From contig JAKMXF010000360.1 in assembly GCA_024704765.1 (NCBI GenBank), forward strand, positions 80,395 to 144,394: a DNA stretch of 64,000 nt, in the 5' to 3' direction. The position numbers were made by a program, and so were the translations under genes. Source of the stretch: Oopsacas minuta. Its lineage: Eukaryota > Animalia > Porifera. This document shows, in pieces, positions 1 through 64,000 of this stretch (position 1 is the stretch's first letter; the number at the start of each line of letters is the position of its first letter). Below the pieces are notes generated by a model. The model saw only the letters and a program-made list of their open reading frames with translations, searched no databases and had not been told where the DNA came from.

Positions 1-3000
1 TTGTAATAACGCCTCCTATATTACTAATCATGGATTGTGTCTCAAAGATATTGGTGCATTAGTGGCATTGGAAGATAGTGAAATATTTGTCGTTACACAA
101 ATCTTCTGTTCGTAAATATTTGATGATGTTACCCTCTCATCCAAAGAAATCATAAGACCGTATCAATCCTGAGGAATCATAAATAACTTCAAGCCCAATT
201 TTAGTAGCAACATATTCTCGAAGTTTCTCAAATTCACAATTAGCAGCCAATTGGAATATGTAGTGGAATTCAGCTTCAATATGTGTACTTCCGATTAACT
301 TCAGTGAGTCTATGATGGTTGCTTTATTCGAACTAAGAATAGCCAATATATTGTCGATAGAACAGGTGTTAGATTGCACGATGTTGTTATACTTTCCTCC
401 CCATTTAGGATATGGGATAAGATCTGATGCATTTTGTATAGATTGTTCTGGTATTTTAATGATCTCATGAACTTGCTCAGTTGGGAATATTAACTCAATT
501 ATTACTGGTAATAGAACAGCAATCGGATAGTCAAGATCTCTTCGTGTCTCTTCAGGTATTTCAGTAGGATAGGAGGAACGATATTCTGCGTACCAATTAC
601 CGGCTGATACAGCAAGTTTCTCCTTAATCTCAAAATTTAGTTCGTTGGGTGGATGGTAAGAATATAGTAAATTCAATGAAGTTAGAGATGCAGCTTTTGT
701 AGCGAGTTTCTCATGTAGTTGGGTTAAGTATGTGTTATTGACAAGAGCTGATAGTATTCGAGGTTTCAATTGAAGTAGTTCAGAATCGATATTTTCATAG
801 ATTGAGTGTTGTTGCGGTGTTTCAAATGTTTCTTCCATGGTATCCAGGTTGAATATATCATCCAATGAATCTAAATACAAATAAATATGTGAAATGTAGG
901 ATTGCTATTACGTATTAATCGAATCAATACAGAACACAACTAGTTTATATGTACTTAATCATGGGCTGAGTCAATTAGTTATAGTTCAGTACAATATTGT
1001 CTCGCTAATATATTTACCGCTAGAAGGGAATTTGCAAGATCTTTTGGGCTTCTTTGATTTGCCTGTCTTCGTTCGAACCTGCCGTTTTTCGTTCATGCGA
1101 GAATGATATTTTCTTGATAGATGGATAGGTAATTTTGTTGTTTTGCTATCTGGGTCTTTTGCGAGCAATTAGGTGGCTTGGTTTAACTTCCTCTATCCTA
1201 TATGGTCCAAAATATTTCTTTGCATCTTTTGTTCCTGGGAGTCGCTTGGCTTTCTTTATATTATGTACAAGTACCTCATCTCCTTCCACAAATTCTGATC
1301 TAAAGTTTACACTATGATTATACAAAGAAAATAATGTGCCAATTACGTACAGTTTGTAATGATGCTAATTATATAACTAAAGTAAGTGTTTTGGAATTTA
1401 AGAATTCATATAATTGAGGAAACAATAAATTAGTTCCGATTCAAGATTATTTCATATTTATCTGAATATACAACAGTCAGTGAATTTAATTTAATTTTAG
1501 TAAGAGATGATGTATGAAATTCCAACATGTTACATCACAACAAGAATGTGTTTCGTTATTGCTTACCTGTTGTGTTTAACTTTGCTGTCATATGTTTTCT
1601 TTTGAACTTTCTGACCAGCCTTGATGTTTTCAATAGCAGTCATCCTGTCAGCTTTACGTGTGGAAGAAAGATTTTCTATCCATTCGTTATCAATTATAGG
1701 AAAGTCAAATGGGCGTGGTTCGTTTGCATCCATTTGAATATTCTCATCTTCTGATACTTCTGCCTCTGAGATATCAGCTTCGGTTAGTAATCCGGGGTTA
1801 GTTGGAGAAGTGATAAGATTGAGAAGGTTAGATGAATCAAAGTCTCTCCCAAACATGAGATAAAAGGGTGTGTAGCTTGTAGAGATTTTGGTTTGAGTAT
1901 TTGCTGCTAGTACTGCTGTCTGTAATTTCTCTGTCCATTCAGTGTCCCCATCAGATTGCATCTTGTTGATTTTTCTATTTGTAAAAAGTGTTAAATTGAT
2001 TCAAAGCTATCTACTTATAAACGACGTGTATTAAACGTATGTAAGGCTTAGAATAGGTATATATTTATAATTAGCATCAGTACTCACGTTTTCAATATTT
2101 TGTTGTGTGACTCAACAAGTCCGTTACTTTGTGGGTGGTATGCTGTGGTTCTTCTGGTGTTGATATTTATCTTCTTGTGAAATTCCTGAAATTCCTATTT
2201 TGAAAGTAAATAAGAGAACAATGACAATCTACTACGCGCATGTATTTAGTCTTGTACAACAATAGTAAGAAAGATAAAACGATTAATAAGGTATATTTTC
2301 CTCCCGAAGTTAGTAGCATTAATTCGTAAATTCTTATTTATTAGTATTTAACATAAATTAAAATCCAATTTTCCACACGGTTTCTTAAATATGGCCATCA
2401 GGACGCATAATTTCCTACCAGGGTATATATTGAAGCAATGCGTTGACAATTGACAATGCAACTTGTTACGTACGTATATCCAATATAGTAAGTTGCATTG
2501 TGTATCGGGAATAATTTACTTGGTGTATTTACAATTACTAATCTCGAGTATGTAAAAATATGAGTTACCTTGCTTGAGAATTCTGTTCCCTGATCATGTT
2601 GGAGGATGTTAGGCACACCGAATGAGAGATAAATTTCCTGTAAACAATTCAATATTTCTTTAGATGTTTTAGTCTTGAGTGGTCGGGCAATTACAAATTT
2701 ACTCAGGTAGCACACGATGACAAGAATGTGCTGAAATCCAAGTACAGTGCGAGACATATTACATATGAGATCAATTCCACAATGACACCATGGTTCTTCA
2801 GGAGGAGGAATAGGTTGAAGCTCTCGTTGTGGCTGAGGAGGTAGAGCAGCAGAGGTTTGACAGTCATGGCAAGTTCGGATCTAGAACGGGAAATGATTTA
2901 ATTGTCAGTTTGCAGTCCAGTCTAATGTAATTTGCTACGTCCCAGATGTCCCACTAAATTAGCATTCCGTCCCGCTTTTTCTTCACTCAGGTTGGCAAAT

Positions 3001-3200
3001 ATGTTTATGTGAAATACTCCCACTACCTATCCCAATTACTAACTACCGCAAGGATCATTAGTTGTACCGCACAAATAGATTTCCATATGATAAAATTGTA
3101 TACCGGTATACTAAATATCATCAGATCGCACAAATAAAGGTGTATACAGTAGAATAATTACAAGGTGAATAACCTCAAACTATAAAATACATCCTGTTCT

Positions 3201-3303
3201 CAGACTTACCAACCCCTTTTGCAAATTTCCCTGGATTATCGTTGCTAAATCCCTGGATTTCAAAATTTGTAATCCAGGTATCCCTGGAGGGTTGGTAAGT
3301 CTG
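3201..3303. mobile_element. 103-bp MITE in Ginger intron 2
   Basis: Perfect 15-bp TIRs CAGACTTACCAACCC / GGGTTGGTAAGTCTG. The flanking direct repeat TGTTCT sits at 3195-3200 and 3304-3309. Confidence 0.8.
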
Positions 3304-4059
3304 TGTTCTCAGCCACATTTTCTTGGAAAATCATATATGAAAGAAATACGTAATTTAGTAACTCACGTAGGATCCAACATCATTGTATATACCATTCCAA
3401 TCATATTTGTTTCGGATTCCATCAATGGTAGTGTTGATTCCAGGATGAGTGACATTGTGATAGAATCCGATAATGTTGTCAATTTCTGAGACTAGTGGAA
3501 TCTCCAAGTATTTCACACAGCCATTCTTCTTTGTGAAAATCTACAAGAAAATTATTCTAGTTAAACGCAGAGGTTATAGGTAGCATTGAGGGGCAGAGGA
3601 GCCCCCTAGCGTTTTCGCCCTTCTCATCTCCCTATTGTACGCAAATTTAATGAGAGCAACTACATATCTGCCTCCTCGCAGATATGTAGTTACCTCAAGA
3701 TTTCTAATTATGTCTTGGAAATATGTATAAATCAAAAATATCATTCAGGAATATACCTTCATTAGCTTATTCTCTTGAAAGTAAATCCCCTTGCACTTTC
3801 TGACAAAATTCTTCTTTCTGTAGCGATCACTCTTGATTTCTGGTGGGATAATATTCGTCTGGAGGTATCCACGAATTGCTTCATGCTCTGTCGCATCCAT
3901 AATGAAAAATGCCAAAAGTAAATATAAGTGTTTGATGTTGAAATCTAGAAACAAAGTAAAATGTTAGTGTGTGCATTTAGGAAGTCACACATGTATAAAT
4001 ACGAATACTATATGACTAGGGATGAAATGTTGATATTACTTGATTTGCAATTGCTACTT

Positions 4060-4110
4060 GCGGGTCAAAATCCTACGCGGGTCAAAATCCTACGCGGGTC
4101 AAAATCCTAC
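4060..4110. repeat. Three tandem 17-bp subterminal repeats GCGGGTCAAAATCCTAC of the Ginger terminus
   Basis: Exact copies at 4060, 4077 and 4094, followed by GCAACA (TGTTGC on the minus strand). Confidence 0.9.
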
Positions 4111-4120
4111 GCAACAGCTC

Positions 4121-4420
4121 TATACCTGCTTTACCTAACATTCCACAAATATATTTCAGAAATCCAATTTATGAGTCAGAGAAGGCATCGGATTCTTGTA
4201 TAAAATTTACGAAGATATATCCAAAACCCAATCGGTTTCTCCATGGATGCTGATTATGGCATGTAAACTCAAATTTTGCTATGGTTTTGGAATATTGAGG
4301 GAACGCAAATCCACAATAGTTGTTTACAACAGGTTGGTCAGCCTTTTCAAGACATTGCCAAAGATTATTATATATGACAACGCGTGTAATTTGCAAGCTA
4401 TATGCTTAATGGGATAAGTT
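4121..4420 (+). pseudogene. KDZ-like (HMGXB3-type) transposase remnant
   Basis: The motifs ACKLKFCYGFGIL and PKIIIYDNACNL resemble the CxxxxCYGF and YDNAC signatures of KDZ-related transposases. The frame is shifted and truncated. Confidence 0.55.
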
Positions 4421-4457
4421 GTATTATACCTATGTATGTATCTTTAATTACCTATAC

Positions 4458-5800
4458 CAGCGGTTCTCAAACTATTTTTTGTCGTGACCCTCTTTTCTAA
4501 CATTTTTGGTACTGAGTTATTTTGTGACCCTATAAGCTAAAAATTGTTTTTACATATGAAAATATTATTTATTTCGAAAACCATCTAAACACAATTCACA
4601 CAATGTTTATACTTTGTCACTCAAAAAGAACTATATCTATAACCTATATTCACTAAATCATTAATCAGTTTCAATGTGTGGGGTGTGTTTGTTTGTTAAT
4701 TCTGAGATCTATGAAGTGTGGCTTTACGTTCTGGACGAGAGTGAGTCCTAAATGGTGCCCCACGTGCAGGCGATCTCTGGAATTTGTTTTCAGAGTAGTA
4801 TGTGTACTGAAACCAATATCGCAACCCCATGTTGTAGAATAAGGTATCAACACTTTGAGGGCATGCTTGGCCAGAATGGGATAGGTCGAATGAAGGCATG
4901 CCCGGAAATTACATGTTGACTGTTCTTGAAAATGGATTCGATTAGTTGGTTCATTAGTTGTATCTATTATCTGTTCTGCCACTCCTAACGGTAGGAAGAA
5001 AGGCAACTTTGCTCAACTAAGAACGGTTTAATTAGCCAATCATATTCATCAGTAGAAATCAGTGAATTTCCTAAGTACTGATCAAATTTGGTGCTTAGTT
5101 GTACTAAATGAGCATAGATAACTTCTCCCTTTTGTATTGATAGTATATTATGTTCAACAATAAATGTAGCTAATACAGGGAACATTTCAAAGTTGTTTTT
5201 CTCCACATAGGTTTTACATAGCTTAAGCTTTTGATAGAAACTTCTAGCCTTTGCAGCTTAGCTAATGGTAGTGAATTGTACGCCCTGCATAGATCGGTTG
5301 AAAGTATTCAAGTGCTCAAAAATATCAGCAAGATAAGCTAAGTTGGGCAACCAGGTGTCATCGGATAATTTACTGCCAAGATATGTTTCTCTAAATGCAA
5401 AAACTCAGCAAATTCTTCTCTCTGTTCCGTTACTCTGTTCATCACACGACCACGAGATAACCATCGAACTTCAGTATGTAGAAGCAAGGCTTTATGTTCT
5501 GCCCCTATTTCGTCACAAAAGGCAGTAAACAGTCTCTGTGTAAGTGGTCGATCTATGACAAAGTTAACTATAGATAAACATTCTTCATTGGTTCATTCAG
5601 AATTGGAGAGAAGTTCTTAACCAATAATGGTTCACGATGGATGGAGCAGTGTGTCCACTTAGCATATTTAGCAAAATCTTGGATTCGCTGCACAACACCA
5701 TTTCTGATACATGTGCAGGCAGCAGCATACCATTCTTTAAAAACGTTTCATATAAGCAGTTAAAGCATATACATTTATAATCGATCATCTATATTACATT
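4458..5800 (-). mobile_element. Degenerate hAT (Charlie/ZBED5/FAM200-type) transposon
   Basis: LLLHTEVRWLSRG is read at ~5440-5500. The dimerisation domain YPILAKHALKVLIPYSTTWGCDIGFS...KQTHPTH is at 4671-4900. A TIR-like CAGCGGTTCTCAA starts at 4458. Many stops and frameshifts. Confidence 0.85.
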
Positions 5801-5957
5801 ATTGTAGGAAATTAAGTTATTAGAGGACCCCGTCTGAAGAAGGGCACTCACTATTTCCTACATTTTATCTATGTAAATCTTGGGTCCATATAGATAATAG
5901 ACACATGGAATCTCAAGGACAAAACCTGCCCCTCGGTTTATTGGTTTAGCTCTAACA

Positions 5958-6224
5958 TCAGCAAAGGCTTTGTTTACGTCTCTCCTTCAAAAATTGAGAA
6001 ATTCTTGGTGCAAGATTATAAGGAACATACCCTACAACCAGGCCGTATTTCATAACTGAAACTGCATACTTATCTTTAATATTTTCTGACTCCCTGATTA
6101 AGTTTAAACGTTCTCCTTCCTCTGGAGTCCAAATATTCATATAAGCATGGTAACCTCTCACAAATGATTTGATTTCTAACTTTTCCAACTTAAAAGTACA
6201 TGAATTTGTTGCCATAGCTAGCAT
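5958..6224 (-). pseudogene. HIRAN-like domain fragment, probably transposon-borne
   Basis: SFVRGYHAYMNIWTP...DKYAVSV...VVGYVP matches the HIRAN consensus and lies among TE debris. Confidence 0.6.
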
Positions 6225-6866
6225 TACTGTATTATTGATATGAATTGTGCCTACTAGAATACCTGTATTATACTTGGTAACATTAAAATTCCATCTATAT
6301 GTTAAATGACCATGAAATTTCTAACAATCATGTCATTCTTCTAACGTTTTTGATTACTATACCGTGTTGACTTGAATAATTATACAATATTGATTTTGTC
6401 CTAGCATTATTTACTTTTGAATGGCATCAACCTCAAACAAAAAGAAAAGATATTTAACGCTACAAATGAGAGGGGATCTAATCAAGACACGTGAAAAAAA
6501 TCTTGGAATTAAAATGGCAGCCTTAGAAGAGATTTTTGGATGTGGACACAAATATCTAAAATACTGAGGAATAAGGATTCTGGTGCAATTGCAGAATCTT
6601 ACACCCCCCAACTTTTTTAATGTGGTCAAAAATCCCTATATGCACCGTTCAAGAACTCGTTGAGAGAAGTTGATAGAGCTAAAGAAATCCAAAATCGGAC
6701 CAAAATTAACAAAGTTACGAAAATTTACTCCATAAGCCAAATCCTATGGGGAAAATTGTATTACTCACTATAGTCAAATTGTATTGATTTATACATTACA
6801 ATTATCATAGGAATGCGCATACTGTTGATACTGCGGTTATACACGCTTGTTACTCTACTCTTTCAN

Positions 6867-7766
6867 TACAAAATTTCAAAGTTCACTATCGCCGTTTTTT
6901 CCTAAGATATGTTCTTGCCAAGATTGATGAATGCGACACAGCATCTGATGTTTCTAAATCAGTGAATGTACTTAGAGCAATCCAATGGGTAGCCAATGCT
7001 TGGGACATGGTTAAACCTGAAACTATCTCTAAATGTTTCATGAATGCTGGCATTTTGAGTGGTTCCATGGACGTTATTAATCGTGGACTCAACGAAAATG
7101 ATGACAGCAATGACCCATTTTAGAATCAGATCAGTATCTAATAGGACTACAGACTCTTATTGACAAGACCGTTCATGAAGGTTGTAACATAGATGAATAT
7201 ATACAATGCGAAGGGGATCTACCAGTGTGTCAAAATCTAGATTGTGATTGGGAAGACAATTTTTTGAAAGATATCGGTCAACCTGCGGAAGAAGGTGAGA
7301 TCACAGATCCTGAAAGTGACCATGATGTAGAAATTGTAGAGGATACTTCACTTGTGTTGAACACATATAAAAAGGTGATAGTGGCCCTGGAAAACGTTCA
7401 AAAGTTCTTGGAAGTGCATGGCCACGGAGCGGAGGCATCGGGGATTGCTGCCACGATAGAATCATGCGTGGAGTACAAGATCAAGGGATTGGGATTGAGC
7501 CAATCAACCCTCAGTGATTTTGTTTTTTTAGTATTTATTAGGTCGCCAGTAGTAATCGGTTATAGGAACATCACAAGTAGAGAAAAACCTATTTATAACC
7601 AATTTAGATTCCACTAGCCGATGTTCTATAACCGATAACTACTCTATTAGTATCGATATATGCTATTTTAGTTTTTGAATAATATATTATGGGTGTATAT
7701 GTGCAACCTCCGAATAGCGGCACAGAATCATTCTCCCGATGGTTGCCGCTTTGAGAGGTTTACCTG
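6867..7766 (+). mobile_element. 3' part of a pogo/Tigger (TIGD-like) transposon
   Basis: The plus frame reads HYRRFFLRYVL...AIQWVANAWDMVKPETISKCFMNAG (DDE_1 C-terminus), then an acidic tail ending QSTLSDF. The right TIR ...GCCGCTTTGAGAGGTTTACCTG is followed by TA at 7767-7768. The 5' side abuts the single N at 6866. Confidence 0.8.
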
Positions 7767-8004
7767 TACTATGACATTAATTTCAGCACATGCATTGAGT
7801 ATTTTTAAATACATGGTTCTTTGAAGTGTAGACTCTATAGTTACAGATTTAGTGTATAGCCTCGTAACCTGGGTCCGCCAGTATAAACTGGGATGTTACT
7901 TTATTATTCTGATCATGAATGACTAGACTAGCTTTTTCTGTCTTTACTAACTACTCTGTAAATTCAAATTCTAGTATTTATCCTATTCTGTCAGATCTAA
8001 GCTG

Positions 8005-10811
8005 ATGTACAGCAAGATGTCTGCTAGTAGAGTCTGGTACTTTATTCTTCTATTTCTGTCTTCTATTATAATCACTGCCAGTGAGTATTAATTATATTAA
8101 TTATTATTATTAACACCTCAAGATTTACACAAGATAGTTATTATTTATATTTCTAGGTATAGTGACTCAAGACCCTGCACTAGCTTGTGTAGGAGACAGA
8201 GTAACAGTCAGCTGTAACCTGAGTGTTCCTAATCCTGGTGATATCTTTCTGTCTTCTATTACCGATTATATTGTTGGGAATTCTGATCCCATTTCTAGTA
8301 CAGTCATCAATTCTAACGGTACGGCAGGAGGTGTTAATCTGTCCAAACTAACAGCTGAATCACCATTTAGTAATGGAATTTATCGGTCAGGAACAATAAC
8401 TCTTCTATCTTATACTCTTGCTTACAATGGTCTAACTCTTGGTTGTGGTACCGATTATTTTATTAATGGAGAATCTAATAACAGAGCTACTCTAACAGAA
8501 ACTATTAATATCCAACAAGCTGGTTAGTTGAGGATGTTATTAACTCTCATTATTATCTTATTTAATTAACAAATATGCTTCCTTCTAGCCCCTCCTTCCC
8601 CTCCTGTCCCTTTAACAGCTGATTTTAACTCTACCACTTGTTCTGGTACTGTAGAGCTATCATGGACACCTGGAGCTAGTGACAGACCTATACAGATGTA
8701 TTACCTGTATTTGAATGGAGTACTGATAGATAGTATCAGTTCTGTTATGGACTTATATTCTCATGGTATTACTATACAGAGAGATACAGATTATAATTAT
8801 TCTGTTGTTGCTATGAGTTGTGCTGGTAACTCTACTGAAGCAACAGCTGATGTTATAACCCTTGATGGTTTGTTATTTGTTTTCATATGTGCTGATGTTT
8901 GAGTTCTGGGAGGACTGGAGTATATCATTGGTGGGTAACTATAGAGGCTCCACTAGGGATCCTTGTCAGTTTCGACCACACCCTAGTACAAAAAGTATAG
9001 TGCGGGTAGACATGACGTAATCTTTGCTCACCCAGATTCAAGAGCCTAGTTGCGTCAATGTAATGACTCCTTGTCTCACTCAAATAGAGGCTGGGTCCTG
9101 TAAAGATCGGCTCCTATTTTTCTTGTGTCAAATGATGTATCTTATATTAGAACTCTTTTAATATAGCTCCTCCTCCTTCCCCTCCTGTCAATCTATCAGC
9201 TAATCTCTCTGTATTTGACTCTATAACTTGTTCTGGTACTGTAGAGCTATCATGGATACCTGGAGCTAGTAACAAACCCATACAGATGTATTTCCTGTTT
9301 CTGAATGGAATACAGATAGATAGTATCAGTCCTGATATTAACTCATATTCTCATGTTATTACCCTACAGGGAAATACAGAATATATTTATTCTATAGTTG
9401 CTATGAGTTGTGCTGGTAACTCTATTAACACAACAGCTGATACTATAACTCTTGATGGAGGTTTGTTATTTGTAAGGTTGCAAACAAATATTATTTGGCG
9501 AATAATTTAATATCCAATGCCAATCTATTATATCAGTATTCTGTTAGAATGCTATTAATGAATACTGATATAATATCCGGTTTGAGCGGTTTCAACCTTG
9601 GTTATTTGTTGCCTTTATTTGTTATTACCTTATACGTAAACTCGTTATTCTAGCCCCCCTTCCTCTCCTCCTGTAACACTCTCTGAGTCTAATAATAACT
9701 GTACTAACATTGTAATCAGCTGGACTACTCCTGTTAGTGATAGAGATATTATAGAATACTCTGTGTATCGTAATAATACATTCTTAATTACTACAACAGA
9801 TAATAATTACACAGATACTAATCAGCTGACTATCAATACAGTATATGAGTACTCTGTTACCGCTATCAGCTGTGCTGGTGACTCTACTCCTGGTGTTACT
9901 CTTGTTAGTATAGGAGGATATGAGTTATCTAATGATTCCTTAGCTCTCAGTTTTAACAATAATAGCTTAGAAGCTTATTTAACTTGGGTAAGTTTGATTT
10001 GTGTTTAAGTATTTCTGTAATTACAGCACAGTGATTGTGGATTCTCTTAGTAGCTGAGTCCCTAATTACATATTTACTCTATTATACAATCTTTAGACCC
10101 TTAAGATGGATTCAGTAGATCCTATCCTCATCACCTACTCACTCAATCTTTATTATTTCTATACTACCACTCAAAAGGGAATCACGAGTAATTATTCGGA
10201 TACATATCCATTCACACAGCTATCTACTGACACTAACTTTACTCAAGCTATAACTACTCCTGACTTGCCTGGTAATATATATTTAAATATTACAGCTTAT
10301 ATACAAATAACAGAGCAATGTGGACAGCAATACTCTGGGATAAGAATACAGGGAGATTATCATACAGGTAGTATACTTATTCCTTATTATGTTTAATTCT
10401 GTTTCAATAATTTATCACTTCTTTTCTCCTTTTTCTACTCAGTATTCACTGTTACAGGTAATACAATGGTTATTGTTTGTTTTAACACCTTTTAGATATT
10501 ATCTTCTGTATCTTCTAGACTCTCTTGTATCTCTTCTACCAGCTGTAATAATCTTAATAGTAATAATAATAATAATATTAATAATATCAATATCAGTTAT
10601 AGCTGCTATGAGTATAGTTATAGTGATAATGTACAGGAAGATACAGAGTATTAAGTCTACTGATAAACCTACAGAACCAGCACATAACTATCAGTATATT
10701 GATATGGATAAATTAACACCTGGATCTACTCCTAAACAAGAGGACCCTTACTACACCCCTATGTCTCCTACAGGCACAGAATCTAGACCTGACTATGGTA
10801 ACTTGAAGTGA
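8005..10811 (+). CDS. Type I membrane receptor A: signal peptide, Ig-like domain, 3 FN3 plus 1 divergent FN3-like domain, TM helix, tyrosine-motif tail
   Basis: Exons run 8005-8080 (MYSKMSASRVWYFILLFL...), 8157-8522, 8589-8867, 9167-9460, ~9653-9988, ~10097-10367 and a TM/tail exon to 10811. FN3 motifs include LSWTPG and YSVVAMSCAG. The tail carries YQYI, YYTPM and YGNL. Confidence 0.8.
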
Positions 10812-11263
10812 CAATATATTCTTGTAAATATGTTTATATTTCTTTATATTTTTGTGTTTTTGAAGCTTATTTGTATATTTGAAAGTTGAACTTTTATTTA
10901 CTTCTAATTTGATTAATATTGTTTATTTTCATACACAATATAGTTATAGTAATACACAGCTGTAGGAGACAGTACAGTTGGTCAGGTTTCAACCGAATTA
11001 ATACTTGGACTCCTAATAGAAATAGAATTAGTAACCGCACTAGTTGTAATCTTGCTACTGTCTTATACTACTAACAAACAAACAAACACTGTATCTAATT
11101 CTTCTGGTTATTATTACGTCATACTATTACACACAGGTTGCCAGACTTTTAATCGTTTGTACAATATACTTAATCTGTACTCACATATCTTATGATATTT
11201 GTTACAATGCTAGTCACTAAAAGAATGATATTCAGGGCTTTTCGGATTAGCTAGGGTATACAA

Positions 11264-11400
11264 CAAGCGGTTCCCAACCTTATAACCCAGTGATACCCAA
11301 TTTTAACACCCTCTCCTGTCGCCCCATGGTGTCGTCCGTGGACTCCCAAGGACCCCTAACTTTGTCATAATTGAAATGACAGAACAATTTCGTAATTTCT
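11264..11400. mobile_element. hAT-type MITE fragment
   Basis: Begins CAAGCGGTTCCCAACC, similar to the hAT terminus at 4458. No matching second TIR was found. Confidence 0.4.
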
Positions 11401-11419
11401 TAAATAAAACAAAAGTTGT

Positions 11420-12719
11420 TTACACCTTGTCAATAGAATTATAAGTATTATGTTTGTGTGTATTATCTTCTCCAGTCAGGAGTCCTACTTTAGAATTCCT
11501 CCTCTTCCTTTTAAGATAATTCTTAGGCAGACCGCTAATGATATTCCTCTCCCTTGCTTTAACTCTACATAGCATTATCATACAGCATACAGCTGATAAG
11601 ATTAGTACTACACCAATACATAAGAGGATTAGTAGAAATATCATCTGCATTGGATCTATTGGAATATAGTAGAATACGGATGTGACGTATGTAAGTCTTA
11701 TACGAATAGAGATTGTATTAAACTAATGAGCACGTTATTACGTATAACTCACTATTAAATATTCCCATTCCTCCATTAGCTATATCCAGACTATTAACCT
11801 CCGCTATAACTTCATGTAACTGGTATCTGAGAGCTGATATTGTAGGGTAGGTGTTACGTGATCCTCTGTATAACATGACGTCACTATATTTATTATATTC
11901 TGTTATGTTAATTTGTATATACACTGTGTCTATTAGTACTATTGAATTGTTAGGTGTATTATAGTTGATAGCTTCTATTAGAATACTGAATCTACCCTGA
12001 AGATACAAATAATATTAGATTTGTTGTTGTTTATGCTCTCCTTAATTAATTAAGAGTATTATTTATCAAGAAACTACTCATATTATTAGTACAGTCACCT
12101 CCTGTAATACCAAACACGGATATATAGAAATACCCGCTTATATCGAAGTGTGAATTATACAAATATATTCACACATATTTCATCTCAGTAATTATTACGG
12201 CTCCTTAGCTCCGAATTATAACAGCTGAATTGATTGTATGCTAATAGTGTATGGACAATACATTCCAACTAACATTAAAGGTATCCAGGGTGTTGTATTT
12301 AACAGGATTACTCTCTCTTCCTATTCTATCATCAAATGTAACGTTATTAACACGTGTATAAGGTTCTGTTATAACTATAGGATATACTGTATAAGGAGAG
12401 CTACAGTCTAGAGTTGTTGATGACTGTTCTAATATTACACATATCCTAAGGGCAGGATTACAATTATTGTTACAATAATCTCCATTGTATAATCTCCCTC
12501 TTGTGTTGAAGTATTTGTAGTCTATTGAGAGGTGTTTTGTAGCGATAGATGTGGTCTATAATTATATTAATAATTCGTAATATCTACTACACTGGAGTCC
12601 TCCTATTAGCAAGCTGTATTTTGAAGGAATTCCCTTGCTAACACGCGTACTTGTTGTTTATATCTCTAAATACTTACCAAATAATTAACTACAATAATAA
12701 TACACAAATAAGCAATCAT
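11420..12719 (-). CDS. Single-pass protein with a Notch-ligand N-terminal (MNNL/C2-like) domain only
   Basis: Exons 12719-12678 (MIAYLCIIIVVNYL), 12555-12274 (YKYFNTRGRLYNGDYCNNNCNPALRICV...NPVKY), 11996-11753 (GRFSILIEA...LIDTVYI...YRG...LRYQL) and 11655-11420 (TM plus basic tail ending IDKV). All splice phases are compatible. Confidence 0.7.
12092..12236. mobile_element. pogo/Tc1-like MITE family A, copy 1 (intronic)
   Basis: TA-flanked. Internal sequence (AACACGGATATATAGAAATACCCGCTTATATCGAAG) is shared with the 13153 and 24063 copies. Confidence 0.75.
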
Positions 12720-12905
12720 ATCTTTTCAATAAATCCATTATCCTCTCTGTAATATATAATACAGATAGCCTACAGTTATGTCATGTGATAGATTAGTGGC
12801 TGTATCCATGCGTTACATAACCTGTTAGGTATGTCTTTGATTTATTAATATTACCCATATATTCCCTCATCTATCATTTACATATATCAAAATAATACAG
12901 AATAT

Positions 12906-12948
12906 TCATATAGAAATTATAATATATACTATGAAGAATAATAGCAAA

Positions 12949-12979
<31 letters not shown>

Positions 12980-15031
12980 ATGCTAGAAGAATATATTATT
13001 CATAAATTGTTGTTGTTATAGAATTTGTAAATATTTGTTTACCTGAATTTGTTTCATCTACTGTTGGCTCAGTTACAGTTGTGTAAACAGTTGTTGTTTG
13101 TATTGTTGTTGTCATAGGAGAGTCAGTGGGATTATCTGTAAACAAATAAATACAGTTAACTCCTGTCATATCTAACACGGATAAATAGAAATACCCGCTA
13201 TATCGAGGTGTGAAATTGTACAAATATAGTAACATGTTCTATTGGTTATATCTAAGTAATTATCGGGTCCCTTGAGCTTAGATATTACTGGAGTTGTCTG
13301 TATTACCCAGTTTCTTACCTTCCCCTGTTCCCAAATCCTGTCCACACTGTCTAATCAGCATAATCATAGCAGTAATCTTATTTGGTAACTCATCAGCTGA
13401 TACATCTACAGGTTCATATATTATAGAGCTAGTAGAGGTGTTGTTAGACAGCTGAGTGAATGTTATTGTTTGTGTAATGTTTTGCTGAGTATATGAGTAG
13501 TTAAGATGTAGCTTATATGTTAATGATAATAGAGGGGGGGATGGTAAGGTGTTGGAGAGAGACTGTAAACAAATATATTAGGGAAGGTGTTACTATCTAT
13601 CTGTTATATATTATCTTACATTACAGGTGACAATATATGAGTATAACTCACCCAATCAGTAGTTAGTATCCCAGCTGTTCTGTCATATGATATCATCAAT
13701 GAATTGTTTACTATTGAATACTCTACACACAAACAAATATATACAATTTAACACCTTTGTTGTTACTGCTAGTGAAGTGGTTGGGGGTTGCCCTCCTGAC
13801 GATTCCCTGAAATGGGATGAAACCACCTTGACAACGCTATAACCTCTATGATATGTGATATATACTCACCTGGTATAGATATCTTGCTAGTATATCCATG
13901 TGTAGAGTTACCAGCACAGCTAGTGGCTACTACAGAATAGATATAATCTGTATTCAGTAATAGTTCTGTATTATCTGTATAGCTATTAGAATCTACTGTT
14001 GATATAACAGCTCCATTCCTATACACCGTATACGTATCTATGGATCTTTCTGATACAGAGGGTAGCCAGGATATCTGTATGTTGGAGCAGGTATCAGCTG
14101 ATAGAGTGGATAGTGTTGATGTTGGTGATACACTTTCAGGTACAACTACAGGTGTTTGTTGTTATTTACGTTTGTATTAACATAATTATATAATTACTCA
14201 CCAGCTGGTCTCATCATTTGTCCGGTAACTAGAGCCTCTGTAGTTTGAGCATTATCCAGAAATGCATGACAACCAAACACAATACTACTGTCAGATGGAA
14301 TGTATGATATATTTAACCAAGCGCCTGGCATTTCCTTGGTAACATTAAGTCCTGTATAATCCCCTATGTATCTGCTGGTATCTAGGTTTAAGAGGTGTAG
14401 TGTGGTAGGGAAGGTAGGATTAGATCCATTGAATGATATCTGAGCTGATGTGAATAGACTCTTGTTAGGAATGTCTGTTGGTACTATTATAATGCAAACC
14501 ATCTGGACAGTCTCTCCGGTACACAGGGGGTGATCTGGGGTGAAGGACATTGTGTTACCTAGAGGTGTTAAAATGTGTATATTTACGTATGCATACTTGC
14601 CAATCTTCCCTGGGATTTTACAAGAAATCCCAGGAAATTATTTTAAGGTGTTGCTATTACGTAATTGTCACCATATTTAAGATACCTCATTAACCATAAT
14701 CTTATAATATAGGAAGTATTAATAATCCTAAGCCTTATAAGTTATATCTGCTATTAGCACTCAATTAGCTGTCAGTATAGTAATGTAAGGCTTTATCACA
14801 GCTGTTTAGTACTGTTATTATTTATTATTTTAATTTGGACAAATATTGTTTACTGCAGGAGGTGTGATGATTAATCATATGAGACTCTCTCTACAGAGGA
14901 CAACTGCATACACCCATTGTATCCGTTAGTAAGAGCTCCCATTAATTACTTAATATCTTACTGAGTGCTGGTGTAAAAAAGCTGTATAATAATATGAATA
15001 TCTGTATATACTGTCTGTATGCTAACATCAT
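12906..15031 (-). CDS. Ig-FN3 protein B, a paralog of receptor A that ends in a hydrophobic tail with no cytoplasmic domain
   Basis: Exons 15031-14962 (signal MMLAYRQYIQIFILLY...), 14559-~14198 (Ig-like), ~14150-13870 (FN3, YSVVATSCAG), ~13710-13640 and ~13565-13315 (FN3-like, QCGQ shared with A), a Thr-rich stalk, and a last exon ASTTTTTTTTTILLLFFIVYIIISI-stop. Confidence 0.7.
13153..13300. mobile_element. MITE family A, copy 2
   Basis: TA-CAGTTAACTCC ... GGAGTTGTCTG-TA, with the same internal sequence as 12092. Confidence 0.8.
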
Positions 15032-15033
15032 CC

Positions 15034-15096
<63 letters not shown>
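15034..15096. repeat. (TTG)n microsatellite, ~21 units
   Basis: Read directly. It is (CAA)n on the coding strand, immediately upstream of the ATG of protein B. Confidence 0.95.
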
Positions 15097-15902
15097 ATAT
15101 TCTAGATAATACAGTTATTTGTAATTACAACAATAATAATCTGAGATAACAAATACGCAAACAGGTTGCCAGAGACGCCGAAAAATGCTAACCAGTTTCT
15201 GCCATTTGCCTGTTTGTGGCTGTTAGATTGTGTATGTAATATTTATTATATCCCAGTTCATAAGTAACTAACAGTCATTCTCTAAATGTCTGTTATTGTC
15301 AATTCTTACTGTTTGTATTTACCTTTATTGTTTGTTTGATATATAATTAATCAGAAGAATCACTTCATTTGAATATTAATCTACTTAGCTAGCTATTTAT
15401 ACGACACACTAGCAGCCATTAAACCTCTTCTTATCTGCTATATTCCCGGAGATTATATTATTAGAGTTCTTACTAGCTAGCTAGCTAGCTAGTAGTGTAA
15501 TTATTCGTGTATTTATTGCATATTTTATTCATTACGTTAGATCTGCTAGAGATAGCAAGCCCTATAATATTAGAGAAATATTTTAGCTGAATATTGCATT
15601 CTTGAAGATATTTTGTAGAATTGATTAGCTGTGATATTTTGAGTTTTTAAGGCTGCATTTATCGGCATTTGTGGCCAATTATTACCTCAATATGATCCCC
15701 TTTTGATCCGTATGGATCATTTTAGCACCCTATTAAATATATATTATATGATTATGTGTATATTAATGGAATATGCTTCTCTCTACACACATCACTAGCT
15801 TATTGAAATTATATACCAAATATGTCCAGTATAGTCTCTGTAGGCCCAATATTGATATAATATGATTAGAATTATACTTTGGATATTTTAATTACTTAAG
15901 TT

Positions 15903-16660
15903 ATGTGGAGTTGTTTGTGTTTATCTATTTTGTTGTGTTTTGTAGACAGAGTTACTGCTCAAAGTAAGTTATGGGGATTATGTACAGTCAATGTATGCCG
16001 GTTGTAAGAACACCGCATATAAGCACCATCCTCTGGATAACGCTACTCATATATTCCTGTATATGTATACCGACTATAACAACATGTATTACTACTCCAA
16101 AGTATGTTCTTATAACCGGTATATACTGTAAATGATTATTTAGTTATTAACACCTATACCCAGGGGGCCAGGCCGCTTATACGCGCTAAAATTTGAAGAA
16201 TACTTATAGGCCCGCGAAATTCTAAATATAACTACATAATACACGATAAGATATTGAAGTATTACTACTCGCTGGCATGTGGTGGAAAATTCTTTTAAGC
16301 TGGTTAATAGTTAGGTGTTATGTTATTAATCTTCATTATATGAACTATTAATTAACACCTTAATATCCTCTAGATCCAGTAGATGCTCTCTTCATATCTG
16401 TAGTAGTGTTAGTATCTGTTATGCTGTGTATAGCGTATTCCTCTATTATGATTATTAATATAGCCATTCTTGTTTATAAGAAATACAAATCTGATAAGAA
16501 TGCTACATTTGCTGCTAATCCTAACGTAAAGGAGAAAGACCTAGAGAAGTCTATTGTTGTTGGTAATCCTAATGCTCAGCTTGATGACACACCTATGCCA
16601 CAATTTGGAACAGCTGATACTATTGTACACAGAGAAGATCATACGTCACCAATTCAATAA
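15903..16660 (+). CDS. Small single-pass membrane protein with a minimal ectodomain
   Basis: Exon 15903-15963 (MWSCLCLSILLCFVDRVTAQ, phase 1) joins exon 16374-16660 (NPVDALFISVVVLVSVMLCIAYSSIMIINIAILV-YKKYK...). Confidence 0.6.
15985..16128. mobile_element. pogo/Tc1-like MITE family B, full-length copy (intronic)
   Basis: TA-CAGT...ACTG-TA, with inverted CCGGTT(G/A)TAAGAACA subterminal motifs. Partial copies lie at 19996-20090, 21637-21736 and 31291-31371. Confidence 0.8.
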
Positions 16661-17337
16661 ACATTATTTTGTAATAATATGTGCATATTTTGATTTAATA
16701 TTTTGTTTGTAAATATCTTAACTCTTACAAAACTAGCAATAAATATGAATTTTCTCTGCAAATGTAGTGCAGATCTCTACGGTCCCCATGACAGCAGGGG
16801 TCCACAGAATGTACCAATTTGTCATAGGGGCTGGATTGGTTACCTGAATGATCTATTTTTAGCGATTATAACCATGTACCTAACAGTATAATCATATAAC
16901 AGCAGGACTCATACTCCATGCAATGAATACTATTATAATCTCTTTAGAATATAATTCTGTTGTTTGTATTCTCTATTCTATACGCAGATTATACCAGCTG
17001 TTTCCTTGATGGCTTCTATATAGCTATATATTGTCCTGGAGTATTCAGCTTATAAATATGTAATTAGACTTATTTGTGTTTATTACATTAATCTGTAATA
17101 TATATTGTATAGATGGGAATATGTTGGGGGTATTTATAATGATCCCTCCATATTCCATTTGTAACCCCAAGTTGCTATGAAATTTGAAGTATTTTGGATT
17201 ATAATTGGAATAATTCCTATTATACAGTTCAGTTACCAGGACCATATGGCCCCTATCTGCTCCTATTAGCTCATAATAGTCCTAACACTATACACAATAT
17301 GACACTAACTCTTCTATAGTTCTATAACATATTAGAC

Positions 17338-19220
<1,883 letters not shown>

Positions 19221-19555
19221 TTCCTTATAGTGTCGTTATTAGTATTGTTATACATATCAATAGTGTTAATGTTATGCTATATGGAATATATATTATAGAT
19301 GTTAATACTTGTTTATGTTATATTATTTGTTGTTATTTGTTTGGGAGGAAGAGATCAATTCAGTTATTAGTTGTTTGCTGTAAAAGCCAATAAATATACA
19401 ACCCGTCAACTCCAGGTATATCGAAACTCCAGGGACCGTGATGATTACTCGATATAACCGATGAAATATGCGTATGTCCATATATGTACAATTTCACACT
19501 TATTATTTGATATACGTGGCTATCAGCTTTTAGACAATTTAATAACGTAAGAAGA

Positions 19556-22500
19556 ATGGATCTCCTCTCTAGGGGGTTCAGTGCGGTGCTAGGAGCGGGA
19601 CAGGAAGGTGAAAGAGAGGACTCTACAGCTGGAGTAGTAGAGAAGCTCTGTCATAGATTAACTACATCTACTCTATTACAGGATAGGAGAGATGCTATGA
19701 GAGCTCTAAGGTAATTAATTTGTTTACTTGTTTATTTGTTTGTTTACCTGTTATTCATCTAAACAGGTCTCTCTCTCAATCAGAAGAGGGCTACAGAGTA
19801 GAAGTAGGAGCACAGGCTCTCCCTCACATAGTCTCCTGTCTAGAGGAGAAGGACTCAGAGCTCTGTATACTGACACTAGAAGCTATTCTGGGATTAATAG
19901 CTGCTGATAAGACTAGTGAGCTTAATGTTACATTCTCAGAGATTGTACTCAAACAACCTGAGGTGTGATAAACTGGAACTATAGATAATTAAATACAGTA
20001 TATGCCGGTTATAAGAACACCCTTGGGAGTAGCAATACATGTTCTTAGAACCGGTATAAATATACAGGAATTTATGAGAACCGTTTTCCTGTATACAGGT
20101 AGTTGGTCGTATCGTAGAGGTGTCTACAGATGGTGATATACACAGTCAGCTGGCAGGTATCCGTGTGATACGAGCTCTAACCTATAATACAAAAGAGAGG
20201 GTACAAGAATGTCTCCTCTCCTCTCCTGGAGCTATATCTCATCTCATGGATATACTGGATAAACAAGATATCATAAGAAATGAAGTGTTACTAGTGTTAA
20301 GTGGAGTATGTGAATCTAATCCACAGGTATACAACTAATACATTTATCCAACAGCTGTCTTAAATATTATCTTTTATTCTTATTCTATTTATAGATTCAG
20401 AAGCTTATAGCCTTTGAGAGTGGATTTGACAGATTACTGAGTATAGTAGAGACAGAGGGCTGTTTATCAGGAGGTGTTATATCACAGGATTGTTTACATA
20501 TTTGTATATCTCTACTCTCTTCTAATTCCTCTAATCAATCTCTGTTTAGAGAGGGACCTTACGTATCTCCTATAAGGAATATATTAGAGGTGATTATATT
20601 AACAATTAAGATGTACTATTTACATATGTCTACTACGTATGCCTCTGTATTTAGGATGCTACAGTGTCTGATACAACAAGAGGCTGGGACCCAGGCAGAA
20701 CAGAGAATGCTCAGCTAACTCTGAAGTTAATCCGCACCCTTTGCTCTCCTGATAACCCCCTCTCTGCCTCCCAACAGGCTAGAGCTAGTTTCAGAAGAGG
20801 AGGTCTACTTGCTCCCCTATTTAACCTAATGCTATCTGGTATGTGTGGCTATTTATAGAACAATATCAGCTGATTATTCAATTATCACCTGTATATGTAT
20901 AATAGGTACAGTACCCAAGGAGCTATTAACTGACACTATCCTGACGGTAGCAGAGGTGATATGGGGACAGTCACACAGTCAGGAGGAGCTAGCTAGAGCT
21001 ACGATGCCAGCTAGCGGGGCTACTAATAAGCTAGCTATTGATACGCTATTGACATGTATGGTAAATGATAAACAGGTAAATAGTGTGTAGATACAATTGT
21101 AGAGTATTATATGACATTCTTGTCTGGTTGCTAGGCACAGCAGATGAGACTAGCTTGTCTGTATGCGTTACAGGGATATCTTGTGTCTAATCTTACAAAT
21201 CAACAGGACCTGCTATCTACTCTACTGCCCTCTAGGTAACAAATAAACAAATAAACAGACATATGTTTACTTCTAACACCTTGTATAGATCAGATGTAAC
21301 ATCCAGCTCATCATCAGGTCGCCTCCTCCTAGCTGGCCTCTTTGGTAGAGATCCTGTAACCTGCTGGTGCTCTAGTGTACTATTAGTATCAGCCTTAGAG
21401 AGTCAGGAGGCTAGAGAGGAACTGTTAAGAGTGCAGCTCTCCACTGGACAGGGACAAGGGTCTCTGGTTGCTATGATTTGTCAGAAGGTATGTAATACTA
21501 TATTCATATATTCTTTATATTATTAATCATGTTAATTAAAGGTCAGAGATCAGCTGTTAGAGCCCCTAAAGCTGTCAGGTCTACTCTGTCTGCTCTCTGT
21601 GTGGGTGCATAACTGTCCTTCAGGTTGGTAACCAATGTGTATGTCGGTTATAAGAACATCCTTGAGAGTAGCAATACATGTTCTTATAACCGGTATAAAT
21701 ATACAGGAATATATGAGAACCAGTATCCATAGGATGTAGCTTATAGTGTGAATCCATTAGGCGCTGCTATACTGCTTAGAGATGGAGCGTTTATTGATCA
21801 CATGATAACACAGACAGAGATACAGCCTGATTCAGAACAAGGAATAATACTCAGATCCTTATGTGCATTACAGCTGGGAGCTTGTATAGCAGCTTCTGGT
21901 AAGGATATGGATACAGAGAGAGGGAGGATATTAAATAGAGTACGAGTAGAACCTCTATGCGATATGATATCTTATGTACTCAGGTTTGTTACTGCTATAC
22001 TCCTATGTGCTAATTAGGTATTTAACCATGGATGGTGTTGTTATAGGAATAGCATATTATATTTACAACACCTTATAGTTCCAGTTATGTATTTATAGAT
22101 CAGATCCCTTCATAAGAGCTGCTAAGAAACCAGAACCTGTATCATTATCTCCTACAGCTATATCTCTATCATTCACATTCACTAATATAGCTAGACAAAT
22201 AGTAGATAGAGCTGTTATATCTATCAGCTGTCCTGTATCAGCTGATCAGGTAGATGATACAGCTGTAGTAGCTCAGTATAAACAGCTAATAGCTAGACAG
22301 GATGGGGAGATGGAAGTTATGAAAGGTACATTGGAGCAATACAGAGTACAGGTAGCCTCCTATACGTATATACAGTTAATACAAGTAGGGATGAATTTTC
22401 ACGCTTTATTGTCCATCGATTTATCGGAAAGTTTTTCAGTTATTTCACATTCCATTCGCTACTAACTGTTGTCTAGCTTTGCTATATAATGCTAGTTCTA

Positions 22501-23187
22501 TATATAGACAGATAGTCTCCGTAGAGAGGTGTCAATATATCAACAGAAACAATTAGACTCCTCGCAGCTGATACAACAGCTGAGAAGTAGAGTTAATCAG
22601 CTGGAGGATCAGCTGACTAGTCTCAGTACAAAAGATATACGATCTAGCCCTGAGTTAGATCAGAGTATTGATACATCTACCCCTGTTAGAGAGATAGCTA
22701 AGAAGAATGAGTTATTAGGTAAGCATAACGTCACTAGCAGGACATTATTTATAATCACATACTACATACCATGAATATATTCACCAACTCCTCTAACGTG
22801 CTTCTGTGACGTGTTAGTCCCAGTTTCCATGGTTACCTTGTTCGTATTTGTTTACAGGGACTTATTCCAATCTCTCCTCTAGAAAAGGAACAAGAGGAAC
22901 TGTTGATGTACTTAGCTGACCTAGATATGAAGGTCCGTAGATACAGGACTAGGTTAGAGGAATTAGGACAGTACCTCTCTTCATCAGAAGATGATTCAGA
23001 TAGCGAGAGACCTCTACAGGAACCTGAACTATACCCAGCTAATGGTTACCATAGCAACGTAGAATATTCACACCTAACTAGAGAAAGTGAATTCCCTACT
23101 CTGCCACCTGTGACAGCTACTGAGGCGACACATTTGTCACCCTTTGACCAACCACCATATAATTCCTCTCCCAATCAATTGACATAA
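19556..23187 (+). CDS. USO1: General vesicular transport factor p115
   Basis: N-terminus EKLCHRLTTSTLLQDRRDAMRAL, IQKLIAFESGFDRLLSIV, and a C-terminal LADLDMKVRRYRTRLEELG plus acidic tail; multi-exon. Confidence 0.93.
19996..20090. mobile_element. MITE family B, partial copy in a USO1 intron
   Basis: CAGTATATGCCGGTTATAAGAACACCCTTGGGAGTAGCAATACATG matches the reverse complement of 15985-16128. Confidence 0.75.
21637..21736. mobile_element. MITE family B, partial copy in a USO1 intron
   Basis: Near-identical to the 19996 copy. Confidence 0.75.
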
Positions 23188-23409
23188 CTGCTGTAATTAT
23201 ATTTAAGCTGTGTTGATAATGATATAGTTATTAATTCTATAAATAGAACAGAAATTTAATATTTATAGAATTAACCTGCATAACTAATAGCCGATACGGT
23301 TGCTACGATATAGTTATTGATATTACAGTGTAACCTCCTTGAACGGGGAACTTCTGGAAATGGCGTGATATTATTTGTTCTGTTAGCTGTTATATTATTA
23401 GTTAGCTTA

Positions 23410-26340
23410 ATGACAACTATAGCAAGTGATAACACTGATAGTGACACTATATGCTCTGTCAGGGGTCTAACTCTTGAGAATGGTAACGGAGATTCTAACA
23501 GCTTCGAGACAGAAGATCCTATTGCTTCTGTAAACAAGAAAACACGAAATATAGATACACATGAATTAAAACTTTCAAACTTCAAAAATGCACAATATGA
23601 CACTTCTAATTGTGTCGCAGTAGCCACTGAAATAGTCACAAATGGTATTGACACCTCTAGTGAAGAGTTAAGTGATAGAATTAGAAAACAAATTGAATAT
23701 TATTTCTCTAAGTAAGTTATTTGTTGTTGTTATTGTTGTTGTTGTTGTGTGATATTATTGTTTGTTTATCTTATAGAGAGAATTATTGGAACGATCAATA
23801 CTTGTGTAAGTTATATAATAAATAATAACAAATAAATACGTATACATATTTCACACCTTTGTTTAGTATCACAGAGTGACGCAGATAGGTTTGTGAGTAT
23901 AGTTATACTCGCTACTTTCCCAGCTGTTAAGCATCTATCAACTGATTTAGATGCTATTAGACATGCGTTAAGAGGATCAGTACAGCTGGAGATGGATCCA
24001 GCTGAGAATAAGGTAATCTAGGAGAAGTGTTTGTTTGTTTGTTTGTTTACTATATGTATATACAATCAACTCAGGTTATATCTAACACGGTATATATAGA
24101 AATACCCGCTTATATAGAAGTACAAATATTGTTCCAAACCGTCAAAATACGTATATTTCATCGGTTAGTATCTAAGTAACTATCAGCTTAGATATAACCG
24201 GAGTTGATTGTATGTATTATTTATATCAGCTGGTTATTGTACACATTATGGTTTAGGTACGTCCCAACCTGAAGAGGTGCATATTAATCCTTCGGGACAT
24301 CCCTGAGGACACATCTCCCGAGGAGATAGAGGCCTTATTTGAGGGAGAGGGTGTACCAGACGTGAAGGGACGAGTAGAGTTTGCTATTAACAGTAATTGC
24401 TATATCAGATTTGATTCTGAAGCTGATGCTAGCTCTGCTTATCAATTTGTTATTAACAAGACATACAATGGGAAACCTATATATGTGAGTTATTTGTTTG
24501 TTTGTTTGTTTGTTTGTTTGTTTACTTCACACCTCTATCTACAGCCTAGAATAAAGTCAGCGTCGTCATCTCTCCCACCTTCTCCAGATATGGTAACTAA
24601 TAATATAATCTATTTAGTAACATTTATACTTTGTGTATATTTTGTAGCCATCTCCTTACCCTACTAGACAATTCGACCAATATCCTATGTACAATTACCC
24701 AGCTATACCAGTTAGTTACTGTATGTTATATATTAGTTCCGGTTATTAACACCTCTTATCCATAGCTTCCTTACATGCACCCAGCTCCTGTGTCCTCTTG
24801 GGGACCAATTGAGCCAATTCTGTACCAGGGATATCTTAAACCAACACTATTAGGTAATGTCTTATGATATATGTATATTAGGTGTTAAGATTAATCACAT
24901 TCTTACAGTTCCCAGATATATACCAATGCCAAGAATGTTCCCACATAAACAATCTGAATTCGTCGGCTCCCCAGTTACCAGAAATGGTAGTTTGGAATTT
25001 AATCAGTCATCACCTCCTAACACTAGACATCACGGTAACACCTCTGTCTCCAGTGAGATACACGGGAGGGAGGGAGGGGAGGGGAGGAGCTCTAGACGGA
25101 AGACAGGGGGAAAATACCCGCCTAGGGAAGAGAAGAAGCCTGAGAGAGTTAGTTCTGGTATATACATATATTAGTTCTATATATTAATATGTGTGTATAG
25201 ATACCAACACCTAAAATGGATGCAGATTCATTCCCTCCATTACCTACTAGTCCAGGAGTACACACATTCCAATTCCACTCTCCTATCACCCCGCAGACTC
25301 CTGTAGAGCCTACTAATAAAACCCTCTCTGATATAGTGAGGAAGGGTCCAACCAGTGTCACATCTTCTCTCCCACGACACACCGCAGCTAATCCCCCTCC
25401 CTCTCTTGGTAGGGGTAGGGGTAGAGGGTTCTTAGAGTCCCCGGGGTGTGAGGTAGGGGACAGACATCAAGAGGGTGATACAGAAACATTTAAGTGAGTG
25501 ACACATCTCTTGTTTGTGGATGTTTACTGTATATGTATTTATAGGAGCGATGTTTCTAGACCTCTGGGTAGAGGTAGGAAGCCTAAGTCTCAGAGTACTT
25601 CAGATACACCCACACAGACCAATCAGCTGACAGATCAATCCAGGAGCTTGTCAGAGAGTGGAGACAAGGTGAGAACCCCTGGGGGCATAATAATATCCAA
25701 GCATTTGATTCTAATATCATAATTGTTATTTGTAGGATATTTCGAAATCTGAGAAGCTCTCCTATGCTCAGATGGCTCAGAAACTTCCCCCACCTCCTCC
25801 TCCCCCTCTCCCTGAGGCAGCTAACTACCTGACTGCCTCTCCTACACCCTCTGACTCCCCTAACCCTACCCCATCCTCTACTCAGACACAGGGGTTCTTT
25901 AAGGACTCCTCTGACACGTATTTTAATAGTTAGTTCCAGTTTCACATATTCTATACAAATATGTTATAACTGTTTGTTATAGGTTCTTCTAATAGAAGTA
26001 CACAGGATAGCGATAATAAATCTTCTCAACGGAAACATTACGTCAGGTAGCGTATATACACATTTATCCCATAATTAGTTCCAGTTTGATTGTAGTATGT
26101 TTAGGGTGTCAAATGGACCAATTAGCAGAGGTGTCAGGGGGTATAACGGATCAGAGAATCCTAAACTACACAGAAAGGGGGGATACTCAAATTCTAGAAC
26201 CTCTAGAGAGAGGAGAGCAGTACACCAGGACAGAGATAGCGCTTTCAGAGGTTAGTTTCAGTTACATATGTCAATCAGTATTTATCGTTTATTCTATTTA
26301 CAGATCATTAGCAATTATAAGATAACAGAACAGACTAACG
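23410..26340 (+). CDS. LARP4: La-related protein 4-like (La motif plus RRM-like domain, long disordered tail); ends approximate
   Basis: IRKQIEYYFS (La motif) and VRPNLKRCILILRDIPEDTSPEEIEALF, which is typical of LARP4. Confidence 0.85.
24063..24210. mobile_element. MITE family A, copy 3 in a LARP4 intron
   Basis: TA-CAATCAACTCAGGTTATATCTA ... TAGATATAACCGGAGTTGATTG-TA; near-perfect TIRs. Confidence 0.85.
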
Positions 26341-26781
26341 GCACGAATACTATTCTTATTATATTAAATTATTATCAACCATCTGATGTCTCTGTTCATG
26401 TGTGGAATATGTGTCGCAGTGGTTAGTGTTTGTTATTTGAGACATTTTGGTGGTTTGATAGATAATAGGAGAGCTAATCGACTCTATTATGAAATCAGTT
26501 CGATTCATTATTGTTATTTGTTTATTATTTGTGTACTGATTTGTAGATTAATATATTCATTGTTAATACAATACACTCAATTCTCGTTTTATTCTAGCTA
26601 GTATATCTATTTGATAATGAATTTATTTGCTATGAACTGATGTATCAGTTGTTCTAAGGGAAATATCAGCTGTGTGTTTGTGTGTCAGCTGAGCTCATTG
26701 GAGTTCAACACCTATCCTAAATAACAGCTGTTATGTAATACTAATTTTGAGATCCTGTGGACCAGCTGCTATCTTTCGTGA

Positions 26782-27777
26782 TTGCTCTACCATTCAATAA
26801 CTATTAACATTTATAGCCAATATGAATTCTGTATGGAATTCCTGATAGTATCAAAAGCTGCGATAAGAGATGTCCCTAAGTTTGGTCCTCCTCGTCCCTA
26901 TGTATCCAGCACTAACAGGACCAGACAGAAGTGGCAGACCTGTAAACCAAAAATTTCTATAAGTCTAGACTCACTAAATGTGTCAGAGAAGTGTGAAAAA
27001 GTTAAACCGAAGAAAATACGAAAATCTAAGAAATCACATTCTATTTCTCTTATTAATCATATCGAGAATTCTCCACAAAAGGTGTCAAAATATACTAATA
27101 ATAGACACATAAGGACATGCCCGAGTAACCCTGTATTAACCAGATATACAGATAATATATTCACACCTAAGTTAAATGTTAAACCACCAGCTGAGCCAAA
27201 AGAATTCTCTCCTGATAGAATAATTAAGAGAGCTATTTCTAATATAATGTGTCGCTCTGCCACTCAGCCACTTCACACCCCGGTCACTTCTAATTCCATA
27301 CAGGAGCTGAGGAATTGTGTCACACATAAACTACCTACAAATAGTGCCACTAAATCAATTAAATTTCCTAAACCAGGACACTTTTTGAGCCACCAAGCCA
27401 TACCCCCTCAATCCTCCCGTAAGAAGAGGATATACTTGTCTGACCCTCAGAACCCAGGGGTAGTAGGCTCTACAGCTGGTCGGATACCTCCCCTAAACTC
27501 TCCTATAGATGTGTCACATTCCTTTGAGATAGTACCGTCGTTAGGTGACGCTAAGAGTCAGGTATCGTTACAGAAGGAATTGAGGAATTTAGAAGCTAAG
27601 CGCATAGCTATTTCATTGGCTAATACAGAAAAGGCGCGCGTTATGAATGACAAGAGAACTGAAGGAGAGAAATTACGCGCCAGAATACAATTCCGCGCCG
27701 AAATTTACGCGCTAAATAAAGAAATGCGATTATTGGAGGAAAATAAATTCAAAGAAGCGCTATCTGCCAAGGTGTAG
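26782..27777 (+). CDS. Basic, largely disordered protein with a C-terminal SVBP-like helix; true start uncertain
   Basis: A 331-codon ORF. Its C-terminal RAEIYALNKEMRLLEENKF resembles SVBP RAEIYALNRVMTELEQQQF. Confidence 0.65.
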   Translation: MLYHSITINIYSQYEFCMEFLIVSKAAIRDVPKFGPPRPYVSSTNRTRQKWQTCKPKISISLDSLNVSEKCEKVKPKKIRKSKKSHSISLINHIENSPQKVSKYTNNRHIRTCPSNPVLTRYTDNIFTPKLNVKPPAEPKEFSPDRIIKRAISNIMCRSATQPLHTPVTSNSIQELRNCVTHKLPTNSATKSIKFPKPGHFLSHQAIPPQSSRKKRIYLSDPQNPGVVGSTAGRIPPLNSPIDVSHSFEIVPSLGDAKSQVSLQKELRNLEAKRIAISLANTEKARVMNDKRTEGEKLRARIQFRAEIYALNKEMRLLEENKFKEALSAKV

Positions 27778-27942
27778 CCTAGTTGCCAGTTTGGTTTAAT
27801 GGTATTTATTGTTGTACATACTATCATACAGACTTTACACCTGTCAAGACGAAATGTATTTATTGATTTAGCCTTTTATATACACATCGTATATGTATAT
27901 GTTAACACCTTTACTACCCCCATCTTATTCTATTTTTAGAAT

Positions 27943-29102
27943 ATGTTAGCTCCTATAATAATAGGTTCTATTGCGGTTTGTGGATTCCTACTTTTGAATT
28001 CTGTCCACCAGATTGAAGAGGGACATGTGGGGGTCTATTTCAGAGGAGGAGCCTTACTCTCCGCCATATCAGAGCCCGGATATAATATAAAACTACCATT
28101 CATCACCATGTACAGGTCTGTACAGACTACTTTACAAACTGATGAGGTTAAGAATGTCCCGTGTGGTACCAGCGGAGGTGTTATGATATATTTTGACAGA
28201 GTAGAGGTTGTTAATATCCTGGATTATGATGCTGTGTATACAATAGTAAAGAAATACACAGCTGATTACGATAGGACACTTATATTCAATAAGGTAAATA
28301 TTCATATGATTAATTCACACCTTTCATGATATAATATGTTACTATTTATAGGTACACCATGAGCTGAACCAATTCTGCTCCTCTCACACCCTGCAAGAGG
28401 TGTATATAGACTATTTTGATCAGATAGATGAGAATTTAAGAACAGCTTTACAGAAGGAATTGACTCAGATGGCTCCAGGTCTCCTAGTGCAAGCTGTGAG
28501 GGTTACTAAACCTAAAATACCAGAGACTATAAGACAGAATTATGAGTCTATGGAGGGAGAGAAGACTAAGCTGCTTATATCTACACAGAAACAGAAGGTA
28601 GGTGTTATAATATGGAACTATTAGATTGATACGCTTAGAGACCGTGATACTTCCTATAACTGATGTAATATTTGTTACTTTGGCGGTTGACTAATCCATG
28701 GTTCCATTAATGCTATAGGTAATAGAGAAAGAAGCAGAGACCGAGAGGAAGAGAGCTATAATAGAAGCAGAGAAGCAAGCACAAGTTGCTAGGATACAGT
28801 TAGAACAGAAAATATTAGAAAAGGACAGCTTAAGGAAAATGTCTGAGATAGAAGACATGACTCATGTTGCTAAAGAAAAGGCTATAGCTGATGCTAAGTA
28901 CTACTCAGCTGAGAGAGAAGCTGTAGCTAATAAAATGACACTAACACCTCAGTATTTGGAACTATCTAGATACAAATCTCTTACACAGAATGCTAAGTTA
29001 TATTTTGGTTCCAGTTTACCACAGTTTTTAACTCAGCTGACTGGTGATGATATTGGAACTATCAAGGGATTTGGTTCCGATTCAGAGAAGAATGAGAATT
29101 GA
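27943..29102 (+). CDS. ERLIN: Erlin (SPFH domain)
   Basis: [50 protein letters not shown] and [13 protein letters not shown]. Confidence 0.97.
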
Positions 29103-29275
29103 TTTGTTACTAGTTCTATGCTATTGCTTGTTTCTATTATTAGAATATTCGTAGACAGTTTTTATGAATTCCATAGATATGTCATGGTAACTATGATAAT
29201 CCACTTGCATTATAGTAGTCTGTATATGTATATTTTCACACCTTTTGATATTAACATATTTAGTTTGTAGCTTAT

Positions 29276-30895
29276 ATGGCAGACTTGTTAGTTCCTAATG
29301 ACACCAGACAGACACATCTAGAGGTGTTAATAAGTGGATCTACTCTCAGTTTTCTTACATTTAAGCTCAAAAACTGTCAGGGAGATACTGAAGGATTTCT
29401 ATATGGACATGTTAATACAAGGTTAGTTATTATAGTGTAACATATGTCCTCTCTGAATTCTTAGAAACAGCTGACTAACAAATAAACTGTAATAATATAT
29501 TCCTATAGAGTAACACAAGAGGTGTCAGATACTCAAGAAGAATATGAATCTATACAGAAAACAATAACAATAACAGACTTTATTTGTTTTAAGAATAAGT
29601 TTACCTTCTATGATAAATGTGGCAGACTTGACACCTCTAAATGTGCCCGTGTAGAGTGTCTGACAAGTGGCACGGTGGCACACTCCAGGACAGTAGGATG
29701 GTTCTCATTCCGTAGAAATACTACTAGTGGTATGTCTATAAGAGAGAAGTTCATTCATCAAGATTTGAAGAATTTGTTTACTCCTGCTATTGACACCTTC
29801 CTGCATTTGTTGTTAATTGAAACTCTATCTAATCAGCTGGTGTTAGAGCAGTTATCTCTATCTGTAAGTAAACAAACAAACAAACAAACCTCGAATTAAT
29901 TACTTCATCAACAGGTAAACACCTATGACCCGTGTTTCACTGGTAAACACATCCTTACTCCTCATTCTCTGAAGATAATTAATCTTAATGCTACTAACAG
30001 TAAGAATAGCTACAAATACCCTATAGACATAGCTGGCATATCACTAGCTCATTCTATCTCCCTCGACACCATTATAACACCGTATTCTGAGCAGATAGGA
30101 ACCAAACCTCCTTTCTTACAGTCCTCACAGATGATTACACAGGTTATACATATTATACTATCTATGTTATATGATTAATCATATTTTAACACCTTAGATA
30201 TCTACAAAAACTCTTGACAGGATGTCACAATTGAGAGGACAGATAATCTCTAACGCGGGACACATCGATCAGCTGAAGAGTGAGATTAGAGAGATGTCAC
30301 GTGACACTAGCTACCCAGTTGATTTGACACCTTCAGCTCCCCCCTCCTCTATACTCATAAACATAAACAAGAAGACAGCTGTATGTGTAACTAGTAAATA
30401 ACAACAAATAAACATATGAACCTAATCTATTATTATAGGATATTAGCCTACCTCAGAAATCAGCTGCTGATTATAATACATATTCTAATCAAGATAAGAT
30501 TATTAATCAGGATCCTAATCTGGCACATACTGGAAGCACAAGGTAAGTCTACTCAATATTGATACCTAGCTTTATATGCATATTTTCACACCTTTTCTTA
30601 TAGGATATTTCCACCACTCGAAGTTAACCCTTCAACACTCCCAGAACAACCACCCCCGTATAATCACCACCTGTCACAGGGTTACACGGGAACACTAGAG
30701 ATCCCATCACAGCCTCATGCACCTATGGATACTACTAGTCATGTAGCACTAGCCATATTCACAAATAATAACAATAACAATAATAACAATAACTTCATAC
30801 AAACAAAATTATCAGCTGATAACAGTAAGGTTATAGGATTCTATCATAGCAACATTAAAGTTAAGAAAGAATGTGAGGATGAGAGTTCAGCTTAA
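29276..30895 (+). CDS. ABRAXAS: Abraxas-family MPN- scaffold (BRCA1-A/BRISC)
   Basis: VLISGSTLSFL...DTEGFLYGHV and VGWFSFRRNT..MSIREKFIH match the Abraxas MPN- domain. The C-terminal exon frame is less certain. Confidence 0.8.
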
Positions 30896-31046
30896 TTATA
30901 CTATCGAGGTGTTAACTGATTTGCTATAAATAGAAGTGTTTTAATTTAACGAATTTTATCTGATTACTATAACAACAATATATATATATGTATATGTATA
31001 CAAACAGACAAACAAATAGTTGTTTACTAATAGCTAAGATAAACAA

Positions 31047-32653
31047 ATGGCACAGAGAGATGACACCTCTCCGACCAGAGAAGATGAGCATTGGAAGGAT
31101 CAGCTGATTAAACCCCCAAGAGATGAAAGGATCAGGACTAGTGACGTCACTACTACGAGTGGAATAGAATTTGAGGACTATTCTCTTAAGAGAGAGCTGC
31201 TGATGGGAATATTTGAGTTAGGGTTTGAGAGACCGTCTCCTGTACAGGAGGAGAGCATTCCACAGGTATTATTTGGTAACTAGGGAAGAACAGTGTAACA
31301 TTCTTGGGAGTAGCAATATATATTCTTAGAACCGGTTTCCAAAGGATGGTGCTTATATCCGGCATGTACTGTTCTTAAAACTTTATATTATTATTGTGTT
31401 ACTATTCTAACACCTCTAGGTACTGTCTGGTAAGGACATACTAGCCCGGGCTAAGAACGGGACAGGAAAGACAGCTGCTTACCTGATCCCCATCCTCCAG
31501 AAACTGGACCCCTATCTCCATGATATACAGTCTCTAATAATAGTACCTACAAGAGAGCTAGCTCTACAGACATCTAATATAGCTAAGGAGCTGAGTAAGC
31601 ATATGGGAGTTAGAGTAATGGTAGCTACAGGAGGTACTATACTAAGAGAGGATATACTCAGATTACAGGATATAGTACATCTGTTAATTGGTACATATTA
31701 TATAACTGTTACCAATCCATTCACGCTTGGACCCCAAGGACTCCTTGGAGCTAAGGTTGCACTTAAATTAACCAATAGAATATCATCTTTAGGTACACCT
31801 GGTAGACTCCTAGACCTTATCCGTAAGAAGGTAGCTAGCATGGTAGGCTGTGACGTCATGGTACTAGACGAGGCAGATAAACTACTATCCATGGATGTTA
31901 ATGAGAGTCTCCCTCAGATTCTGAGACATCTACCGGATGAGAGACAGGTGTTACTATACTCTGCTACATTTCCTGTTAGTGTTAAGTCATTCTGTGGCAG
32001 ACATCTGAATGATCCTTATGAGATAAATTTGATGGAAGATCTGACACTTAAGGGTGTGACTCAGTATTATGCTTATGTAGAGGAGAGACAGAAGGTGGTT
32101 GTTTGTTTATTTGTTTGTTTACTTTTTTATTTGTTTACTTGCTTATGTGTAGGTGCACTGTCTCAACACCCTATTCCTCCGTCTACAGATACAACAGAGT
32201 GTAATATTCTGCTCTACTCGTTCCAGAGTAGAACTACTCGCTCGTAAGATTACAGATATAGGATATTCCTGTTTCTACATTCACTCCCAAATGCTGCAGA
32301 GCTACAGGAATAGAGTATTTCATGACTTCAGGAAGGGTAACTGTAGGAACCTGGTCTGTACTGATCTATTCACGCGGGGAATAGACATACCAACTGTTAA
32401 TGTTGTTATTAACTTTGATTTCCCTAGCAATGCAGAGACCTATCTCCATCGGATAGGACGTACGGGGAGGTTCGGTCACATGGGAATAGCTATTAACTTC
32501 GTTACTGAGAAAGATATCCCCCTTCTCTTCAGAATAGAACAGGAACTTAACACAACGGTAACTGCTATACCCCCGGAGGTAGAGAAACGTCTCTATGTAC
32601 CAGAATTCCAACTTCTCATCGAGGGGGACAACCCTAACACCAACACGAAATAA
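31047..32653 (+). CDS. DDX6: DEAD-box helicase DDX6/Dhh1/Me31B
   Basis: [33 protein letters not shown] and [12 protein letters not shown]. Confidence 0.98.
31291..31371. mobile_element. MITE family B, internally deleted copy in a DDX6 intron
   Basis: TTGGGAGTAGCAATA...GGATGGTGCTTATAT is shared with the 15985 copy. Confidence 0.65.
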
Positions 32654-33051
32654 CTCTTGCTGTTTCAACATTTCTCACTTAGCTTCACTACGGGATAGTG
32701 ACAATGGTATGGTGTGAATATTTTTAGACAGGGCTGGTCCCTAACAACCCTCACTACACAATGGAACGCTTATTGTGTCCGTATACTTAGTATTGAATAT
32801 TCTCTAGCTATTGCAATTGTTATAACTTAACAAACAAACAATAATAAATTTATATTTTCTAAATTTGCTATTTCTTCTGAGATCTATTTATAGCCGGGGC
32901 AGACGGATTCCTAATTGGTTGCTATGGATACCGTATGAATGTTACTATTGCATATAATTAGCAGAACACATCATATCACTGAACAGTGTAGAAAATAGTG
33001 TATTGTCTATGAGATTAAAATATTACAATACATCATGTCTTAAAATATATA

Positions 33052-36000
33052 TTAGTTAGTGGGATCCAGAGAGGAGTCGATTGGTACCCCTGGTACTTCC
33101 TGTTTAAGGTTCTCCTCCAGGTCCTGGAGACGTTTTATCAGGTCCTCCATGTGCTGGGTCTGATTGGTCATCTTTTGGGTCATCATCTCCCGCCATTGCT
33201 GTCTCTGGCCCTGTCCTAGACATTTGATTGGTTAAGATATTGAATAGATGTATACAGGTGTTTATACATAATTCAAATAATTACTGATATATAACTAATG
33301 GAATAGGTGTTACTTTGATGGTTTGTGACCATATTTGTATAATTTAATACTTTAAGCGGGTAATTAATATATCCGTGTTAGATATTACAGGAGTTTATTG
33401 TATTAGTAATTCTATGATAGATTTAATTCAATTAAAATTGAGTTAGGAAGCATTGAGGAATGTTAGTTATATAAGGTGTGAAAATGATTATATACCCTGA
33501 ACTGAGTTGTCTTGTGTATCACCAGGAGATTGATCATCATCTGAATCATCAGCTGTAAACAAACAATAACAACAACAATAATTAAATAAATAAATAAACA
33601 ACTCACCAGTACTATACTCCCCTTCACATATAATTAGCGTCATGTTAGTGTTACACTTAGAAAGAATAGTAACAGCTTCTTTATACTGTAAGCCTATTAA
33701 GGATTTACCATTAACCTCGAGGATACGTTGTCCAGACTTGAGATGTCCTGGAGCTGAAGCTGGACTATTCTCCTGTATCTAAATAGGTGTGAAAATGTGT
33801 ATAACACAGCTGATTTCTAAGAAAGGTGATAATATTCTATAACTTACAGATGATATGTATATTCCCTTGCTAGGTTGATTCTCCATATTCTCTAGATCTG
33901 TATCAGCTGTTGAGGTAGAAGGTATAGCTACGTCATCTCTTATAACTAATCCATAACTCTCTGATTCTTTTTTGACAAGTGAAACTTCCTATTAAGATTA
34001 TTAATTATACATTTTGTATTGAAAATAATCCTGCATAGTATTAAGCTAGCTTTATTGTATTATATAACCATGGATATGCTGTTAATATCTTACCTGTAAT
34101 CCTGGAGGGGGAGGTACATGTCTAACAATTATCTTTATTTCATTTCCTGATTTAGTGAAGCATTCCACAGCTGTTATATGAGCAGCTTTACGTAGATTCT
34201 GATTATTTACCTATATGTGATAGTTCCAGATAATAATTCCAGTTACACATACAATTATATCATATTTCAAACCTCTAGAATCCTATCTCCTACTTTAAGT
34301 AGTTTGGTCTTATCAGCTGATCCACCTGGTACAATCTATAATAGTAACACATTAGTATAGTATAGAATATATTCATATGATTCATTTGTCACCTTAGAGA
34401 TGTATATACCAGGTCTTCCCTTCCCGAAGGGTCCACTAGATATTGTTCCTCCTCCCACTATGCTCATTCCAAGCTTCCCACTTTTCACTAGTAATGTCTC
34501 CTATAAACATTCCATTATACACAATCCGTTGCTAGGTAAATAGGTGTGAATTAATCATATACCTCTACAGGGTAGTCACTGTCTGAGTCGTGATCAGAGG
34601 ATGATAGCTCTGTAGAGGATGCGGGTGATACAGGTTCATCAACTGATACCTTCCTGACCTCTTGATCCTCTGGGGTCATTCTGTGTATACGGAGACGGAC
34701 TGATCCCTTGGTATTCATTAGGAGAGCAGCTACCTCTCGTTTACACAAGTTCTCAAGAGATTGTTTGTTTACCTGTTTAGAAACAAACAATATAATATCA
34801 TATAGTGTAACCTCAACCAACTGGCCTCTGGAAACGGAGTGAAATAAATAGAATTCTTAGTCCCATAAAAATAAAACCTCACAAAGAGACAGGGTAGCAT
34901 TGCTAACACCCCGTATTAATATAAATAGAATAGTGCATACCTCTAATATCTGGTCTCCCTGTCTGAGTCTACCGTCTCTGAAAGCTGCTGAGCCAGGCAT
35001 TATTGATTTAACGAATATTCCCTCCTAGTAAAATAAACAAACATGTAAACAAACTAGTAAACAATCAGACAAACAAATAATTACCTTAGCATAATCACTA
35101 TCTCCCCAGAAAGTGAATCCTAACTCTTCAAATCCTTCTCTGCCAACAACAATTTCTTCCTAAACAAAACAACAAATAAACACAAATATAACATATAAGC
35201 TGTAGCCTAGTTACCTCTGTGAATTTAGGAATTCTTAGCAGATCAGGTGTAGTAGGTATGTCAGGGGTCTGTTTCAATTCAACTTCCTGTCTCCCTGATT
35301 CTACCTCTGCGTACTTAATCACAGCTATATGGGAATCTATATACATATGTATAACATATCTGTAAAGGTGTGAGAATATGATTAATCTACCTGCTTCATC
35401 AAGAGTACTGGGCTTAGACACTTTCCCTTTCTTGCTTCCCTTCTTACCCCCAAATTTGAATAATTTAAATTTCCTCTTCCTTTTCTCAAAGGTGTCATAT
35501 TCATAATGTGTCTCTTTAACACGTGACTCAAATTTTACTTGTTTCTTCTCCGTAGCAACCTAGTGTGTAGTATGGAATGTTATACGTAGTTCTAATATTA
35601 ATTATTAATTATTACTTACTACTGCTCGCATAGCAGAGTCTTTAATCTTCCCTCTATCCTTGTAACGAGGTGTCTTCTGTCTCTCAATCTAATAAACAAT
35701 AATAAACAACAAACTAGTAAACTAGTAAACAACAACACACAGGTACTCCGACAGATGTTAGTCCGGGCTGGAATGTTACTTCTGGTTCCCCTTTGGACTC
35801 AGTAGAGTCCTCCATGTGATCAAATATATCCCCTGTAGGTAATCCCAGGTGAGATATGTCTATAAATATAAGGTGTTAGAATATGTATATTTATTTGTTT
35901 ATTTGTTTGCTGTTTACCTAAGTTTTGTGGTAGGAAGTGGTGTGTACAAGTGGGACCTTGGTTAGCACCTTGATTAGGCTCTATGTCTAGCTTCATGACT

Positions 36001-37904
36001 GGTAAAATCTACAAATAATAATAATAACAAACCTGTGTATATTATTTGTGTATATATATATATACCTGTGATTCTCCTATCCAAAGAGCTGATAGATCTA
36101 ACTCTGTCATACTAGCTGGTAAACACTTCAATCTGTAAACAATAATAATAATAACAATAACAGATACCGGTTATAGAGTACTCCTAGTGCTGTTCTTAAT
36201 ACTTACTTATTGTTTCTGAGGTCTAACACTTTAAGTTCCGTCAGCAACCGAACAGATTCAGGAATGTCAACCAATTCATTATTCCTTAATGATAGAATAC
36301 GGAGTGATGGATTCTTCCCGAACTGTAAACAAATAAACAAGTAAACAACAAGTAAATAGAGGTGTTAGAATATGAATATACTCACAGAGGAAGGAATATG
36401 AGTGATTCTATTCTGATCCAAATACAATACCTCTAGATTTGGTAGTTCATATAAAGCAGCTGGTGTAGACTATATGTGTATATATAATAAAGGTGTAAGA
36501 ATATGAATATTTAGTATAACTAACCTCTAAAGCATTCTCACTAAGTACGAACTCTCTAAGCTCTACAAGACTATATAAGGAGAGGTGTTATAATATGTAT
36601 ATACAGCTATATTAATATAATATGCTTACTGTTCTATCGTATCAGGAAGAGAGTGCAGTCTGTTTATATCTACTTTGAGGAGTGTTAGTTTCTTCAAATG
36701 TCCTGTAAACAAATAGGTAAACAGGTAAGCAAGTAACAAACAAACAAACAAACAAACAAACAACTAACTTACCAATTCCTAGAGGTAACCATTGTATACA
36801 GTTCTCAGTTAGATGCAGGTCTGCCAGATTCTGTAACAGATTAATATTATCCGGCAGAGCATCCAATCTATTTTTAGACACATCTAAACATTCTAATCTT
36901 GATAGGTGTGATATTTCTTGTGGCATTTCCGGTAGATTATTAGAGTCTAACCATAATTCTTGTAGCAGAGATAATTGTCCTATTTCTGGGGGCTATGGGA
37001 TATGATTAAATAGACAAATAGTAGAGTATATTAATGTTACATACCAAATAGTCAATCTCGTTACCACCCAAGTCAAATTGTGCTAGTTTAGATAAACATC
37101 CAATCGATCTAAAGCAAACAAGCATAAACAAACAAATAAATAAATAATAAACAAATAACTCACGCGGGTAATTCTGTTAGATTATTGTCTCTACATTCTA
37201 ACACTTGTAAATTAACTAAACTGTAAACAAATATATAAATAACAATAATAAACAATATTTGTAAACAAAATACCTTCCTATCTCATTAGGCATTCTCTCT
37301 AGGTTTGTGTCGTTAAGACAACATTTAGTTAAGCTCTTAACTCTAGCTACACAGTCAGGTGTTCTGAAGTATACAAACAAACAATAATCAAATATTCACA
37401 CCTCTGAGTATATATACATATTGTTGTTGTTTACCTGACTAACGGATTAAAAGATACATCTAAGATTCTGAGACTATTACAGTGCTGTATGTTATCTGGG
37501 AGATCTATCAAACCTATGAATAATTACATATAATATCATAGCAACGGATGTGTGAGGTAGGAATGTACCATTTTTACTAATGTCTAGCTCTACTAATCTA
37601 TCCATGTTAGCTATTTGCGGAGGAATCTTAATGAGGTCATTCTCACTTAGAGTTAACACTCTCAAGTTAATCAGCTGTTGGAAGAGTAACTAAAGGAATA
37701 AACAAGTAAACAAACAAATAAACAAATAAACAAATAAACACTAACAGGAGGTAGATCCTTAATCTGGTTATAATCAAGATATAACTCATGCAGAGATCTC
37801 CTCTGTCTGTATATATAGTCAGGCACAAAGATCAGCTGTTTTCCTCTGAGATCCACCTGATCAGCCACAGGAGCACAGCCCGCACACGCCTTGAATACCG
37901 ACAT
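33052..37904 (-). CDS. SCRIB: LAP-family (Scribble-like) protein: LRRs plus three PDZ domains
   Basis: N-terminus MSVFKACAGC...RRSLHELYLDYNQIKDLP and many LRR exons. PDZ domains: EELGFTFWG...GRLRQGDQILE; GKLGMSIVGG...LKVGDRILE; ESYGLVIR...LKSGQRILE. Confidence 0.85.
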
Positions 37905-38719
37905 ATTAATGCTATTTATAGAATGCTGAGTAAATAACAACAATAAGGAATAACTGTATATATACTAATATGTATATTTTCACACCTTGTAGATCAATTG
38001 AAAGTATTGGATTGATCTTAAAGCTGAGACATAATTTCTGTTAGAAAATAATTAATTAAGCTACTTTATAGGAATATTAAGGATTCTAGCCTCGAGAACA
38101 GCCAATCATTTGTCAGGATTCTAGGCGCCAGACTTATCAAATAACAGCTGATATATGTTGCTAAGGAGTCATTTATGGAATGTGAATATTTCTAACAATC
38201 GAACATTTTCCGTAAATGTATTAACTATTGATTTAGTAAGCAAGAATATTCCACATATAATATAAATATTTAAGCGCTATCTAATCTATAAATAGAATAA
38301 GCTATATCCTGGTATGAATATATTTATGACACCTCCAGAATCAATAACAATAACAACAAAGTGCATAAATAAAATCAAACAAATATCTATATTATATAAG
38401 CAAGCATAGAGCCTATAGCTAATGTGTAGGAAGGCTAATATATTCAATAACTCGGTTTCATTAAGGAGTTATGTCTGTCTTAGTGAAGATATTGAAATAT
38501 GATTAAGGTGTTATAATTAATCATATGACAGGGATTGCTCAGCAGACCTGAATAGACAATAATTTTGCATACAACTAGTGATTAATCATATGAATAATCC
38601 TGACACCTTATATGGCTTTAAAATATATTTATTCAATAAAAATGCAAAACAAAATATTTACAAATAAATAAAAGCAGTGGTGTATGAAAGAAAGCTGACT
38701 GGCCGTGTTAAACACATTT

Positions 38720-40072
38720 TCACACCTTTTTAATAAATTTAGGTAGAATCGGTTTTGGTTTTAGTATTTTTGGCTTTGCTGGGATTTCAGAAATTTTCTT
38801 TTTTAGTTCCATCATTTCACACCTTATATGATCAGCTGTTTTCCTCTCTTCTTCCAAAAGTGTTGTATTAGTTTCTAAATCTTTTGTTACCTTTTCTAGG
38901 AGAGCTTTTAAGCGGACACATTCCTGTCTCCCACTTTTAACCTCTTTTTCCAGTTTCTGTCTGACCACTATTTCCCCGCCTAACACCTGTGAATTTTCTA
39001 TTTTTGAATCAATCAGCTGTTTGTTCAAATTAAATATTTCTAATTTTAGATTTGAGTATTCATCAGATTGTGTTGTCATCTCTGTGCCACTTTTCACGCC
39101 TATAGCGGGTTCCTCAGGAGCTAGAGGGACAATATCCCCCTCGTCAGGTGGTCTGTGAATAACCGCTAGAGGCGATACAATCTTACACTCACTCACTGGA
39201 GAGCTACATTCCTTCTGAGCTTTATCGTTGTTAAGGACAGGACTAGTAAGAGGTCTTTTAGTCAGGTGGTGTTTGTGTGTACGGATGGGTATAGGATCCA
39301 GTTTATCTGATGTTATGGGAGCAGATTGTGTGCCACATTCTGACGCCTGTTTCTTAACAATTTTACGATTCTTACAGGTGTCATAATGACTGGGTATTTC
39401 TTCAGTTATGTCCAGACCCTCTTTGACCTTACGGGGTCTGGGGGCTGCTACAGGTTGTCCGTCAATTGGTGAGCTATTCTTAGACTCAGATAGAGGAGCA
39501 CTGATCTTAGAATCCTGCATTCCTTTGTTGTCATAGTTACGAAGATGTCTGGGCTGGAATAATGGACTTTTGGTGTTTGTAGGTGGAGCAGAGAGAGGTG
39601 TTACTGGCACGGGGAGGTTGGATGGGATCTGGTAGATATCATCCCTCAGACAGTCTCTAGGGATTTTATAGTGATCCTCCTCTATCAGGTGGTCATAGTA
39701 ATCATCACTAACTGATAGCTTTCTGTCTTCGACTTGAATTGCTTCGCTACAGGAAGGTGTGAAATTCATTTCTTGAGATTTACTCTCATAAATGGCACAA
39801 TATGGCTGACATGACACCTCAGTTCGTATCTCTATAAATAGACAAGTTGCAGAGGGAACCACTTGAAATGGCTCAACAGTTACCGCGTCAAAATCATCAC
39901 CTAACAACATTCCTGAATGTGTACCGGTTGCTATGGTATCTGTACATGAGAAATGATTCTTTGATGTCTCCCAGTTTAGAGTAGTGGTAATTTTGTCACC
40001 TGAGAATAACACCTCTCTACATCCAGTGGCTCTATCCTTCCTCCAGAATAAATATACGTTAGTCTCCGTCAT
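38720..40072 (-). CDS. Uncharacterised intronless 450-aa protein with Tyr motifs and a C-terminal coiled coil
   Basis: A long uninterrupted ORF with ATG. It carries YDHL, YKIP and YQIP motifs and heptads near the C-terminus. Confidence 0.75.
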   Translation of the reverse strand: MTETNVYLFWRKDRATGCREVLFSGDKITTTLNWETSKNHFSCTDTIATGTHSGMLLGDDFDAVTVEPFQVVPSATCLFIEIRTEVSCQPYCAIYESKSQEMNFTPSCSEAIQVEDRKLSVSDDYYDHLIEEDHYKIPRDCLRDDIYQIPSNLPVPVTPLSAPPTNTKSPLFQPRHLRNYDNKGMQDSKISAPLSESKNSSPIDGQPVAAPRPRKVKEGLDITEEIPSHYDTCKNRKIVKKQASECGTQSAPITSDKLDPIPIRTHKHHLTKRPLTSPVLNNDKAQKECSSPVSECKIVSPLAVIHRPPDEGDIVPLAPEEPAIGVKSGTEMTTQSDEYSNLKLEIFNLNKQLIDSKIENSQVLGGEIVVRQKLEKEVKSGRQECVRLKALLEKVTKDLETNTTLLEEERKTADHIRCEMMELKKKISEIPAKPKILKPKPILPKFIKKV

Positions 40073-40187
40073 CTCTAGAGGTGTGAAGTGGCAGGGAAGT
40101 GGCAGGATAGGATTCTAATAGATATAAGTATAATTGTTATAAATATATCAAACAAAAAGATATGAATATATATATATATTTACAAAT

Positions 40188-40796
40188 TCAAGAGGTGTTG
40201 ACTGTAGAAGAGATGGTTTTGCCAAAAATCTTAGTCATAAACCACAAACCAGTTGTGCCACCTGGTACATAACTACACAGATACCATAGCAACGCCAAGA
40301 GCTGAAGAATGCCAAACAATAGAGTGAGAGGAGTGGAATGTAGCAGGACAGAAGCAAGTAGGGTGAGCAGGAGGGTAGCGATATAACTCAGAGTAAATGG
40401 GAGTCTCTGGAGAGATAGGATATGTGTCAGGTGTGCCCACGGACCCCAGAGGAACGAGAAGCTACCTAGGGTGCAGATAGACCCCAGTGTGAAGAGGAGA
40501 GCAAATCTCCTCGCCTTTAGGACGATAAGAGGAACCAGTAGACCCGCTAACACAAAGAATATTATACCAAGTCCCAGAGAGATCAGGAATCCGACTAGTC
40601 TCTCCTTCCTGCCCAGACTAGGTACCCATTCAGTCTCCTGTTCTTGTGATCCCCTCCACCATCTGGCCAGTATACCCTCTCTGCCACTTGTTACCTCTCC
40701 TGCCTCCACGTCAGGTGGTTTAGTGTCACCTCTTGTCAGAGTTATGCTACTTGTAAGTGGCTTCTTAGAGAATATATTCATATATGCTAACATCAT
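40188..40796 (-). CDS. SFT2D3: Vesicle transport protein SFT2D3-like
   Basis: LGRKERLVGF...LKARRFALLFTLGS...YLCSYVPGG (Got1/Sft2 family). Confidence 0.9.
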   Translation of the reverse strand: MMLAYMNIFSKKPLTSSITLTRGDTKPPDVEAGEVTSGREGILARWWRGSQEQETEWVPSLGRKERLVGFLISLGLGIIFFVLAGLLVPLIVLKARRFALLFTLGSICTLGSFSFLWGPWAHLTHILSLQRLPFTLSYIATLLLTLLASVLLHSTPLTLLFGILQLLALLWYLCSYVPGGTTGLWFMTKIFGKTISSTVNTS

Positions 40797-41486
40797 AATT
40801 AAATTATAATAATCATCCTATGATATGACATAATTCACACCTCAATGACAAGTATAAACAATTTATATAGCATATTTTAACACCTATTAGAGTTAGTATA
40901 TATTCTATTAATAGTTTATAACAAAACTCTTTTATCGTTAAAGTCGTATAAAACACAAATAATGTATTAACCTCAAAATATGAGATTTTAACACCTTTAG
41001 CCTTTATAAGTCATATAATTATTAAATATTAGATTTATCATTAATAATTCAAGAATAAAGCTTTGATGCAATTTTTATGGCAGAAAAATTCACAAAAGAA
41101 TTCACCAAAATTTGTAGCTTAAACGCTTAAACTTTTACAGATTTATTATCTTAACAAATAATCACTGAATAGAAATATTAAACAAATCAGATTAGTTTTC
41201 CTGTTACTTGCGATATAAACAAACAATCCATGGTGTGACACACGAGTGTAATATAAAGGTGTTTATAAGAACATTCCTTTGGTAATTATACACAACCACA
41301 CATAATGGCCTGAATAGGTATGTAGCTAGCATTCAGCTATGAATCAGTAGGCTTACCCAGTCTAGCCATAAATTACAGATTTCTAAATATATTCTATTAT
41401 TTATTCTAGCTTTACTCCATAGTCCATTATTTGTTGTTATTTGTTGATGTTTGTTGATGTTTGTTGTTGTTTAGATTGTTAGCTAA

Positions 41487-44400
41487 ATGAATCACAACAG
41501 TCATCATCTACGGAGCCTGTCACTCGACTCAAATTGCGCAGAAGAGGTTTGTTATTGTTTATATTCATATTTTCACACCTATTTCAGTTCTTGTTTTCAA
41601 GATTAGAATATTTGATTATTTTTGTTATTATTTACTATTTTAGTCCCCTGTAAAGTATGAAACAATAGCAGAATCAGTTCTGGACAGTAACTCTCCGCTA
41701 TCAGCTGATCTACTCAGACACTCAGCTGAGTTCCTTGTAAGATTTATTGTTATTTACTTGTTTGTTTGTTTGTTTATTTATTTGTTTGTTTACTAGTCTA
41801 TACCGTTACAACACTCTAAATCGGATCCTTCTCTGTCTATTCTGACAGATCATGACCTCATCCATCATAACAGGTCTAACTCAGCTCTTACAGATGAGTA
41901 CAGATTAGACAGGAGTCCCTCCCGTCCGATTTCCCCTGTTTCTGATCATTTCAACTCCCTTAACTCCTCTCTGGGAGCTCTGTCCTCTAATGGGTCCTTC
42001 TCACACCCTCACTCTCCCTATTTCTCTCAGAGGTCTTCTTCCTCCTACTTTGATGGGTTAGTTTGTTATTATTTATTATAAGCAAATAATATATTTATGT
42101 CACTACATATTTGGCGCGTAGTTGTTGTTTACGCGGTATTTCGCCGTCATTGCGCTATATTATTTGCATAGTTACAGTGTGTGTATTAGGAATGCAGACA
42201 ATAATTATAACGCAAATATTCATTATTACTTTCTGATTTCTCATTGATTATTCTATTTTTAGAATTATCAAATCATTCCTTTGAATGATGTAATCGCTAT
42301 GATAATAGATCAATTGTCATTTGTTATTCTAATTTGAAAGGTGTTAATTATTGTTTATTTGCTATAATAATATACAACAATAGAATACAAATTTGTCGGC
42401 TATACAAACAGGGTGCTAGGGAGGCTGAAATATGCTGCTTCGTTTCTGCCATATTCCCATTATCACAGGCCTATTTATGACTTTACTATTGTACCCATGG
42501 ATTCTGTTTATAGATATGAAGATAATCAGAGTATGAACAGCTCTATCATATACAATAGCGGAGGGAGAGGAACTCCTAACTCTATATTCTCTAATGGAAA
42601 TGGAACCACTAATCAGTTCTCTACCCCTGATCCCCTGGTGTCCAATTCGGGACCCATGTACTCATCAGCTGATGAGTACTCTCATAAGAGACCCTCCACA
42701 GCTCACACCCCCTCTAGATCTCCTCTCATGTCCTCTCAGGTACTCTATCATTTTATTGGTTAATCAGATCTATGTATCAGCTGATTACACTATTGTAATT
42801 CTGGTCACGGGTCAATAAATATTATTAATTCAATTATACATAGAATAGAGCGTGTGTGTATTTGTATAGCCTCCTATTCTTATGAATAATCATGTGTATA
42901 ATCATCACACCTCTTAGAACGGAATTGATTGGTCAGAGGGTAACTACTCTAATCAGCCTGGGTCTCCTTCTCTTTCACAGCCCTCTCGCGGGAATTCACA
43001 CCTCAGGGGGAGACACTCTGCCCCCCACACCCCCCAGATCTCTGAGAGCGGTCTCCTGTCTTCTCAGGGAGGAATGGATTCATCTATTCTACAGCAACAA
43101 CAGATGCTACAGAATCAATTGTTACTTCTACAATTACAATCACAGGCTCAATCAGTTAGTTACCATGGTTATCGGTGGGTGTTATAGGCATTTACATGAT
43201 TGTTTTTAGAGCCCGTTACTGGCTGCTTATGCCCTCCAGCAACATCAGCTGTTAGCTTCAGGTCCCATGGGTACACCGGCTCAGTACCCTGGGGGTACTG
43301 GACCCCAAACAGGTTACCCAGCAAATCAGGACCCATACTCCGCTCTGGCTGCTTCTCTCCCTCTCCTGTCTCAGGGGTATACTCCATACCAACAGGGGTA
43401 CAACTGGGTGTCCCCTGCTCCTCCCTACCTGACCCCTCAGCAGCAGATGCTCAGGAATAGTCTCTTAATGAGTACATCACACTCTGCTACACAGGCTAAG
43501 GAGAATCATCACGGTAAACTATCCTATTATATGAAAGTAATTATAGCTTAGAATTGATTGTATTATCCATGGTTATTCTAATAGATAAACCACATTATCC
43601 TCACACCTCTTCTAACCAATCAGAATCAGATCTTGTGACTAGTGAGCCTCTGGATGAGTCCCCTCTCCCTGGGGGTAACTCTGTCCTGTCTGCTCTGTCT
43701 CAGCTACAACTGTCTAACAACTCTGTCTCACAACTAAACTCAACCAATCAGAATACAGATAGCAAATCCCCTACCCATCTAACACCTGATATTAACTCCT
43801 CTCCCAATGCATGCCATTCTAACAAGTCAGTTGCTATGCTAATATTATGATAATTTCTTTTGATTGTTATCTCTGCTAGGAGGAAGGACAGTCTGTGTGG
43901 TCGTAGCAAACTGTTGGAAGATTTCAGGAATAACAGATGTCCGAATCTACAGCTGAGAGATCTAACAGATCATATTACAGAGTTCTCTAAGGATCAGCAT
44001 GGTTCTAGGTATGTTATAAATATATACAGGTGTGACAATGTGTATATACCCTGCTGTATAGATTCATACAACAGAAGTTAGAGAGAGCTACTGTCCAGGA
44101 GAAGGATCTAGTATTCGGAGAGATATTACCGGATGCTTACTCACTAATGACAGATGTGTTTGGTAATTACGTTATACAGAAATTCTTTGAGTTTGGGACT
44201 TCTGATCAAAAGCATACTCTAGCTACTAATGTACAGGGTCGTGTCCTCCCACTCTCCTTACAAATGTATGGCTGTAGAGTTATACAGAAGGCTCTAGAAT
44301 GCATTCCACAGGACCAACAGGTTGTCAAGTTATTATCCTTTATTAATCCTGTTATTTTATTGGTTGTATGTGTAGAGTGGGATTGTACAGGAATTAGATG

Positions 44401-45347
44401 GTCACGTATTAAAATGCGTTAAGGATCAGAATGGTAACCATGTTGTGCAGAAATGTATAGAATGTGTAGACCCTCACCACCTAGAGTTTATTATTGGATC
44501 ATTCAGAGGACAGGTATGTGATTACTGATGATATATACTTCCTTACTGTACAGTCTTAACGGGTGTATATACATATACAGGTGTATCAGCTATCTACACA
44601 CCCTTACGGATGTAGAGTTATACAGAGGATCCTAGAGCATTGTACGGCAGAACAGACACAGCCTATACTCAAGGAGTTACATCATCATACAGACAAGCTT
44701 GTACAGGATCAATATGGTAACTATGTTATACAGCATGTGTTAGAGCATGGAAGAGCTGAAGATAAGACTAAAATAGTAGCAGAAATGAAAGGAAAAGTTC
44801 TTACACTATCTCAACACAAGTTTGCTAGGTTAGAACACTTTAACACTTTACTTAACTGTATCATAATTCCCTGTATTACTATGCTATCCTTGATTCTCAA
44901 ATTCTCTCCAGGGATATTCCAGCAGTCCCGTGAATGTTGTCCAATTTGTAAATAAATAAACTTTCTTCTATTTTTAGTAACGTAGTAGAGAAATGTGTCT
45001 CCCACGCCTCCAGAGCTGAGCGCACGTCTCTCATAGATGAAGTCTGCTGTTGTCAGGAAGGGTAAGCATTCCTTACATATCTATTGTACATATTGGTTAC
45101 CATCTGCCCCTATAGAGCTCTATACACTATGATGAAGGACCAATTCGCTAATTATGTTGTACAGAAAATGATAGATGTAGCTGAGGCCAATCAAAGAAAG
45201 GTGTTAATGTTTAAAATAAAGCCTTATATGTCTACTTTAAGGAAATACACATATGGAAAACATATATTATCAAAACTTGAAAAGTATTTCATGAAACCGG
45301 AACCTTCCCTCGCTTGTCTAAACCCACCACTTTACGACACATTTTAA
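41487..45347 (+). CDS. PUM: Pumilio (PUF) RNA-binding protein; start approximate
   Basis: [48 protein letters not shown] and [13 protein letters not shown]. Confidence 0.97.
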
Positions 45348-46031
45348 CACCTTCACTTCCTCTCTGCGCTTTTATGTGTATTCTCTGTGTTTAGTAGTTA
45401 TGTACAAATCTTGATTTTTGTATATTTTTAACACCTAGCACGTGGTATATTTTGATAAATGTAAATTGTACTTAGTGTGTGACTCGTATATTTCGCTGAC
45501 AATCATTTCCCTTCTCTCCTATCTCGCATCCAATGAATCTTCACTTATTTGTATACAGTAGATACTATCACTTCTTGTCTGTTAGATACTTCAATGACTA
45601 ATTATTAACTCTATTATTCTCATATTCTTATTAATTAAGGGATAATTGCGGACTGAGGAGTCAAGGGTGTAACTCTGGAGTTTCTTATTTTAGATCAGTT
45701 ATAATTCAGGGAGCATCTGTCTGTATATTAATCCTGTACTCATTTACTGATAACTTCCATTTCCTGCATGGAGCATTGCTTTATACGTATTTGTTCAACT
45801 CTAATAGAATTAATTAGCATATGTTACTATCAGCTCTAATTCCTTCTCCCTCATCTCCTGTCGTTAAGAGCTTATAAGGTTATATCAAATATTATAGATA
45901 CAAATTAGTATCCGGTATCATGTTGCTAGGATAGGTAATGGAATATTCTAGATAATATACTTATAATTCTATCAAATGATGGTTGCAGATATCAGTAATA
46001 TTTGCTGAATAATCAAACTTAGATCATTCTA

Positions 46032-46079
46032 GTATCACTGGAGTATCATTTGGTATCATTTGGTATCATTTGGTATCAC
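46032..46079. repeat. Five GTATCA boxes, including a (GTATCATTTG)x3 tandem, upstream of GCLC
   Basis: Read directly; ends ~62 bp before the ATG at 46142. Confidence 0.8.
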
Positions 46080-46141
46080 GCGTGTATTATAGTATAAATA
46101 CGAATAAATATATATTAGTATTATTAAATATTAATTCATAA

Positions 46142-48492
46142 ATGGGACTATTAATAATAGGATCTCCACTAACCTGGGGAGAGACTAAGAAGTACATACG
46201 TCATGTACGTCAGGCGGGAATTCAGCAATTCCTGCATATGTATGATACACATAAACATTCTAAAGACATTGCTCTGTTGTGGGGTGACGAGATAGAATAC
46301 TCAGCTATATATCTAGACCATTCAAGGAATGAAGCTAGAGTAGCACTAGTAGCATCAGATCTCCTGCCCTCTCTAGAGGGTAAGGGAGGATTCCTGTGGG
46401 CTCCTGAGTTTGCTGATCATATGATAGAGGGTATACCCGGGGAACCATTCAGTGATAGTATTACAGAGCTGTTAGGAATAGAAACATTTCTAAAGAATAG
46501 GTAAATACTTTGTTGTTATTACTGTTGTACTGTGGTTGTTATTATTTGTTGTTTAGACGTGAGTGTTTATCAGAAGCTCTAACAGCTGTTAATCCTAGCA
46601 TAATACCTCTAACTATTACTACTTTCCCTCGTCTGGGGTGTAGTCGGTTTACTGAACCTACTTTTATACCGTCTGGGGATTACGGGAAGTCATTCTTCTT
46701 TCCTAATGATGTTATTAATCATCACACAAGATATAGGTATGTAAACAAACAAACAAACAAACAAACATTTATATATTTGTTATTGTTTAGAAGTTTTGAG
46801 CAGAACATAAGAGAGAGGAGAGGAGAGAGGCCTGCTATTAATATACCAAGTATGTTACTCTAAGGTGTTAGAATATTCATATTTAATATATTATTATTAT
46901 TATTGTTTTTAGTGTATATTGACACAGATACAGATACAAACTACTTCACAAATCAACAGCTGATTCACAATGAACCTGAGAACCCCGCCAAACCTGGACA
47001 CATATATATGGATCATATGGGATTTGGAATGGGTAACAGTTGTTTACAGGTAAACAATCAGATTATAAGCATTTGTTGTTTATTTGTTTGTTTAATTATT
47101 TGTTTATATTAGATGACTTACCAAGCTGCTAATCTTGATCAAGCTCGATACATGTATGACCAACTATCATTAATAGGACCTATAATTGTAAGTAAACAAA
47201 CAAACAAGCTGGCAAATAAACAAACACTTACCCTTTATGTGTATGTTAGGTAGCTCTATCAAACTCCTCTCCTCTCTATCACGGGTTTATTTCTGACTTA
47301 GATTGTAGATTTGAGGTTATTGAGCAGTCAGTAGATGATAGGACCAGACAGGAGAGACATGTAAGCTGTTTGTTTGTTTATTTGTTTATTGTTTGTTTAT
47401 ATTTTTTGTTTACAGTCTTCTCCTACATCTTTCCCTAACTCACGGTACTCAGTGATAGATTGCTTCATAGCAACGGATATGTATAATGATATGTCTGTGT
47501 TAGTAGATCAGGAATCTTATGATACATTAACATGTGCTGGTAAGTATATCATTATTAGCCACGATTTGTTATTGTTTATGATAAATTTATTGTTTACAGG
47601 TGTTGATAACATTCTGTCCAGACACATCGCTCACCTATTTGCTCGTGACCCCCTGATCCTGTATTCAAACACCCTAGAAATTGATAACACTGCTTCATCT
47701 GTACATTTTGATAATCTTAATTCTTCTAACTGGAATAATGTTAGATTGAAACCTCCTCCTCACGGCTCCACCGGATGGAGGGTAGAGTTCAGACCTATTG
47801 ATGTAAGTATTTGTTTGTTTGTTTATTTGTTTGTTATTAATATTATTTATTTTTAGGTACAACTCACAGATTTCGAGAACGCAGCATTTATGATTTTCGT
47901 GAATTTACTTTTGAGGGTTTTCTTAGACAAAAATATAAATTTATATATTCCTGTTAGTCAAATGCAGGAAAACTTCAAAAGATCATTCAAGAAAGATTCC
48001 TGTAAATCCCAGGAGTACTACTTTCGGTCAGATATTTTCACACCTCTTCATAGCAATACATATGACTCTGTGGTATGGGATATTAACACTATTATTAACG
48101 GAAAGGAAGGAATATTTGGCGGGTTTTTGGATCTAATTAGAGAGTATATTAACCAATCAGATGAGCTGAATAGTGAGCAGAAGTTGAAGTTAGTTCCATA
48201 TTTGAATCTTATTAGAGACAGAGCTAGAGGTAATTGGAACTATAGATTATATATACATATGATATTTTATGTTAACGCCTTTCTAGGTCAGCTGATGACA
48301 GGAGCTAATTGGATTAGAGAGTTCGTATTATCTCACCCTAATTACAAACATGACTCTGCGGTGTGTGAGCAGATATGCTTTGATCTTATGGTGTCAATCA
48401 GCAAACTATCCAATCACACTAGTCATAACTCATCCACACAGCTGACAGGAAATAATTTCTCATCTTTCTTTTTGATAGAAGATGAATTGTGA
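46142..48492 (+). CDS. GCLC: Glutamate-cysteine ligase catalytic subunit
   Basis: [38 protein letters not shown] and GWRVEFRP. Confidence 0.97.
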
Positions 48493-48608
48493 ACTTGATT
48501 TGTTTATTTATTTGTTTATTTGTTTATTTATCAATTATATTCTTTATTTGTTTAACTGTAGTAATCTGTTCATTAATGTTTATTATATTTCCTCAGTTGT
48601 TTACTAGA

Positions 48609-49538
48609 ATGAATTTTTGTGTATTTGTGCTGGTTATTCAATTGCTCGGATTCTCATCAGCCCTCATAACACTAACAGAGATAACTTCTGATAATGTTGA
48701 TACATTTTTATCGAACAATTGTCCCCCTTCTCTGATCCTCTCTGGTCCTCCTAGCGACCTCGCGACTCGTGCTGAGGAGTTCATTGGTTCATTGATCCCC
48801 TCCATAATGGAAGAGCTCCCCCAGTTGTCCTTCTACAGATTGGCCAATGGTGATCAGTTCCCTGAATTATCAGCTGTTTTGAAGCTATCAGCTGTTCCTG
48901 ATGAATTTATATTTAAGAGAAATTCATTGGTTAAGAAGTTTAGAGGGAAATTAGGTCGATCAGCTTTCATAACATTTATTTGGAATAATATTGAGGATTA
49001 CGTCATAGATTTATCTGACACTAATTTTGAAAAAATTACAGGTGTTTATACCTGGGACCAGCAATCTGATTGGTTGATTCAGTTCCATGCTAAGCGGGCC
49101 TATACGAAGGATCTCTTTAATGAGGTGGGGTATCGTCTGAAGGGGTTCACTAATCTGGCGCGTGTCAATGTGACCAATTGTCCCTATTTAGAGGACAGGT
49201 TCTCCCCCCTCTTGGACAACTTAACACTCCCCGCTACTCTGTTCTTCAGGAATAGAACCATATACATTTATAACGGTAAACTAATTGCCTCTAATTTCGC
49301 TGAATATTTAAGAGATTTCTTTTACAACCCTAAACGCTATCATAAAATGATGTATAAGACAGGACCCACCCCCTACCATGTACCCGCTCCTGTCCGTACC
49401 TACTACACCATACTGGACTACCTGGTACTACCGGAAGTATATAACACCTTACTTATGATTATAATAGCTATTATAATATCAGCTGTTAGGATAAAGTTAA
49501 AGAGATTAGAGGCGGAGGGTAGCAAGAAGGAAGAATAG
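48609..49538 (+). CDS. Thioredoxin-fold single-pass membrane protein lacking CXXC
   Basis: Signal peptide; VIDLSDTNFEK...DWLIQFHAK...NLARVNV is a thioredoxin-like pattern with no WCxxC; C-terminal TM followed by a KKEE end. Confidence 0.7.
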   Translation: MNFCVFVLVIQLLGFSSALITLTEITSDNVDTFLSNNCPPSLILSGPPSDLATRAEEFIGSLIPSIMEELPQLSFYRLANGDQFPELSAVLKLSAVPDEFIFKRNSLVKKFRGKLGRSAFITFIWNNIEDYVIDLSDTNFEKITGVYTWDQQSDWLIQFHAKRAYTKDLFNEVGYRLKGFTNLARVNVTNCPYLEDRFSPLLDNLTLPATLFFRNRTIYIYNGKLIASNFAEYLRDFFYNPKRYHKMMYKTGPTPYHVPAPVRTYYTILDYLVLPEVYNTLLMIIIAIIISAVRIKLKRLEAEGSKKEE

Positions 49539-49814
49539 GTGTGAAAATGTGTATATACACATGAGAGATTATATTTGTTATGTCAGTACTGAGATTGTGA
49601 TTTTATAGATTATATTTGGTGTCATACAAGCATGATATAGTGAGGTATCCATAGCAACCATTGTTGAGTAAAATATGTGATTGGTTTAGTGGTTTATACT
49701 AAAATTACTCAGCAAAAAGTCATAGCTCTTGCATACCTATTCACCAGGTGGTAACCAATGTAGATATGTATAAATATCACAAATTTGAATAATGTAATTA
49801 GTAATTAGTGTGAA

Positions 49815-50768
49815 ATGGCGAATCAAATCGATCCCAGCGTTCTATTGGAAGATTTCGAATTAGGAGATTTCTGTTTTGACGGAGACACTCACCTCCCTTG
49901 TCAGCACGATAACTTCGAGAAATTGATAGGAATTGGTTCCGGTAATTTCGGATCAGTCTCTATGTATAAACACAAGGAGACAGGAAGTAAATTGGCGCTT
50001 AAAAAGCAGAGGTTTTCATTGGAGGAGCATCCTAAGATGGATCGTGTGGTTGGATTAGAAGAAATAAAGTTATTACAGAAATCCACACAATGTGAATTCA
50101 TAGTAAACTTCTACGGAGCTTATTTATACGAAGGACACATATACATAGGGGAAGAACTGATGGAGAGCAGTCTCTTACAGGTACTGGAGATGGCTACAGA
50201 GAAGAATATACTCCTGCCGGAGCCCCTCTTAAAGAAGATCGGTTATTCCGTCTGCACAGCTCTAAAATTCCTGTTAGGTATAAATTACATGCATCGGGAC
50301 ATAAAGCCTTCTAATATATTACTGAGTAGTGATGGAGTGTTTAAGTTGTGTGATATGGGTATAGCAGGAGATCTGATTAAAGGTGTTGATACTCAGATAG
50401 GGTGCAAACTGTACCTCCCACCTGAGAGACTCACCATTTCTCACACAGCTTATACATACAAGTCTGATATCTGGGCTGTGGGCATGACCATGTTAGAGCT
50501 AGCGTTAGGGAAGCATCCGTATGTGAAGGGTAAATCTGATCCGACACTATTCGAGATTTATGGGTATGCCCTTGGTTCCCCTCCAGAGCCCCCTACCACA
50601 CGGTCTGAAGACCTCCAGCTGCTGATCTCCCAGTGTCTCCAGAATGACCCCCTCAAGCGTCCGGACTATACCCAGCTACTTCAGATGGCATTCCTACAAT
50701 CAGCTGAGCTCGATTCATTCGTAACAATTGACTGGTACAAATCCTTATGTGAGGAGCATGAACAGTGA
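49815..50768 (+). CDS. MAP2K: Dual-specificity MAP kinase kinase (MKK3/6-like), intronless
   Basis: GSGNFG, ALK, HRDIKPSN, DMG, GCKLYLPPERL and KSDIWAVG. Confidence 0.88.
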   Translation: MANQIDPSVLLEDFELGDFCFDGDTHLPCQHDNFEKLIGIGSGNFGSVSMYKHKETGSKLALKKQRFSLEEHPKMDRVVGLEEIKLLQKSTQCEFIVNFYGAYLYEGHIYIGEELMESSLLQVLEMATEKNILLPEPLLKKIGYSVCTALKFLLGINYMHRDIKPSNILLSSDGVFKLCDMGIAGDLIKGVDTQIGCKLYLPPERLTISHTAYTYKSDIWAVGMTMLELALGKHPYVKGKSDPTLFEIYGYALGSPPEPPTTRSEDLQLLISQCLQNDPLKRPDYTQLLQMAFLQSAELDSFVTIDWYKSLCEEHEQ

Positions 50769-50883
50769 ATGATTGTAGATATTTAATGTTTGAATTATTT
50801 GATATGACACCTCTTAATTAATTAAATGAGATACTAACACCTCTTAACTTGTAAATAATAACAAATTAATAATATTTTCATAG

Positions 50884-53083
50884 ATGGAACCGTTCCCCTT
50901 GTCTGCAGGCGCCAATATGCGATTAGAATACGGCTGCTCTCAGCCAATCAATTTCTTTGCTTATCCGTGTGGTCCTACACTGATAGCTCAGCCTACAGCC
51001 AGACAAGAAGGGGTATACCTTAACAACGGATTCTCACATTTGGAATCTACTCAGGAATTCCTGGCTATGAAGTCATCTCCGTCTGAACTACTGGTGACGT
51101 CATATCCTGAGAATACACTACCTTCCTTCAGGATGCAAACAAGCTGTTCTGGGAAGAAGAGACCTCTCTCTTCCTACTCCATATCTCCTGGTTTGTTGTT
51201 TGTTTACTAATTTGTTTATTAATTTGTTTACTAATTATTCTAGAAATAGACCATGCTATGCGTTTCACGCCTGAGACTATGTACAGACCATTTGGCCAAT
51301 CATCTGTCAGGACACCGTCTACAGGATCAGCTGGGTCGGTAGGACACTTAACACCTCGAGCACACTCTCTAAAGAGACCTATGTTATCACCTCATACTCC
51401 CACCAATCAGAATCCTTACTCACATAGACCCATGAGTGCTCATGTAGGAGATTGCCATCTCTTCCCTGTTCATCATCAAATTGGTTTGTTAAGTTTATTT
51501 GTTTGTTTACTTGTCTATTTATGTTTATTTACCTATAGGTGCGTACACATACCATCCTCACACCTTCTATCCGTCCCCTCTAGCCCTGGAGTCCCTCAGT
51601 CCTCCAGGCATAAGTCCCTGTCACTTCAAGAGACAGGTAACATCTCCAGACTCCCAAGAATTTGTCCCATATATGTCCCCACTAGTAGAGGCTAATACAG
51701 GTATATTCCTTGACTACCATAAGTGGTACTAGGTATTTATTATATTCCCAGATTGTGATGAGGATAAAGTACTACTTCCTGAACCTGATAGTCCTGTTTG
51801 TGAAGATTGTCATGTGTGCAGATGGAACAGCTGTGGATTAGAGTTCAAACAGCTGGAGAATATGGTTACTCATATAAAGTCAGATCACATCATACAGGTG
51901 AGAAATCTTTGTTTACTTATTTGTTGTTGTTTATTGTTCAGCTAATTAGGGTGTGGGATTAACGAGGGAGTTCGTGTGTCACTGGCAGGGGTGTGCTAGA
52001 CAGCTAAAATCTTTCAAGGCTCAGTACATGCTAGTGATTCATCTGAGAAGACACACGGGAGAGAAACCACACAAATGTCACTACAAACTTTGCTGTAAGG
52101 CCTATTCCCGGCTGGAGAACCTAAAGACTCATATAAGATCACACACAGGTATTTGATTGGTGGATTATACGTCATAGACAGCTCTAATTGATTCATATTG
52201 TTTAGGCGAGAAGCCGTATCATTGTGAGTTCCAAAACTGTGAGAAATCATTCTCTAACGCCTCTGACAAGGCTAAGCATCAAAACAGGACACATTCCACT
52301 GCTCGACCCTTTGTCTGTAAGAACACCGGATGTACCAAGAGGTACACAGATCCCTCCTCTCTTAGGAAGCACGCCAAGAACTGTACCCTACTTCCCAAGG
52401 TTCTCAGACATTCTACGGATTTCCCTGATCTTAAAACTGAACCCTGTTCTGAGGACTCAGTATTTGAGTCCAATCAGGATCCTCTTGACACTTCGCAACC
52501 CTATCACTGTCCTCTCTCCGTGGATAATACCTTAGAGTTCTTACTCCCAGAATCTGATCCTCTCTCCCCCTTTCACACCTCTAGTCCTGGGGTGCTAGTA
52601 TCCCCCCAATTCTCTGAGGGACCTCAATTCGGATACGCCTGCAGGAACGATAAGTCAATAGACTCTAGTCTCTCCTATCTGACCTCAGGCCTGGGGTCTT
52701 CAGTTATATCAGACGGGGGAGCTTCCTTCCTGCAATCACATCTTTATCCTTTCTCCCCTTCAGACTCTGAGTACTCTGATCTAATCTCAGAGGAGTCTTA
52801 TAGACACGCCGTCAGCCTCCCTCCTATATCCCCTACCTCTTCTCTCTCCAGTGATACCCGGTCACACGTATCAGCTGTTCCTCATCTCCCTAAAATACGT
52901 AGACACACATATACAGACCCTCCCTCCTATTCGTCACTCTGCAACCGTTATAGTGACGTCACACAGGATAATAACCTCTTATTCAGCTCACTTAGCGACC
53001 ATATGGATACTCTGGTATGTGAGAATCAGCTGTTCGGATTATCTAGTAACGCTGTCAAGCTGAATGGACTGAAAATTGATTAG
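50884..53083 (+). CDS. GLI: Gli zinc-finger transcription factor
   Basis: Five C2H2 fingers including [51 protein letters not shown] and [10 protein letters not shown]. Confidence 0.95.
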
Positions 53084-53198
53084 AGAACTTATTTTATACT
53101 TTTTATTGAATTAATTTATTTTTCTGCATTTTTGCTATAATTAATTGTTTTTTAATATTTGTTTATTTTATTCTTAACTTGTATTTTGATTGGCTAGC

Positions 53199-53786
53199 AT
53201 GGCTCATAGAGGTCCTTACTACAAGGTTGTGCTCCTGGGTGAGCTGGGAGTAGGAAAGAGCTCCGTGTTCCGACGTTTGAGGGACGATACCTTCGATGAG
53301 AGACAGCCCGCGACTACAGGGATAGATTCCTGCACAGCTCTGTTTAAAGTTGATAATGAAAACGTTATGCTTACAATCTGGGACACTGCTGGAGTCGAAA
53401 GGTTCCGGACCCTGACGAGGAATTATTATCGTAATGCTCATGCAGCTGTATTCCTATACAGCGTCAGTGAGGCCTCCTCTCTCCATTATCTGACTCAGTG
53501 GGTAAAGGATTGTGAGAATTTTGCTCCCAGTGCTGTCCGGATGCTGATAGGGAATAAGAGTGATCTGGATGCTGAAGTTGATTTCGCTACCGCCAAGAGT
53601 TTTGCTAATTTATATGAATTCGTGGGTGTTCATATTCTGTCAGCTAAGAAGAACTTAGGAATTCAGGAAGCATTCCAGGACCTTGCTGCCAAGCTACACG
53701 CTCCTCTCCCTCGGTCTCCTAGCATTATTCCCGCCTTGCCACAGAGCCAATCCGCCCCTGAGACAAGCAAGAAGTGTTGTAAATAG
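53199..53786 (+). CDS. Rab-like small GTPase, intronless
   Basis: GELGVGKS, WDTAGVERFRTLTRNYYR, NKSD, SAK and a C-terminal KKCCK. Confidence 0.9.
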   Translation: MAHRGPYYKVVLLGELGVGKSSVFRRLRDDTFDERQPATTGIDSCTALFKVDNENVMLTIWDTAGVERFRTLTRNYYRNAHAAVFLYSVSEASSLHYLTQWVKDCENFAPSAVRMLIGNKSDLDAEVDFATAKSFANLYEFVGVHILSAKKNLGIQEAFQDLAAKLHAPLPRSPSIIPALPQSQSAPETSKKCCK

Positions 53787-53927
53787 TAAACAAAATATGT
53801 AAACAAATTTTGTACATTTTAGCATAGTTGTCAGTTTTGTATTTTTGGAAAAACTATTTTATTGCTAATTTCTGATTGGTTAAAAATAGAATTTTATTAT
53901 TAACTTTTGTCTATTTTAGCAATTTAT

Positions 53928-54487
53928 ATGGCCGAAAACAACCAATTAAATCTGGAGGATTTGACAGAAGAACAGCTGTTATTCAGACTGACACGTATGC
54001 GTCAGCTGAGATTAATCGATCAGCTGATGCAGCAACAACTGGAGGAACAGCTGGAGGAGCAGAAGAAGCAAGAAAGAATTAAAAAGAAGATTAAAGTTAT
54101 TCAAGAATTTATTGTAGTATGTTATGATGACTTATTAGATGACCTTAAATGGAGATGTCAAGAGGTATGTCTTTAGCATTGTTGTCATTATTGTTTACCA
54201 GCTGTATACAGGTATTAGCTATGGTTGATGATTACCACAAGGAATGTCAGCTCCGTAAGAGTCAGGGGGAGCCTGTAGATGAGCAGGAATTGGAGAAGAT
54301 CTGTACCGAGGATGTCGCTCAGGGACTGAAGGAAATACAGTTAGCTTTACCCGACAGAGGAGCCCTGGGTTTAGACCCCCCTGCTCCCCTCCCTCCACAG
54401 ATAGAGGCTATTACAGAGGAGGTCGCTAAGGAGCCTGTTGTATCTTCTGATACTCCCAGCAACAGGCCCTCTACTAAAACTAAATAA
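53928..54487 (+). CDS. Uncharacterised helical protein, two exons
   Basis: MAENNQLNLEDLTEEQLLFRL... is spliced (gtatgt ~54165 / ag ~54210) to VLAMVDDYHKECQ...KTK-stop. Confidence 0.65.
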
Positions 54488-54577
54488 GAATTAGATATTA
54501 CTGACTGAGAATGTAATTAATACTAATTAATCATTATATTTACTGTTATTCCCTAGCAACGATAGTAGACATTAGCT

Positions 54578-57500
54578 ATGCCATTAGTTATCGGGGATCA
54601 GCTGATCCTAGAAGAGGCGTTTGATGATACCTATGAACCTACAGAGCAGGAGGTAGCAGAGTACGCAGCTGTAATCGGGATAGACCCAAGGGGAGACGGA
54701 GATCTGATGTGGATAGCTAGAGAGGGAATAAGAGCAGCACTCCCACCTGAATGGAAGCCTTGTCAAGATACCACAGGTTAGTTCCTATTACGTCATAACT
54801 CAGTTATTTGATTGGTTTATACAGGTGATATTTACTACTTCAACTTTACAACTGGAGAGTCTAATTGGGATCATCCATGTGACGAATATTACCGGAATTT
54901 AGTAGAGACCACACGGGCCAAGAGAGTACAGGATCCTTCTTCTGCTCCCCTGTCTCTATCTGGTCTCAGAGGGTCCTTACCCCCTCTCAAGTCAATGGGA
55001 GGTATGTCAGGGAGGTCTCAGAAAGAGGACCATCTGATCGCTCAAGCTAGGGACATTCTTCAGCCGGATGAGGTTGCTAGCGATTCCAGAGAGTTTCAGA
55101 GTAAATTCCAGTTAGATACCAACATTCCAGAGCTAGGGGAAGGTAACCAGGGAGAATCTCCTTCCGAGGAGAGAGGTTCTCAAGTGGATAAAGGTATTTA
55201 TCATATTCTAGTTAATATTCCATAAGTGTATTAGTGTAACCACATAGAGAGTAGTGAGGGATCTGGTAGCAGTGAAGAATTAGATGCAATGGGAATCTCA
55301 GTTAAGTTAGATGGATTATATCCAGCTCGAATATCTCCCATCAGAGATATATCAATAGGGAGTGATAACGACATGCCCTTACACCCAGGTGAGTATAGGA
55401 TTACTTACTGAGTTTATGATATATCATAATTTCACACCTTTAGTGTCTAAAAAGTTACCGGTTAGTAAAATACCGGTCTCCTCTCAGACTAAGAGAAGTC
55501 CTACTGTATCTCCTGAAGCTGTTAGAGTACCAGAATTAATTGGTAGCTTAGTTCCGGTTAGAGAAATGGAACTGGCAAGAATTAGACAGCAACAGGAATT
55601 AGATTTCCAAGTTACTAAAAAGAAAATTCAAGAAAACTTTACAAAAGAATTGGAATTAGAGACAGACAAACTAACAGCTGATTCAGCCAATAGAATTACA
55701 GCTTTGAAAGAGTTTGTTATACAAATAAGAAGCTGTGTTTTTAGAATTATTATTTCTATTTGTTTGTAGTGAATTGAATGAGCGGGAAAGTTACTTCCGA
55801 AAGGAGAATGAATCTAAACTAGAGGTGTTAATTACAGAGCTAAATAAGGAATTAATTGTTAAAGAAAATTCTATAAATGAAGAGAACAGAATTAAGATTG
55901 ATAATCTGAGAGCTGAGCTAGAGAAGGATTCTGATTTGTTGAGACTGGAGCATCAAGATAAGTTGACAGGTCTATCTGACACCTTGTCTAGACAGAGAGA
56001 CACTTTAGAGAATAATCTGAGAGAGGAACAGATACAGCTGTTGGAGCAGATAGAGCAGAGTAGCAGAGATAGGAAATTGGAATTCAATAGGAACCATAAA
56101 AAGGAATTAAACGATTTGTGTGATAAATTAGAATTTGAGAGAGAAGAGAGAGAGTTTGAATTGAAAGAGAAAATATCAGCTGATCTCAAACAGCTGAGAA
56201 TACAGCTGGAAGATGAAAATGATGAAGAATTAAAACAGATTAAATCCAAATTTGAAGTTTGTTATTCTATTAATAGATTTTAACTTAATAATATTTGTAT
56301 GAATATTTTTAGGAAGAAAAGATAATTTTGAGAGAAGATTTTGATTCTTATAAACAAGAACTGGAAACACATAGAGCTGAGTATGAGCATGAGAAGGATA
56401 TGATTGGCCAGTCAGAAGTATACAAACAGGAAATAGAGACTGACAGGGAAGAGTTAATTAAAGACAGAAAACTAGTGATTACTGATAGAGAGCAGTTAGA
56501 CAGAGAGATGGAATCTGTAATAATGGATAGGCAACAACTAGAAAGAGATAGAGATCAAGTAATTACGGTTAGGCAAGGAGTAGTTAAGGATAGAGAGGAA
56601 GTAGCTAGAGAGAGGCAGGAAGTAGCTAGAGAGAGACAGAAAGTAGATAGAGAGAAACAGGAAGTGTATAGGGAGAGACTGGAAGTAGATAAAGATAGAG
56701 AGGAAGTAGCTAGAGAGAGACAGGAAGTAGATATTGCTAGAGGTCTTGTAGAGGCTGATAGGTTACAAATAGTGAGTGATTTAGAACAGATACAGATTGA
56801 TAAAGAACGAATAACTAAAGATAAGTTAGAGATAGCTAATGAGTTACAACAAATAGTGAGTGATAGAGAGTCTATAAACCGTGATAGACAACACATAGAT
56901 GCTGATATGGAACATGTAGTGAGAGATAGGCAACAGATAGATGCTGATATGGAACATGTAGTGAGAGATAGGCAACAGATAGATGCTGATATGGAACATG
57001 TAGTGAGAGATAGGCAACAGATAGATGCTGATAGAGAACAAGTAGTGAGAGATAGGCAACAGATAGATGCTGATAGAGAACAAGTAGTGAGAGATAGGCA
57101 ACAGATAGATGCTGATAGAGAACAAGTAGTGAGAGATAAGGATAGTTTAGAAGCTGAGAATTTGGAATTAGAATCTGTTAGAGAACAGAAGGAGATGGAA
57201 AAGCGGAATTTGTCAAATCTTATAACAGAAACTGAAACTCAGAAGCAAGAATTGGAGACAAGTATAACAGAAGTAGAAATTTTGAAACAAGAATTTGAGG
57301 TTTTGCTGTCTGAAAATGTAGAAAACAAAATAACAATAGGAGAGAGACAAGCTAGAGATTTAAGGGATATTGATATGAGATATGAAGAGTATGTATATGA
57401 TAATTTAATTACTTTATTAGCTTATATTTATGTATTTTTTCAGAGCTTTAACTGTTCGAAAGAATGAATTAATTAACAAAGAGAATGAAGAAATAGAAAC

Positions 57501-58997
57501 ATTCCAACAACAGCTAGCTGTTACTAGGATAGACCGAGAGCAATTACTCCAACAACAAAAAGAGGAGATTGAAATGTTGAAACAGAATGTGGAAATACAA
57601 AGAGAAGAGATCACTAATCAGTTGAAACCGCTGCATAGGTAATCAGCTGTTATTAATAATATCAAATTATTGATTGTGTAATTTGTTAGAGAACTGAGTC
57701 AGCTGACTCAAAGGAAGGAAGATCTGTCAAGAGAGGTGTTAGAATTAGGCGCAAAAGAGAGAGAATGTAGCGAGTTGAATAATCAGCTGATTACAGACAC
57801 ACAAGTTCTGCGGTCAAATGTGAGTATTTATTAGAGGTGTGACAACATGATTAATCATATATTGTAGGTTAATGAATTGCAGGAGAGAAGAGATATTCTG
57901 GAGCAGCAATCAACTGATTACCAGCTGGAGCAAGATAGAGTTAGAGCTAAGGCTTTAGATGTAGCTACTCAAACTGAAGTCATCACTTCACCTGATACTA
58001 CCATAGATACCTCACATATCTATTCACCGGATAGGTATCTAAGACAGAGCCCTGCTCTATCGCTGACAGACTCCCTCGCCTCTCTAGCTCTCTCCCGCGT
58101 TAGTCTAGACAGAGAATTCCTACCACCTGATCCTGTAACTATAGAGTTAGATGATATCACTAGATCTGTTTCTATGGAAGGTCTGTCTAATCATGACCTG
58201 TCTCTATCTGAGCAAATAGCTATGGTAATGTATATACATTCTTATTATACGTTCTAGTAACTAAGGGAATTTATGTGTAGGAGGAGGCCTCGCTTCAGGG
58301 AGCTAAAGGATTCCTAGAGAAACATAAAATAGAGTTACAGGACAGGAAGGCAAGGCTTAAATCCGCTAGAGAGGAATGGAAGAGTGATAGGCATTCCATT
58401 ATGGATGCTCCGTCTCCAGGGAGGATGAGCTTGCTCCAGGACGTTAAGACGGAGCTCCAACTGGAGGCTAGTCAGCTGAACAATGATATTAGGGGACTGT
58501 CCAGTGGACAGAAACTCGTATCCCGTAAGGAGAAAGTCCTCAGAGAGTACTCGTTACCTATCAGTCCTCTGTCCTGCTCTCGGGACACAGGACGTGTTAT
58601 GGACTCTCTGATGAGTCTTAACAGACAGCTAGACGGTGTACTCTCCTCTCTCAGATCCTCATCACCTCTCCTCTCCACCAGGTCAGTTAAATATTCATAT
58701 TTTCAGATATCAGTTCATTCATCCTCTAACAGGATCAGTCCAGGGAGTATCACCTCTCTCCCGGATCTTGTACCAGCCCGTCAGGAGAGGATAGACGCTC
58801 AGCTAAGAGACAAATGGCTAGGTTATATCAAGAAGCCACAATATGTAACTAACACTTCTACTGGTTCCAGTGTTCGTGACCAGCTGAGGATGCAGTGTGA
58901 TTGGCTTAAAAGATTTCCTCAGGAGTCTAGCTATAGTTCCTATTTATCTCAGAAAGAACCAATTTCTAAATTTAGCTACAAACATAATTATTTCTAA
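54578..58997 (+). CDS. CEP164: Centrosomal protein CEP164
   Basis: [18 protein letters not shown]...LMWIAREG...[36 protein letters not shown] (WW domain), followed by a long coiled coil. Confidence 0.93.
56883..57134 (+). repeat. Coding tandem repeat, 6 x 42 bp (14 aa) in CEP164
   Basis: Three DRQ(H/Q)[10 protein letters not shown] units followed by three [14 protein letters not shown] units. Confidence 0.95.
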
Positions 58998-59159
58998 ATT
59001 TAGAACAAACTATATTATGCACTAATACAGCCTATTTCACTTGATACATTCCTATAAGGCTGCGTTGCTAAGTAACGGAGGGAATGGAATTTAGTGTTAG
59101 TGTTATGTACCAGCTCTATTTGTAAGGTGTTATAACTTAATTAATGTTTGTAAAAGCTA

Positions 59160-62018
59160 ATGAGTGAGGATGAGAGAGCTGTATTCAAAGCATTTCTGTT
59201 CTCCGGGGATACGGAATGTAGAGCTTGGAATTTGCTATACCGTGTGCTAATACAACTAAAGTTTGTGTCAGATGGAACCTCAGTAAAATTGCTTGGAATT
59301 CACGAACAGAAAGAATCTTTCGTTTATGAAATTTCTCTTCAATCAAACATCTCAGTTAAAATGAAATCTGATTTTGTTCAGTGGCACATAAAAATAACTG
59401 ATTGTATAGAATCAATGGGAGCCAAATTCTTGACACCTTCTGAAGCTGACAAATTCCTTTCCTGTTTTCAACAGCTCTTAGAAGATGTAAAATCAAGACA
59501 ACAAGTCAGTTTACATTCCTTTCTTTCTCGTGGTAGCTATGTTATTGAATTATTCTTTTTTTAGAAACTATCTCGCCTGAGCTTAGACCTACAGCCTGTC
59601 ATAATTCCTCACCCCTCGGTCCGTCCATCCTCTGCTCTACAGCTGACAGTTTCTCTCCCTGACGGACGGAAAAGAACTGAATCTGTCTCTCACTCTACTA
59701 GACTCAGAGAAGTTCTGGCTAAAGTCTGCCAGGCAGAGCGTTTGTCGCTTAAATATCATTACCTCAAACCTGAGAAACTCTGCTTAGATCCAGAACCAGC
59801 TCCTCTGGATATGGAACTAACTGTAGGAGAGGTTAAAGTGTCAAAACTCCAGCTGGTGGACAGACGGGCAGAGAGGGACAATAATAACGCCGGTAAGATA
59901 TCATTTCTGAGGGCCTGGAGCTCTGGAGATTCAGATAAGGATAGCAGTAAACAGGTTACTTTACTGAATGGAACTTTCAGGAAGTTTGATCAACATGTTA
60001 TATCAGGTACTAATCAATCAGCTGATTATATATAGGTGTTAGTTTCATATATTATCTCTTTAGATATCGCTAGTGAAGGAGTTGAATTCGTGTCTCCTAC
60101 TAGAGTTATTTCTGAGAGACTAGAGGGAGCGGAGAGAGTAGAGAGTCCTATTGATAGCGTTGACGAAGCAGAACTGGCAGCTCCTTTCAGAGATGTTTTC
60201 CGGCAAGAATTACCTAAGTTTGTTACTAGTTTAACCTCTTTAATACTAAAACGGTTAATGAATAGTTCTGGAAATTTATTATTTTGTATTAGACGCAGCA
60301 GCTCACTGAGGTCTCGTGCTCAAGAAGAAACTTCTCTAGACAAAGCTCTCTTTTCGGATAATCTCTGCTCTTCTATCGACACCGCTAGACCCAGCTCTCT
60401 ATCAAGAATAACATTCTCTGAGTCTGATATTAGAGAAGCATTCAACCACTCAGAACACAAGCCTGGTACTCCTAACAGACGTAGAGCACCTAAACCTCCA
60501 AAATCCCTTCCTAAGGAATCGGAGAATATATTGGATTTCCTTCAAGAGAAGAGTAAGAAATCCTCACAGGTTCCTTTGTTTAAAGTTCCTCAAGAGATCT
60601 CCAGTCAGTTACAGGATGAATTTAGTCAGAAGCTAGTAGCTATCCGAGCAAGATCTCCTGACCTGACAACACAACTGAACAATAAGAATGCTCCCTTGGA
60701 GCCTCTGGCCTCTTCCACACCGGACAAGAAAGCGATCAAACCGAGGCCTCAAATAGCTCCTAAGCCTGCTCATTTAGTAGTGTCTAGAATTAAGCAGACG
60801 GAGCCCTCATTCCCTCTGTACCCCTCTACTCCTCCGACAGAGGCTCTGCTCACCAGTGATCACGGTACCTGTCGTGGAGTTTCAGGTCGTGTCGCTATCT
60901 GGCGCGCTAAGGAAATTGGTCAGACCGATCAACAACAACAACAGCTTGTGTTCCGCCCTCAGACATCCGGCCTATTCGAATCAGAACCACTAGTATTCAA
61001 TTTACCAGGACCTCCCCCAGACTCTCCTCCTCTCACTCCACCCCCTATGAGGTTCCCGACGGATTGTGACACATTATCCGAGCCAATCGAATTGGAGAGT
61101 TTGATTCCTCCTCCATTAGACGAGTTCTACCAATCAGATCTGTTACCTAGTTCCCCGCCTTCTCCTCATATTCTAAAAATAGAATCTGAATTGATTTCTA
61201 CTGACATAGACGATGACGTCATTACTGATATTGACCAATTGAATGCTAGCGATAATATTCCTGAGGATATGATAGTGTTACCGCCTCCTCACTTCTCAAC
61301 TTTATCAGAGAATGAATTCGTAGATTATCCGCCACCATCCCCGCTGAGACTGTTCCTCAGTCCCAGCTACGGATTAACCGAGAGTATAGATCCTCCCCCA
61401 CCCACTCATCAATCAAATTATCGAGTTGAACCTCTAGAAACTAATGATATAGTTACCGATTTGGATGATAAGAGTGCAATTCCTGATTTGAACACACAAC
61501 GTGTAGCTGAGCTATTGACCGCTGCAGCTAACTCTCTGAATAAAGAAGGGACTGATAGACCGACAGAAGCATCAGAGCTTGTTAGAGCAGCATTAGATTT
61601 AATCGCCAGAGACTCAAAGGTAAACAATTTGTATTTACATTTATTGTGTTTATTTACTTGTTTACTTGTGTAGAAGAGTGTCCCAGAATTTCTGATCAGA
61701 TCTTCCTACCATAAGTCAGACGAAGAGACAGAAGCGCTGCAGAGAGAAGCTCCAGACTTTACAAAGTTCGGACAAGACTTCAAGGCCTGTATGAAAGATA
61801 TTATCTCTGATAATCCAACTGTGTTAAGGCCATCCTCTGATGACGTATTCCGAGCTAGGGAGGTTGTAGAGACCGATTCAAACGAGTCACAGGGCTCTGA
61901 AGCAGGAGATGTTGTTAGTGCAGTAGCTAAAGCAATGAAAGAGAGAAGACAACAAATAGAAAACACGATTTCTCTCTCTGATCCCTCTCATTCATCAATC
62001 CTTGATGATTGGAAATAG
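59160..62018 (+). CDS. Putative WASP-like actin nucleation-promoting factor: EVH1, RBD/ubiquitin-like, proline-rich, WH2-like/C/A
   Basis: Exons 59160-59504, 59565-60006, 60064-61619 (a further short intron near 60220-60290 is possible) and 61674-62018. EVH1 signature FVQW...MGAKFLTPSEADKF; LTVSLPDGRKRTESVSHSTRLREVLAKVC; RRRAPKPP; polyPro tracts; C-terminal DVVSAVAKAMKERRQQI...DDWK. Confidence 0.7.
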
Positions 62019-62599
62019 TTTATTTGCATTATATCCCCCTATTGTATCTATTTTCGCTTATGCTCACATTTGATACATATATTATACAAGCAACCAAATC
62101 TGCTTTCATAAATTACTAGCAAAGTTTTCATGAGATTACAATTGGGTGAATAGAATTGTGAAGAAAAATTATACCAACATAGTTTGCAGTATCTTTGCAA
62201 ATCCGACAAAATATAATAGAATTATAGGACGAAGTTCTAACAAATTCGTTGGTATTCTCATAATTACAAGAGAATGTTCGTATAATCATTAAAATATTTT
62301 CATATCACCCTAGCTATATTTGTTTTAGTCGAGAAGATGAGCGGCAGCCCTCCTGTTTCAAAGAAAGAATAGCGGTTGTTCTACGTTGTCAGTAATTCCT
62401 GTACTTGTTATACTAGCTGTACGAATAATACTTCCTGGAAGTCTCTAATGATCAAAGCGGAAGCCAGCTGAAGTTCCTTTAAGCGGACGAAATGTAGCTG
62501 GAAGACACTGAAATAGAGAGACGAGCATAGACAGGAAGTTTACTCTATCTCATAGACAGCTGATAGAATCGCTTGAGAGGAGAACCTGAGCATTAGAGT

Positions 62600-62936
62600 A
62601 GAGTAAATGCATCGCAGTGAACGATTTGATGTCATTGTAGAAGAATTTGAGGGCTGTGAGTGGATCAGAGTATTTACAACTGCCTAACAAGAATGAATTT
62701 TGACAGGATTATCTCTCTAGCTTATCATTTACTTTATAGGTCCCGGGATATTTCTGAAATGTCCGCTGGCTGGTTCCCCTCAACAAATTGAACTTTGGTT
62801 CTCTCAAACATTAGAGGAGTACATATTTCCATATTTGCGACAAATAGCTGGAAATTCTCTTAAACAGGACATACCTCTAACTGAGTTTATGCAACAAGTT
62901 CTCAGGACCTGTCCAATCAAATTCCTTCAGAACAAA
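62600..62936 (+). pseudogene. Possible fragment resembling the C-terminus of neuron-navigator/CTTNBP2-type AAA domains
   Basis: GPGIFLKCPLAGSPQQIELWFSQTLEEYIFPYL recalls GPRLFLSCP...WF...IIPYL. The upstream frame has stops. Confidence 0.3.
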
Positions 62937-63285
62937 GTCAGAACTACGAAACTAATAATTTTAAAAAGATTGACCAAATATTCAATTAAATGTTATTATT
63001 CTTTACGGATTATATCTTATAAATCTGTATTAATTAAACAACAAAGTACTTTGTTTGAGATGAAATTGGAACAATGAATCGTGAATTTGTTAACTGAAGA
63101 TTACATAAATATGATCAAGTTGCACCAGAGATTATAATAATCATAAGGAAATGTGATCAACTACTATTGTGAAGAATAATAGCAAAATATACGAAAGAAA
63201 TAAAGGGACAAGAGACCGTCAATACGTAACGTAATGTACTAAGGGGTTGGACAGTCCATATAGATATGTGTTCTAATACTTAATA

Positions 63286-63560
63286 GGAATGCTCTTATAA
63301 TTCTAAGAAATGCCCCTATAAGGAAATGCTCTCATAATTATAAGAAATGCCCCTATAAGGAATGCTCTTATAATATAAGAAAATTATAAGAAATGCCCCT
63401 ATAAGGAATGCTCTTATAATTATAAGAAATGCCCCTATAAGGAATGCTCTTATAATTATAAGAAATGCCCGTATAAGGAATGCTATTATAATTATAAGAA
63501 ATGCCCCTATAAGGAATGCTATTATAATTATAAGAAATGCCCCTATAAGGAATGCTATTA
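63286..63560. repeat. 36-bp minisatellite, about 7 copies
   Basis: Unit TTATAAGAAATGCCCCTATAAGGAATGCTCTTATAA with point variants and one partial unit. Confidence 0.95.
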
Positions 63561-63603
63561 GGCTAATTTAAAATTTATAACCGGTCCAGTTAAGTAATCA
63601 AGT

Positions 63604-64000
63604 TTGATTAGATTCTAGCTGAAAAGGGTGAACCAAGAGGACGGCTGTGCATCTAAGGAAGTGAACTACCTTCAGGGCAAGTGGAGTGGATAATGTGTAC
63701 TAAATGATAGAAATCCGTTGTTATAGACGATGGATAATGTGTGCGAATACGTAGAAGAAGAGGAAATTCAAGTAAATGTTTGAAATAGGGACGAGCGAGA
63801 CTTTGATTGGATTCTAGCTGAAAAGGGTGAACCAAGGGGACGGCTGTGTGGATTTCTGTGCTAGTTGACTAGCTGATCGGAGTGTTGACTTGATTAGTTA
63901 TGAACTGAACCAGAGAGGAGGACTTAAAGGTTATTTCAAGTAGATGAATGTAGGCGGATGGCGTTTGATTGGATTCTAGCTGAAAAGGGTGAACCGGGGG
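63604..64000. repeat. Direct repeats with a conserved core separated by divergent spacers; runs off the window end
   Basis: TTGATT(A/G)GATTCTAGCTGAAAAGGGTGAACC occurs three times, with the GATTCTAGCT anchor at 63611, 63810 and 63972 (periods 199 and 162 bp). Confidence 0.9.

Follow-up and report, generated by a model that had tools for sequence, protein, structure and literature searches.

A glass sponge gene combining a predicted EVH1 fold, a ubiquitin-like domain and a VCA-like tail encodes a putative WASP-family-like Arp2/3 activator

The window analyzed in this work is a stretch of 64,000 nt from the genome of the glass sponge Oopsacas minuta. At positions 59160-62018 of this window (+ strand) lies a real, expressed gene of five exons, with 4/4 introns supported by RNA contigs. 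It runs from a start ATG at 59160 to a stop codon at 62016-62018 and its predicted product of 870 aa is the NCBI hypothetical protein LOD99_9416, which carries the name 'WH1 domain-containing protein' in UniRef. The translation of the five-exon CDS is identical to this database protein over 870 aa. The gene comprises the following features:

59160-59504, + strand: exon 1, aa 1-115; predicted EVH1/RanBD-type PH-like domain (AlphaFold2, Foldseek, VIA)
59505..59564, + strand: intron 1, 60 nt, GT..AG; joint 59504>59565 in RNA contigs of run X4
59565-60006, + strand: exon 2, contains the ubiquitin-like domain
59634..59873, + strand, within exon 2: predicted ubiquitin-like (beta-grasp) domain, aa ~139-218 (Pfam, AF2, Foldseek)
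60007..60063, + strand: intron 2, 57 nt, GT..AG; joint 60006>60064 in RNA contigs of run X4
60064-60217, + strand: exon 3
60218..60292, + strand: intron 3, 75 nt; removed in database protein LOD99_9416
60293-61619, + strand: exon 4
60477..60500, + strand: KRAP-type motif RRRAPKPP, aa 376-383; candidate syndapin/PACSIN-SH3 ligand
60792..61451, + strand: proline-rich region, aa 481-700 (composition, motif scan, conservation)
61500..61616, + strand: probable helix-loop-helix segment, aa 717-755; conserved in a three-species alignment and in the orthologous locus L007
61620..61673, + strand: intron 4, 54 nt; the initial 9 bases of exon 5 follow 61619 in an RNA loose end
61674-62018, + strand: exon 5, the last exon, with the stop codon at 62016-62018
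61788..61835, + strand: WH2-like (V) motif, aa 795-810; C-M-x-D-I-[KRI]-x6-L-[RK]-[PAS]-[STA]
61911..61958, + strand: C-domain-like amphipathic helix, aa 836-851; V-x3-V-x3-M, then RR, then I/L
61959..62018, + strand: A-like tail, aa 852-870; Ser/Thr-rich, ends with [DE][DE]W plus one residue, followed by the stop codon

The splicing implied by an earlier note on this DNA was recovered as this five-exon model with RNA backing for 4/4 introns, and the sequence strings quoted there are all present in this one gene on the + strand. In run X4, the last part of exon 3 appears in a loose end ahead of 60293, where the depth also dips. The two joints, together with the loose ends that link 60217>60293 and 61619>61674 in run X4, chain the exons into one transcript. 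Orthologues agree with the model: introns are found at the position of intron 1 in the orthologous loci L001 and L003 and at the same place as intron 3, and the coding extension of exon 2 to 60006 is kept (QVTLLNGTF motif). Intron 3 keeps the reading frame and contains no stop codon, which makes it look like an open frame in the raw sequence. The earlier note had considered that the exons might belong to separate transcripts; they are chained in RNA, and the same exon chain recurs in six collinear orthologous loci. It is therefore extremely improbable that the architecture is an artefact of separate genes or exons joined in error: only 160 nt separate the end of the upstream gene from the ATG, and a single RNA contig crosses them at roughly one tenth of the depth, but all four splice junctions are visible in RNA contigs, a stop codon sits three codons upstream of ATG 59160, and the protein order is the same in the six collinear loci.

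Sequence searches retrieved only the collinear orthologues, in a handful of ENA assemblies, among them ERZ25766962, ERZ25071281, ERZ25069837, ERZ25072740 and ERZ20067936, and connected the protein to none of WASP, Ena/VASP, Cobl and SPRED. No significant VCA, WH2 or WASP-family match was obtained in Pfam with the exons and the whole protein, nor among PDB sequences with single-sequence and profile searches. phmmer against 1.84 billion representatives returned orthologues or noise only, as did profile searches seeded with alignments of the EVH1 domain and of the tail, and a search with the large exon. The proposal that the architecture is new held up, with no described family of this architecture found in the phmmer and profile searches. 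The Pfam check suggested in the earlier note gave a weak WH1 match (E 0.053, in 2/4 orthologues), an RBD match below the cut-off, no WH2 and no Cobl.

Residues 5-118 are predicted to fold as an EVH1/RanBD-type PH-like domain (AlphaFold2 pLDDT 74-86), as had been proposed from the N-terminal sequence pattern; AlphaFold2, Foldseek and VIA agree on an EVH1/PH-like fold. The model has the seven-strand beta-sandwich and the closing C-terminal helix that characterize EVH1 domains, and it fits solved members structurally; the helix extends beyond exon 1 and ends near aa 118 in exon 2. Foldseek assigned a probability of 1.0 and target-normalised TM scores of 0.74-0.82 to the EVH1 domains of SPRED1, Mena and EVL and the RanBD of RanBP3, and VIA gave Z scores of 14-15 for structures of EVL, Homer, SPRED and RanBD. 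Of the structural matches, SPRED1 EVH1 is the most similar in sequence (19-22% identity), and it also comes first among the Swiss-Prot models. The top structural matches do not include WASP WH1. A subfamily call from structure was considered and set aside, SPRED, Ena/VASP, Homer, RanBD and Dcp1 scoring alike. The domain carries the motifs RAW (aa 21-23) and FVQW (aa 72-75) and presumably shares the conserved strand 2 Trp and the F-x-Q-W motif with Ena/VASP EVH1 domains.

The second domain (aa ~139-218) is predicted to be ubiquitin-like, on a fold model of low confidence (AF2 pLDDT 45). Its best Pfam match is RBD (PF02196), found in 4/5 orthologues with E 0.0012 and 19 bits, below the gathering cut-off of 25.7 bits and spanning only positions 2-43 of the 69 of the profile. 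Further weak Pfam matches are all to ubiquitin-like families (FERM_N, RA_2, UBX, TUG-UBL1 and SNX F1). Likewise, the top 50 Foldseek PDB matches of the AF2 model and its Atlas matches are all ubiquitin-like, including SUMO, ubiquitin, PI3K RBD, talin/FERM F0-F1 and RA-like domains; a Cobl-like 1 cluster is a weak structural neighbour (TM 0.33), and Pfam Cobl (PF09469) was matched in no orthologue. Of the Ras-binding-type module that the earlier note had seen here, the ubiquitin-like character and the Raf-like RBD as best Pfam match stand, whereas the subthreshold score and the low-confidence fold model make 'Ras-binding-type' just one possibility: at pLDDT 45, the model does not discriminate between RBD, RA, Cobl and plain ubiquitin-like domains. 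A nearby small GTPase gene (53190-53786) was considered as partner of the putative RBD and rejected, as it is Rab-like (nearest Rab1/Rab43) and not Ras/Rap; we take the linkage to be a coincidence.

A basic region and CRIB/GBD after the WH1 domain, as in WASP/N-WASP, are not found. Neither a Pfam PBD match nor a CRIB regex match was obtained in the protein, in agreement with the absence of CRIB proposed earlier. A possible disguised CRIB, SDIREAFNHSEH (F-x-H-x-x-H, aa ~364-369), was dismissed as a chance occurrence, its His residues being absent from the orthologues. The KRAP-type motif lies within TP[NS]RRRAPKPP, which is invariant in four aligned orthologues and in the most divergent one, L007. 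The published consensus +KRxAPxPP binds the syndapin SH3 domain in Cobl-like, ankycorbin and Ankrd24. A motif common to such unrelated proteins signals an SH3 ligand and not kinship to Cobl, for which it was rejected as an argument; the Cobl-type motif reported earlier is present and invariant, but it is not Cobl-specific. The proline-rich region that WASP-family proteins have ahead of the C-terminal module is present at aa 481-700 (17.7% Pro), although its tracts are short (3-4 Pro) and it is weaker than typical WASP poly-proline. The several polyproline tracts noted before amount to six PPP/PPPP tracts between aa 554 and 684. LPPPHF (aa 643-648) lies in IVLPPPHF, invariant in the three-species alignment and L007, and YPPPSP (aa 659-664) in D[FY]PPPSPLR, conserved in closer orthologues. 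A basic [KR]RSSSLR site is also among the conserved linear motifs. For the probable helix-loop-helix segment at aa 717-755, Pfam gave no family match.

By the criteria of Kollmar et al. 2012 (PMC3298513), WASP-family proteins carry WH2, C and A elements downstream of a proline-rich region, with a Trp at or close to the C-terminus. Their C domain has three large hydrophobic positions with three residues between each, then two or three consecutive R/K residues, and finally one more hydrophobic residue. The helix at aa 836-851 satisfies this general C-domain pattern, is the sole such match in the protein and ends 18 residues ahead of the Trp. The pattern is kept in 6/6 orthologues, with V, A, A, M and RR invariant. 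The protein ends in DDWK (aa 867-870), and 6/6 orthologues have [DE][DE]W at this place, with the Trp invariant and always one residue from the end. The C helix and terminal Trp recognized in the earlier note were thereby supported and found to be conserved in six orthologues, and together the C pattern and the acidic-Trp end occur in about 1e-5 of composition-preserving shuffles (a post hoc pattern test). Its remark that the acidic segment is weak was also correct, with only four acidic residues among the last 20, next to six Ser/Thr; conserved Ser/Thr positions lie in aa 854-864. The WH2-like assignment survives in part: the strict published WH2 regex had zero matches in the protein, but a loosened version had one, at aa 795-810, with about 8/10 positions satisfied in most orthologues and A34, C35, M36, D38, I39 and L47 (alignment A8) invariant in six. 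Its departures are a Cys for the first hydrophobic residue and L-R-[PAS]-[ST] for LKKV. Across the last exon of the six orthologues (39-80% identity), invariant residues cluster at the WH2-like, C and W positions, whereas the V-C linker is free to differ in both its length and its sequence. In language-model features, residues 770-870, and 822-870 alone, have WH2/VCA-type C-terminal clusters as their closest neighbours (WHAMM, fungal WH2 fragments, Cobl and SCAR3), at scores of 0.81-0.82 that serve as a lead only and fall below the level counted as evidence in the Atlas. In aa 740-870, Pfam matched neither VASP_tetra (PF08776, the EVH2 coiled coil) nor any other family.

We give roughly even chances to the reading that LOD99_9416 is a new, lineage-restricted, putative Arp2/3 activator resembling the WASP family. 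As in that family (WASP/N-WASP, WAVE, WASH, WHAMM/JMY, WAML and WAWH), a family-specific N-terminal module is followed by a proline-rich region, a WH2-like motif, a C helix and an end Trp, and as in WASP, the N-terminus has a predicted EVH1/WH1 fold. Unlike in the WASP family, a basic-CRIB/GBD region is lacking and a ubiquitin-like domain follows the EVH1 domain, the WH2-like motif departs from the strict pattern, the only weakly acidic A segment is rich in Ser/Thr, and sequence homology to any subfamily is not detectable.

A possible, though distinctly less probable, reading is that of an actin-associated scaffold, or an elongation or monomer-delivery factor of Ena/VASP or Cobl-like type, which does not activate Arp2/3 and whose C-terminal helix and Trp serve another contact. 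The EVH1 domain indeed fits best to Ena/VASP, Homer and SPRED structures and not to WASP WH1, and the A segment is weakly acidic. LOD99_9416 also shares with Ena/VASP the N-terminal EVH1 fold, the central proline-rich region and a C-terminal motif of actin-monomer-binding type, whereas it differs in the extra ubiquitin-like domain, the C helix with its Trp end and the lack of an EVH2 tetramerization coiled coil; its C-terminus lacks any long coiled coil. The ubiquitin-like domain on the N-terminal side, the KRAP-type syndapin-SH3 motif and the single C-terminal WH2-like motif echo Cobl-like and Cordon-bleu; Cobl proteins, however, have neither EVH1 nor CA, and their PF09469 is unmatched here. 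Cobl-like is placed in bilaterians by the literature. VASP_tetra and Cobl clusters do appear among the Atlas neighbours, but the Pfam families Cobl, VASP_tetra and WH2 are not matched, KRAP motifs are found in unrelated proteins too, and the C pattern with its terminal-Trp geometry is specific and invariant.

It is quite improbable that the protein is a signalling adaptor apart from actin nucleation, for instance a Ras/MAPK-pathway scaffold with a SPRED-like EVH1 and an RBD-like domain, in which the C-terminal helix and Trp would form a docking or autoinhibitory peptide. By identity in the structural matches, SPRED1 provides the nearest EVH1 domain and leads the Swiss-Prot models, and a Raf-like RBD is the best Pfam match of the second domain. 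The structural matches nevertheless fail to separate EVH1 subfamilies, the RBD score is under threshold, and no c-Kit-binding, Sprouty-related Cys-rich or other signalling domain was detected by Pfam. An adaptor would also account neither for the VCA-like order and spacing of the tail nor for its conservation.

As a WASP-family-like Arp2/3 activator, LOD99_9416 would be a modular, mostly disordered cytoskeletal regulator built of an EVH1 domain, a ubiquitin-like domain, linear motifs, a proline-rich region, a helical segment and a V-C-A-like tail. Its likeliest mechanism would be that of a class-I nucleation-promoting factor, with the EVH1 and ubiquitin-like domains and the KRAP and proline motifs setting the place and time of activity. 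Control may be exerted via proline-ligand binding and the recruitment of SH3/F-BAR proteins, and possibly via a small GTPase or intramolecular binding to its own LPPPHF and [FY]PPPSP sites. Full affinity may depend on phosphorylation of the A segment, which is weakly acidic and rich in Ser/Thr. The gene model, its expression, the EVH1 and ubiquitin-like folds and the motifs with their conservation are what the data show. All binding and activation steps in this scheme, including Arp2/3 activation, GTPase control and EVH1 self-binding, are ones that we infer. A bolder and rather unlikely extension is that glass sponges, which are syncytial animals, have evolved a WASP-type subfamily of Arp2/3 activators of their own, with EVH1 and a ubiquitin/RBD-like domain in place of WH1-CRIB, input through a Ras/Rap-like or ubiquitin-fold partner, a KRAP motif leading to F-BAR/SH3 proteins and an A segment acidified by phosphorylation.

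The occurrence of EVH1, ubiquitin-like, KRAP and WH2-like elements on one chain bears on the relation between the Cobl-type and WASP-type toolkits. A control module of EVH1 and a ubiquitin-like domain, free of CRIB, is not known from WASP, WAVE, WASH, WHAMM/JMY, WAML, WAWH and WHIMP. Even with an inactive tail, the protein would be a conserved EVH1 scaffold restricted to its lineage. Should the tail activate Arp2/3, LOD99_9416 would represent an undescribed subfamily of WASP-type nucleation-promoting factors; it would show that the VCA output is open to recombination with new inputs inside an early-branching animal lineage, and it would offer a handle on actin control in syncytial glass sponge tissue.

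The window is DNA of a glass sponge, Oopsacas minuta. When the large exon of the gene was searched, a single protein was matched: P0001, of 870 aa, which NCBI lists as 'hypothetical protein LOD99_9416 [Oopsacas minuta]' and UniRef as 'WH1 domain-containing protein'; no further names were returned. P0001 is the exact, residue-for-residue product of five joined exons:

59160-59504, + strand: exon 1, GT..AG border
59565-60006, + strand: exon 2, GT..AG borders
60064-60217, + strand: exon 3, GT..AG borders
60218-60292, + strand: intron 3, 75 nt, in frame, without stop codons
60293-61619, + strand: exon 4, GT..AG borders
61674-62018, + strand: exon 5, GT..AG border

Since intron 3 keeps the frame and contains no stop, the raw sequence reads through it as one long open frame. 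An in-frame stop codon lies three codons 5' of the ATG. The coordinates and all peptides quoted in the earlier note agreed with the window sequence. The locus is present in four public runs, all from one sample, which is shared with the assembly and gives no independent biological replication. Run X4 is RNA-like, with high exon depth that drops in the introns and past ~62063. Two joints, 59504>59565 and 60006>60064, are present in its contigs, and at 60293 and 61619 loose ends of the run continue into the neighbouring exon ends; the five exons are therefore chained into one transcript. About two dozen single-base differences separate runs X2-X4 from the window within 4 kb (58534-62359). They fit allelic variation within the population that was sampled better than they fit RNA editing; 60210 T>A, for example, is found in DNA-like and RNA-like contigs alike.

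With the whole protein as query, phmmer found 12 matches among 1.84 billion representative proteins, each a short fragment the size of an exon. The contigs behind them carry complete, collinear orthologous genes (L001/L002, L003, L004/L005, L006 and L007, from five ENA assemblies), which show 39-80% identity to the window protein and keep its upstream neighbours. Profiles built from the EVH1 and tail alignments retrieved nothing beyond more orthologues, and neither these nor phmmer gave a sequence link to WASP, Ena/VASP, Homer, SPRED or Cobl. The architecture is genuine, and it is both expressed and under selection. Extra short introns without counterpart in Oopsacas (L001 7847-7895 and 9017-9067; L003 9083-9136) lie after the ubiquitin-like domain (L001) and between the RV.IW and QQLVF motifs (L001 and L003), a sign that the lineage has lost or gained introns.

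The upstream gene (54100-58997, +), with a weak WW-domain match at 54812-55222, ends 160 nt before the ATG. One RNA contig (58946-59184) spans this gap, where depth is about one tenth of that on either side; overlapping UTRs, read-through or polycistronic transcription are possible explanations. The stop-to-ATG spacing is 110-160 nt in three species (window 58997-59160, L001 ~6954-7110, L003 7236-7346). In-frame 21/42-nt tandem repeats (56571-56733 and 56883-57138, copies up to 97% identical) sit in a purine-rich stretch of the upstream gene with strong GC skew, and the repeat region recurs, divergent, in orthologous loci. A 28-nt direct repeat (2.1 copies, 58962-59025) crosses the stop codon of the upstream gene into its 3' flank. 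Further upstream, a Rab-family small GTPase gene (53190-53786, +; Pfam Ras E 3e-40; closest solved relatives Rab1 and Rab43) keeps its position relative to the studied gene in L003, L004/L005 and L006. On the 3' side of the studied gene lies an AT-rich tandem-repeat array (63285-63560; nested periods of 36, 82 and 119 nt, matches up to 97%), and 3' of the L004 orthologue (10812-12387) regular 32-codon ORFs every 174 nt indicate a long tandem repeat.

The EVH1 domain proposed for the N-terminus was borne out at the level of the fold. AlphaFold2 with the orthologue alignment modelled residues 5-118 as seven strands and a long C-terminal helix (pLDDT 74-86). Foldseek against PDB matched this model to the EVH1 domains of SPRED1 (20-22% identity), Mena and EVL and to Ran-binding domains (probability 1.0, target-normalised TM 0.74-0.82), and the structural aligner VIA-align gave Z 14-15 to EVL, Homer2/3, SPRED, Mena and RanBP3. 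Swiss-Prot models returned the same set, with yeast Las17 at rank 15. These matches therefore establish an EVH1/RanBD-type fold for the modelled domain, but they do not single out a subfamily. The best that Pfam WH1 reached was E 0.053, in two of four orthologues. Both Trp23, which is invariant, and the D-F-V-Q-W motif are presumably closer to Ena/VASP, Homer and SPRED than to WASP WH1.

Residues ~139-218 matched, weakly, ubiquitin-clan Pfam families exclusively. The AlphaFold model of this segment has low confidence (pLDDT 45); all of its top 50 PDB matches and all of its matches in the Atlas protein cluster collection are nevertheless ubiquitin-like (SUMO, ubiquitin, PI3K RBD, talin/FERM lobes, RA-like domains), and a beta-grasp fold is accepted. 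Of the suggested Ras-binding-type module, the ubiquitin-like fold thus stands and the Raf-like RBD is the best Pfam match (E 0.0012, seen in four of five orthologues), but its 19 bits fall below the 25.7-bit cut-off. Ras binding is hypothesised here, and GTPase control via this domain is speculative.

TP[NS]RRRAPKPP is invariant in the aligned orthologues, L007 included, and conforms to the KRAP consensus of the literature, +KRxAPxPP, through which Cobl-like, ankycorbin and Ankrd24 bind syndapin/PACSIN SH3 domains. Since ankycorbin and Ankrd24 share the consensus, RRRAPKPP would mark a candidate SH3 ligand; the resemblance to Cobl holds for the motif but gives no sign of Cobl ancestry. Among the other invariant islands are [KR]RSSSLR, LSR[IV]TFSESDIRE, QVPLFKV, PLASSTPDK, FPLYPSTPP, the PPxxF-type IVLPPPHF and a helix-loop-helix spanning residues 717-755; D[FY]PPPSPLR is kept in closer orthologues and altered in L007. 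The polyproline tracts noted earlier are six short PPP(P) tracts in residues 481-700 (17.7% proline).

Kollmar et al. 2012 (PMC3298513) set out explicit patterns for WASP-family proteins, whose defining mark is a VCA module preceded by a proline-rich region. The C pattern has a single match in the protein, at 836-851 (V-x3-V-x3-M, RR, I), and 18 residues past this C helix the protein ends in [DE][DE]W plus one residue. The WH2-like reading holds in part: the strict pattern is unmatched, but a loosened one matches once (795-810) over a conserved core. Across six orthologues, the invariant last-exon residues concentrate in the V-like (A-C-M-x-D-I...L), C (V..A.A..M..RR...E.T) and terminal Trp positions, and the V-C linker is unconserved (12 to about 30 residues), a pattern that would be expected of a VCA module. 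In a post hoc test, the C pattern together with a correctly placed acidic-Trp end arose in ~1e-5 of shuffles, or ~0.2 chance cases per 16,413-protein proteome. By language-model features, residues 770-870, and 822-870 alone, lie nearest WH2/VCA-type C-terminal clusters (0.81-0.82, lead level only); Pfam and a PDB profile search gave no HMMER-level similarity of the tail to any VCA.

The acidic segment is indeed weak, with 4 acidic residues against 6 Ser/Thr in the last 20, and the conserved Ser/Thr stand N-terminal to the acidic residues. CK2 phosphorylation of WASP/WAVE A regions raises Arp2/3 affinity, which by analogy makes a phospho-dependent A region plausible. The protein may be an actin scaffold that does not activate Arp2/3, a reading to which we give about one chance in four; an adaptor unrelated to actin appears improbable.

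The predicted absence of CRIB was confirmed by Pfam and a motif scan of the protein; a CRIB-like F-x-H-x-x-H was discarded as unconserved in orthologues. The lack of CRIB means that this protein is no orthologue of WASP/N-WASP. WASP, Arp2 and WH1 go unmentioned in the O. minuta genome paper, as do sponges and ubiquitin-like or Ras-binding domains in Kollmar et al. Compared with the WASP family as defined by Kollmar et al., the sponge protein carries the C-domain pattern and the terminal Trp, and shows the WH2 and acidity features in part. We regard it, with roughly even confidence, as a new WASP-family-like nucleation-promoting factor restricted to a sponge lineage, with putative Arp2/3 activation.
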